From Octopus vulgaris (taxonomy: Eukaryota): a stretch of 64,000 bases of DNA. Positions 1 to 64,000 of this stretch are shown here, piece by piece (position 1 is the stretch's first letter; each line of letters begins with the position of its first letter). Position numbers and translations under genes: made by a program. The stretch spans positions 12,586,001 through 12,650,000 of the forward strand of contig OX597814.1 of the NCBI GenBank assembly GCA_951406725.2. Direction: 5' to 3'. The notes under the pieces were generated by a model. The model was not told the DNA's origin. It searched no databases and saw only the letters and a program-made list of their open reading frames with translations.

Positions 1-20
1 CCCCGGCCGCCGGAACTGCA

Positions 21-66
21 TCTAGGGACACCGTGTTTCAGGATCGTTGTCCTTCATCGGCCTAGA
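21..66 (-). ncRNA. Type I hammerhead ribozyme (U4C core variant)
   Basis: Minus strand reads UCUAGG CCGAUGA AGGA-caacga-UCCU GAAAC-acggu-GUC CCUAGA. It has a 6-bp stem I, 4-bp stem II, short stem III and a GUC cleavage triplet. Core is CCGAUGA instead of CUGAUGA. Confidence 0.8.
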
Positions 67-625
67 GTAGCAGACACCGGTCAGCTGGTGATATTTGCCT
101 CGACTTCGTATTTGTCTATATCTATATTCAGTGAAGTCTATTCACTGATTATCAAAATAAGAATTGATATTATCATTTACATAATTTACATAATTTACAT
201 AATTGATATTATCATTTACATAATTTTATCCTTGTTCAAATATATCTATAAAATATACTCCGGATCGGAATTGCATAGCTTTAAGGCTATTTAGGTTTTA
301 AAAAATACGCGGCTGAAAAAAAAAGTAAAAATTTGACATAAGCGCGGAGATTTGCACATGATCAAACGAATTTGTTTCGTGGGGTTATGTATAAATATTT
401 GTTTCTTTGAATATTGTGCTGAGGATGGGAAATAAGCTATGTTACTGCTTCAATCTCGAAATTGGACCAATACACAATTGACTGTTTAGGTTGATTTAGT
501 ATATTTCATTTGCTCGTCTATAACCCGTATTTTTGCAGGAGCTAAAGGTGGTTTATAGCGCTTTTGGCGTATTCTTGCTTGTTGGAGCAGGGTTTTTCCT
601 TTTCATATTTATATAATGTATATAT

Positions 626-2417
626 GATTGATTGATTGATTCTAGTTTCAGCTCACAAGCTGTGGCCATGCTGGAGCACCACCATTTGGCGTTGCTACAT
701 GGTTTTACTTCATGAATGCTTTTTAGCAACTGCCATTTGGTGCATGAGAGAGTTCGATGCAGCTGCCCTCATCTGCACCTCCTGCCGTGAAGTTGGTTCA
801 TCTGGGATACCTGACAAGAAGAGATCCAGTTTCATTTTAAAGACATCTGCATCCACCCCATGCAGGTCTCTTAGGTTCTTCGGGAGGATATTGAAGAGCT
901 GTGGGCCTCGGAAGCCCAGGCTACCACAGTATCTTGTCCTACATCTTGATGGCAAATTTGGAGTCCTTGGCACCACGCAGTGGCGCCCAGTTCTGGCATT
1001 TGTGTAACTCTCGATGCCAAAGTTTGGGGCAAGTCCTTCCAGGATCTTCCAGATGTATATTATGGCATATCTTTCTCGCCTACGCTCCAAGGAATAGAGT
1101 TTTAATCTCTTGAGTCTTTCCCAGTAGCTTATATTCTGCACAGAGGCTATCTTCTTCGTGTACCTACGTTGGATTGCCTCAAGTTCTGTGTTCAACTTGA
1201 CACTAGATGGTGACCATAGCTGAGAGCAATAGTCAAAGTGGCTTAGGACAAGTGTCCTCCAGAGGACCATCGTGGTTTCTTGTTCTCTTGTTCTAAAGGT
1301 TCTAAGAATCCATCCGGCCAGTCGTCTACATTTCATTGCCAATTTGGCAACATGTACACGAAAGGTTGCGTCATCACTCATGTAAATACCCAGGTCACGC
1401 ACTGATTGTGCCTCTGGGATTGCAATTCCTCCGGGTCCAGTGTATTCATTGGGTATTGCATTTAGTTTTGCATAGCTTGAAACTTTTCAGCATTGAACTG
1501 CATGCTATTCTTTTCAGCCCACTTGTATATTTTGTCCAGCTCACATTACAGGCGTTTAGTGTCCTCAGGGTTCTGTATTGCCTGTGAAACTTTTGTATCA
1601 TCTGCATAACTTGTGATCGTGGCTCTCTGCGTGGCTGAGGGCATGTCTGAGAGGGCCATTATGAACAGTAGTGGTCCCAAAACAATGCCCTGCGGAACAC
1701 CGCTCACTATTTGCGTGTTAATGGAAGTGGCCCCATTGGCTACTACCACCTGACTTCTATCTTTCAGAAAGTCATGAAGCCATTCTCCCAGTTTTCAAAC
1801 TATGCTAAGATCACGCAGTTTGTGACATATCATTCCATGATCGACTTTATCAAAGGCCTTTGCAAAGTCGAGATATATCACTTCCACATTTGAGTGGTTG
1901 AGCAGTCGTTTCAGCACCCAGTCATAGTGTTGTAGGAGCTGAGTTAAGCAGCTTCTTCCTGGTCGGAAACCATGTTGGGTGTCAGGCAGCAAGTAATTTT
2001 CTTCAAGGAAGGTGATTAGTTTCCTTCTGACTATTCGTTCCATGACCTTGCTGATGTGTGAGGTCAGAGAGATAGGTCTGTAGTTCTTGGCCTCCGCTCT
2101 GCTACCTCCTTTATGAATAGGGCATATTTTACCTTCCTTCAGTTTTCTTGGAAGTTTGCCAGTTGCAAGGAAGCTCTGAATGGGGCCACTTCCATTAACA
2201 CGCAAATAGTGAGCGGTGTTCCGCAGGGCACAGTTTTGGGACCACTACTGTTCATAATAGCCCTCTCGGACATGCCCTCAGCCACGCAGAGAGCCACGAT
2301 CACAAGTTACATACTTTTAGGAGGATTGCCGGGAATCCATCGGGGCCAGTAGCTGAGTCTGTTTTCATTTCATCTATAGCCTTTATTACATCGTCTTCCT
2401 TTATATCGATGTAATCT
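626..2417 (-). mobile_element. 5'-truncated CR1-group LINE (RT pseudogene) with (AATC)n tail
   Basis: Frameshifted ORF pieces 1795-2205, 1546-1749 and 710-1402 carry NYRPISLTS, QHGFRPGRSC, YLDFAKAFDKV, SGVPQG..LGPLLF, YADDTK and DYCSQLWSP. Short 3' UTR, then (GATT)n on the plus strand at 626-641. Confidence 0.9.
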
Positions 2418-2442
2418 ATATATATATATATAATTATGTTAG

Positions 2443-2509
<67 letters not shown>

Positions 2510-2527
2510 GTGTGTGTATATATATAT

Positions 2528-2782
2528 TGATAGAAATGGTAAGACAACAAAAGAATGAAAGAGACCTCGATATTATGTAAATAAAGGAATTTATCTGTAA
2601 ATATAACGGTCATTCTAATAGCTCTTTTGTCATATTAACGGTTAATCACACAGTTTAACAGTCATTTTCATAGCATTTTTTTGATGGCCGGATAAATGGA
2701 GAGATGGCGACATGGGTTTCTGCCCCGACATCCGAAACTCGGAGTTTTATTATGGCTACCGAAAAATTGTCAAATATTATAT
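2528..2782 (+). mobile_element. PLE-like terminal repeat fragment with decayed hammerhead (family of 8133-8460)
   Basis: Aligns by eye to 8138-8340 (GGTAAGAyAACAAAAGAA..GAGACCTC; GAGATGGCG..CATCyGAAACTCrGAGTTTTAT). Core has decayed to ATGGAGA. Confidence 0.6.
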
Positions 2783-3344
2783 TTACACACACACACACAC
2801 ATACACACACATATGTATATATATATATATGACAATAAGTAAAGGTAAGATCCAAGGATCAAGGTGTAGGAAGATAGTAAGCTTCGAGACAACTTTCAGG
2901 AACAATAGTGGCTTATTGACGTATAAAGTTGTAAGTTTTACCCGTATTGAAGTTTGATAAGCTGAAAAATGGTTTTCTAGCTTATGGTTAGCAGTAGGTG
3001 TTGCTGTGCATGCGAATAGAAATCCAGTGTTGGAGAATAGAGTACATAAAATCCAGGTTACATATGTTTCATAGTTAGCAAGGCCTCGGAAAGAACCATC
3101 TCAGACAATAATTTTTAACACGTCTGGTACCTTAGCGTAATTTGTCTCAGATGCTTTCATCGTATGATACTAACAGTAGTACTTAAAAACATATAGTGTG
3201 TTTATTAAATAATAATAACTCTACAGATGAAATAAGTACTTTTTTGTTGATCTTACCATCAGCGAGCAGCAGCACACACATACACATACACTCACACGCA
3301 CACACTATATATGATTGCATGTATGTATGCATGCATGTGTGTGT

Positions 3345-3428
<84 letters not shown>

Positions 3429-3568
3429 GTTGTATACTGTCAACATAACGTGACAGTCCCGCTGTTTAGCCCTAGGAAGCATCGACGCTTCCTGTCGCCT
3501 TTGACACATTTCTTGTGTCCTTATATTTGCGAAGGGGAGACAAGCACCCCTACCAGCCAGGATTCACA

Positions 3569-3614
3569 CCTGAAGACATGCATGTTTCTGGGTCTCACCC
3601 GTCATCAGTCCAGG
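3569..3614 (-). ncRNA. Type I hammerhead ribozyme, canonical core
   Basis: Minus strand: CCUGGA CUGAUGA c GGGU-gag-ACCC a GAAAC-AUGCAU-GUC UUCAGG. Stem I is 6 bp (one G-U), stem III is palindromic (ACAUGCAUGU), and the cleavage site is GUC. Confidence 0.88.
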
Positions 3615-3626
3615 ATAGTGAGACCT

Positions 3627-5263
3627 TTCTATTTTTTATAGGCACAATGGCCTGACTGAAGAGTGGACATAACAATACAATGCAGGACATGGGATACATA
3701 TAATAAAAATAAAAATGATAATATGAAATTAAATGAATTATTAACGATGAATTAAATGAAATGGCTTACGAGCCCCCCCCCAAAGCTCGCAGTTTCATTT
3801 ATATTACAGTTATATTATCTGGGGTGTTCGTCCGTAACGTAAACGAGTAATTCATCTTGCTCTATAACTCCGGGCAAACTGTCATATCGAATGTAATGCG
3901 CTATGGACACAGCTGTCTCTGAAAATAAATTTCTTAATCTATTCACCGTCTCTCTTTCCACTATTGCAGCCTTTGTTTTGTCATCGTACATTCTCGGGTT
4001 CAATTTCACTCTCGTTAGATTTTTCGTTACTGCAAATTTTTTCTCAATTTCTTTATCTTTTGTGTACAATATTACAGATCTGAGATTCTTTCCTTTGGGT
4101 CTTCCCCCTTCCTTGCATGTTATCAGACATTCTTCCACTCTTGTTGACCATTTTATCGCTTCCTCCCAACTTGAACCTTCACTCACTTTAGTTGCTGTAT
4201 CTCTCCCTTCGTGCGTTCGATCCTCTGTCTCGCCCGCATACTTCTTTTTAGTTTTTTTTTCTTTTTTTGGTCTTTGGGTGGTGATTCCACCCGTGTTCGC
4301 TTTCTATCCTCTTTTTCTTCTGTTCTTTCATCTTCTGTCTCCTTCACTAACTCGTCGTCATTTTCCATATTATCTCCTAAATCCTCTGTCAAAGCTCTTA
4401 TTGTCTCCTCCAGTGTCGTCTTCCTTCCTTGTATTTCTCCTTCAGGACACACATCCTTCATGTGCCCTCTTCTCTTACATTTATAACACACCGGAGGTCT
4501 CCCCTCCACCACGACTCTCAGTCGTGTCTCGTCGGCGAATACCAACTCCTCTGGGATGTTATACAAATCTGGCATGGTTATGTGGACTAAGGCTTCCACC
4601 GCATAACCCCACCAGTATATTTCATTCGACTTTTGCACCTTAAGTATGTCCACGTTCTCCTTGTAGTTGTAGATTATTGCAGCTACTATTCTTTCGGTAT
4701 CAAGTTCCGGTGGGATTTTGCTTCTTCGTATCCTCACTTCTCTTTTTCCACAATAACTAGGGAGTAAAATCCATTTTTCCGATCTCAACACTGTCGTTGC
4801 GTTCCTTTTCGCTTCATCTTCATTTTCGAAGCGAACGTTTACCGTAGCGTATTTTCTACATCTAATGTAGAAGGTAGTTCTTCCTTTTATTTCTTGTAGA
4901 CATTTTTCAATCCCTTCTACTTCTGCTACTTCTATTCTCTTTGAGACCACATTCCATGTTCTGAATGTTATGGTTTTTTTCTCCGCTTTTTTCACTTCGT
5001 CTTCAGGTGGTGTAACCCTCAGACAGTTTTCTTCCCTCTTGAAGCTGTCGTAGTATTTCCTCAGATTTTCTTTTTCGATAATTATTTCTTTTAACTGTAA
5101 TTCGTTCGCAGCTAGGCTTTAGCCTGCTGCTCCCGCACAAGTTTGGGCTTGCATACCCAACAAAGAATTCAACAATTCAACACGACGCAACAGTTTTCAA
5201 CAACAATAATCAGCAAAATCCAACTCACAACCGCAAATCCGAAAAACCGACACAAGCACTTCC
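3627..5263 (-). mobile_element. ORF1-only non-LTR retroposon (HAL1-like; L1/Tx1-type ORF1) with 9-bp TSD
   Basis: TSD GTGAGACCT at 3618-3626 and 5264-5272. A-rich 3' end (minus strand CCTATAAAAAATAGAA). ~110-nt 5' UTR, a single ORF, ~190-nt 3' UTR, and no EN/RT sequence. Confidence 0.7.
3815..5154 (-). pseudogene. Gag-like ORF1 protein (~445 aa; possible RRM-like region plus CCHC zinc knuckle), disrupted
   Basis: ATG at 5154 (MQAQTCAGAA) is in frame with track ORF 4183-4995, with one stop at 5119-5121. Knuckle CYKCKRRGHMKDVC follows ..VVVEGRPPV. A frameshift in the A-tract near 4251-4268 joins ORF 3815-4186. Confidence 0.8.
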
Positions 5264-5461
5264 GTGAGACCTGCTAGTTGAGATGCCTGTCTAGCCTTCG
5301 CAAATATATATATTTACAGTGAAATCTATTCACTGGTCACCGTAATTAGAAATATTGAATTTCTAAATGTCTCAAAGAGACATGTGCGGTGGTGGAGCGA
5401 TAGAGTGGTTGTATACTGTCAACATGACGTGACAGTCCCGTAAGGGAATTACACACACACT

Positions 5462-5714
5462 GATATATACAATTGTTAAAGAGGACAACAAACGTTTAGG
5501 CAAGACAAACATATCTACACATATACATTATCATTAATGGAAAAAGTTCAGTCTTACAGCTGTTTCTGGGATTTCGAGAACGGAATATCCCATACTCTGG
5601 GATATCCCAGAAACAGCTGTAAGACTTTGAACTTTTTCTGATAATAATAGTGTATATGACTTGAAACGTTTGCCTTGACTTAACGCTTGTTGTCCTCTTT
5701 ATCAATTATATATC
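5462..5714. repeat. Inverted repeat of PLE-like termini containing hammerhead 3' halves
   Basis: AAAAAGTTCAGTCTTACAGCTGTTTCTGGGAT ... ATCCCAGAAACAGCTGTAAGACTTTGAACTTTTT. Outer arms AAAGAGGACAACAA / TTGTTGTCCTCTTT. Confidence 0.7.
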
Positions 5715-5867
5715 CACTTTATCGAAAATCTGCAATGGCTCCGTAAATAGCGTCTCGGCTATAAACCTGGAGCCGTTACACCACTTACCTAGCGTACCTA
5801 ATCATTTAGATCACCTGTGAACTAAATCCCCATACTTTGTGTATATATATATATTTGTATGTATGTA

Positions 5868-5908
<41 letters not shown>

Positions 5909-5914
5909 GTGTTC

Positions 5915-5953
<39 letters not shown>

Positions 5954-7057
5954 ATTTCATTCACACTTTCATATGAATTTTTTATGGCTATGTTTTAAAA
6001 CAAAATTTGTCACTGTTTTATCCTCCAGTTGTTTGGGATATTGCTATGTTTTATTGACCAGTTTCCTTAGATGTGATTCTTTGTCAAAAGAGATATTGCA
6101 ACCGTGACTGAGCATGAAAAAGCTGTTTTATTTGGATAGCTATAGACCAGTTTTTTTAATTTAATCAGTGCACCATATGACTGTTGTTATTTTAGCGTTG
6201 TACTGAGCTTTTATAATTTATTTACTAGTTGCATATCAAATTGTTTATGAAATAGAATTGTTTGCACTACATTGCAGTTTCCTCTGCAAGATGAACTGAC
6301 GGGCAAGTGTGCGGTTGTATAGCCAGTATAAACATTAGAATTGTAAAGTGATTTATTCTCAAGTTTTGTTTTATGTTTTCTGATGCTCTACAATTTCATC
6401 TGCATGATTAATTGACGGGCAAGGGAGTGTTTGTATGGCCAGTATAGCGGCTAAAATTGTGATTCGCGCAAATTTTATGTTTGCAGTCAAATTTGTGAAT
6501 CACATCTGACGATAATAGAATGTTCACAACTTTCTAAGCATCTGTGTTGTTGTTGATAAGAAAGTTATTACATTTAATACTGTATTGTTTGATTAATGAG
6601 ATTTTCGAAAATGTGTTCATATGTTAGCATACAATTGATTGAAGCTATATAAGTCATTTATGGTTTATTTGCGATATGTCTAGTTTCTTGTCTGATTTCG
6701 ATTCTATATCTTTATATGGCTTCCATATTTGGGTCTAGTAGCTATTTTGCCTACGTTTTGTTGAATAGCTTTTGTTTTATTCAAAATATTTGTTTTGTAG
6801 AGCTTCGTCGGTGAAAATATGTCAGAATTATCTTAGAAGCACGGAGTTTCACCTTAATATGGAGTATTTGCGTAAATATTCAGAGCCTATATCTCAAACA
6901 AATAGATTTATCAGTGCGTTTATAGCAAAATTGAGGCAATACATACATACATACATACATACATACATACATACATACATACATGCATGCATGCATGCAT
7001 ACATACATACATACATACATACATACATACATACATACATACATACATACATACATA

Positions 7058-7762
7058 CAGTTGCGGCCAAAATGTTCAGAACGGCATTGTTTTCGTCAGA
7101 AAAGTAGGTATATCAAAGTTGTTTTATATTCTATAATTTTCACAGACAATAAATACAATATTATCTGTTATTGTCTGAGATTTTGGTGTAATTTGAGAGG
7201 ATAAAAAAAAGTTATGGATGATTTAGTGATTTACCGCAAAACCCATGGCGGCCAAAATGATCAAAACGGTTGCTTTTACTCCGTGTTTTAGTATATTTAA
7301 CAGGCGAACTCTAATGTCTTGAATTTGTTTACGTGACGGTTCGTTTACTAAACATAAGGAAGAATACCTGCCGTGTACTTTGTTAATATAATGCCACTTA
7401 CTCCGTTACCAATTCGTCAGCAGATTATTAAGCTTCGAAAGAAGGATAGTTTAAGTATTGTGTCTATTGCAAAGATTGATAACAAGTCGAAAAGTGTTGT
7501 TCACGGTATTCTTAAGGCCTACGATCATTGTGGTTCGTGTGAAGCAAGAAAGTCTACAGGTAGGCCAAGAAAAGCGACCAAGAAAGAAGATCGTGCTATG
7601 GTAAAGTTGGTTAAAAAGGACAGATTTAAAACTGCTGCTGCTGTTTCTGGGGAAACGAGCATTTTACTGAAGAAAACTTTATCTCGAAAAACTGTGTCTC
7701 GTCGTTTAGTTGAAGATGACCTACAAGAAAGAGTACCTGCAGTGAAACCACTGATTAGAGAT
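7058..7762 (+). mobile_element. Tc1-family transposon 5' fragment (paired-like HTH region)
   Basis: TA|CAGTTGCGGCCAAAATG end with the internal repeat at 7248. ORF 7373-7768 has HTH-like helices, GRPRK, and ..SRKTVSRRL..KPLI. No catalytic domain. Confidence 0.8.
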
Positions 7763-8106
7763 AGCTGATGAACTGGGGATTTTTCCTGTGTGGTTTGTCC
7801 TGTACCTTGTTTTTCTGTTGTAAAAAATAATGTTTTTCCCGTTTCCGTTTCGTCTCTGTTTTTCTGTTGTAAAAATATGGCTTGTCCGTTTTCGTTTTTC
7901 GTTGAGTTCTGCGTCTAGTTGCAGTGTCCTGTACTCACGTATATATATTTATATATGCATGTATATATACATGTAGATGTAGGTACGTACATATATGTTT
8001 GTATGCATGCATATATTTTATTTATTACATTATTGTCTGACAGCGCGTTCGCGTCAGGGTCGATTGGATTCGTCGTTTCGTTCCACCTCCCTTCTTCCCA
8101 GTTTTG

Positions 8107-8132
<26 letters not shown>

Positions 8133-8141
<9 letters not shown>

Positions 8142-8449
8142 TAAAACGGTAAGATAACAAAAGAAAGAAAGAGACCTCAATATTATGTAAAAAGAGGAAA
8201 TTTATCTGTAAAATAAATTTACATTACTCGATAGTCAATAATAGCCAGATAACCGAAGAGATGGCGTTGTGGATTCCCACTTCGGCATCTGAAACTCAGA
8301 GTTTTATCTTGACTATCGAGTAATGTAACATATTATTTTACAGATATATATATATACTATCGAGTAATGTAAATTTATTTTACAGATAAATTTCCACTTT
8401 TTACATAATATTGAGGTCTCTTTCTTTCTTTTGTTATCTTACCGTTTTA

Positions 8450-8460
<11 letters not shown>
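8133..8460. mobile_element. Foldback PLE-like element in (TA)n: ~100-bp inverted arms enclosing a hammerhead
   Basis: TTGGTAAAACGGTAAGATAACAAAAG...TACTCGATAGT (8138-8235) is nearly the exact reverse complement of 8356-8453. Confidence 0.75.
8247..8309 (+). ncRNA. Type I hammerhead ribozyme variant (CCGAAGA core, long stem II)
   Basis: AGAUAA CCGAAGA GAUG..GUGG-auuc-CCAC..CAUC u GAAAC-ucaga-GUU UUAUCU. Stem I is 6 bp and the cleavage site is GUU. Confidence 0.62.
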
Positions 8461-8496
<36 letters not shown>

Positions 8497-8534
8497 ACAC
8501 ACACAGAGGCACGCAAACACACACATACGCACTC

Positions 8535-9197
8535 ACACACATTCTTAGCTTTGATCAGTACACTGGGTCCACTCTCCGCACTTGTTAACTCGCACACTAT
8601 CTTACATAGGGTTTGCGAGTCATTCCTGCCTGTAGCTTCTTGAGTTTCCATACTATCTTTTCTAGCCACTACTGCTCGTCTCTTCTTCACATTTTCTTCA
8701 CTTCCCGTTCAGTTTCCACCGTAGAACTGCAACTAATCAGTTAAATCATGTTTTAATTTGGTCTGCTTCCTTTCATAGATACAAGTCTCTGCTGTAATCC
8801 ACATCTCTTTGTTATAACCTCTTCTCTTACCTAAAGCGACACTTGCACGTCCTGTTACTGCCTGCTGAAACAGCTTCCACTGCTCCTCAATGTCGTTAGC
8901 ATGGTGCAGAGCTTCAAACTTGTAGCTCACCTCGAACTGACGGCGTAGTTGTCTTTCCAAGTCCTCAAGTTTCACTACCTCAAACGACTTGTGTTTCTTG
9001 TCCACTTTCTTTTCCTTTACAGCTTTAACTGTACTTTCCCGACAGCCAGATTGTAGACCGATCCAACATCTGCCCCTCTGTAACTTCCAACATCCAGCAG
9101 CGACGACCGCCATCGTCTGCTAATGTACATGTAGTCTATCTCCCTTTTGATTCACCATCTGAGGTGACCCACATTATCGTGTGGATATTCCTGTCAT
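8535..9197 (-). mobile_element. RTE-clade LINE fragment (end of APE endonuclease plus linker)
   Basis: Frameshifted translation ..EIDYMYISRRWRSSLLDVGSYRGADVGS.., then FEAL....IEEQWK.F..A..VALG.....WIT.ET. Confidence 0.75.
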
Positions 9198-9946
9198 TTA
9201 TTTATGATAGCAGTGAATATACAATTCTAGTTTGGTCAGTGATAACAAAAAGTGGAATGAAACTAAAAAGTTGAAAAGATGTAACATTTTTCTTGAAAAA
9301 AGAAGAGTTACGTCCCATGGTACGGTGTCAGCGGCAATCAGCAGCCAGCCATACGTGTGTGTACAAAATTTTCGTCCTGTAATCCGGAAAAAGAAGGTGG
9401 GGGTCATGTTGAGAAATCGAATTTTCTATCGTGAGAGCAGCATTAAACCTTTTTCGTTCTCAGTTCAGAAGAAATGGGGATCGTGTGAATTGTTATGGCA
9501 AATGAAAAATGGAAGATAGAATATACGAGAATTTATTATTAATCAGGACAATTGTTTCGAAACATTTGGCATCGACTCCTCTTGGGTGGGACACTCAACA
9601 ACTGGTTCAGGAGCATCCAGTGGTGCAGATGTATCTTGTCGGGTGATAAATAAATACAACTTGCTAAAATGACTGTTCCGCAATGTAAGTTTCCGTTTTG
9701 TAGGAAGAAAAACATCTAGGCGGAAGAAATATCTTCATTTATATAGAAGATCACGTGTGCGTTTGCTCACATTTTTGGGGATGCTTGTATGAGCGACTGT
9801 ACTCGCGCCATGGAGCTTAACCAAGGGCGTTTATACAGCCATATCTGTTAACGGTTATTTTTAATAATTTTTTCGCTGGATTGCGTGTTGGTTTTGTTTT
9901 TGCCATCTGTGATTTTATTTTTGATCTTCTATATATATATATATAT

Positions 9947-10118
9947 AGGCGCAGGAGTGGCTGTGTGGTAAGTAGCTTGCTTGCCAACCACATGGTTCCG
10001 GGTTCAGCCCCACTGCGTGGCACCTTGGGCAAGTGTCTTCTACTATAGCCTCGGGCCGACCAAAGCCTTGTGAGTGGATTTGGTAGACGGAAACTGAAAG
10101 AAGCCCGTCGTATATATG

Positions 10119-10158
<40 letters not shown>

Positions 10159-10370
10159 CGTGTTTGTCCCCCTAGCATTGCTTGACAACCGATGCTGGTG
10201 TGTTTATGTCCCCGTCACTTAGCGGTTCGGCAAAAGAGACCGATAGAATAAGTTACTGGGCTTACAAAAAGAATAAGTCCCGGGGTCGATTTGCTCGACT
10301 AAAGGCGGTGCTCCAGCATGGCCGCAGTCAAATGACTGAAACAAGTAAAAGAGTAAAAGAGTAAAGAGTA
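9947..10370 (+). mobile_element. tRNA-derived SINE family A
   Basis: Head with A box TGGCTGTGTGG and B box GGTTCAGCCC, an internal (TA)n(TG)n tract, and tail GGTGCTCCAGCATGGCC..CTGAAACAAG(TAAAAGAG)n. Nine or more copies in the window. Confidence 0.92.
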
Positions 10371-10445
10371 TATATATATATGAAGATATTTCCTCCGTCT
10401 GGCTGCTTCTCTCTCTACAAAACGGAAAATTACATTGTGGAACAG

Positions 10446-10566
10446 TCGACTTTGCCTTTCAACCTTCGGAGTCGATAAATTAAGTACCAGTTGCGTACTG
10501 GAGTAGATCTAATCGACTGCCCTCATCCCACAAAATTTCGGGCCTGTACCTAGAATAGAAAAGAAT
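10446..10566 (+). mobile_element. SINE family B-related fragment (central domain and tail)
   Basis: GTCGACTTTGCCTTTCA.CCTTCGG.GTCGATAAATTAAGTACCAGTT matches the reverse complement of the 11956-12177 body. Confidence 0.65.
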
Positions 10567-11150
10567 ATGTACAGATAAACTTCTGAAATGTCTCTCTGAA
10601 AGAGTTATATTATCGAACCAACGACTAAAAGGCTTATTTTCGCATTTTTATAAAAAACATTTAATATTTGAAACTCTGTTGACAAAATTTACTTATTTTA
10701 CTTTAACTGGTTTAAGATAAGAGTTAAATATATGTAAGCAGGACTGTGTAAAATAGTCGGCAAGTCTGATCAGATATATAGGCTAAACAGGAATGACCTA
10801 CTCGACAATATAAAAAAAAATATACCTCTCAGTTTCTCTTTCTGAGATTGCTCTTTTATCGGGTATATATATAGGTATACATGTACAATAATTTCTGTTC
10901 GTCAGCACATCTAATATTTCTAATTTTTGTTTAGCTTCCGCTACTGGTTCTAAGGCTGACGTGAAACCGGTCTGCCATAATGTTAGCTCTGTAGTAAATT
11001 TCTCATATTTATATATAGTTTATAGAGAAGTTTTTATGTCCTTTATTTTGAACAATAGTGTGCTTATTTTACTCCAGATTTCGTTGATATAGTCACGAAT
11101 CTCCCCTGGTATTATTCTTGGCATTATTACAATCATTTTGCATACTTATA

Positions 11151-11250
<100 letters not shown>

Positions 11251-11955
11251 CTTGTCTGTATCAGTAGAAGTTGTTATGAACTGAATAATGCTGAATAATC
11301 GTGTTCTCAGTTCTCACCATGGTTCGTAATATAGTCACGAAACAAACCCATGTTAATTTTAATGTTAGTTGCATTGTTACTTGATGTATAGTAATACATA
11401 TATATATAAAAAATACATTGAAAATTCCACAAATTTATGTATGCGTTTTGTTCTTGTTTCTCATGATTTTGTTTCAGTTAATATTTCTCTTGTATTCAAT
11501 GTAATTTTATGTAGTTATGTTTAGGGAACTTGACCAACAGGTTATATATATATATACACATACAGACACATATATGTGTCTGTGAAAAAAGATATATGCA
11601 TGCATGTATGTATGTATGTATTTCTAGCAATGTACTCACACAGGTCACGCTTAGTGATAATTATAATTCTCCCTTTTGCATCCTGCTGTTTATATTAATT
11701 TTATGTATACATATTAGCGAATTACTGAATCATCCATTAATTTGGATAAAAAAAAACATATTTTCTAACAGAGAAGCAAGTCCGAAAAAAAAAGCCGATA
11801 TCACGTGCGCTTAACTGATGAGATAACGGAAATTGCCGAAACTGACGTCAGTATTAAGAATTCTCGATCGGTGGACGATTCAGGTCCATGTTAGTGAATA
11901 TGTTTTCATCCAAGTTGGTTAACTGCAACATTAGAGCATTTTAGCTCTTATTTCT

Positions 11956-12177
11956 TATTTCTTTACTACCCACAAGGGGCTACACACAGAGGGAACAAAC
12001 AAGGACAAACAAACGGATTAAGTCGATTACATCGACACCAGTGCGTAACTGGTACATAATCTATCGACCCCGAAAGGATGAAAGGCAAAGTCGACCTCGG
12101 CGGAATTTGAACTCAGAACGTAACGGCAGATGAAATGCTGCTAAGCATTTCGCCCGTTTCTGCCAGTTCGCTGCCTT
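11956..12177 (-). mobile_element. tRNA-derived SINE family B with ~15-bp TSD
   Basis: Minus-strand head with B box GAGTTCAAATTCC. TSD TTAGCTCTTATTTCT at 11941-11955 and 12177-12191. Confidence 0.88.
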
Positions 12178-12329
12178 TAGCTCTTATTTCTAGCAATGTA
12201 GATGTTAACACCCTAGCCACATTCTGTGAGAATTATAATTCTCCGTTTTGGTGAAACACTGCAACCTGCTCTTTATATTAAATTTATTTATCCCTTTTGG
12301 TGAAATATTGCAACCTGACTTATTTTTTG

Positions 12330-12502
12330 TCGAATGTACTTATTTTTTATTAAAGCCCTCTAATTATTCTATCCTTCTCTTTTGCCAAGCTGCTAAGTTA
12401 CGAGAACATAAGCTTACTAACATCGGTTGTCGAGCGGTGGTGGGGAGGCGCAGATACAGAGACAAAGATACACACACACCTAGATATTATATAATCATAC
12501 AC

Positions 12503-12554
<52 letters not shown>

Positions 12555-12605
12555 TTCTATGACGGGATTCTTTCAGTTTCCGTCTACCAAATCCACTCAC
12601 AAGTC
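12330..12605 (-). mobile_element. Diverged SINE family A fragment
   Basis: TCTTTCAGTTTCCGTCTACCAAATCCACTCACAAG and CATCGGTTGTC motifs. Confidence 0.6.
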
Positions 12606-12907
12606 TTTGAGCTATTTGCATTTCGAAAAGTGTGGCTTGTTCTCCACACGCCTTGTGCAATAGTAACAAATCATCTGTGTGCATAGGCTAACAGTTATAT
12701 TAGTTCTGCAATTCTACCGCCACCATGTCGACTGGTGATGGGAGATAAGGCGACAGGACAAGTAAATATATAATTAGCAGTTTCAAGCTGCAGATGTACA
12801 CAGTCGCAGTTCCTCGGCGACGACCATCTATGCTCAGAACTTGGGCAGATTTGTTTTCTGTATCCTCCAAAGGTCCCAAAGCTGAACTATATAGATGAAG
12901 CACTGCT

Positions 12908-13138
12908 TATTTCTTTATTGCCCTCAGTGGGGTAAACATAGAGGGGAAAAACAAGGACAGACAATCGGATTAAATCGATTATATCCACCTCAGTGCGTAA
13001 CTGGTACTTATTTAATCGACCCCGAAAGGATGAAAGGCAAAGTCGACCTCGGCGGAATTTGAACTCAGAACGAAATACTACTAAGCATTTCGCCCGGCGT
13101 GTTAACGTTTCTGTCAGCTCGCCGCCTGCCAGCTCGCC
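12908..13138 (-). mobile_element. SINE family B with 15-bp TSD
   Basis: Same body as 11956-12177. TSD AGATGAAGCACTGCT at 12893-12907 and 13139-13153. Confidence 0.88.
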
Positions 13139-13506
13139 AGATGAAGCACTGCTATCCCTATGGAAAATGAGGGTGTGATAAAAGGAATCCTTAACTTTGC
13201 TTATTCATATGTCAAACTTGTTAGCACACTGAAGCTGCCTGGTCATTCAGCGCCATTTTGGGAATGAAATTCATTCATAAATATTTGGGAAGGTGCGAAG
13301 TTTAGCGCAGAGATGACATATTATTCTACCATATACATTCATCTATATTTAATTTTAAAGGATAAAATTTGAAGATTAGGCTGCTGTTTCTAGCAGTTCG
13401 AACAACTCCACAGAAGTATCCTTGTAGGTTATACTTAGCGATGATGGCCCTCATTCAGTCGACCCTAGTCTAATCAAGAAATGGAGTCATGTTGAGGCGT
13501 ATGTAA

Positions 13507-13915
13507 TACTCTTTACTCTTTACTCTTTTACTTGTTTCAGTCATTTGACTGCGGCCATGCTGGAGCACCGCCTTTAGTCGAACAAATCGACCCCGGGACT
13601 TATTCTTTGTAAGCCCAGTACTTATTCTATCGGTCTCTTTTGCCGAACCGCTAAGTGACGGGGACGTAAACACACCAGCATCGGTTGTCAAGCAATGCTA
13701 GGGGGACAAACACAGACACACAAACACACACACACACACATTTATATACATATATACGACAGGCTTCTTTCAGTTTCCGCCTACCAAATCCACTCACAAG
13801 GCATTGGTCGGCCCGGGGCTATAGCAGAAGACACTTGCCCAAGATGCCACGCAGTGGGACTGAACCCGGAACCATGTGGTTGGTTAGCAAGCTACTTACC
13901 ACACAGCCACTCCTG
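13507..13915 (-). mobile_element. SINE family A
   Basis: Reverse complement of 9947-10370 at high identity. Confidence 0.92.
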
Positions 13916-14899
13916 TCTATGTTTCAACAATTATATGCTCTAAGATACAAAAAAAGTTTCATTGAATCTTAAAATATGACTTTCAACAAAACGTAATGTT
14001 TGAAGTCGTAAGCAATGTTTTTAACCTTGCATTTGTTATTGTTATATGATTTTCATATATTTTAAATTAATATTTATTTGTTTTAAATAAAAGCCCATCT
14101 CATTTGAATTAAAGTTCTTTAAATTCAAGTTCAATTGTTTTGAGATTCACGTGTTTCAATTTTGAAGTCGTTTATTTCAATTTGAATTTCCCTTGTTTAC
14201 TCTAAAGATCATCTGTTTTAATTTGAGAGTGAAAATACGCAGAATGAGACTGAACTCCTGTCGCACACACAAACACACCTGCATGTATGTATGGAACAAT
14301 GTGCTTATGTATGTATGTATGTATGTATGTATGTATGTATGTATGTATGTATGTACGTATGTATTCAAATATATATATGTGTATACATGTAAGTATTAAA
14401 TTAAGCAAGAAAGCTTTCTAAGTTTTACTTTCAAACATGTCATTTTCTACAAGTCACTGTTTTAAAATAACTGCACGACTGAAATCTGATAATTCATAAT
14501 TTCAGTTAAATCTTTCTCAATTGTGAGAGAATATAGATAGACAATTCTTAAAGTATATCTGGAGACCGTTGTTGCTATATTTTTTAATGAGAAAAATATG
14601 TTCTATATTATCTCTTGTAAATGTTTGCACTTGCCAGATGACAATTTATGTGGTTCAATCTGTGAAATTCTCTATGCTTTTATTATATCTTCAGGTATAT
14701 CTCACGTGAGAAAAAAAATTGATCGATTTTGCCTCGGAAGCTTTTGAGAAGTTTACAAACATTAAAACTACTTATAGATTTTTAACCATAGCACTTTCGC
14801 TGATTCTACTGATTCTTTTCAGAACACCTTCGTAATTTCTTCTTCAAGTTTCAATATAAATAGAGAAAAGGACTGGTTAGTGTTCTGCAAAGAAATCGA

Positions 14900-17260
14900 T
14901 AACGCATTGTCTGATAAACTATTATGTTCCTTTGTTTCCTTAAGAGTATAGGTATGCTTATCGCATCACCCGGTTAAATCAAACCTCGTAAGATGCTATG
15001 TCACTTAAACGTAGTGAAGACGACTATTAACAACAAACTTCAATATGTTGATCACTACTTTAGTAAAACCACGCCCAACATCTACAGCCGCTCTCCTGCA
15101 TCGTACATTGGTTCGCTGTCACCCCCGAGGAATTTTTTTAAACCATTGGTATTACATCCGACGTCAACAAAGTTTTCAACAGTATCTCGCACGCTAATCT
15201 TCTATACTTTGACGTACTGAATAGTAGGAGCATGTGAAAATATCCAACATTGTTTGGGTTGGTGTTAAAGTTCTCAAATGCGCCACTGATCCACACATCG
15301 GGACGTCCAGGTATGCCGGCCTGAGTCTTTAGAGGGACAATGACGGCTTTTGTGAAGTATATTTTGGAAGACCCTTATGTCGAAGAGTTTTGGCAAGTTC
15401 ATAAGTTCGACATAGTTAAATGAATGCTGCGTAACTAAACCTACAAATATTTTACCTAGAAAAGCCAGCTTTCGCCATGTTATAGATGAAAACCTAAGTG
15501 TATTATAACCTATGGATGTTTATGGATCAGAAAGCACAGAATTTATCGCACCCTTTAATTAATATTTTTGCTTGTCTTCTAATGTCACCAGGACGGCTCA
15601 GCTTAAGACATGTACTGGAAGAACAGCTGGGTCACGCATTACATTTGAACTTCAAAATTTAGCAGTGTCGCACATTGATATGTGCCCTAAAAATGTGAGA
15701 GCAGCGGCAAGTAGAAGAATATCTAGTGATAGCGCACTGCAATTGGGAAATTTCTTTCACTGTGAAGGTAAATCTTCCTTTACTTTTTGATTCTCCTTTT
15801 CATATAGTGATTACTCTTCGATTACTATTTTTATCCCAATCAGAAAAGGATGCAAACAATTCTTTGGATATTTAGTGTTCTTCATCACTATTTAACAGTC
15901 GACATGGGCGATGAACTGTATACTTCTTCATAATCTCATTGTTGGTAGGATTAAATACTTTATCTAGCGTTTTACTCCAAAAATTATCATCAGTTTCCGT
16001 TTCATTGATCTTGTCTTCCTACAAATCAATAAGCTCTATCACAGGGATTATTATTGTCTCCACCCCCCACTCTTCGTTTTGTAAATCACCTACCTACATG
16101 GCATCACTTCCAACAGCACTCTCTCCTATGTAGATTTATTTCTTTATTGCCCACAAGGGGCTAGATATAGAGGGGACAAACAAGGACAGGCAAAGGGATT
16201 AAGTTAATTATATCGACACCAGTGCGTAACTGGTACTTATTTAATCGACACTGAAAGGATGAAAGCTAAAGTCGACCTTGGCGGAATTTGAACTCAGAAC
16301 GTAACGGCAGACGAAATACCTATTTCTTTACTACCCACAAGGGGCTAAACACAGAGAGGACAAACAAGGACAGACAAACGGATTAAGTCGTTTATATCGA
16401 CCCCAGTGCGTAACTGGTACTTATTTAATCGACCCCGAAAGGATGAAAGGCAAAGTCGACCTCGGCGGAATTTGAACTCTGAACATAACGGCAGACGAAA
16501 TACGGCTACGCATTTCGCCCAATGTGCTAACGATTCTGCCAGCTAGATTGTGCTACCTATTATTCCTCTCCAATCTTTTGTACCTAAGTATCACATACAA
16601 GTACCCATTTCTGATCCTGCGATCGGAGATTTCAAAATCATTTTTCGAAAGGTTCATGCAAATTGTGTCTTCATTCGCAACAAAAAGACACCAAGAAAAT
16701 ATCGCAACTTACTGAATACGGCTGCTTCAATTACAACGCTTCACCTTAGCAAAGGATCTCTCCAGGTAAATGTCTGTGCTCAACGTATTAATGACAATAA
16801 CACAATGATTCTCTTTCTTCAGAACCTGAAATACCTCATTTGCTAAAATAATGACCTCTCAAATCCGAAATCCACAATGGACTGTTGCTTCTATATTCGG
16901 TAAGAAGGAGCTACAGCACACACGCACACGCACGCACGCACACGTGGCAGATTGTATTCAATGAAAGAGCACTCGACTGATGAATAATATGTTTCTCAGA
17001 AACGCAATGCAAAATCTGGTATATGGTCATAATCTGGTGTACTGTTATCTTCTCTTCGGCTTTTGTACTAACAATAAAAAAGCATCTGCTTTTTGGACCA
17101 CGCAGCCCTACTCTAGCACTTCCGATTATTCGTATCCTCATTACTTGCTTTGTGTCCACCACCTCTTTCGTGCAGTCGATGTCTATCGAAACAATTATTT
17201 TAGTCTCGATCAGAAATGGATTTAGATTACTCATTTTGCATTTATCAACGTTCGTCTGAT
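14900..17260 (+). mobile_element. Highly decayed non-LTR RT remnant, interrupted by other insertions
   Basis: TIGITSDVNKVFNSISHANLL near 15142-15205 resembles the RT motif LDISKAFD.V.H..LL. Weak C-terminal-like similarity near 17130-17230. Boundaries uncertain. Confidence 0.3.
16137..16544 (-). mobile_element. SINE family B tandem dimer
   Basis: Two head-to-tail bodies (16137-16320 and 16321-16544), flanked by TAGATT on both sides. Confidence 0.85.
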
Positions 17261-17450
17261 TACTGCAATACGAAACCTTTACTCACGTATTTTAAAACTT
17301 AATTACTTGAAACTGTTCAAGAGAAGATCAAACGTAATCAATGTCACCCGACTCGGTGGGGTGATACCTGCTTCAGGACAAGCCAATAATAATAACCATA
17401 CAAAAATATCAAAACTTGTCTGCAGACCTGCTCTTGTTTATAGTCTCTTG

Positions 17451-17852
17451 TGTGGAAGCACTCCGTCGGTTCCGACGACGAGGGTTCCGGTTGATCCGAA
17501 TCAACGGAACAGACTGCTCGTGAAATTAACGTGTAAGTGGCTGAGCACTCCACAGACACGTGTGCCCTTAACGTAGTTCTCGGGGATATTCAGCGTGACA
17601 CAGAGAGTGACAAGGCCGGCCCTTTGAAATACAGGTACAACAGAAACGGGAAGTAAAAGAGAGAGAGAGAGAGAGTTGTGGTGAAAGAGTACAGCAGGGA
17701 TCACCAGGATCACCACCATCCCCTGCCGGAGCCTAGTGGAGCTTTAGGTATTTTCGCTCAATAAACACTCACAACGCCCGGTCTGGGAATCGAAACCGCG
17801 ATCCTACGACCGCGAGTCCGCTGCCCTAACCACTGGGCCATTGCGCCTCCAC
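17451..17852 (-). mobile_element. tRNA-derived SINE family C with 13-bp TSD
   Basis: Head GTGGAGGCGCAATGGCCCAGTGGTTAGGGCAGCGGACTCGCGGTCG..GGTTTCGATTCCC. TSD TTATAGTCTCTTG at 17438-17450 and 17853-17865. Confidence 0.9.
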
Positions 17853-17925
17853 TTATAGTCTCTTGATGGTGGTTTGCACTGTCTAAATATCGCTAGACAC
17901 CTTCCTTCTGAATATCAATCCGTTT

Positions 17926-18110
17926 AAGGCGGTGAGTTGGCAGAGTCGTTAGCACGCCGGGCAAAATCCTTAGCGGCATTTCGACCGTCTTCACGTCTGA
18001 GTTCAAATTCGTCCGAAATCAAAGTTGCCTTTCATCGTGCCGGCGTTGATAAACTAAGTACCTGTTGAACCCTCGAAATTGCTGGCTTTGTGTCAAAATT
18101 TGAAATCAAT
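17926..18110 (+). mobile_element. Older SINE family B-related copy
   Basis: AAGGCGGTGAGTTGGCAGAGTCGTTAGCACGCCGGGC..GAGTTCAAATTC..GCCTTTCATC. Confidence 0.65.
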
Positions 18111-18829
18111 ATTAATCCGTTAATGCATAAGCGTGTAAGTTACTGTATATAATTATCAAAAAGTGAAAATATATACATAAAAACATCGGGTATTGACTGA
18201 ACAACAGATGTAAGACAGTTTAATATTTATTGTAATTTTGTTGGCAGGTTTGAAACTTGGCTGGTAGTTGCTTGTTCACGCTGTGAGACGAAGGCTAATT
18301 CTTAAGTATATAGCTCTACAAAGAGCGGAATGAATTGGCTTAAAGAAGACGGGTTGGATAAAAAAAAATGATGGTAATAATGGTTGAAACAGATCTGTAA
18401 TTTATTTGGGATGGATGATGGTGATGATTTGTGTGTGTGTGCGTGTGCGCAGCACGCACGTGTGTGTATGTATGTAGATAAAGATGAGGTGAATGGAGTT
18501 TATTCTTGGGAATGAGAAATAGGTTAGCTGAAGGAGAAGTTGGCGGAAGTTAAGAGAAGAGCAAAGTATGTTAGGAATGGAGACAAACGAACTGAATTAT
18601 ATAAATATATAAATTATATAAAGGGTTAAAGGAGCGAAGAACGCTTGGAGGCATTGACTTAGCTATATATATATATAACTTAGCTATATATAAAGAGAAA
18701 GACGAAGAAACACAAACACACGGACGCACATTTATGTATCAATCTTTCTTGTGCTGATCGTAGATATTAGTAATTCATTTTGCTTCTCTGTTAACTGTCT
18801 CTAAGCAATATTTTCTAATTACGACTCCA

Positions 18830-19800
18830 AAATATTTTAATTTCCTGTCTTTGTTGTCGGACAAATCATTATTATTTTTTTACCACTCTTGATATTTCAT
18901 TAGGTGTTCTGTCCATATTGTCAAAAGTCTTCTGTCTGCCCCACACCTCAAGGGATTGTTATCTATTTTATGATATTTCTGCTTCATAGAATAGAGAAGG
19001 CCATACGTAACGTTTTAATAATCTGTTTTCTGTTACCAATATTAATGTTTTTCGATATATGTTTGACGATTTTCTAAATAGCATTCTAGCTAACTGAAAC
19101 CTTCTTTTGATTTCTGTGTTCTGACTGCATATATCCCAGTTATATTATGTTTGGTATGTGTTTTGTTCGCTTTCCCTCAAAATTAATTTTTGGTAGCTAT
19201 TATTGATGATTACCATTCATTTTATTTTCCACATATGCATTTCCAGTCCATGTCCTTTAGGTCATCTTTAGGTCAAGTTAATAACGTCTTTACCCAACTC
19301 TCTTCATTTATACTGTAAGATCTTGCCCTGTTTAGTTCTTACTAGTATTGTTTCCTCCTAGCATGCGTTTTATCATTATTTAGAAGACGTCATCACCTAT
19401 CCTGAGTTCTCTTTAGTATCTAATAATCTTATAATAGTTTTCTCTGCCAAATACCTTGTTATAAAGTATGAAGAATATGTAAATTTCTTGATTTATGTTT
19501 AGAGCTCATTCACGTATGGTTCTTAGGTTAAATATTCCTTCATCATTTTCCATTTCTGGTGTTTGAATCAGTTTGCAGTTAATGCATTTCTTCATATATT
19601 CTTGCTGTAATATTTTTGCTGAATGCTTAGTATTTTAGTCATATGACACAAGATTATGGACTTAAATAACGTGCACTCGTGTTTCTTTTGTAATGGAACA
19701 AAGATCTTGATTGGTCGACTACATGCTAGTTATTTCATTTTAATTACACCCAGTTATCTTTCCATATTTTGAAGAATGTTTACCTTTTCTTCTATTAATT
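18830..19800 (-). mobile_element. Decayed RTE LINE RT remnant
   Basis: Minus-strand translation IFVPLQKK..C....I.L.HM.K and EGIFNLRTIRE*AL..NQEIYIFFILYNKVF matches the RTE pattern AIF.LR...E....Q...Y.CFIDY.KAF. Confidence 0.5.
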
Positions 19801-19961
19801 ATATTTTCTTTCTGTTAGCGTCTTCTAAATTGCGACTAGTAGATCTATTCTCATCACGGCGTATGCATTCAATTAATTTAAATGCATATGACAATCAAAC
19901 TGTACATTACCATTTTTGGTCTTAATATTACCACTTTATTGACGTATGCATTTGGTCTGTA

Positions 19962-20080
19962 CATTACGGCCATATCACGTTAAAAGCACCGGTTCTCGTC
20001 CGATCACCCAAGTTAAGCAACATCGAGCCTAGTTACTACTTAGATGGGTGACCGCTTGGGAAACCTAGGAGCTGTAAGCG
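19962..20080 (+). rRNA. 5S rRNA gene copy, probably a dispersed pseudogene
   Basis: TTACGGCCATATCACGTT.AAAGCACCGGTTCTCGTCCGATCACC.AAGTTAAGCAAC.TCGAGCCTAGTTA.TACTTAGATGGGTGACCGCTTGGGAAACCTAGG.GCTGTAAGC is full-length metazoan 5S. The first two nt are altered, there is no oligo-T terminator, and it is a single copy. Confidence 0.9.
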
Positions 20081-20092
20081 TCACACATTTAT

Positions 20093-20483
20093 AGGCGTAG
20101 GAGTGGCTGTGTGGTAAGTAGCTTGCTTACTAACCATATGGTTCCGGGTTCAGTCCCACTGCGTGGTACCTTGGGCAAGTGTCTTCTACTATAGCCTCCG
20201 GCCGACCAAAGCCTTGTGAGTGGATTTGGTAGACGGAAACTGAAAGAAGCCCGTCGTATATATGTACGTGTGTATGTTTATGTTTGTGTATCTGTGTTTG
20301 TCCCCGCAACAACGCTTTGACAACCGATTAACTTAACGGTTTGACAAAAGAGACCGATAGAATAAGTACTAGGCTTACAAAGAATAAGTCCTGGGGTCGA
20401 TATGCTCGACTAAAGGCGGAGCTCCAGCATGGCCACAGTCAAATGACTGAAAAAAGTGAAATAGTAAAAAGTGTAAAAGAGTA
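20093..20483 (+). mobile_element. SINE family A
   Basis: Matches 9947-10370 with a small internal deletion. Confidence 0.9.
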
Positions 20484-20652
20484 TTTGTTTTAATCTATGC
20501 TGCTTATTAAGGTTTTTTTTTAACTACATGGCATTGGCCATGTAATTATTTAATTAGCTCTTTCCTACAGATTTTCATTTGAAGCGTCATATCTAACCTT
20601 GATGTAAATGTTTGTATGTCCTCCAATTTTACTAAAATTTAAATAGTTATTC

Positions 20653-20822
20653 AGGTGCAGGCGTGGTTGTGTAGTAAGAAGTTTGCTTCCCAACCACATA
20701 GATCTAAGTTCGGTTCCACTGCGTGGTACCTTGGTTATATGTCCTCTACTATAGCCTCAAGCCGACGAAAGCCTTGTGAGTGTATTTGGTGGAGGAAAAC
20801 TGAGAGAAATCCAGCGTATATG

Positions 20823-20865
<43 letters not shown>

Positions 20866-21067
20866 TTGTCCTCATCAATGCTAGAGAAACGTTGTTGGTG
20901 TATTTGCGTGTCTGTAACTCAACAGTTGAGCAAAAGAGACTGATAGAATGAGTACCAGGCTTCGAAAGAGAAAAAAAGCCAAAAAGTACTGGAGTAGCTT
21001 CATACAACTAAAAATTCTCCAAGGTGATTCTCAGCCTAAAGACTGAAACAGGTAAAAGTTAAAAGAT
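20653..21067 (+). mobile_element. Diverged SINE family A
   Basis: Colinear degenerate head, microsatellite and GACTGAAACAGGTAAAAG tail. Confidence 0.75.
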
Positions 21068-22170
21068 ATATTTTATCATATTTCCCTCCTTTCAATTAAT
21101 ACATTCTTTAATGTTGTTTGCACGAAAGGTCTAATCATGTTCCGCTTTTCTTCTGTTTGCTCATTATTATGTGGTTTCTGTATTTCATGTATTTGTTAAA
21201 TCTATGTCTGCCTGTATTCTATTTGCTTTAGGTGTTTAATTATCTCATCTGCTAATAATTTTTATTTTCTTGAATTTGATTTGTAAATTCTATGTCAAAT
21301 TCACAGTTGGAATAGATATTTTGCTTGATAGAATGTTTCGCAAAATTTCTATGCCTTTGGTTTATCAATATATAATATGGTGGGTATCTTCCATTATGTA
21401 GAGCGGACTCTTCCACGGAAGTAATTCTCTTGACGGTTCCAGGAAGAGAGTGACGTTGAATACTAAATCGCTTCTTTGAGAAAAAATAATGATTTATTGA
21501 TCTACTTCATATATTTCACCAATGCCAGAGTGACTTATAATGTCGGCGTTTTGTCTGTAGAGTTTACATTAGAATCTAACATTGTGAGATCTTTATGCAA
21601 TGCTGCATTATAAAACATATTGAAATTGTTTTATATCTTCTTATGTCTTCTTACTGTGGTCTTGACTTAATGCTCATGATTGTGTGATGTTGTTCTTAAA
21701 AGATTTCCCCTTGCAGATGCATCATTAACTCTCTGTATATATGATATAGCACATACGTACAGACATCTGTATGTATGTATAGAAACACACACACACACAG
21801 ACACACACAAATATGCACACACATACACACACACAATATGGGATCAGTCGTAACATTCTTATACTTTTGCACATATATGCGGAGGATAGAACAATGTTTT
21901 TTTGAATAAAACTAGTAATTGTTCATGCATGGAAGCCCCCACTTTACTCTATCGATGTTTATTCAAAGCAAAGGGAGTCGACTTGGATCATTATATATAG
22001 AGATTTGTGTGTGTATTTGTGTGTGTGTATATGAGTGTATGTATGTTTGTATGTATATATATAATACATGTACATACATATACATTATATATATATATAC
22101 ATATATACATACATTCACATATACGCACACACATACACACACATCCGTATGAATTATATATATATGTATA

Positions 22171-24653
22171 TTGGGTCATCCTATAAATTATGCGGTTTTT
22201 TCAATTGCATGAGCTAAAAGTTGGAGGGGGACAGGATAAGCTGTTATAAAAGCAGCTAGTAGTTTTACCTCCTTATTCTTAGTGCAAGTTTTGAAGAGTG
22301 CAGTTCGATTTTCATAGTTATTTTTTCAAAGCTATAATGGAAGTGACAAAGTAGCATACTCGGCATACTTTGCATTATGAGTTCAATAAAGGCAACAACG
22401 AAAAGTGCGAGGAATATTAGTGTAATATATTGTGATCGAACAATAAGCGTTAGAATCAACTGTGGCTCCAGAAATTCCGTCCTGGAAACTGCAGCCTTGA
22501 AGACAAGCTTCGTCCTGGAAGTTCAGTAGAGCTCGACGAGGACATCCGTCAAACCTTGGTGGAGCAGAATCCAGTCGTAACAGCCGAGAAATTATCCGAG
22601 ATACTTGGATTTCTCATTCAATCATTCATCGACATCTGCATACCATCGGAAAAGTCAGCAAATTGGGCCAATGTGTTCCTCACAAAGTTCCCGAGTGTAA
22701 TCGTGCGCAGAGAGTGAATATGTGCTCTTCTTTGCTGTCACGTCTCACGAATGAACCTTTATTGGACCAAATAGTGACTGGTGACGAGAAATAGTTTCTC
22801 TATATAAATGTCAAGTGCCGAAGACAGTGGGTAGGGAAAAGAGAAATACCGGCAGCCAGGGTAAAGAAGGTCTTCACCCACGTAAGGTGTTGTTATCTGT
22901 TTAGACAGATATGAAAGGTTTAGTCCACTTTGAAATTTTCAACATAAACCTAATGATAACAAAAGACAACTATTACGAGCAGCCCGAGCGGCTTAAATCA
23001 GATCAAGAAGAAAAAACACCATCTTTGGTTTCAAGACGAAAGTTGTTCTTCCATCAGGATAATTCTGGGCCACATACAGCGAGGATGACATTCCAAAGGC
23101 TGGAGCATTTTGAATGGGAAACGATGATCCATCTACCATATTCGCCCCATCTAATTATCATTTTTTTGCGCAGTCGTCAAAATCATTTGGACGGAAAATA
23201 CATGAATTCTTTAGAGAGGTCAGAACAGTAGTAGAGGATTACTTTTCGTCACGGACAAAGGAATTTTGGAAGAGGAGCCTTGCAAGTCTACCAGATAGAT
23301 AGAACAGCATTGTAGAAAATGAAGGAGAATAGGTTAAAAAGAACTTTGTCTTAATTTTGAAAAATAAAGTATCAGGTCATCCCTTAAGTTCTGTCCGATT
23401 TTACCTTTTTTTAAATTGAATGAAATTTAATAGTATTTTAGAATGTCTAATGGAAATTAAAAATTATTTTTATGCATCTGTGTACATTTAAACTAATTAA
23501 ATATTATTTTTCAGAATAATAGAATTCATTTTTTTTTATTAAAAGCCTTTCTAACATGGAAGTATCCAAAGAGCATTTAAGGCAATAATGCTTTATGAGT
23601 ACAAAAAAGGAAACTTTGCAGCGGAAGCGACTCGATACATACACTCAGTTTATGGGGAAAAATGCTTGAATAAAAGAACTTGCAGGAGATGTTTTGTAAA
23701 ATTCAGAAGTAGAGATTTCAGCCTTGAAGATGAAGATCGAACAGGACGTCTAGTTGAGTTTGATGATAAGCTCCTTCAGGCATTACTTGAAGAAAATCCT
23801 GCATTATCAGTTGAAGAATTGGAAATAAAGCTTAGTTCATGCAATACAACTGTCCATCGTCATCTTCAACAACTTGGAAAGGTTCCTAAACTTCGAAAAT
23901 GGGTGTCTCATGAATTCTCCGAAAGCAACCGCAAACCACGAGTTGACATCTGCTCTTCTCACCATTCTCTCGAACTCATTTCATCCTTTTTGGATAGACT
24001 TGTGACTGGTGACGAAAAATGGATCTTCTACCGAAATATTAAACGTCGTAAACAGTGGCTTGGTAAGAGGGAAAAAGCTCAACCACAACCGAGAAGGGAA
24101 CTTCATGGAAAAAAGGTTCTTCTCTCTAACTGGTGGGATTACAATTGTTACCACCTAATGCTCAAGCCTACTGTCAGCAATTAGAGCGTTTGAACCAAGC
24201 TTTGAAGAAAAGAACCAAGCTTTAGTGAATCGAAAAGGAGTGATGTTTCATTAGGACAATGTGCGACCTCACACTAAAAAGATCACATAACAGAAGATCG
24301 AAGAGCTTGGTTGGCAAAAAATTCCTTATCCACCTTATTCTCCCGACCTCGCTCCTTCAGACTACTATTTGTTTCGTAGTTTACGAATCATTTGGGGGAC
24401 ATAACTTTCGCAAGGCAGGAGGAGATCGAAACTGACATTTCAGAGTTCTTCGCTTTGAAACCAAAAGAGTTTTACATTGATGGGATTGAAAAGCTTATGA
24501 ATAGATGTAAGGAAGTCATAGATAATCAAGGAAAGTACATTGATGATTAAATTTCAAATAAATGTAACATTTGATTACTTTATTCAAAATTCGGACAGAA
24601 CTTATGGGATGACCTGATATTAAAAAAACTGCATTATTTATGGGATGACTAAA
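22171..24653 (+). mobile_element. Mariner element A (degenerate transposase), host of nested mariner B
   Basis: 5' TIR TTGGGTCATCCTATAAATTATGCGGTTTTT and 3' TIR AAAAACTGCATTATTTATGGGATGACTAAA. Motifs VTGDEK, FHQDN and HLPYSP lie in broken frames at 22450-23330. Confidence 0.85.
23372..24617 (+). mobile_element. Full-length mariner element B (DD34D transposase pseudogene), TA TSD
   Basis: TIRs TCAGGTCATCCCTTAAGTTCTGTCCGA / TCGGACAGAACTTATGGGATGACCTGA, with TA at 23370-71 and 24618-19. ORF from ATG 23556 has WVSHE, LVTGDEKWIFY and PPYSPDLAPSDY, with frameshifts and stops. Confidence 0.93.
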
Positions 24654-24806
24654 TGTATATGTGTGTGCTGCTGTTATGTTTGTGGGGTTGCTATGTTCCC
24701 TCAAAATCACTTATTCCGTATTTTGGTGCCTCTGCAGTGCACCATGCGCACCAATACCTTGTCGGTAAATGTGTTAAACGGAAAATGTGCAGAACTTGTA
24801 GACACA

Positions 24807-24844
<38 letters not shown>

Positions 24845-26646
24845 TACATACACGTTTACACACACATATACGCAACTGTTTGTACGTGTCAAATCAGAGA
24901 ATGTAAAACTCTTAAAGTGATTATGGTAGCATCAAATTTTTTCATCTTATTAACTTCGCATGATTCACTTCACCGAACGTATCAGCGGTGTTTATATCAG
25001 TGAATCCTATTGTCAACGTTCGGTAATTTTCAAATAATAACATCACAATCCGGTTTATGTCTGCACAGATTATTTCATATATCATTTACTGAAAGTTTTC
25101 TCCTTAACGCACGTCTCTCTTATTGCTGATCGAATAACGATATCCAAGAACGTAAATTTCGCTACCAAAAAAATAAAATAAAAGCTTTTCTTTTTAGTTC
25201 TGAAGCTACATTCAGACGGAAATACAATTGCCGAAATGCTAGAGACGAAATTATTCAGGCTATACATGACAAGTAATTTAGACTCCACAACTGTTTGGTA
25301 ATCATAAAGGAAATGGCTAGCACGACCCAATATGCTCTCAATTTTCAGTGAATCTATCAATGCAGATTGATTTCTTTTATTCTGGCGTCTTCTAATAGTA
25401 AATGTATCCGGAACAACATTTCCGCAAAGGAAACAATATTGTAGGAAGATATCTATCGCAAGAATTTAATAAGAAAATATCCAATTTTCTGCTTATGATT
25501 CTCTTTCTATGAAAATTGAGAAATGTAACAACCACGCTCTGGCTTTATGACAAATCCGTACATTTATGTACATAATGTATACTTAAACATTCATAATTTA
25601 ACCCATTTTCATTCGTTATGCTGAATATGTAAAGTCGACGTTAAGGCGTTATATAAGTGAAGTGTCGATGTTCAATGTAAACTTTATAGTATTATTCATA
25701 TAAGGAGAAAATATCGAACAAAAATGCCTCCTGCTATTTGAGTTTAGCATTCTAATTCTGAGTTTAAATATTATAAAGTCCAACCGTATCGTCCACGGTT
25801 GATAGAGTAAAATATCCGCATGTGCTAAGAAATATTTAATCGTCTATAACTAAGTTTAAAATCCTGCTTCGATAAGAAAGCCATCGCTGATATAATTGAT
25901 ATAAATGGTTCCAAAACTTTAAACGTAACGAAGCAAAAATAACACTTGCCAATGGAAATAGCATTGATAAGACATTAAAATAAATTATTGAATTTATCTG
26001 ACTTAAGAACCAATAAACAGTGTATTGCTGATATCAGCGATCTTTTGAACAGTAGCATTCTCGTGCATTCAACAATTTGCTTATTGATCTTCTTAGGAAT
26101 GTTGGCAAACCAAGTCATTTTCTTTGGTTTAAAAATTTATCTTAAAAGATTTTCGTGATGAATTTACGCATGACAGGCAACTAAGCCGAGGTATCATATT
26201 GACGGTTAAATGTTTGCTTATATGCCGCATGTATGTATGTATGTATGTATGTATGTATGTATGTATGTATGTATGTATGTATGTATGTATGTATGTATGT
26301 ATGTATGTATGTATGTGTGTATGTGTGTGTACATGTGTGTGTGTGTGTGCATGGGCAGCGTGCGTGTGTTTTTAGAGGGAATGTAACTCTACAAAATATT
26401 CTGAATGTTTATTTATTTGGGTTAAATAAAATTAAATTTCTTACAATATTATGTACTGTGCTGATGACAGCTTGTTTAATAATTACTGCTTCCAAGTAGT
26501 CGGGTTGTAATTGTGTTCCTATTAGGGTGTTTACACAGGAATGCACCTTCAGTTCTCACAGGTGGTATGGTTTACAAACACACCCACCCACACACACACC
26601 CACCCACACACACACACACACACAAATATATATATACTTTATTTTT

Positions 26647-26853
26647 CTTTTATTCTTTTACTTGTTTCAGTCATTTGACTGCGGCCATGCTGGAGCACCG
26701 CCTTTAGTCGAGCAAATCGACCCCGGGACTTATTCTTTGTAAGCCCAGTACTTGTTCTATCGGTCTCTTATGCCGAACCGCTAAGTGACGGGGATGTAAA
26801 CACACCAGCATCGGTTGTCAAGCAATGCTAGGGGGACAAACACAGACACACAA

Positions 26854-26886
<33 letters not shown>

Positions 26887-27058
26887 CATATATACGACAA
26901 GCTTCTTTCAGTTTCCGTCTACCAAATCCACTCGCAAGGCATTGGTCGGCCCGGGGCTATAGCAGAAGACACTTGCCCAAGATGCCACGTAGTGGGACTG
27001 AACCCGCAACCATGTGGTTGGTTAGCAAGTTACTTACCACACAGCCACTCCTGCGCCT
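26647..27058 (-). mobile_element. SINE family A
   Basis: High identity to the other copies. Confidence 0.92.
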
Positions 27059-27093
27059 ATATATATAGATATGTATACATAAGTATACATACA

Positions 27094-27471
27094 GTGGAAG
27101 CGCAATGGTCCAGTGGTTAGAGAAGTGGATTTGCGGTCATAGGATCGCTGTTTCAATTCTCAGACTGAACGTTATGAGTGTTTACCGAGCGAAAAAGCCA
27201 AAATCATCACAAGGCTCTGGCAGGGGGTGGTGATGAACTCTGCTGAACCCTTTAATCACAACTTTCGCTCCCTTTCTTCCTGTCGCTGTTGTCCACGTAT
27301 TTGAAAGGGCCAGCCTTGTCACTCTCTGTGTTACGCTGTATCTCCCCGAGAACTACATTAAGGGTACACCTGTCTGTGGAGTGCTCAGCCATTTGCACGT
27401 CAATTTCACGAGCTGGCTCTTTCGATGATCGGATCAAGTGGAACCCTGGTCCTCGTAACCGACGGAGTGCC
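27094..27471 (+). mobile_element. SINE family C (more diverged)
   Basis: Colinear with the reverse complement of 17451-17852, ending CGTAACCGACGGAGTGCC. Confidence 0.85.
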
Positions 27472-27623
27472 ACACACACATACACATACTAATATACTTA
27501 CATGCCTCTTAAATTGTATACCAATGCATGTACACACACACACATAAATATTTACATATATACACATATACACATTCATACATATACATATATGCATACA
27601 TATACATATATAGACATATATAG

Positions 27624-27676
<53 letters not shown>

Positions 27677-28278
27677 AATTCTATAATTATAAACATAATT
27701 ATTATTAGGGAGCAGCTAATTGCTTCAGCACATACTGAATTAAGAAATAGGAGTTAAAAATTCTCTTTCTATTGCTGTAAGAATCACGAGAACAGTAACA
27801 CACTTTTTTATGTAGGCAAAGAGAAAACAATGGATCAACACGACTCCGATTAGCCACAGACGCGTTTCGAGATTAAAGTGTGTTTTAAAATTACTTCTCT
27901 CTTCAGTGTAGCATTTCCAATTATAAAATTTGAAGGTGCCAGGGTTAAATATGCACACGATCGAGCGATATCGTGCAACAGATATCAAACCAACACTTCC
28001 AAAATTTACACAGCCGAATGTGAAATCACTATTCATCCCTTGTACCCACGTGTATGTTACGAACAGTACCGCAGAAAACAGCAGTATTCTATCATAGAGT
28101 AAATTATAATTTCAAATTAATAATAAAAGTGTAAAATTAATTAAATTACTCCTACGCCAGAAAAAATTTCACTAAATGAATAAATTAATACAGACATTGC
28201 TTCCATTTCCTGAGCGCCTATTAATAATAATACTGTAATTGTTCCCTTGTTGTTGTTTTTTTGTTTCCCGTTTGGATT

Positions 28279-28284
<6 letters not shown>

Positions 28285-28332
<48 letters not shown>

Positions 28333-28396
28333 GTGTGTATGTGTGTGTGTATGTTTGTGTGTGTGTGTGTGTGTGTGTATGTTTGTGTGTGTGTGT

Positions 28397-28443
<47 letters not shown>

Positions 28444-28846
28444 TGTTTGTGGGTGCATTCTTTCAATGGTTACCAGGGTAGTGAAAATTCACATAAGTGC
28501 CAAGGATATTATAGATACTATACTTATAAAGGTAGAAATTCCAGGGTTAAGTGAAATGTTTTTGTGCAATAAGATTCGGTTAAAATGGCTTATCGATGTG
28601 TTTTGTTTCTCTTTTTTTTTCCTAACGAGAAGAATGCATTGTTTTACATCATTTTATTCCCTCCGGATGAATATCAATACTTTCTTCGAAACATATGTCG
28701 GAAGTATAAAGATTTGAATAACACCTGCGTTTGACTCAATATTGATGATTTTGTTTATGTATGTAAATATATATACACACATACAGACACACACACGTAC
28801 ATGCATGTATATAGATATAGATACATACCAATACATACATGTATAC

Positions 28847-28888
<42 letters not shown>

Positions 28889-29189
28889 ACACACATCCAT
28901 ATGTGCACACATCCATATATATATATAGACATATATATATACTTACACATATACATATATACTTACACTCAATCATACATAAATATACACATATACATAC
29001 ATACATACATACATACATATACACACACACATATATACATAGACATATCTCAATATACATACATATCTTATCTTTATTCTTATTTTGTGTTTACGTTTTC
29101 ATTTATATTTTTCCTTGATTTCATTTACTTTTTCGTCCTCTTCTTCTTCACCTTCTTTACCTTCTTTCTTCGTTCCTCTTGTTGCTGTT

Positions 29190-29221
<32 letters not shown>

Positions 29222-29708
29222 TGTTGTTGTTGTTGTTCTTCTTCTTCTTCTCTTCTTTCTCCTCCTCCTCTTCCTCTTTTTCTTCTTTTTCCCACTTGCT
29301 TTTGTATGTATATATTTATACACACACATACACACATACATACATGTATATAGATATGCATAAATACACACATATATATACGCACACTCACACACATACA
29401 TATATTCGTATACGTGTACAAATACATACTCACACACACATATAAATACATATAAACATATATACACAGACAGACACACACACACACATATACATATACA
29501 TACTTATACATACATGCTCCTAAGCCAGTTGGTAATAAAATACATATTCGTTTTACAAATTTGCAAAGATATATATATACACAAAATAAAAATAAGTATA
29601 AAGATATGTGTGTATATGTTTGTGTGTGTATTGAGATATGTCTATATGTATATGTGTATATGTATGTATGTATGATTGAGTGTAAGTATATGTATATGTG
29701 TATGTATG

Positions 29709-29752
<44 letters not shown>

Positions 29753-29814
29753 TATATATACGCCAGAAGAGAATCACTAAAGTAATAAATTAATACTGGC
29801 ATGGAAGGAAAACA

Positions 29815-29883
<69 letters not shown>

Positions 29884-30279
29884 TACGAGTATGAATGTGC
29901 GTGTATATGTATACAGGTGTGTGTTTGTGTAGATATGTATATGTATATATATATGTACATGCACATATGTGTGTGTGTATATGTGCATGTGTATGTATAA
30001 ATGTGTGTTTGTATGCATATATATGTGTGTGTACATTCAAAGGTATAAGGATTGAGAGCCATGTACGTACATTGACATATGCATGTGAATATGTTTTTAT
30101 GTGTATATGTACATATATATATATATATATATATATGTAAATATGTGTGTATAAGTGTATATATATGTATGTATATACATATATATATGTATGTATGTGT
30201 ATGTTTATATATACATATGCGTATATAACTGCCTGTATGTGTGTATGTATATGCAAATTCTGATGCGTGTGTATATGTT

Positions 30280-30322
<43 letters not shown>

Positions 30323-30326
30323 ACAT
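28285..30326. repeat. Compound microsatellite field: (TA)n, (TG)n, (TACA)n, (TAG/TTG/TTC)n
   Basis: Direct reading. Explains the many YIYI/VCVC/THTH ORFs here. Confidence 0.95.
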
Positions 30327-30327
30327 A

Positions 30328-31120
30328 CAGTGTGAGTGAAAAATAAGTAGGCATTAAAAGTTGGTAATAAAATCTATATTTCTTTTACAAATTTATTTAA
30401 ACAAATGATACATGTTCTTTATTGTATGGAAAAAGTAAATCTTCATATTTCAAAGTATGAACCGCTGGCGTCAATCCGTTTCCTCATATTGCCAGGGATG
30501 GAATGAAAACCTTCTAAAGGACGTCGTCTGGGATATCATGGAGGATGACCTCCTGAATCCGTGTCGCTAACTCCTTCAGTGTGCGAGATTTTGTCTTATA
30601 TTCACAGTGAGATCTGGACTTCTGCGGTCACTATCTTCATAGTTCAGATCTTGCACGTAATGGCGTTTCCACAGAAGAAAATTCAATTCTTTATACAACA
30701 CTGTACGTATTGTATGTCTTGTTAGTGCACTTTCACGAGCTGCTTGACGTATTTTGCGGCTGCGATTAAACATTGTTACGTTCTCTGCTGATTGAGATGT
30801 GGTTGGACGGCTGCTTCTTCTTCCAGCGTTCACAGAGCCCGTGATCATCAGCTTTGCATAACAACTTTTTATTGTGTCCGGAAGTAGTGTTGCATGCTTA
30901 CGTTTCTATGCACGCCACCATCTTTGAACAAAAACAATGGAATTCCACACTTCATAGCGTGCTGCTTTCGTAGTTCGCTCACGAACAATCAAGTGACCGG
31001 CCCTATGGAAAGTAAGGAATAAGACAATAAGAAAATAAAAATCCCTGTTTAAAAAATAGTTTCGTCATGACTTCAGTGATGCTAAAATTCTATAAGCCTG
31101 GTTACTTTCCACCCACCCTG
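30328..31120 (-). mobile_element. Internally deleted Tc1/mariner-superfamily element (rosa/DD41D-like)
   Basis: Degenerate TIRs CAGTGTGAGTGAAAAATAAGTAGGC and (reverse complement) CAGGGTGGGTGGAAAGTAACCAGGC. ORF 30576-30848 TGSV....SSRP....ENV..IRQAARE..VQDL...D..RR is fused directly to SPDLT. Confidence 0.7.
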
Positions 31121-31121
31121 C

Positions 31122-31152
<31 letters not shown>

Positions 31153-31684
31153 TAATCCAAACAAGAAAGCACAAAAAAACACAACGCGAGGACGTGGAAC
31201 AAATATAGTATTTTTGGACGCTCAGGAAAGAAGGAAGGAGATATATGCATATATGTGTGTGTGTGTGTGTGTTTATGTGTGGGTGGGTGTGGGTGAATGT
31301 ATGTGTGTGCCTGCATATATACAGATGTATGTGCATATATGTATATATATATTTTTCCAAATTTGTCTAAATGAGTATAGAGTGATATACCAGTTGAATA
31401 AAGTAAAATCCTAATCTGGTTTTCACGTATTTTTATTTTTGTATTCAAAGAATTTTTTTACAATGTTGGAGTGTGTTAAACATTAAAAATACTTATCTTC
31501 CATTTTAAAGGATTACAGAATTAACACTAGTTATAGGAACATAGACCTCCTTCCACGAAAAGATAGCTTAAACTGTGCTCTAAATGGAGGTGTCGTCAAA
31601 TCCTATTTTATGGACTCAACCATGTTCTAAAATAAGTCGAAAGGTATGCTACTATAAATCGGCAAGAACTTTCCGGACAACCCA

Positions 31685-31740
<56 letters not shown>

Positions 31741-31745
<5 letters not shown>

Positions 31746-32540
31746 ACAATTTAAAAATAAGATAAAATCTTCGTAAGAATTTGTCAAGTAGTTAGCGTGA
31801 AAAACCTCATAAGAGAAAAAAAACCCATCAATTTTTTTCTCTTTAAATTTATTTATTTATATTATATAGAGAGCACTATTACACATAGATGCCACACGCT
31901 AGGAGGGACTCTTAAAGTCAAAACTACTAAAATAAATAAACACATCGTACCGAAACCAATTCTCGAAGCAGGTCATTTAAAAACAGAATTTAGCCGCATA
32001 TCACTGTGATTTCGTAATAAGTGCAGTTTTATGCATTTTTTACTCTTCAGTGCAAGCATAATTCAAGATATATACAGTGAATAAACAAAAACAACATACC
32101 AGGCGAACAGCTATTGTATCCAACGCAGCATGTAGGAATGTTTACCCCTTACACATCTATGTAAATGGCGGGCTTTTCGAATTGCATTTCGGTAACAACG
32201 TGATTATTCGGAATAAAAATTCATTTTTGAATATACTCCGGTTAAATTTACAATTTAAAAATAGGATAAAATCTTTGTAAGAATGTATCAAGTAGTTAGC
32301 GTGAAAAACCTCGAAAAGAGAAAAAAGAATCAATTTTTTCTCTTTAAATTTATTTATTTATATTATATAGAGAGCACTCTTACACATAGATGCCACACGC
32401 TAGGAGGGACTCTTAAAGTCAAAACTACTAAAATAAATAAACACATCGTATCGAAACCAATTTTTTATTTTAGTAGTTTTGACTTTAAGAGTTCCTCTTA
32501 GCGTGTGGCATCTATGTGTAACAGTGCTCTCTATATAATA
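31741..32540. repeat. ~220-bp direct repeat plus ~75-bp inverted copy (PLE pseudo-LTR-like)
   Basis: 31741-31961 matches 32245-32462. 32465-32540 is the reverse complement of part of the unit. Bounded by (TA)n on both sides. Confidence 0.75.
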
Positions 32541-32772
32541 TATATATATATATATATGAATAATGAGAGTGACGGAAGTCGGTTGATACGAGAATGTTTA
32601 TTACTCTCTATAGTTATTTCCACCAGTCTAGCATCGATCCTGCACTGCTAGGATACGTAGCAAATCATGTAGGAGTATCCGACGGTGTAGGTGTGCCTCT
32701 TCAGATGATTACAAGATGCATACATACATACATACATACATACATACATACATACATACATACATACATACA

Positions 32773-32808
<36 letters not shown>

Positions 32809-33127
32809 TATATTTCGTTTTTGGATTTGGTGTGCAAGATTCTTTATGTGAGTTCGTGTGTTAAAGCATATTCTGTTGTGTCTGGGAGTGAGTGGAAATT
32901 TTACCGGTGAGTGTGTTAAATTATATGGCACAAAAAGAAAATGACAGTCCCTAGACACAACAGTACATTCCATTTTAATGATCTGAAAATAAATAAAAAT
33001 TAACTAAAAGAAAAAAAATAGTTTCCAAAATGATTCAAAAATAGAGTTCTCGGAAAAAATTGATTTCAAATTTTAAAAACGCAATAAATTCCAAAATTTA
33101 ATTAACGGCGGGAACTTAGTTGCCAAA

Positions 33128-33186
<59 letters not shown>

Positions 33187-33361
33187 ACATATAAACATTC
33201 ATGACAAAATGTTTGGAACATAGGTGTAAAAAATAGATTTTTATATTAAATACCCAAAATTAATATCAAACTTATATTTGAATCGAATTGCACTTGAGCA
33301 TAACAACTTTAATTTTTTAAAAATTTTGGCAAAACGCTTGGACACGACTGTATATTGATAT

Positions 33362-33422
<61 letters not shown>

Positions 33423-33434
33423 CATATATGTATA

Positions 33435-33486
<52 letters not shown>

Positions 33487-33506
33487 CATACATACATATA
33501 TGTATA

Positions 33507-33550
<44 letters not shown>

Positions 33551-33624
33551 GAAACATGTGTGTGTATGTATACTAGCACAAATACTCGACCTTTCTCGGG
33601 ATTAAAATGGCAGAGATTTTTATT

Positions 33625-33875
33625 GTTTTATTTGCTTCACTCATGTGACTGCGGCTATGTTAGAGCCACATAATTTACTCTTTGCATGCATAGTATTCAT
33701 TGTATCATCGTCTTTTGTCGAACTGCTAGGTTAATGGAGCGTAGACACAGCAACATCGGTTGTCAAGCAATGATGGGGGTACAAACACAAACACATAAAT
33801 ATACACATATATACGACAGTTTTCATTCTGTTTCCGTGTACGAAATCCACTCACAAGGCTTTCGTCGGCCTGAGC
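33625..33875 (-). mobile_element. Diverged SINE family A fragment
   Basis: CAGCAACATCGGTTGTCAAGCAATG and AAATCCACTCACAAGGCTTT motifs. Confidence 0.65.
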
Positions 33876-33904
33876 TTATAATAATCTGATTTTTAAGTTA
33901 TGTC

Positions 33905-34191
33905 TATTGAAGAGATTTCTGTAAGTATAATTTCCATCTCTTTCGATCTCTATCAAATGCTATGCGCGGAGTTTCGTTCAATACTGATGCAGAATTGAGA
34001 GCTGGGTTGGATCAATTTTGCTAGTCGAAATCGGTTGATTTCTACCAATGAGATATTGAAAATCTTGTTGAATGTCGGGAAGAAGTTGTAAACAAAATGG
34101 GTGAATAGATTATTGATTAATTAGTTGTTATTTTTTATTAAACCTTTTAAAAGCTTTAAATTAAAAAAACGGTTGGAGCTTAGTTGCCAGC

Positions 34192-34197
<6 letters not shown>
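33905..34197 (+). mobile_element. Mariner 3' fragment with TIR
   Basis: FHLFRSLSNAMRG..F....L...LDQF...K..DFY...IENLVE..EEVVNK.GE, then TIR CTTAGTTGCCAGCCCAA|TA. A similar TIR lies at 33105-33132. Confidence 0.75.
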
Positions 34198-34247
<50 letters not shown>

Positions 34248-34427
34248 AGTGCATGTATTTGTATCTGAGAGGGAGAAAGAGAGAGGGAGAGAGTAAGGGT
34301 GTGTGTGTGTGTATGTGTGTGCTTGCGCGTGCTTTTGTGTGTTGACAGGAAGTCCTAAAACTTTCAGTTATTTATTTTAGCAGGCCTAAATATGTTCCTT
34401 TAAACAGATAGCAAAATATCATATATT

Positions 34428-34459
<32 letters not shown>

Positions 34460-35188
34460 TGTATGTATGTATGTATGTATGTATGTATGTATGTATGTAT
34501 GTATGTGTGTGTGTATGTATGTATGTATGTATGTATGTATGTATGTGTATGTATGTATGCATATATGTAAGTATGTATGTGTGTGTATGTATGTATGCAT
34601 ATATGTAAGTATTTATGTGTTTATATGTATGTATGTATTTATGTACTTATATATGAATGTCTACGTATATGTACGTATAACAAGTCATTAAAATAAAAAT
34701 ATATAGATATAGCAAGCGCGCATGTGATTTAGGATTAAAAATTAAATACCAAAATTTCCCTTCTTTGACTTATATAGTTTATCCTATTTGGTGTTTCATT
34801 CTGTATGGATGGTTTCCTTTAAAGAAAATTGTCAATATCTATTCACCCTTTTATCTAGTATTCAGAAGAATACTGACTGTAGATCAATCTCAAATTCGTT
34901 AATCACCTTTTATTTGTAATATAAATTCGAATTAAGGAATAGAAACAGCTGTATTATAAAAACATTATCAATACAGCATATTCAATATGTGTGGGTTTCT
35001 TCAGCTCTGAAGCTGAGGCTTTTCTCCCGGAATATTCCCTGTAAAGAAATATGGTGCTAAAAAACATAATATAATTGAGAACAACTCCTTTGATACACCC
35101 ACATACACACACATATATATATATATATTTGCATACATACATGTATATGTATGTATATGTGTGTGTATGTCTATCTATCTATATACAT

Positions 35189-35515
35189 AGCAATTAAGGG
35201 TTTAGCAACGAATTGCCTTACCGCACACCGAATTTAGAAATAGCAGTCAAAGAGATTATAGCTATTTCTTCTACTAAAAAGGGAGATCTCAGTAAAAACA
35301 CAGCATTTGAAAGGCAACCACAAACAGGTAAGAGAGAAACTGTATGATAGATTGCCGTCAATTCATTCTCTCTTACCTGTTTGTGGTTGCCTTTCAAATG
35401 CTGTGTTTTTACTGAGATCTCCCTTTTTAGTAGAAGAAATAGCTATAATCTCTTTGACTGCTATTTCTAAATTCGGTGTGCGGTAAGGCAATTCGTTGCT
35501 AAACCCTTAATTGCT
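35189..35515. repeat. 150-bp inverted repeat with 27-nt spacer
   Basis: 35189-35338 is the reverse complement of 35366-35515. No mismatch seen by eye. Confidence 0.92.
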
Positions 35516-35632
35516 TAGTATTACTTAAATTTTCCTCGAATGAGGCTTTTACATGCCGAAGACTACTTGGTGTAATTGATAATTATTCCAAATTAATTAA
35601 TTTCACCCTTCATTGTTACTGATAACCATATC

Positions 35633-35681
<49 letters not shown>

Positions 35682-36926
35682 ACAAACACACATGCACACA
35701 CACAAGCACGCACACACAGACACACAGACACACACACACACACAAGAATAAGTGAAATCGCCCTTAGATCGTATAATTGCATTCGCTCTTCCTTGAAACC
35801 TAGAATATATTGAATTCGAAGAATGTGAACTATATTTTTAAAATACGTTTTAAAAATAAATAGTATCAGTTGTTAGCTTCTTATTTTAGTTCAGCACCGA
35901 TCATGTAGACCTGCTATGAAATGTGTTCCAATTGAGACCATCCCAGTTTTCCGTGTATGCATCCATATTGACATATTAATGATTATAGGGTGTGACTTGA
36001 GGAAACTTTAACTGCTATTTCTAAACGCTTGAATGATGGTAAAAGTCGTAGAGCTGCTTTCAGTTTGACAGAAGTACAAAGTTAACTTTCGAATAAACCA
36101 TCAAATCTTATGGTATTCGCAGCTAGCCGATATTGCTTGCTATAAATATTTATTCTCCTTGTGTTCGATAATGAAATTGAGGTAAAGATTAGAGATCCTA
36201 AGTCACATATCGGTTTGTTGTCATGTGAAGCAAGATAATAAATTGGTGTCCATATCCGAAAGTTTAGATAATCAAACTTCAGACAATCATTATAAATAGA
36301 CTAGTGATATCACTGTGAAATATTTCAGCTGCGGAAATATCCAACATAGAATTTATATAAACGAGTAATAACACGAATTAGTTGGTATTAATATTAGTAT
36401 TTGAAAAGTCACTCTAAGGTAAGTCGTTTAGTAGTTTCATAATATTTGTGTTAATGAGGAAGTAACTCAGTTGTTGGTTATCATAAGCAAACTATGTTTC
36501 AGAGACTACATGTTATCTTCCTTGCGTCACTATTGTTTGTTAACTTGGGTAGTGTCGACCCCTTACGTGCGTCTGAGATTTCAATGAGGAGGTAAATGTT
36601 GCCAGTAATCTATGGAATCGCAGTGTGTTTCAAGGAGCATGGTTTCTCTTAGAAATATGCTAAACCGTCTACAATATTGACATTGTAAATACATTTCCTT
36701 CCTCGGTTTGAAAATACGACTAAAAGTTTGTGTTGACAGTGAGCAGAAGTATCATTAACGTTGCGTCAAAATCAGATATAAATTTATGGACACTTAATTA
36801 ATTTAAACATAAAACTGTGATGATTGAAATTTGTGTATATTAAGATTTATAACGTATAGTGAATCGAAAGGTACACAAACACACACACACACACACATAT
36901 AAATATATATATATATATATATTTAT

Positions 36927-37022
<96 letters not shown>

Positions 37023-37024
37023 AA

Positions 37025-37340
37025 GTGGAGGGCAGCGGACTCGCGGTCGGAGGATCGCAGTTTCGATTCCCAGAACGGGCGTTGTGTGTGTTTATTGAGC
37101 GAAAACGCCTAAAAGCTCCACGACGCTCCGGCAGGGGGTGGAGGTGGAGCCCTCTGTTGTACTCTTTCGTCCCAACTTTCTCTCACTCTTTCTTCCTGTC
37201 TCTTGAGTAACGCTGCGATGGACTAGCGTCCCGGCCGTCCAGCAGGGGTGGGTGGGTGGGGAACTCATACGTCATAGAAACCGGGAAAGCGGGCCCATGA
37301 GCCTGGCTAGGCTTGAAAAGGGCGCATAACTAACTAAGTA
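37025..37340 (+). mobile_element. SINE with family C head and a different 3' module
   Basis: Head GGGCAGCGGACTCGCGGTCG..TTTCGATTCCCAGA..GTTTATTGAGCGAAAA as in family C. The 3' part GCGATGGACTAGCGTCCC..AGAAACCGGG..CCCATGAGCC is unrelated to the family C tail. Confidence 0.75.
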
Positions 37341-38167
37341 TATAATAATAATAATAATAATATATATATATATATCCAATTTCAAGAACGCGAATATTTG
37401 TTGGTGTTTTGCTTACTATATTTCCCTAAAATATATAAAACACTTTATATGCCGAAAGATGTTTACAGCCAAATACCAATCATAATATTGAATATGTAAA
37501 AAGCAAAATTGCAATAATTATGTCAATTTTAAAAGACCTTCCGAATCACCTTGCATAATATTTCTTCTCCCTTAAAAGAGCAGATTGGCTGAAAAAAGAG
37601 AACATCATGTAAAATGCTTTTAGTATTTATCGCTATTCTTCTGCATTCTGGATCCAGATGCAAATAGTAGCAATATAGTTTTTAATTGGTCTTCTCTCAA
37701 TAAGATGCACCTCAAGATTCAGTCTATGTTGTGGTGTGATGGCTTGGGTGCCTTAATGTTTTTCAGAGATATACAAGTGGTGTGCAGGCTTCTGGTAGGC
37801 TATCCCATGCTAGGCAAGACAGAAGATAGTGGTCATGCTAATATGGTCTCCTGTTCTCAAAAGTAAAAATGAGTTTGTGTAGTGTTTACATACATTAACA
37901 AAGTCAAAGAGAAACATTGATGGCCTTTCAAAACCAACAAGACCTATGAGAGGAAAGCCCAGAATCAAAAGTTTTGGAGAAAACCTGTGGATGGCCTATG
38001 TTCCATAGTGTGTGCAGTATATAAATAACCCTATAGGATAGGTTCCAATTACTTTTTAAGATTTGCTAGTCCATGTAATACATCGATGTAATTGTAGTAA
38101 AACAGTGCCACTGCCGAGCATCATTATCATGTACATGCATAACTTTTAAATGATTTAGAATTTTTTA

Positions 38168-38559
38168 AGGAGTGGCTATGTGGTAAGTAGCTTGCTAACC
38201 AACCACATGGTTCCGGGTTCAGTCCCACTGCGTGGTATCTTGGGCAAGTGTCTTCTGCTACAGCCTCGGGCCGACCAAAGCTTTGTGAGTGAATTTGGTA
38301 GACGGAAGCTGAAAGAAGCCTGTCGTATATATGTATATGTATGTATGTGTATGTGTTTGTGTGTCTGTGTTTGTACCCCTAGCATTGCTTGACAACCGAT
38401 GCTGGTGTGTTTACGTCCCCGTCACTTAGCGGTTCGGCAAAAGAGACCGATTGAATAAGTACTGGGCTTACAAAGAATAAGTCCCGGGGTCGATTTGCTC
38501 GACTAAAGGCGGTGCTCCAACATGGCCGCAGTCAAATGACTGAAACATGTAAAAGAGTA
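38168..38559 (+). mobile_element. SINE family A
   Basis: High identity to the other copies. Confidence 0.92.
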
Positions 38560-39792
38560 TGAACAAACATTCATACACATATCCACTGATGTCCATGAAT
38601 TTCGTCTAATTCTTTTTGTTACTTTCTGTTCTGGGATGCCATTTCAGTAATTTTTCTATATGATTTCATGTTACATTGGGACTGTGATGATTTCACTTTA
38701 CATTCTTCAGTAATTTTGGTGGAAAAAAAAAAAAGTAGTTGTCAAGTAGTTTTGATTTCGATACCGTGAACGATTTTCGCATTATATAGTGTGAGATACA
38801 TTTCTGTTAGCTGACAAATCTATAGACATGAAATCTTTCAGATGGATTAGCAAATTTCATGCAAGGAGTCTCCCACGAAGATCACTTCTACCTACGGACG
38901 ATAAATTTTGTAGTAACTATGACCATAGTGTTATTGTAATAAATAAGCCATTACAGGAATACAAAAAAAAGAAACAAATCACGAAAACATAAATTGCACT
39001 TTTCTCCCTTGCTCGACTTCACTTTCTGGTCTGTTAATGTTCCAACTTTACGCATAAAGTACTCCGGATTCAATATACATATATATAAACGTAATATAAA
39101 TCACTTGCTCTAAGCATTACGAATAAGTCTGAGATTTGAGATTTTCGCATAATGCTTGATTTACTATTCAATGATGAAATATACTTCAGCTGTGAAAAAA
39201 TGTCAAATATTTATAAACAAAAGTTTTGTTGTGCATTGCAATATCGCTAGAATATTTGCAAATGTGTAACATTACTTATATACTTAGACACATACACATA
39301 TATTAATGATTAAATCTAGAGAGAATTACAGATACTTTTTACAGTTTGTTTCCGCTACGATTATTAAACTGAAATCTTCTCTTCCGAAAAAACGAATTTG
39401 GTAAAGTTTAACATCGCAGTCGTTCCTCCTGCTACTTGAAAGAAAAAAAAAATCATTCCTTCCGATTATCCACGATCTAAGAGGATTTAATAAAGCTATG
39501 GAAGTTCTATTTCTATTTCTCACTAACATATGAAAAATAGCAGCGGTAACCAAGTTTGGACACATGGGAAAATTAACTGTAGTGGGGTATAATTTCAGTA
39601 TCATTAATTTTCTAACTGAATTTCAACTGCCTCTCATCAACGTAGTTGTTGCCTCTTTCGTACATACATACATACATACAAACATACATACATACATACA
39701 TACATACATACATACATACATACATACATACACACGTACGTACGTACATACATACATACACTTATATATATATACTCACAAACACACAAATA

Positions 39793-40700
39793 CTAGCAAT
39801 GCATCCCGGCGTTGCCCTAGTGTTATGACCTGCAGGCACATTGTATTATTTGCTCCTTTCTTATGGGCAGAATCGGCACAGCTGATTTATAATTAATGGC
39901 ATAATGGAATATATTGTTTGTTTAAAAGTGAGGGTACAGTTTACATGGGTTTGCATGAAAATGCTTTCTGTTCCTAAAAAGGATCACAAACTATGTATTG
40001 TTTCATCGTATAAAGGGGGTTAATACGATTTTGTCCAGAAATCACGTTTTCAAAATTTTTATTTTCTCCCATCCTCACCGCATTTCTTTTCAAATTTTCT
40101 GTTGCTTTTGTTATCTACGTACAAAAATACAGAGAATACGAATCTGGGAAATACATATATATTGTTTATTATAGTTTAATTTTTCTTAAAGAAACACTCA
40201 ATACCTCACCTCACTCACCCATCACCTACTCGATTTCAATTTGTCTGATGCTTCCCGCATGCATAGAATTCTACTGAAATAGCAAATGAAAAAATACCAG
40301 ACCACTGCCAGAAAACCCGACATGCTAGAAACAACAGGTAGACGACATTATTTCTGAAGAAACTTCCCCGCTTTCCAAAAAGCTAAAAGTGAAACATTGG
40401 AAGTGTGTAGCTATTTGAAAATGGTGAGGTGATGGGTAAAATACATAAAGATTCGTACTCTCTGTTTTTTCTCCATGGATTACCAAGAAAAATATTTGAA
40501 ATAAGTAAAAAATGAATTTGGTGTGGAGGGGGAGAAAATTAAAACATTGAGAACGTGTTTTGTGGGTGAAATCCTAATACCCTGTATCGCAAACATAGGA
40601 ATCGGAAGAAATTTATGATAAAAATGAGGGGGAGGGGACGGAAATGTCACCTCGGATATGTTAAAAAGAAGAGGTAAAGGACAGGATTTCTGGGAAAACT
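39793..40700 (-). mobile_element. Possible non-autonomous Helitron-like element (3' end at 39793; 5' boundary unknown)
   Basis: Minus strand GGGCAACGCCGGGATGCATTGCTAG resembles the end at 47876-47903. Degenerate internal inverted similarity between 40020-40150 and 40440-40585. Confidence 0.4.
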
Positions 40701-42284
40701 TTGTTTAAGTTTATATCGAAGATCAGGTTTTTAAATACGCTCATCACAAACACAAACTACACAATATAAACACATCATTTCAATTGGATTTAAGCTTTAA
40801 ATGTGCACGTGCACACTGCAAGAAATAACATAATTCGCACAGAAGTGTTAGCTAGAGTGCATGTATGTGTGTGTGTGCCAAAGGAACTTTTTTTATGGCA
40901 TTCTTTCGTTTGGAGAAATGTTGTCAACTCAACATATATGGAATCATGTGATTGTGCATTAATTTCCGTAAAATTCTTTTAATTTATTTATGCTTTGAAG
41001 AGAGCAGAAATTGAAAGGGAGGATAAAGTGAAAAGCGACATTTGCTTTGAAGTGAGAAGAGAAAGTAAATGAGAGGAGAAAGTGAAAGATGTACGTGTAT
41101 ATGAAATGGACGTGTATATGAGACAGAGAGAGAGAGAAAAAGAGAGAGTGAGTGAGTGAAGGTGTATGTTGTGATGTATGAATGTTTTTGCATGTATGTG
41201 TAAGCGTCACTCACTCGCTCTCTCTCTCTCTCCCCCCACACACAAACATCTTTCATATACATATGCATAAATAGACGGAGGTAAAGAATACGTACACCAC
41301 CTGTTTTCGGCGTAATCATAATTCTAAATACCAGGTGTGCGCATTCTTTTCCTTGGCCATAAATACATATGCATACGTCTATTTTGTGCGTGCGAGAGAC
41401 AGAAAGAGAGAAAGAGAGAGAAAGGCTGTATATCCTCGTAAAATATAGAGAAATGGAAGTCTTTTAATGTAATTTTTTTGGTTGTGGCTTATTTCAATAT
41501 AATATTTATGTGTACAATTTCATAAATGTTTGTCTGAGTAGAATTCTACGCATGCGTGAAACATCAGACGAAAGCAAATTAGATGCAAATTGAAATATTG
41601 TCCGAAAATGACCTCAAAATTGTGCGACCCAACGTAGTTGCCGACGTTATTTTAGTTGTAAAAAAGAGTTGTTGAGTGGAAAACAGTTTATTTGGTAGAT
41701 AGATAATAATCAACGGCTATGTTTCGTTATAACTCCCAAAGCTGTCAACAAACTCATCGGAATCAGCTGTTTTGTTCGTTAATTTCTGTAATTTTTTATT
41801 TATTTATTTACTTTTGTTTTGAAGTGAAAGAGAGGAGAAATTGAAAAATGTATGAACGTGTATATGAAATGGACGTGTGTGTTTGTGTGTGCGCGTATGT
41901 GTGTGTGTGTGTGTGTGTGAGAGAGAGGGAGAGAGAGAGAGAGAGTTGGTGAGTGCCACTTACACGTACATGAGATCACACATGTTCACTCACACCCTTG
42001 CTCTCTCACAAACACGCACACACACACACACACACTAGTTCATCTGTCCTTTTGACAAGTCTTGTTTATAGTCCGACTGGGTGTCCAGCAACCTGCCTCA
42101 CCGAGCAAGTCTAGTTGAAGGTGCCTGTTTAGTTGCCGACGACCTGATTACGCAGCAGGTTGTATTGGATTTCATGTTATCAGTAACACTCATGAGAAAA
42201 CAGACAAGTGACCTGCCATATTTTTATCTATTAAATACGTATAAAAGTTTCCTCCAAATGTAAATTTTGTATTATTTGAATGTA

Positions 42285-42666
42285 TACTCTTTTACTCTTT
42301 TACTTGTTTCAGTCATTTGACTGCGGCCATGCTGAAGCACCGCCTTTAGTCGAGCAAATCGACCCCGGAACTTATTCTTTGTAAGCCCAGTACTTATTCT
42401 ATCGGTCTCTTTTGCCGAACCGCTAAGTGACGGGGACGTAAACACACCAGCATCGGTTGTCAAGCAATGCTAGGGGGACAAACACAGACACACACACATA
42501 TATATATACATATATACGACAGGCTTCTTTCAGTTTCCGTCTACCAAATCCACTCACAAGGCATTGGTCGGCCCGGGGCTATAGCAGAAGACACTTGCCC
42601 AAGATGTCACGCAATGGGACTGAACCCGGAACCATGTGGTTGGTTAGCAAGCTACTTACCACACAG
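42285..42666 (-). mobile_element. SINE family A
   Basis: High identity to the other copies; the 5' ~15 nt are missing. Confidence 0.92.
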
Positions 42667-43212
42667 TCTGAAGAATTTCTAATAGGAAATTTCTTACGTT
42701 TATCCAACATGTACAACTTTGTGATTTCTATTAGCTAATAAAAAGTGTAAAGCTGCATAAATAATTGAAACAAAAAAATTCCAGCTTCCTGTACTGTTAT
42801 GTATATATTTTTTCTACGGTATCTGCAGTGAATTTGCCACTAAAAGCTGAAATATGCCACAAACACAGTTTAACTAACCTAAAGTTCGCTTACGCCTAAA
42901 CACTGCTTCACGCTGATACTGCAGAATATCTCCCGACCTGGTAGTCTAAGAGCGTAACCCAGTCAATGTTGTTGACTGTTTTAGTTGAAGCTACGGCTTA
43001 AAGTCATCCCGGTATTACTTTGGTATTTCCTATTGATAACGCTTAAAGAACTAGAAACACTGCATCCCCCAATCTGACATGAATACCGTTGCACCTCTTC
43101 TGTGGATTCTTTCGGCTTCCACCCACTTTTATGCCGTCATAGTGCTGGACTGACGGGTCGAAACATATGTTATACCTAATAAAAGCCTAATACGAAATCT
43201 ATCTCCTAGTAA

Positions 43213-43432
43213 TTTCTTTTGCTTGTTTCAGTCATTTGGCTGCAGCCATGCGGGAGCCCCAACTTGAAGGGTTTTAGTCGAAAAGAATCGATACCCAGAC
43301 TTATTTCTTAAGCTTAGTACTTATTCTGTGGGTGTTTTTGTCGGACCGCTACGTTTCACGGACATCAACACACCAATACCAGTTGTCAAACGGTGATGGG
43401 GAAGGGGACAAACACAAACAAAAAACACACAC
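43213..43432 (-). mobile_element. Diverged SINE family A 3' fragment
   Basis: CTTGTTTCAGTCATTTGGCTGCAGCCATGC tail. Confidence 0.65.
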
Positions 43433-43589
43433 GCAGTTAGATATATACATACATATAGTAAAAAGGGAGGAGAAGAATTTCGGTCATCCCTACGGTGAGT
43501 TGTAATCCTTATATATAAAAGAGAGGTTGTGTGCTGTCTGTCTCTTCCTCCTCAGTTATCTTCCTCCTAAGGGTAGGAATAAAACACTA

Positions 43590-45810
43590 GATGACTTATG
43601 TGACCATATCGAAAATTTCCCAAATACTTGCCATAAATGAAAAACTTATTCAAACCTCAATAATTTAGAATGCAAAAATCTAATGGAACTGCAAAACGAC
43701 AAAAAAATAACAATTAAGCAAAGAAAGTGCTATGGTCCTGATGGACAGAGAATACTACAAAAGCCTAGTATTATCCATGCTAGAAAATGTTACCTTCAAC
43801 GAAAAAGTTGTAAACTATAAGCAACAAAAATCAATGAAAAATCTTGCATCCTTAATTCATCTACATCACGATCTTTAAATGTAATCCTAGTTTTTTACGG
43901 CCTACCTAAAGTACATAAGTGCAAGATAGTTAATGAAGCCTGCAAACAATCACCAGGCAAATACATGAGTATTCTAACGCTAGAAGATTTAAAGTTAAGA
44001 CTCATTATAGGTGGCCTAGCCTGTGAAACCCACCGCCAACGAATTATTCTAGACATCCTACTGAAACTCTTGCTGAAATTCATCGTAAGTTCCATTAGAG
44101 ACTATCTAAATATGCTTGTGCATTTACCAAAAACAACTCATGAAGAGACATTATTGGTTTCACTCCATTAATCTTTACACCAATATCCCACATGACTATG
44201 GAATAGAAACAAGAAAATTCTGGCTGGAAAAGTACCCCGGAGAAATTCCTGAATACGTATACCATGTTTTGATTATTGAAACATTAAGATGTATACTTCA
44301 CAAAAATTATTTCCTATTTGACGATACCTACTATCGTCAAAAATGTTGAATTACGATAGGAATGAAAGCAGCCCCTGTTCTTGCGAACCTAATAATGGTA
44401 TATTTTGAATTCACCATATATGAAGTGTCACTGCAAAAATATGGATATCCATTTCACCATTTTATAAGAGAGAACTGGAAAAGATATATGGATGACTGCT
44501 TTATCATTTGGAATGCGACCATTGATAAGCTTTTGGAATTCAAATCAATACTAAATAACATAAACCCTAACATTCAATTTACTATGGAATATAGCAAAGA
44601 AGAGCTAGATATGATAAAAAACATCAGCAACCAAATTATAACTGACATTTATCATAAAGCACCAGACTGGAAAGTCATGACACCCGAAACGCATCAAAGA
44701 AATATCCCCTTTAATTTAGAAATAAGGTTTACACAATAGTGTCTGATAGAAATACTTGGGACCTCCGTCTTCAAGATCTCAGAACAACACTAACTGAGAG
44801 ACAATATCTACCATCACTTATAGATAATGGAATTAAGCGTGAGAAGAAATTTAGGCATTAACACACTAAGGGAAACAAAGCGTAACACCACACCTGATCT
44901 CAAAATACTACCGTATATATCAACTCACAACCCTGGAAAAAATGGGGTATACAACGCTATTGTACACAATCTACTTATGCGCACTAGGGATCCAAAAATG
45001 AACAACATTCTGAAAACACAAATTCATCAAATGCAAAAGCTACACAAATCGCTGAAAAGACTTCTGACATATGTGAAGCTTTGCACAACAACTACGAAAC
45101 CAACGGATATGGACGTCCAAACTGTGGGACATGCGCCAAACACCTGGAAAGCTTGGAATTCCTATTCGAACAAGGAGAAAGGTTTACAATTAAAACCAAC
45201 TTCGCTTGTGCTTCCGAGAATCTAATTTATGTTATAACTCGTTCAGGTCGTGGACATAACTATATAGGACAGAAAAGTATGACGGACCCACACTAGATAA
45301 GGAACAAATCCGTTTCCGAAAGTACAGACAGATTCCTTTGAGTGAACACATAGAGAGATGTGCAGGTAATACCCAACCAAACTTCACAATTTTCTCCACT
45401 TACCAGTGCAAAGAAACAATTTCTGTACAAGAACGTTTAAATAACGAAAATTTATTTATCGAAAAATGCAGAACATGCTTAAATATGAACGTATAACCAA
45501 CTTTGGTCTCCAGATATATTTTAATTCACGATCACTGTACATATTTCATCTCACTACTTTAGCTTTTGTGTTTTTGTACATTTATTTATCCCTACACCCC
45601 AAATGAACAATTACGTTCCCTGTCCCGAATTATAACGTTCACCCATTAGATTTTTCTATTTGTTTACTCATTCACAAACTTCCATACAGCAACATCGACT
45701 AAAATCTTCTTAAGAAAATACGAAATTACAATAATTTCAATGCCATGATTAGCGAAAGCGAAACCGGTCGACAAACATAATACGCTTTCACTTATAAAAT
45801 ATATAAAAAA
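43590..45810 (+). mobile_element. Penelope-like element (RT plus GIY-YIG endonuclease), degenerate, with 3' terminal region
   Basis: FYGLPKVHK, LRLIIGG..C.T, NLYTNIPH, NYFLFDDTYYRQ, APVLANLIM, WKRYMDDCFIIW, NPNIQFTME, TDIYHK, then CGTC..F.C.SENLIYVI....HNYIG. Many stops and frameshifts. Confidence 0.9.
45741..45773 (+). ncRNA. Decayed minimal hammerhead in the Penelope 3' terminal region
   Basis: UGCC AUGAUUA GC-GAAA-GC GAAAC-CG-GUC GACA, with two core substitutions and one stem I mismatch. Confidence 0.45.
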
Positions 45811-45814
45811 ATGA

Positions 45815-46324
45815 TTGCGATGTTATGCATCAATTCATCTTCCAACAAGGCCTCAGACTCAACACGGAGGCCTACATCTAGTGCTTGGAGGAAATAGTGT
45901 TGCTCTGGGTCAAGAGGGTGGCTGCTGGGAGACCCTGTATCTGGTAACAGGACTCTGCACCATGCTACAGAAGCGAGAGAACCTAGTAATGGCTGTCAGA
46001 CTATTTCTGCGACCACATCGCCCATTCACCAACTTAAACAGTGAACGTCCAAAAGAGTTGCAGGAGATTCCGAAGTCGTCTGGAGGCCGTGGTTGAAGCC
46101 TATGGCGATTTTATTGAATAAATTTACTCTTTAGTATTTCAAGATATTTTTATCAGGTCTCATGGCGGCAGTTCCATCAGATGATGTCAGTTGGTCATCT
46201 TCGAACCGAAGGACGAACATTATTATTATCATTATGTAATTTTGGTAAATATATCTTAAAATGAGATGTCAGTATTATTTTCATTTTTGCGTAATTGAAT
46301 TGACAGTTTATTCACTGCACCCTG
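45815..46324 (+). mobile_element. maT/DD37D-like transposon 3' fragment
   Basis: L..WVKRVAAGRPCIW*QDSAPCY..WLSDYF and C-terminus KSCRRFRSRLEAVVEAYGDFIE*. Ends CACCCTG|TA. Confidence 0.7.
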
Positions 46325-46345
46325 TATATACACTTATGCGTTTAT

Positions 46346-46415
<70 letters not shown>

Positions 46416-47329
46416 GTAGTAGTAGTAGTGGTAGTAGTTGTTGATAAACTAGTTGCTTCAGAGAGACAACAGATCGATCAGTTTATATATAATATCTGCC
46501 AAGAACTATTTAACACTAACGCACATACACACACACACACACACTCACACACACATTTGCATACAATATACGTACATACGCAAGCATATATCCCTTTAGT
46601 CTTTTAATAGATTCCTTTATCACATTGGGATACCGACTTCAAAGCATAGTCGATTATATCGAAAGCATTAGTTGATAGCTGACCTCAGGGTGATGAAAGG
46701 GAAAAGTAGACAATGGTAGGAGCTGAACTCTCTAGGGATAAACTTGTAATACCCATTTTTATTAATTCTGAGATAGATACGAATGGCTTCAAAATGTGAT
46801 GTTGTCTAGATAATCCTACTTCTAATGCAGACAATGAGATATTATAGAGTGGGATGCCGTACAGGTGCAATTTGGTTAATCAGAAACTATAGTTTAAAGT
46901 GATAATAGACTACGACTAGTACCGTAGACCAAAACCAAATCTGACTTGAAAAGTTGATAGGAAACTATAACGGATGATTAATGGACACCTGTGTTGTCAA
47001 ATGTCGAAGATAAGAAGCAATATTTTGAAGTGACTTCTAATAATGCGAAAACGAAGCAAATTTTATTCTCTATCAGTGAATTAAGTTAAGAATTATAAAT
47101 GTTATCTCGTTGATTATTTGTGACCTTCACTTCATCCTCTTGTCTTATACACAAAGATAAGTTATATAGAAAATTATCCAAATAAATGATATCATTTAAT
47201 CTCCTATTATCAAACATGTGTGCAGTGCTACATGTACATATACTGATATTAACGGACACGCTGACATACGAATCCACAATTACAAATTTTCGCATTTCAC
47301 AAACGTATATAGGAGCGTTTACAGTTTGC

Positions 47330-47362
<33 letters not shown>

Positions 47363-47412
47363 TGTATGTATGTATGTATGTATGTATGTATGTATGTATG
47401 TATATGTATATA

Positions 47413-47903
47413 TCTCTCTATATATAAACGGCAGTTTGTCTGTCTGTGTGTCTGTGTGTCTGTCAGGTTGTACCCTCACACTGACCACGGCTTTCAACCG
47501 ATTCTGATGAAACTTGACACACACATAGCCAATGTGTAAAGTTCTTCCAGTTCTGAAAAAATCGATAAATTCGACATGGGGTCGAGAATCTGAGCTTTTT
47601 ATTTGCAACACATTTTCTGTTGTAGTTTTCGCAACTTGCAATCGATTTTCACCAAACTCATGGTGAAGCTTAATGTTACCCTAAGAAACTTAATTCTGAC
47701 GTTAGTTTTCCATGCAATACCTTACCATCATAAAAAAATCGATAAAATCATGCCATTTTGGGAAATCGCGTTCAAATTCAAGATGACGTATTTTCGACAA
47801 TATCTTTCACAAATTGGCAGGAATTTTTTTAAAATTCACAGCGAGCATCATGTCTGTTCCAGGGGCTCTTACATACCCGGGAAATGCCGGGATATGCTGC
47901 TAG
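47413..47903 (+). mobile_element. Non-autonomous Helitron
   Basis: 5' TC..TATATATAAA followed by (TGTC)n. Subterminal hairpin CCCGG-gaaatg-CCGGG and 3' CTAG, inserted between A and T. Confidence 0.75.
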
Positions 47904-47943
47904 TATATATATATATATCTATATATATATTTTTTTTCTTTGA

Positions 47944-48344
47944 TTCTTTTACTTATTTCAATCATTTGACTGCGGCCATGCTGGAGCACTGCCTTTAATC
48001 GAGCAACTCGACACCGGGACTTATTCTTTTGTAAGCCCAGTACTTATTCTATCGGCCTCTTTTGCCGAACCGCCAAGTAACGGGGACATAAACACACCAG
48101 CATCGGTTGTCAAGCAATGCTAGGGGGACACACACAGACACACAAACACACACACGCATATACATATATATACATATATACGACAGGCTTCTTTCAGTTT
48201 CCGTCTACCAAATCCACTCACAAGGCTTTGGTCGGCCCGAGTCTATAGTAGAAGACAGTTGCCCAAGGTGCCACGCAGTGGGACTGAACCAGGAACCATG
48301 TCGTTGGTAAGCAAGCTACCTACCACACAGCCACTCCTGCGCCT
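47944..48344 (-). mobile_element. SINE family A
   Basis: High identity to the other copies. Confidence 0.92.
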
Positions 48345-48549
48345 ATTATATATATATATAGAGGATATGTTAAAATCGTGAAGGGATGGTTACATCCAAG
48401 GAAATACTGGTTTAACACCTAATACTGTTGGGGAATGATATTCCTTTAAAACAATAGGTATACATTAAGCATATAGTTTTTATCCAGCGAAAGGAAGAGA
48501 AGATGGAGTGAATGAAGTTAACAGTTATTCATTATTAACAAATTTTAGC

Positions 48550-48633
48550 TTCCTACTGCCTTTTCAATAATCTGATTACAAATTTGTATATTAAATTTGC
48601 ATTTATATGACATGACATAATTTCATCAGAGAA
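48550..48633 (-). ncRNA. Decayed hammerhead-like motif with long AU-rich stem II
   Basis: Minus strand UUCU CUGAUGA AAU..AUU GAAA aggca GUA GGAA. Stem III is disrupted. Confidence 0.35.
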
Positions 48634-48833
48634 AAAATGTACATTACGATGTTTTATGTAGAGCTGTCAATTCATTTTAACAGTGTGCCGAAATGAATTT
48701 ATAGGGTATTATTTGAAATTATGAAGTATTAATTTAAACAGCTCTAAGAAGCGAAGACGACCAATTTGTAAAAATAAATAGTTATTAACTTATTTACATT
48801 TTCTTTTCTTCTTTTAACTGGAGATAAATTATA

Positions 48834-48882
<49 letters not shown>

Positions 48883-48932
48883 TAGATAGATACATACATA
48901 CATACATGCATATATATATATATATACACAAT

Positions 48933-48972
<40 letters not shown>

Positions 48973-48989
48973 GATAGATACATACATGC

Positions 48990-49020
<31 letters not shown>

Positions 49021-49342
49021 TACATATATATATATATATATTGTTATTATTATTATCATTATTGGTTTTTATGTATTTTTGTATTCTTATTCGTGTAACG
49101 TCGTTCGTTTTTCCGCCCTTGTTTTGTATACATTCGAGGCTTTCTTCCAAGCAATCTAATGCGCTTGGCTTAGATTTTCCTTTGGGGCTGACCAGATCGG
49201 AGCAATCTCAAGATTAATCTGCCGAAATTGCGAGGATGATCCAGTTCTTGACTGAAGATTGAAGGCTTCGAATGTCCCGTCCACGTTTTTTGTATCGTCT
49301 TCTAAATGTTTTGCGTTTTTATCCCAGTTGGTATTTTTTTAC

Positions 49343-49386
<44 letters not shown>

Positions 49387-49519
49387 ATTCGCTCACGCCG
49401 TCTCTGATGAAGGGAAAGCTGTAACATTTTATCTATACCTTTTTCCTTATAAATGTCCTGAAACCTCCTCACTGCTTTGGCTTCGTTATCTCATTTTGTC
49501 TAACACAGACACAGACACA

Positions 49520-49602
<83 letters not shown>

Positions 49603-49603
49603 C

Positions 49604-50411
49604 CATGAGTCATCCCATAAATAATGCGAAACCTCATCGTAACAGTTGAGGAGCTAGCTGAGAAGCTTGGATTTGGTCATTCAACCATTCGTCGACACAT
49701 ACGTGTCATCGGAAAAGTCAGTAAATTGGGTCAATCGATTCCTTACAAACATTCTAGTCGCACGCAGAGAGTGAATGTGTGCTCTTCTTTGCTGTCATGT
49801 ATTACGAATGAACCTTAATTTTTTGTGTATTTACATCAATATGAAACGAAATAAAGAATCGCTGAATCGAAAGCAAGAATCTATTCCAGACATGCCAGAG
49901 CTGCATCAGTATTACACGATGGTCTGCGTTTAGTAGGATTAGGAAGGGTTAATCCTCTATGAAATGCTTAAAAACAATTGCACGCTCACTACAGAGCTTT
50001 GAGGCAATCTAGTTGAAACAACCCAAACGGCGACATGGTGTGTTTCATCAACACAACAACGCTCGCGCCCATTTCGATAATTTGACCAACAATGTTATTC
50101 ACGACCTTGGTTTGGAAGTTCTACCAAACCTAGTGTATTCTCCTGATATAGCGCCTTCAGATTTTTATATGTTTTGGCCCAACAGTCTGGTGGCATTTTG
50201 TTCAACCACAACCTGAAGCTTAAAACGTGGCTCAATGAATTGTTCGAGTGAAGACACTGTGATTTCTACTCTCAAGTCAGTGGAACGTTGGCCAGAACTA
50301 GTGAACATTGAAGGGGGATATATTATTGAGTGATTTGTTGAAATTATTGATGAAAAATAAGGATTAAAATAAATGGAAAAATACGAAGGAATTAATCTGA
50401 TAATCCAATAT
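49604..50411 (+). mobile_element. Deleted or chimeric mariner remnants
   Basis: A TIR like mariner A (GTCATCCCATAAATAATGCG) is joined to IVTVEELAEKLGFGHSTIRRH. Then FHQHNNARAH, YSPDIAPSDFYMF and a different 3' TIR (..ATAATCCAA|TA). Confidence 0.75.
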
Positions 50412-53137
50412 ACTTAGTGTTGTACTGTGCGTTCTGGGAATGGACATACTACGGGGAAGCGAGAGAGGAAGAAATGTGTAAGTGGGAAATATTATCTGAG
50501 TGAAATACAAAGATTGCCAAGCTCGATTTTAGAAAGCACTGTAACAGCAATGTATAGGCAGACTTATCACAGGCGAGCTAGATGTTGAAATGATTTTACG
50601 TGATTGCATACCAATTAGTTGTTATTATTTTGATGCCGAGAAGGATTACATATTGTTACCAGTAGCCATGACCAGGGCATTCAGGTGAGTTGTTAGTTCT
50701 CTGAAGTCGCGTCTCTGAGATGCAAATGTTTTAAAGTTCCAAATGTGCGTTTATCAGGTGAGAGCTTCAGTGATGTTAAATTGTAACATTTTAAGCGATA
50801 GTGAGAGGGGTCTAGTTGTGGTTTCTTTATATATGTGTTGATTGTGTCGTTTTCTTGTTGAAAGAGACACCTTATGCATGATAGCATTTAAGAATGGTTT
50901 TCTGAAGCTCTTGTTCAAGGACTCACAAAAGATTTGCCGTGAAACGTCTAATATACATAGTTACGAGGGAACAAAGAAGTTACCTAGTTGTTAGTGAAAC
51001 CCATAGATTGATGTATAAGAGGAAGAATGTATGTGTACAAAGCTGTATTTTGGAACAGAATTTAATCAATCTGGTTGAGAGAAAAAGAGTGAGTGAGCAA
51101 GAGAGAGTGGGAGAAAGGAAAAGAGAATGCGTATGTGTGTGTTTGAGAGAGAGAGAGAGACAGAGAGAGGAGGAAACAGAGGGAGAGAGAGAGAGAAAGA
51201 AAAAGATTGACTTTTGTGATCTGACCTGAAGAAGTCAACCCAAATGATGAGAGAAGGAGGGCTCATATATTTAAGCATTTGTCCTTGGACTACCATGAGT
51301 ATGCGCCGGCTTTACTGATATCGAGAGTAACAAATTAATCTGGTATGTGATAAGAAAGTATAGGTCTCCAATACTTATTGCTTTACAAAAGCAGTATCGG
51401 TTGTCGTCCAGAGGAAATGTCCAAGAATGTTGTTTGAAATGGTTACTTCAATCACCTTTAGAGTAGCTGGCAGTGATTGATGAATTACAAGGGATGGACT
51501 ACAAGTTAGTGCGTTTCCTTAGATAAGGATATGTCACTGTAGAGAAAGATTGAAGACATTGTTGAGAAGAAGGGTAATATCTGGAGATTATTCGTTTAGG
51601 ATAATTGAAGAGAAATAACTGCAGCCATAGTTTTGTTGCTTTCAAGTAGCTACAGTTACTTTTCTACTTGTCATAGGCTTGGCTTGAGGTAGACCTATAG
51701 TGAAAGAATTTCCAGGTATGATTATTCTGTTTAAGTTTTAGACTTGTCCTTACTAGTATATGATATGAAAAAGATTTGGTTGCAATGACTGATAGGTTGA
51801 TCCACTTTCTTATGTAGTATTTTGATTCTTACTCTTATTTCTGTTATTGCTTTCATTGTTATCCTTGTTGCTCTTTAGCCCGCAGTCACCCTTAACTGAG
51901 CAATTTAAAAATATAGACATTCAATCGTTTATCTATATACCGTCGTTTTGCACTTATAGTACACCTAAGACGATATTATATAATGACTCGTGCATTCCGT
52001 TTAAAAACTATTGGGGCGTGTGATTTGTAGGAAATCTGACTATTATTTCTAACCACTAGATTGTTTATGTAGAAAGTCGTTCTTTGATATTTTTGGTGCT
52101 GTTCTTTTTTTTTTATTATATTTCTCTTATCAGTTCAATGATTTGAGATGTAAATTTCGTTTCATATTTCTTTATTACCGCTGAGATATCTTTTAGAATA
52201 TTCTAGAATGGTTCCCTTGAAAGTATTTACTCAAGTGTCTATGTATGGTCGTGATTTACTATTTTCAATTGTAATTCTGTCTTTGATGGAAATAGTTCCA
52301 GTAGGCAATTTTGAACATTTTTTTTGAAGTTTTACTTTTTATCTTATTTGTTAACGCAACGTAGAATTTTTTTTTAAAAAGATAATGGGAAAATGGTCGG
52401 AGAAGCTTTAGGAAATTACTGTGTTATTATTTTACAAAACAGAGTTCATGATTCTTGCAGACAGGTTATTGTAGTCAGCTTCATAAAGTATCTGGAAGTA
52501 TTGGTGTAGGTGCAATATTAGTGCGTCCAACTCTTTTGTTAATTGTATTGTTTTCGATAGACATCTCAAATCACACATTCTTTATGGTTACTGAAATACC
52601 TACCTATTATCTACTGAAGCTTTGATTATAATATATTTCAATAAAAAATATTTTGTTGAAAATTTTATGTGTTTTTTAATGGCTACATTAGATGGCTAGA
52701 GATTGGTCTAGGTATTCATTTACGCACGTGACAAAAAAAAAAACGAGGAAAAAATTCTGAGTGAAATAGTAGTAAAATGAAGTCGTATGAATTTTAGTGT
52801 TGGGATGACTGGATCTTGAAAACTTTCGAGATCCTTTGCTCCAAAACATGTATCATTTCTCCGCAATATATTAGTTTTGTGAATCTTGTGAATAGAAATG
52901 TTTTCCGCCTTCTGTTTGAAATAATATTCCTAGGAATAATAATTATCTTCAATCATTACAGTATGCACTCAAGTAGACATTTAAAAATAAGTCATTGTAT
53001 ACTTCGCAATACTAATACTTTAACGTATTACATGTTACTGCTCTTCGGTAGTCTTGAATTCGCCTTGATCGTCCAACAAACACTTTGATTTCAAAGTATT
53101 GTGTGTTAATCCAGGACTAAAGACACACACACACTCA

Positions 53138-53197
<60 letters not shown>

Positions 53198-53214
53198 TGT
53201 ATATTTGACTGAAC

Positions 53215-53665
53215 ATTATGTTGAAGGATAAAGGCATTTCACTGCGAACAAAAAATGACTTTGCAAATCACTTGTATTTATCATAGTCGACTATGGAACT
53301 GAATGCTGGTTTATGAAGAAATTTGATAAAAAGAGAAATTGAAGCATTTGAACAATTGTAATTTAGACGTATTCTCAGAAAAAGCTGGACGAATAAAAGA
53401 ACTAATAAGCGGATCATTAGAAAGACTAAGTGGAAAGGAAGACAGTTAAATTCAATCATGAAAAGTCAATGGGTTTCCACCGGCCATCTACTTAAAGGGC
53501 AAGCCTTTAGTAAATTCCTATTAACGGGTGCAGCATATGGCAAAAGAGCAAGAGGAAGATCTAAAACCAAATTTAGCGATAGCATCATAGAAACTAGTGG
53601 CGGTAGCTTTGGAGGGGTGTGTGGAGTAGCACAAGACAGGCATGGTTGGGGAGCCGCGGGGGGTC
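53215..53665 (+). mobile_element. RTE LINE 3' fragment
   Basis: KDKGISLRTK..LCKSLVF....YGTECW..IEAFEQ..FRRILRKSWT.KRTN and GKRARGR.K..F.DSI. Confidence 0.75.
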
Positions 53666-54077
53666 AGTATTTGAGCTATCTGTTTAATGATGATACACAC
53701 ACACATACGCATGCGCGCGAACACACGCATACACACACATACATATAGACACACACATATATCCTGTGGGTGTATGTGTGTAATATGTCAATTAAAATAA
53801 TCAAGGTTTATCTTTGAACATACTCAAGTTTTAGAGAAATGAAGGAAGACATTTGAACATTTTACAATTGCCAGTCGCAAATTAGTTTTAATGAGGAAGA
53901 ATTCAGGTCAATCGTGATGCTCATATGCGCAGAGCTACCCGCATAGTTATGCGTACAAGAACACACATACGGCCATGTAGAAACATTTAAACAATTACTT
54001 TTATTAATTTACTGGTATCTGTCATAAAACTGCGGTAATCCTGGGCAAACCTTTTCCAATAGATTCACTGATTACAC

Positions 54078-54295
54078 ATTAGGCAGCACTGCAAAGTTCT
54101 TGGTATTGCGTCAAAGAAAATACAGGAGGATCAGTTAAATATGATTATATTCAGCAATTTCCCCTCAGATTCACACATTTATTGCAGCGATCCTTCAGTT
54201 TTTCTAAGCCCTGTAAATGAACTCGGAGGGTTGGGTCTCCAGCCAAGCCTTTCGCGATGCCCTTAAAGCCAAGATGTTTTCAGCACCCACTCGTA
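54078..54295. mobile_element. Mariner-type MITE
   Basis: Right end AAAGCCAAGATGTTTTCAGCACCCACTCG|TA with a degenerate left counterpart (CTGCAAAGTTCTTGG). Confidence 0.45.
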
Positions 54296-56599
54296 ATATT
54301 CCACTGCTTATTTTACGATATTTAAAGCTACAAAATTATTAAGTTACGGTGTATCAAACTGGTACTATTCGTCAATTTCAGTGTATACATAAACGTAGAT
54401 ACATGTTGATAAACATATATAGATGCATATGTATATACACAGATATTCCCTCACTCAAACACATATACATGTATATATGGTTTTGCTGTATACACCGTTT
54501 TTAACCCTCTATGTCTTAAAGGGACGTTTCACTTGACAAAATACCACAGCTGAGAAATATCACACACACACAAACATACTCGGCGCACACGCCCCCATGC
54601 ACACGCACACACACATAATGCAATGGGATTTCAAGAATTAAAGCGTGATCATCAATTGCAGAAATAGAGTGGTTATGCAATAATGCGGAATTGTATAATA
54701 TCATATAATATGCATGCATTGTGAAATGCACATATTGATGATTTGAGCTATCCATTCTTATTTGCTTATCATGTGAGCGGCGTGTTTGAATGCATACATT
54801 TCTTTATACATACATACATACATACATACTCGTATGTACACACAAGCACTTGTCGATAACGTTGCTTCATAAACTCATATCATTACTTAAAGTTTCCCAT
54901 ATTTAAGATGAAAACTTCTGATCATCCGGATGAATGTATTGAATACCAAAGCTTAAATGGTTTCTGAATAAGGCTGCTTGCTTTTAGATAGCGAAGAAGG
55001 GTCGTTCATAATTTTATGGTAAAATCATGTGATGAAACGTATTTGCCCCTAACGGCTATTGGGTTGGAGGCAATTCAGCAAAGTGGATACAAGTAGTCAC
55101 ATTTGAGAGTTTCTAGTTTCTGAAAAGAGTGTTGCCGTATGAGAAAACTTTATGAATTAAGGTTTTCATTTCAAATCAAATGCGAGAACACACGTATGGA
55201 AAGGGATAGATAAATAGATAGATAGATAGAGAAGGAGAGAGAGAGAGAGGGGGAGAAAGAAAGAGAGAGAGAGAGAGAGCAAGGAAGAGGTGGAGAAAGA
55301 AAACATAATAAACTCCTTTTGTGTCAATGCTCATACCAACCAGTCAAAGTTTGGATATTACGAAGTAAATTCGAGTCCTTAGCCTTTCGCTCAGTATCCA
55401 TTACGCTGCTTGCCTGTACACCTAAAACAGTAAGGCACACGTTTTGGATTGAAGGAAAATTAATCTTTAATTCCTATAATGTTTAATATTTTAATTACGG
55501 TGCTTCTTTCATTCTCTGTACCCACGATGCACACAATTCTGAAACAGACACGTAGTAAATAAAGAAAATATGAAAAGATAAAGACAAAAAATATATTGTT
55601 AATTTTTTGTTCAAATATTCGTAATAATATGGCGAATATATACACACACAAAAAAAATCCTATATATTTCTCACCGCTTTCTATTCACTCAAAAGGTGGC
55701 TGGGTGAATCATAGTAGTACCTATTGAGATTTAAGGAAGTCTATTACAATTGAAGTCGTCATAATATTAGCGTGATGACAGACACGAAATAAACAAATAA
55801 ATTATAGATGATAATGAGAAAACAAAGCTGAAAAAAACTTGTGCAGACACGCTTGGGGTATCCTATACAAACAATTGGTAAAATAAAAGAATTTACTAAA
55901 AACGGTAATTATTCTGTGATATAACAATTTCAAGTAGAGTGCTACGGATATTATTATTTTGATGTATCATTCCTTTGTGCATCTCATATTTTGATTTCAA
56001 ATGAACCATTATAGTCTACAACACTTTCGTTGTTCTTTCTCCGTTAATACTGTACGAAATGCCGAAAGATACTGTCTATATAAATTATGAAATATGATAT
56101 AAAAATTATATAATGTTTATAGTTACTTATCAGTGAGTAATATGACAGAATATACATATTTACCACGTGCTCCTACTGTGTTTACCTTATGCAAAATGTT
56201 TCCACCTCTCTCACTTACTCATTGTCTGTCTGTGTGTCTGTCTCTCTATTTATCTATCTATCTACTTTATCTATCTTTCTATTTATCTATCTATCTTTCT
56301 ATTTATCTATTTTATTTACGGGTTACCATGGCAAATTCATGGGTAGAGATCATCACAATTATTCAATCCTAACATATGGAGGTATTGCTACTTGTCCCAC
56401 GTGTACCAACATCTCCATGTGGTACGCTTGAACATGTGCGAAAATCTCTCACATGTAGCTTAGCCCACAAATAATATCTACCGACCGATGTAGTGTTCAC
56501 TCATTCTTATTGTTTGATATTAGCCCCCATATATACATGATCGCCATGTTGATTCGTTGGCTTCTGCACGCATTTTTTTTCTCTCCTTGTTTCTGTGTA

Positions 56600-56637
56600 T
56601 CTTTCTGTTGAAGAGCGTAGGCTCGAAACGTAAAAGA
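56600..56637 (+). ncRNA. Minimal type I hammerhead variant (CUGUUGA core, loopless palindromic stem III)
   Basis: UCUUU CUGUUGA a GAGC-guag-GCUC GAAAC GUA AAAGA. Lies within a PLE-like terminal fragment (~56520-56735) next to (TA)n. Confidence 0.6.
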
Positions 56638-56733
56638 CTTGTTTTATTTATATTCCTGAGCGCCATACTAATACAATTGTTTGTTTGTATTCCACCTGCC
56701 TTCGTCTTTTGTTTATTTTCATAAAGCTTCCCG

Positions 56734-56781
<48 letters not shown>

Positions 56782-56784
<3 letters not shown>

Positions 56785-57046
56785 AGATACTGCAACCGCT
56801 TGGGCTTTAGGGGATCATACCTCTTCAATATCCTCCTGAATGTCCTGAGAGACCTGCATGGGGTGGATGTAGATGTTTTCAAAACGAAACTGGACCTCTT
56901 ATTGTCAAGAGTCCCAGATGAACCAACTTTACAGTAGGAAGTGCAGAGGAAGGCAGCGGCATGAAATTCTCTCACGCATCAAATGTTAATTTATAAAAAG
57001 AATTAGTGAAATAAATATATGTAGCAACACCAAATGGCGGTGCCCC
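56782..57046 (+). mobile_element. CR1-group LINE 3' fragment (same family as 626-2417)
   Basis: RYCNRLGFRG..LFNIL...LRDLHGVDVDVFK.KLDL.LS.VPDEP, then 3' UTR GTAGCAACACCAAATGGCGGTGC. Confidence 0.88.
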
Positions 57047-57048
57047 TT

Positions 57049-57431
<383 letters not shown>

Positions 57432-57926
57432 AGATAGATATCTTTATGTATGTGTTGCTTTGCGTGTTCTTGTGTGTGTTTTGTATGTGAGTCTGCTACC
57501 GTCGAAATACATACTTACAAAAACCGTTGCCGTAATAATTATCTTTTATTTAAATTTGGTAACATCTTTGTAAAACCTACTCCAATTGTGTAAACGTATG
57601 TGAGGATAATGTAATTCCTGTTCTATTCATTATTGAACTCATTCATTGAGTACAATGGCGAATTCTGTTTGAACACGCAAATATATAATCAATTACACTT
57701 GATAAAGACCTATGACAAAAAGATGGTGGTAAGTAGTTTGTCTAATGCTAGTCTAAACGAGACGCAAATTACACAGACATTGTATAAAAGGCAACACAAT
57801 TATATATTTTCAAGTAGCTGTAATTTTAGGAGTATTGTGCATATGTTAGTGGATACTGCCTGTGATCGTGTCTGTCTGAGAGTATACGTTGTCTCCTTGT
57901 CTTTCCTCATCGTCATTATATATACA

Positions 57927-57999
<73 letters not shown>

Positions 58000-58108
58000 G
58001 TATATATATATATATATATGCGTGTGTGTGTGTGTGTATGTGCATATATATATATATATATGTGTATATATGTATATGTATGTATGTATGTATGCATGTA
58101 TATTATGT

Positions 58109-58658
58109 CAGGTCACTTTCGAATGTTACTGGTAACATGTAACCCAGTACAACCTGTTGCATGGTCGGGTCGTCAGCGACTAAACCGGCAACCCCACCAA
58201 GCTTGCTTGGTGAGGAGGGTGTTTACTGGACACCCTGCGGAATGAAAAACAAAACCCGTCAAAGGGCGGAGGAACTTTTGAGAGTCAGTGGCCATCCAAT
58301 AAATGTCTTAAGGCTGTATCATGCGCGGGGACATAGAAATAATCGGACTGAATACCCGATCACGCGGTTAAACCATTGGGAGTGAAGGACTCCTAGACTT
58401 TGTTAAGGCATTCTTCTAGGAGAAGGTAACTCAGGTAACTGGGATAACTCAGACATAAAACCTGCGGCTCAGTGGTTACCGATGATGTTGACTTGTTCTT
58501 CTTTTCGGATTATGGCTGCTGTTGCTTAGTGAGTGAGATTGACTCAGTGCAAGGCCTTTCTTCACGTTAAAAAAATCTTCTTGCATATGCATTGCACGAT
58601 AACAACATTGATTAAGCTTCGTGCAATGGCCATACTCGATAACGAGGGGGTAGCCACC
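58109..58658 (+). mobile_element. Probable non-autonomous RTE derivative (5' UTR joined to 3' stem-loop)
   Basis: GC-richer and hairpin-rich. GGCA....TCTAGGAGAAGG.AACTC resembles the RTE 5' UTR motif. Ends CCATACTCG-ataa-CGAGGGGGTAGCC. No RT coding sequence. Confidence 0.5.
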
Positions 58659-58677
58659 ATGTATGTATGTATATATA

Positions 58678-58740
<63 letters not shown>

Positions 58741-60573
58741 CATATAAATATATATATATATATATATGTATAAATATATATATATATATATATATACAGT
58801 TAGCTCGCCTTTATACTCCAGGGTAGAAACTGACCTAACAATAACTGAAGTATAATCTAGAACACTGCACTGAAAAATAATTGACTTATATATATAGACA
58901 TGGACCACGTGATATTTTTATAAACTCAAGTGCCAAAATCATTCGACGATTTTGCATAAGCAATTCTACACAGACCATATGCATTAAGGTATTCTTAAAC
59001 AAGCGTTAAGATCAGTAACTATTCCTTACTTCACTCGCTTGCATAAATAGAAAATATATCTTCAATATGAAGAAGCCAAATCACATTCGTGCGTATGAGC
59101 ATAAAGCACTTATCCTTTGGTGGACTCGAGTTAACCAATTATAACAGAGATACTCTCAGGAGCTCACTTTTTCTGTAATTTCTGTAATTCTGTAATTCAT
59201 ACACTGGTATGTAACTAAATATTTCTGTGGGAAAAAAGGATAATACGATCCTAGAAGTATTTTAAGTCAAAAACAGATTCCAGTATGAATCTAATGGCCA
59301 AAATTTCAAATTCCTTCAACACCCTAATTAAATTGACCTCATCAAACTCACTTTTTTTCCAAAGGAAAACACTATTTTTAGAACATTGATGATGGTGTTG
59401 GGAACTGTACAGTTCTTGACAAATGCCAATATCAAAGAAGAAATTATAAAATCACTCTTCATAGAAATGAGAAAAACTAGACTACACTAGTGTTTCCAAG
59501 AATTTTAAAAGAGGAAATGTGCTCACAAACACTTAAACGAACAATCCCACACATGTAATATGTGTTTATGCGCGCGGAGGAGTGGGTGTGTGAAATTTAT
59601 ATGAGTATATATATATGTGTAAATTTTATGTCTCCGCATAACATTTTCTTTAGTCTGAGATTTTATAAATTAGGCTTTCATTAGAAATTTTTATGGAGTA
59701 TATTAATAAAAAGTACTTTGAAAAGGTATTTTCTTGTTTTAGATATGATTTGAATTAAAGTCAGTTTCTATAGTCCACAACATGATTAATGTTTATAAAA
59801 TTGCAAAGACCTGTCAATTGCGAAGGCGTATCAAGTAATATAAATGTCTTATTATGCCGTTTGATTATACATTTTATACTTTTAACTAAGACCCACTAAA
59901 CATTTTATATGATCACTTTCTCTGATACCAGAATAATTTTTTATTGTTCAGCGGAAAAAAAAAATATCATGGTAAGCTGCGTAACTTCATTTAAAATAAA
60001 TATGCCTCCTTCGGTAATGTGATTAATATTTTTTCTTCTATGCGTTAAAATTATTCAAGAATAATATTATTTCACATTTTTTTCTTAAATCTCAAATATC
60101 ATAAGCTAAGCTATTTCTGTGCAGTCTCAGATTGAAATGACGTCAATCAGAAATTTTCTGTGTGTATGAGTGTATGTATATATATATATCTTTCTATCTT
60201 TTCATCCATCAATCTTTATGTGCGTTTAATGATTTTACTTAGTCATAGACGTAGAAATACTCAGTTGTTAGAACTCAATATACTTATGATTTAAAGCAAC
60301 ACATCACCTGAGTATAAGATAGAATATTAGTTAAAGATTGACGAAGGAACAGATGTTAAGTAAACACTTCTGTTAGGTTACAAGTCTTTCTGGCATAAGA
60401 GCCTACACTCAGACATGAGCGCTCGTATGGCATGTTATAGCTTTCTCGGGAACATTCAAATGGAGTGTATGTTTACTACAGAGAGAATTGAAATATAGAG
60501 AATAGATTGCGTGCAGAACTAAATAAAGCAGTTTCGGATATGTGGTGATGAAGAACTATGCCTATTGACTAAT

Positions 60574-60975
60574 ACTCTTTACTCTTTTACTCTTTTACTT
60601 GTTTCAGTCATTTGACTGCGGCCATGCTGGAGCACCGCCTTTAGTCGAGAAACTCGACCCCGGAACTTATTCTTTGTAAGCCCAGTACTTATTCTATCGG
60701 TCTCTTTTTGCCGAACCGCTAAGTGACGGGTACGAAAACATACCAGCATCGGTTGTCAAGCGATGGTGGGGGGACAAACACAGACACACACGCACACATA
60801 TATATACATATATACGACAGGCTTCTTTCAGTTTCCGTCTACCAAATCCACTCACAAGGCTTTGGTCGGCCCGAGGCTATAGTAGAAGACACTTGCCCAA
60901 GGTGCCACACAGTGGGACTGAGCCCGGAACCATGTGGTTGGTAAGCAAGCTACTTACCACACAGCCATTCCTGCG

Positions 60976-60978
<3 letters not shown>
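60574..60978 (-). mobile_element. SINE family A
   Basis: High identity to the other copies. Confidence 0.92.
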
Positions 60979-61026
<48 letters not shown>

Positions 61027-61439
61027 GTGTGTGTGTATGTACGCATGTATGTGTGTATGTGTGTGTAATGGGGGTAATTATAATTATGTGGATAAACAAA
61101 TTAAATATAGCAAGTTGGGTTTGATATGCAAAAAATATATTTATGTATATATGCAAGCAGAAAGAAGGCAAAGCCTGAGAATTTTTAGACAATGGATATT
61201 CAAGTATAGATATATAAACATTTGTAATAGTAGATCAAGCCTACACCGCATATAAACGGCAGAGGAAATAACAGGGGAAGAGGTAAGGTATTTTAAGTCC
61301 AACAAATGTTTCTGGATGTTTAAAAAAATTCATCATAATGTTGCTAGATGTATTTCACTGAAATATACAGCCCACAATGGAAGCAAATAAACATTGGAAC
61401 AATCGAGCCTCAAAGAGTGGATTTTTTCGAGAACGTAGC

Positions 61440-61860
61440 ATATATTGAGGACTCCAAACCCGAAGACAACCTCCATATAACCTAGGAATTTCCAACAACC
61501 TAGGTAGGAGCTTACTAGGAAGCATTTTCCTTGGAGCCAGGTGTTCTATAAGGTTTTCAACTCACATAACGTCGAGGTGAGCTACTCTTGTTTAGATAAC
61601 ATCACTTCTGACATTGTGTGCTAGAACAGATATAAATATGAAACTGCACAACTTCCATCCCAACCTCTAACTTCCGATACCTTACCAGCTGCCCACTAAA
61701 TGGATCGTGCCTCACGAGGGCTGTAGAGTACAGAGCCACCCTCTCACAACCCGATGGAATCCCTATGCACTACATGGGTGTGACAGCCAGTGATTTCAAG
61801 GGGAGGTACACACAGACTATGTACTCGCTTAGATGCAAGGTTAGAGGGAATTCTACCTTC
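61440..61860 (+). mobile_element. Neptune-type PLE fragment (linker plus GIY-YIG)
   Basis: PPYNLGISNNLGR, VFNSHNVEVSYSCLDNI and CPLNGSCLTRAVEYRATL......HYMGVTASDFKGRY. Confidence 0.75.
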
Positions 61861-62067
61861 TTGTTCCTCCTGTCTTTGCCCCTCGTGATTATCATCTTTT
61901 CAGATGATTGGAATATTATTAAGAAGGAAAAAGTTTATTAATTCTGAAGAGTTTAAAAATGATATTGAGTGTGTTGTTACTTCAAAAGTAGAAGTATTTT
62001 TCTAGCCGAGGAATGAACAATGTGTCAGATACATTGCATTATAATATCAACAATGACAGAAAATTAC

Positions 62068-62224
62068 TGTTGTGTGGACGGCCCAGACGATGAAGTAGAC
62101 ATGCCCAATACGTAGATATAGAGGGAGAAGTCTAGACGTCGTGGTAGAGTAGCAGCGTAGTAGGAGAAGAGCAAAGTTGAGTAGAGTTCATCCGAACGTG
62201 TGTCATAACAGTGGCAACGAGGAT
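62068..62224 (+). mobile_element. Short Gypsy-type LTR (143 bp) followed by a primer binding site
   Basis: TGTTGTG...CATAACA inverted termini, then TGGCAACGAGGAT. This is one mismatch from the complement of the tRNA-Ser(GCU) 3' end as I recall it. Confidence 0.6.
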
Positions 62225-62854
62225 TTCGTAGCTCACACAGCCACTGTGTAGTATTGCGATATAACAATTACATAATCAAGTGTATCCTTATACCTTCGCA
62301 CGTGTATAGAAATAGAGGTACATGCACACGCACATACATACATATACACACACTCACAAACACACACACATACACACGTGTGTGTGTGTAAGAAGAAAAA
62401 TAACCAATGCGTGCAGACGTCCACTGATATACACATGTACATACACATATATATTTACACACCTATATAAGAAACACAAAAATCTACGAATACGCAAACA
62501 AATATACATAAAAATACGCCAATCCAATTTTATTGCTTTACATACTTGAGTACACATGCATAAAAGAAATTCTACGACATATATGTAAAATGTAATCCTG
62601 ACTACAAATATTTATTGACCTGACAAATGTTTTATTCTTCATTTTACTTGTAACGGCTTTTGTGTGGACAAGATTAAAATAATTTTGCAGACATTAACAC
62701 ACTAAAATAAACAAATGATATATTTGGCAGGAGTTATAGTATTTTTGTTAAAATCATAAACATGTCAAAATACTGACGTTAAAGCACACATCTTACACAT
62801 TCACCCACACATACACATATGTGTGTATATATGTTTTTTTTATTCTTTATTGTT

Positions 62855-63059
62855 TTATTTGTTTCAGCCATCTGGCTGCGGCCATGCTTGAGTACCAAAT
62901 TAAACGGTTTTAGTCGAAGAAATCAACCCCAGGACTTATTCTTTTTAAGCTTATTACATATTCTATCGGTCTCTTTTACCAAACCACTAGGTCAGTGGGC
63001 ATAAACACACCAACATCAGTTGTAAAACGATGGTAGGAGACAAACACACACACAAAGAC

Positions 63060-63062
<3 letters not shown>
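62855..63062 (-). mobile_element. Diverged SINE family A 3' fragment
   Basis: TTGTTTCAGCCATCTGGCTGCGGCCATGCT and TATTCTATCGGTCTCTTTT motifs. Confidence 0.65.
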
Positions 63063-63123
<61 letters not shown>

Positions 63124-63260
63124 CTGTGTTTTACAATCTAAGTAGCCAAGAAACAAACTATTACATCAGATAGGAACTAAAGAAAGTTTACCAATAGGCT
63201 CATGATCTGAAGGAACCAAACTAGGCATTTTATTCAAAAACTTTTATTTCCTCGCTCTTA

Positions 63261-63350
<90 letters not shown>

Positions 63351-63631
63351 GTTCTTTTGTTTAACTGTGTGTTGGATGTTGTCCTAAATATTAGTTCAAA
63401 ACTGAATTTTAACTCTACTGGTAAAGGGGAGAATTTGTTGCCGAGAAACTAGGTGATGTTACTATTCCACGCTTATTGGTTTGATTGATAAATACTTTAA
63501 TCTTGTTTTCACCAAGGGCCGTGAAGGTCTTCAATTTTGGCCCTACCAGTGTGGATTTCGGGCTGGAGATGCACAGTGGATATGATTTTTAACTCAAGGT
63601 AGCTCCAGGAAAAGGATCTGGGGCACAGCCG

Positions 63632-64000
63632 AGACCTTTTTGCTTTCGACACCGTATCTAGGGATGCTCTTTGGGCTGTCCTTAGAAAACTAGATGTTCC
63701 AGAAAAGATGCCCAATATCATAATTTCTTTCCATCAAGTAATGACGGCTTCTGTCAGATCTAGCGGGGAAGTGACCAATTCATTCACAGTTTTAAATGGG
63801 ATAAAACAAGGCTGTATTCTTGCACCACTCTTATTTACATTGTATTGCTCCGTCATGTTGGAAGCAGTGTTCGAAGGTGTGAAAGATACAGTAAAGTTTG
63901 AGTACAGAACTTGTTCGTTCAACCAACAGCGATTCAAAGCAAGAATATAATATTTTAGTGCAAATAGTTCGCTCTTCGCAGACGATTGTGTACTTGTAGC
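63632..64000 (+). mobile_element. RTE LINE RT fragment (runs off the window)
   Basis: AFDTVSRDALWAVLRKL.VPEK..NIIISFH..M.A.V, GIKQGCILAPLLF and LFADDCVL. Confidence 0.85.

Follow-up and report, generated by a model that had tools for sequence, protein, structure and literature searches.

HAL1 elements of mammals are non-autonomous, encode ORF1 only and show the hallmarks of TPRT, and no target specificity is stated for them in the available text of PMC5753468. The element described here lies in a 64,000-nucleotide stretch of Octopus vulgaris DNA (contig OX597814.1, positions 12,586,001 to 12,650,000; the window) and is likewise non-autonomous and ORF1-only with TPRT marks. It differs from HAL1 in being site-specific and in its ORF1, which combines an RRM-RRM-CCHC layout with an extra C-terminal domain and belongs to an old clade of its own. 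In the Tx1 clade, Tx1L inserts in Tx1D, Tx1-Mar and SINEU in Mariner-N4_AMi, and Keno in U2 (PMC4494074; PMC4640811, available text). There, as in octopus, an APE-type LINE and its dependant share a target, either a different mobile element or an snRNA gene, and for SINEU 5' extensions and transcription from flanking sequence have been proposed (PMC4494074). However, the targets of Tx1L, Tx1-Mar and Keno are defined by sequence, whereas the octopus group uses the +1 position of several unrelated sequences with a common promoter layout, its main target being a hammerhead repeat.

Dictyostelium TRE5-A and yeast Ty3 are known to keep a constant distance from a promoter complex when they insert; they do so upstream of Pol III tRNA genes and are tethered by TFIIIB, and the TRE5-A ORF1 binds TFIIIB subunits in vitro (PMC5006619, available text). 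The octopus elements instead follow the spacing of Pol II snRNA promoters and lie at or just after +1. Drosophila HeT-A is also ORF1-only, forms head-to-tail arrays, uses the promoter of its upstream neighbour and is targeted by its Gag (PMC5537684, available text); it adds to chromosome ends, whereas the octopus element inserts internally with TSDs and would use a foreign promoter. Animal non-LTR retrozymes carry a type I hammerhead in repeats of 350–390 bp in mussel (PMC7229834), and a Penelope origin has been proposed for them (bioRxiv 10.64898/2026.07.22.740005). According to a report cited in PMC2220036, newt satellite 2 has an snRNA-type promoter. The available text of these three retrozyme sources does not mention LINE targeting of retrozymes. 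A paper on O. vulgaris repeats describes active L1-Tx1 families, and its main text does not mention hammerheads, ribozymes or snRNA (PMC13282606). In the open-access texts that were searched, no LINE that targets retrozymes or the +1 position of snRNA genes was found.

The element occupies positions 3627..5263 on the minus strand (1,637 bp) and is a full-length, dead copy of an ORF1-only, HAL1-like non-LTR retroposon. An earlier sequence-only reading of this DNA had proposed that it is bounded by a TSD, and identical 9-bp repeats are indeed present at 5264..5272 (5' copy) and 3618..3626 (3' copy). The A-rich 3' end noted in that reading is an AATAAA-type terminus (3627..3640, family end AATAAAGAGAA), which is a fixed end and not a variable poly(A) tail. 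Across the copies the 3' end is a fixed AATAAAGA-type terminus, with variable poly(A) in some families only, and the TSDs measure 9–22 bp; junctions and TSDs were in part called by eye, and at about a quarter of the loci, where automatic TSD calls failed, TSDs were read by eye or omitted. ORF1 extends from the ATG at 5154 to the stop at 3815 (3815..5154, minus strand) and is inactivated in the window copy by an early stop at 5121–5119 and a frameshift between 4276 and 4237. In natural copies of the element both frames are joined in a single ORF of 389–467 aa. No remnant of ORF2 was found at any of 30 ORF1-only element loci, in agreement with the proposal that the element is non-autonomous. ORF1 without ORF2, together with the TPRT marks (TSD, AATAAA end and an RNA intermediate), gives the element a HAL1-like character.

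The ORF had been described as a gag-like CCHC ORF1 and as the only one of the element. It is the sole ORF and includes a zf-CCHC match (E 0.0016, under the Pfam cut-off), but it is a LINE ORF1 of RRM-RRM-CCHC type and no capsid gag. The protein consists of two RRM-like domains, a CCHC knuckle near 4488, a disordered acidic/basic linker and a conserved C-terminal alpha/beta domain of about 110 aa. Its fold matches are tandem RRMs, and it shares about 30% identity with the ORF1 of local L1/Tx1-type LINEs. The C-terminal domain gave generic ferredoxin-like matches only (best Z 5.6) and none in Foldseek at E<=0.001. A word-seeded protein search with ORF1 yielded zero matches, a profile search 2,183 unnamed matches, and an Atlas search mollusc and chordate clusters of CCHC and ZCCHC3-like proteins. 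The option of an integral gag of a DIRS/Ngaro or PLE family, which the sequence-only reading had itself raised, was rejected on the basis of discrete 1.6–1.8 kb units with TSDs, the RRM-RRM-CCHC fold and homology to LINE ORF1.

Over the N-terminal 240 codons of ORF1, dN/dS is 0.06–0.15 in all eight pairs compared, and purifying selection thus acts on the ORF1 of the lineage. In a tree that carries a long-branch warning, the main ORF1-only group (17 sequences) is separated from the autonomous ORF1s as a clade on a long branch. Two relatives are A-to-G hypermutated, with A>G accounting for 163 of 175 differences in L129 and 168 of 209 in the other, which indicates an edited RNA intermediate for the lineage.

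The interrupted host unit consists of an upstream part at 5273..5462, which includes 5404–5440, a repeat of 3425–3461, and a downstream part at 3425..3617, which ends at a (TA)n microsatellite (both minus strand). Removal of the element gives an empty unit of 370 bp with a terminal identity of 36/37. The unit of ~370 bp with 37-bp terminal redundancy had been recognised earlier; the redundancy, however, reflects the overlap in a partial tandem whose monomer of ~350–365 bp is circularly permuted. The empty unit aligns with 21–165, also as reported, with a score of 148 as compared with a maximum of 102 in 200 shuffles. The latter region belongs to an empty host unit of another subfamily (8..165, minus strand) that has a PSE-like motif at 149–144, a predicted +1 near 92 and a hammerhead at 66–21, the sequence of which also flanks inserted elements at L068 and L108. 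Host monomers are spaced by 363 bp in L068, the GC content is 45.7%, and most copies are partial tandems.

The type I hammerhead of the host unit (3569..3614, minus strand, cut 3575/3574) comprises stem I at 3614–3609, core at 3608–3602, GAAA at 3588–3585 and a palindromic helix III. It begins 12 nt 3' of the element and is co-oriented with it, as had been stated, but it is not entirely canonical, having C10.1-A11.1 in place of G-C. Rfam gave no hammerhead in the window or in 3430–3700, and the assignment was therefore made from the motif and covariation. Among 49 distinct motifs that were gathered irrespective of pairing, stem I is 93%, stem II 97% and stem III 99% paired, compared with 69, 84 and 76% after shuffling between the sequences. 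Positions 3 and 8 of these related motifs, in which events are non-independent, are C-G in 34, U-A in 9, U-G in 5 and C-A in 1. Helix III is perfectly palindromic in 28/49. As judged by these pairing data, the host hammerhead family is under structural selection. An alternative hairpin in which the TSD pairs with loop II and would thereby inactivate the ribozyme (-18.4 kcal/mol, z -0.39) was considered and rejected as non-significant, its pairing bases being private to the window copy.

The host thus shows a type I hammerhead, paired stems, a non-coding length of 150–450 bp, a GC content below 50% and tandem organisation, which are features of retrozymes, and its size and motif fit the animal non-LTR retrozymes described in the available text of PMC7229834. 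It differs from them in that most copies are partial tandems with Penelope-like inversions and tails. Host copies often include an inverted 5'-truncated copy, a tail of ~55 nt and a (TA)n site; inverted truncated copies, tails and such sites are hallmarks of Penelope-like elements (10.1101/2021.04.23.441226, available text).

In a search with the element, 40 of 296 candidates were scored, and among the best 30 copies, including that in the window, 28 occupy the host site just 5' of a hammerhead, the exceptions being L016 and L019. The recurrent insertion next to hammerheads that the sequence-only reading anticipated was thereby confirmed. A profile of one host subfamily matched the flank at E<1e-5 in 21/29 copies, whereas none of 29 distant control flanks matched at E<0.1; visual inspection placed six further copies in a divergent host type. 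ORF1 as the query yielded 13,692 candidates, of which 150 were listed; from these, 60 single loci and 14 array stretches were chosen by eye. The host 3' flank was present at 25 of the 51 scorable divergent single loci, nine of the 60 having no callable 3' end and L087 being scored at the wrong AATAAA. Elements are always co-oriented with the hammerhead, 15–40 nt above its core, and the target sequence that is duplicated varies with the host type. In a search with the downstream half of the host, 40 of 2,261 first-look candidates were scored; by eye, the resulting 30 loci comprised 21 empty units with a single target site, as expected for a targeted repeat on the earlier reading, eight filled ones (that of the window included) and one that was uninformative.

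The insertions are largely independent. In the pairs L002/L004 and L017/L022 the elements are 92% alike, whereas their hosts are only 62–63% alike (shuffled baseline 48%). Supported element clades mix host types, and arrays of two or three different families are stacked in tandem at one site (L003, L007, L065–L071). Alternatively, a few insertions might have been amplified as cargo of a Penelope-type repeat, targeting being overcounted. Some clades are host-pure (C-type L004/L005/L010), and hence part of the targeting count may reflect amplification of an already filled host. Moreover, five loci (L037, L038, L047, L057 and L104) resemble Penelope-type composites of element and host that are 5'-truncated or inverted within the element and cross the cut site, from which it follows that a read-through RNA likely exists and provides a second route of spread. 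Some copies therefore appear to hitchhike with the host repeat. Nevertheless, TSDs and nick offsets differ, host divergence far exceeds element divergence, and the mixed-family arrays and the independent autonomous LINEs at the same site would not arise in this way. Amplification accounts for some copies and not for the site; as the sole cause it is largely refuted, and we regard it as highly improbable.

Autonomous LINEs were found at the same site. Of 30 loci from a search with zf-RVT, three end at the host site, and the rest are mostly one family with unrelated flanks (most of L135–L151). Twenty longer stretches, chosen mostly for the length of their ORFs, included seven elements (L170–L176) that have an ORF2 of 1,134–1,140 aa and end just above a hammerhead; of these, L170 and L172–L175 have host sequence on both sides with a 17-bp TSD. 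Their ORF2 contains APE (PF03372), RT (PF00078) and zf-RVT (PF13966) domains, and its best PDB match is human L1 ORF2p (E 5e-66). An ORF2 of APE, RT and zinc-binding domains and the preferential use of a repeat or of a multicopy RNA gene as target are traits of the Tx1 clade. The ORF1+ORF2 partner sought by the sequence-only reading is thus present in type at the same site. An ORF2-bearing element with the exact junction of the window subfamily was not found among eight matches to one such junction, seven of which are known ORF1-only loci and one (L277) of which has an ORF1-only-type tail. The 3' tails of ORF1-only elements and partners have only a weak 17-nt motif in common (best E 0.019). 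It is likely that the ORF1-only element is mobilised in trans by L1/Tx1-type LINEs.

The partner LINEs also define the site in other genes. Thirty loci of one LINE family, read by eye, comprise 24 host or host-head junctions, three in U2 and three others, in a search whose query held ~35 nt of host and so favours host copies. In L209 and L211 the LINE 3' end directly abuts the first base of U2, and in L252, L275 and L276 that of U1. Keno and Utopia insert at an internal position of U2. A single LINE family occurs both in the host and at U1 +1, with 5' ends that are 97/100 identical and 17-nt target heads that are 5/17 alike. Because partner LINEs use the matching position of U1 and U2 genes, the insertion spot in the repeat is likely to be the transcription start of the host.

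The U1 and U2 genes of this genome contain an ATCA[GT][TC] motif, which we take to be the PSE, at -56 to -61 in all 47 genes examined (eight motif types; U6 was left out, since most of its 11 loci resembled pseudogenes), and a matching hexamer is located 54–59 nt above the junction in all eight host types (background 0.65%), although the homology of the host types and the small number of motif types make these counts non-independent. A TATA-like stretch is present near -30 in most host types. In the window (minus strand), the PSE-like hexamer is at 5332..5337, with motif and spacing as in the U1/U2 promoters of the genome, and the hexamer therefore predicts a +1 near 5284–5279. This predicted start (5279..5284), placed from the PSE spacing and the starts of carried heads, is 16–21 nt above the element 5' end, and a TATA-like (TA)n stretch (5303..5312) lies ~30 nt above it. 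In this A-type host the hexamer is 53–55 nt from the head starts, that is, 1–4 nt short of the U1/U2 range, and the window subfamily is nicked ~7–13 nt downstream of the predicted +1.

Several copies carry extra 5' heads from donor sites. A-type host heads are present in L016, L020 and L022, the F-type head of L080 starts exactly 58 nt below its hexamer, the head of L019 corresponds to the initial ~20 nt of U1, and in L215 a host-type head lies inside a U2 insertion. In all six copies the head begins no more than ~3 nt from the predicted +1. Both co-transcription and template jump have been discussed as sources of such heads (PMC4494074, PMC3414825, available text), and with either of them the head starts would show where a host RNA begins, namely at the predicted +1 and not at the ribozyme cut. 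Of 12 non-host sites used by related families, six have a strict TATA at -26 to -33 (5/11 types; background 7.4%, p=7e-4) and six lack it, which suggests a wider preference for start sites, though half of the sites misfit.

The sequence-only reading had inferred that the element targets the ribozyme repeat and that the host ribozyme cuts its transcript ends, as in the processing of R2. Insertion is site-specific in a hammerhead repeat, so that the first part holds for the repeat, although it is not supported for the ribozyme itself, given the use of U1/U2 +1. As a rival explanation, the repeat would be targeted so that the hammerhead cuts the RNA ~50–70 nt past the element 3' end, and in tandem hosts also upstream. 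The constant co-orientation at 15–40 nt above the core, the structural selection on the hammerheads (stems 93–99% paired against 69–84% when shuffled; C3-G8/U3-A8 covarying 34:9) and the fixed 3' ends without variable poly(A) would all fit. With a cleavage-made 3' end, however, off-target copies should carry ~50–70 nt of host up to the cut, and such a tail was found in none of seven (L016, L019, L076, L078, L092, L126 and L131), where internal priming could hide it. Furthermore, the heads begin at the predicted +1, about 53–58 nt below the PSE-like motif, and not at a cut; U1 and U2, which are without a ribozyme, serve the same elements as targets; and the composite copies cross the cut site. 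R2 and R2 SIDEs are likewise promoter-less and co-transcribed with their target (PMC3414825, available text), but the ribozyme of R2 is its own 5' end, whereas in octopus the ribozyme belongs to the host, is located on the 3' side of the element and leaves no mark on the ends that are copied. A role of the ribozyme as target or end-cutter of the element is therefore not supported by the sequence data, such cutting is very unlikely, and the hammerhead is, as far as these comparisons indicate, a bystander belonging to the host.

The preferred reading, which we consider probable, is that a HAL1-like lineage and its L1/Tx1-type partners take transcription starts of snRNA type as insertion sites and are expressed from the host promoter. 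Its basis is repeated site-specific insertion, with TSDs of 9–22 bp, mixed-family arrays, ORF2-bearing LINEs at the same site and insertions at U1/U2 +1; for the lineage, an RNA intermediate, seen in the two hypermutated copies, and purifying selection on ORF1 are added. The host would carry a U1/U2-type promoter, and the element RNA would begin at the host +1, bear a host head of 15–25 nt and end at its own AATAAA. The site would be recognised mostly by position, through promoter-bound factors or open start-site DNA, and not by sequence, and read-through RNA of element plus host would sometimes be copied by the Penelope-type route of the host itself.

Recognition could instead be directed by sequence: the partner endonuclease, aided by pairing of a read-through 3' RNA tail with the nicked DNA, would recognise a loosely defined motif of ATC type together with homologous host sequence, with the promoter position incidental or supplying only transcription. 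Many targets start with ATC, and some sequence preference is possible; many junctions begin AT(C), families tend to keep to one host type, 3' ends without variable poly(A) fit templating on read-through RNA, and the known specificity of Tx1 is ascribed to the endonuclease (PMC4494074, available text). On the other hand, a single family uses targets that are 5/17 alike, the heads record moves between host types, U1 and U2, the target of host type E starts with GGAAG or AGTAG and not with ATC, and the hexamer distance is constant at 54–59 nt across host types. We judge sequence-directed targeting to be rather unlikely.

A more specific form of promoter-position targeting, which is offered tentatively, is that a LINE clade and its ORF1-only satellites dock on Pol II pre-initiation complexes (SNAPc/TBP) and insert at +1 of snRNA-type promoters, mainly those of retrozymes and also those of U1 and U2, while the retrozyme copies also ride Penelope-type mobility. 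In this form the system would be for Pol II what Ty3/TRE5 targeting is for Pol III, the conserved ORF1 probably serving as adaptor, and each new copy would be born with a promoter. The separate parts have precedents in HAL1, Tx1-Mar/SINEU, Keno, TRE5-A/Ty3 and HeT-A; the combined targeting of retrozyme, U1 and U2 +1 is not found in the literature searched. If true, position relative to a Pol II snRNA-type promoter, and not target sequence, would be a new targeting rule for animal LINEs and would account for the persistence of a promoter-less ORF1-only element and for the selection on its ORF1. The insertions would further map the likely promoter and start of an invertebrate retrozyme, neither of which is given in the retrozyme literature searched, and the copies with an intact ORF2 of 1,140 aa would constitute a ready system for promoter-directed integration.

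Contigs from four presumed-RNA runs, which were not used as evidence and in which no starts or ends are visible, cover host and element and contain empty-site joints.

Two ORF1-only copies were found to be strongly A-to-G hypermutated on the sense strand by comparison with their close relatives. In the copy at locus L128 (positions 1222-2583), 168 of the 209 differences from these relatives were of this type, as were 163 of 175 in the copy at L129 (positions 1276-2625). Such a pattern is as would be expected from ADAR editing of the RNA and reverse transcription afterwards.

Copies of young ORF1-only families are strung together head to tail, 4-7 units per array and with variable poly(A) (loci L061-L064, L069 and L112-L118). 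One array type lies 30 nt below a TATA-like word, the surroundings of which resemble LINE ORF1 coding sequence. The same site is also occupied by an ORF2-bearing LINE (L137/L178), which has a 3' tail in common with the ORF1-only arrays there. Another array type has the TATA of a CCAAT/TATA repeat 30 nt above it.

Several autonomous LINE families form an array within the U1 gene cluster (G000:C18:48997000-49011150; L275 and L276), with short U1 5' heads between the families. At L199, L202 and L213, the 3' flanks of the partner LINE are neither host repeat nor U1/U2; those of L199 and L202 are alike, and their target may be another multicopy promoter. The 5' junction of L029 carries an 18-nt extra head, which may represent the 5' end of a further transcript that is targeted. 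Tandem U6-variant genes (G000:C1:139423575-139428422; L261-L263), read by eye, include an octamer and TATA, and their upstream motif has a different spacing.

In the window, 86-nt inverted arms at 5465-5713 adjoin the retrozyme-like unit and, by eye, look like they include hammerhead remnants of another Penelope-type repeat. An RT-like LINE fragment at 1597-2309 (match to ORF2, E 6e-12) is accompanied by inverted arms of 131 nt (97%), an arrangement that is probably a 5' inversion. A 5S rRNA match is present at 19962-20080 (86.7 bits).
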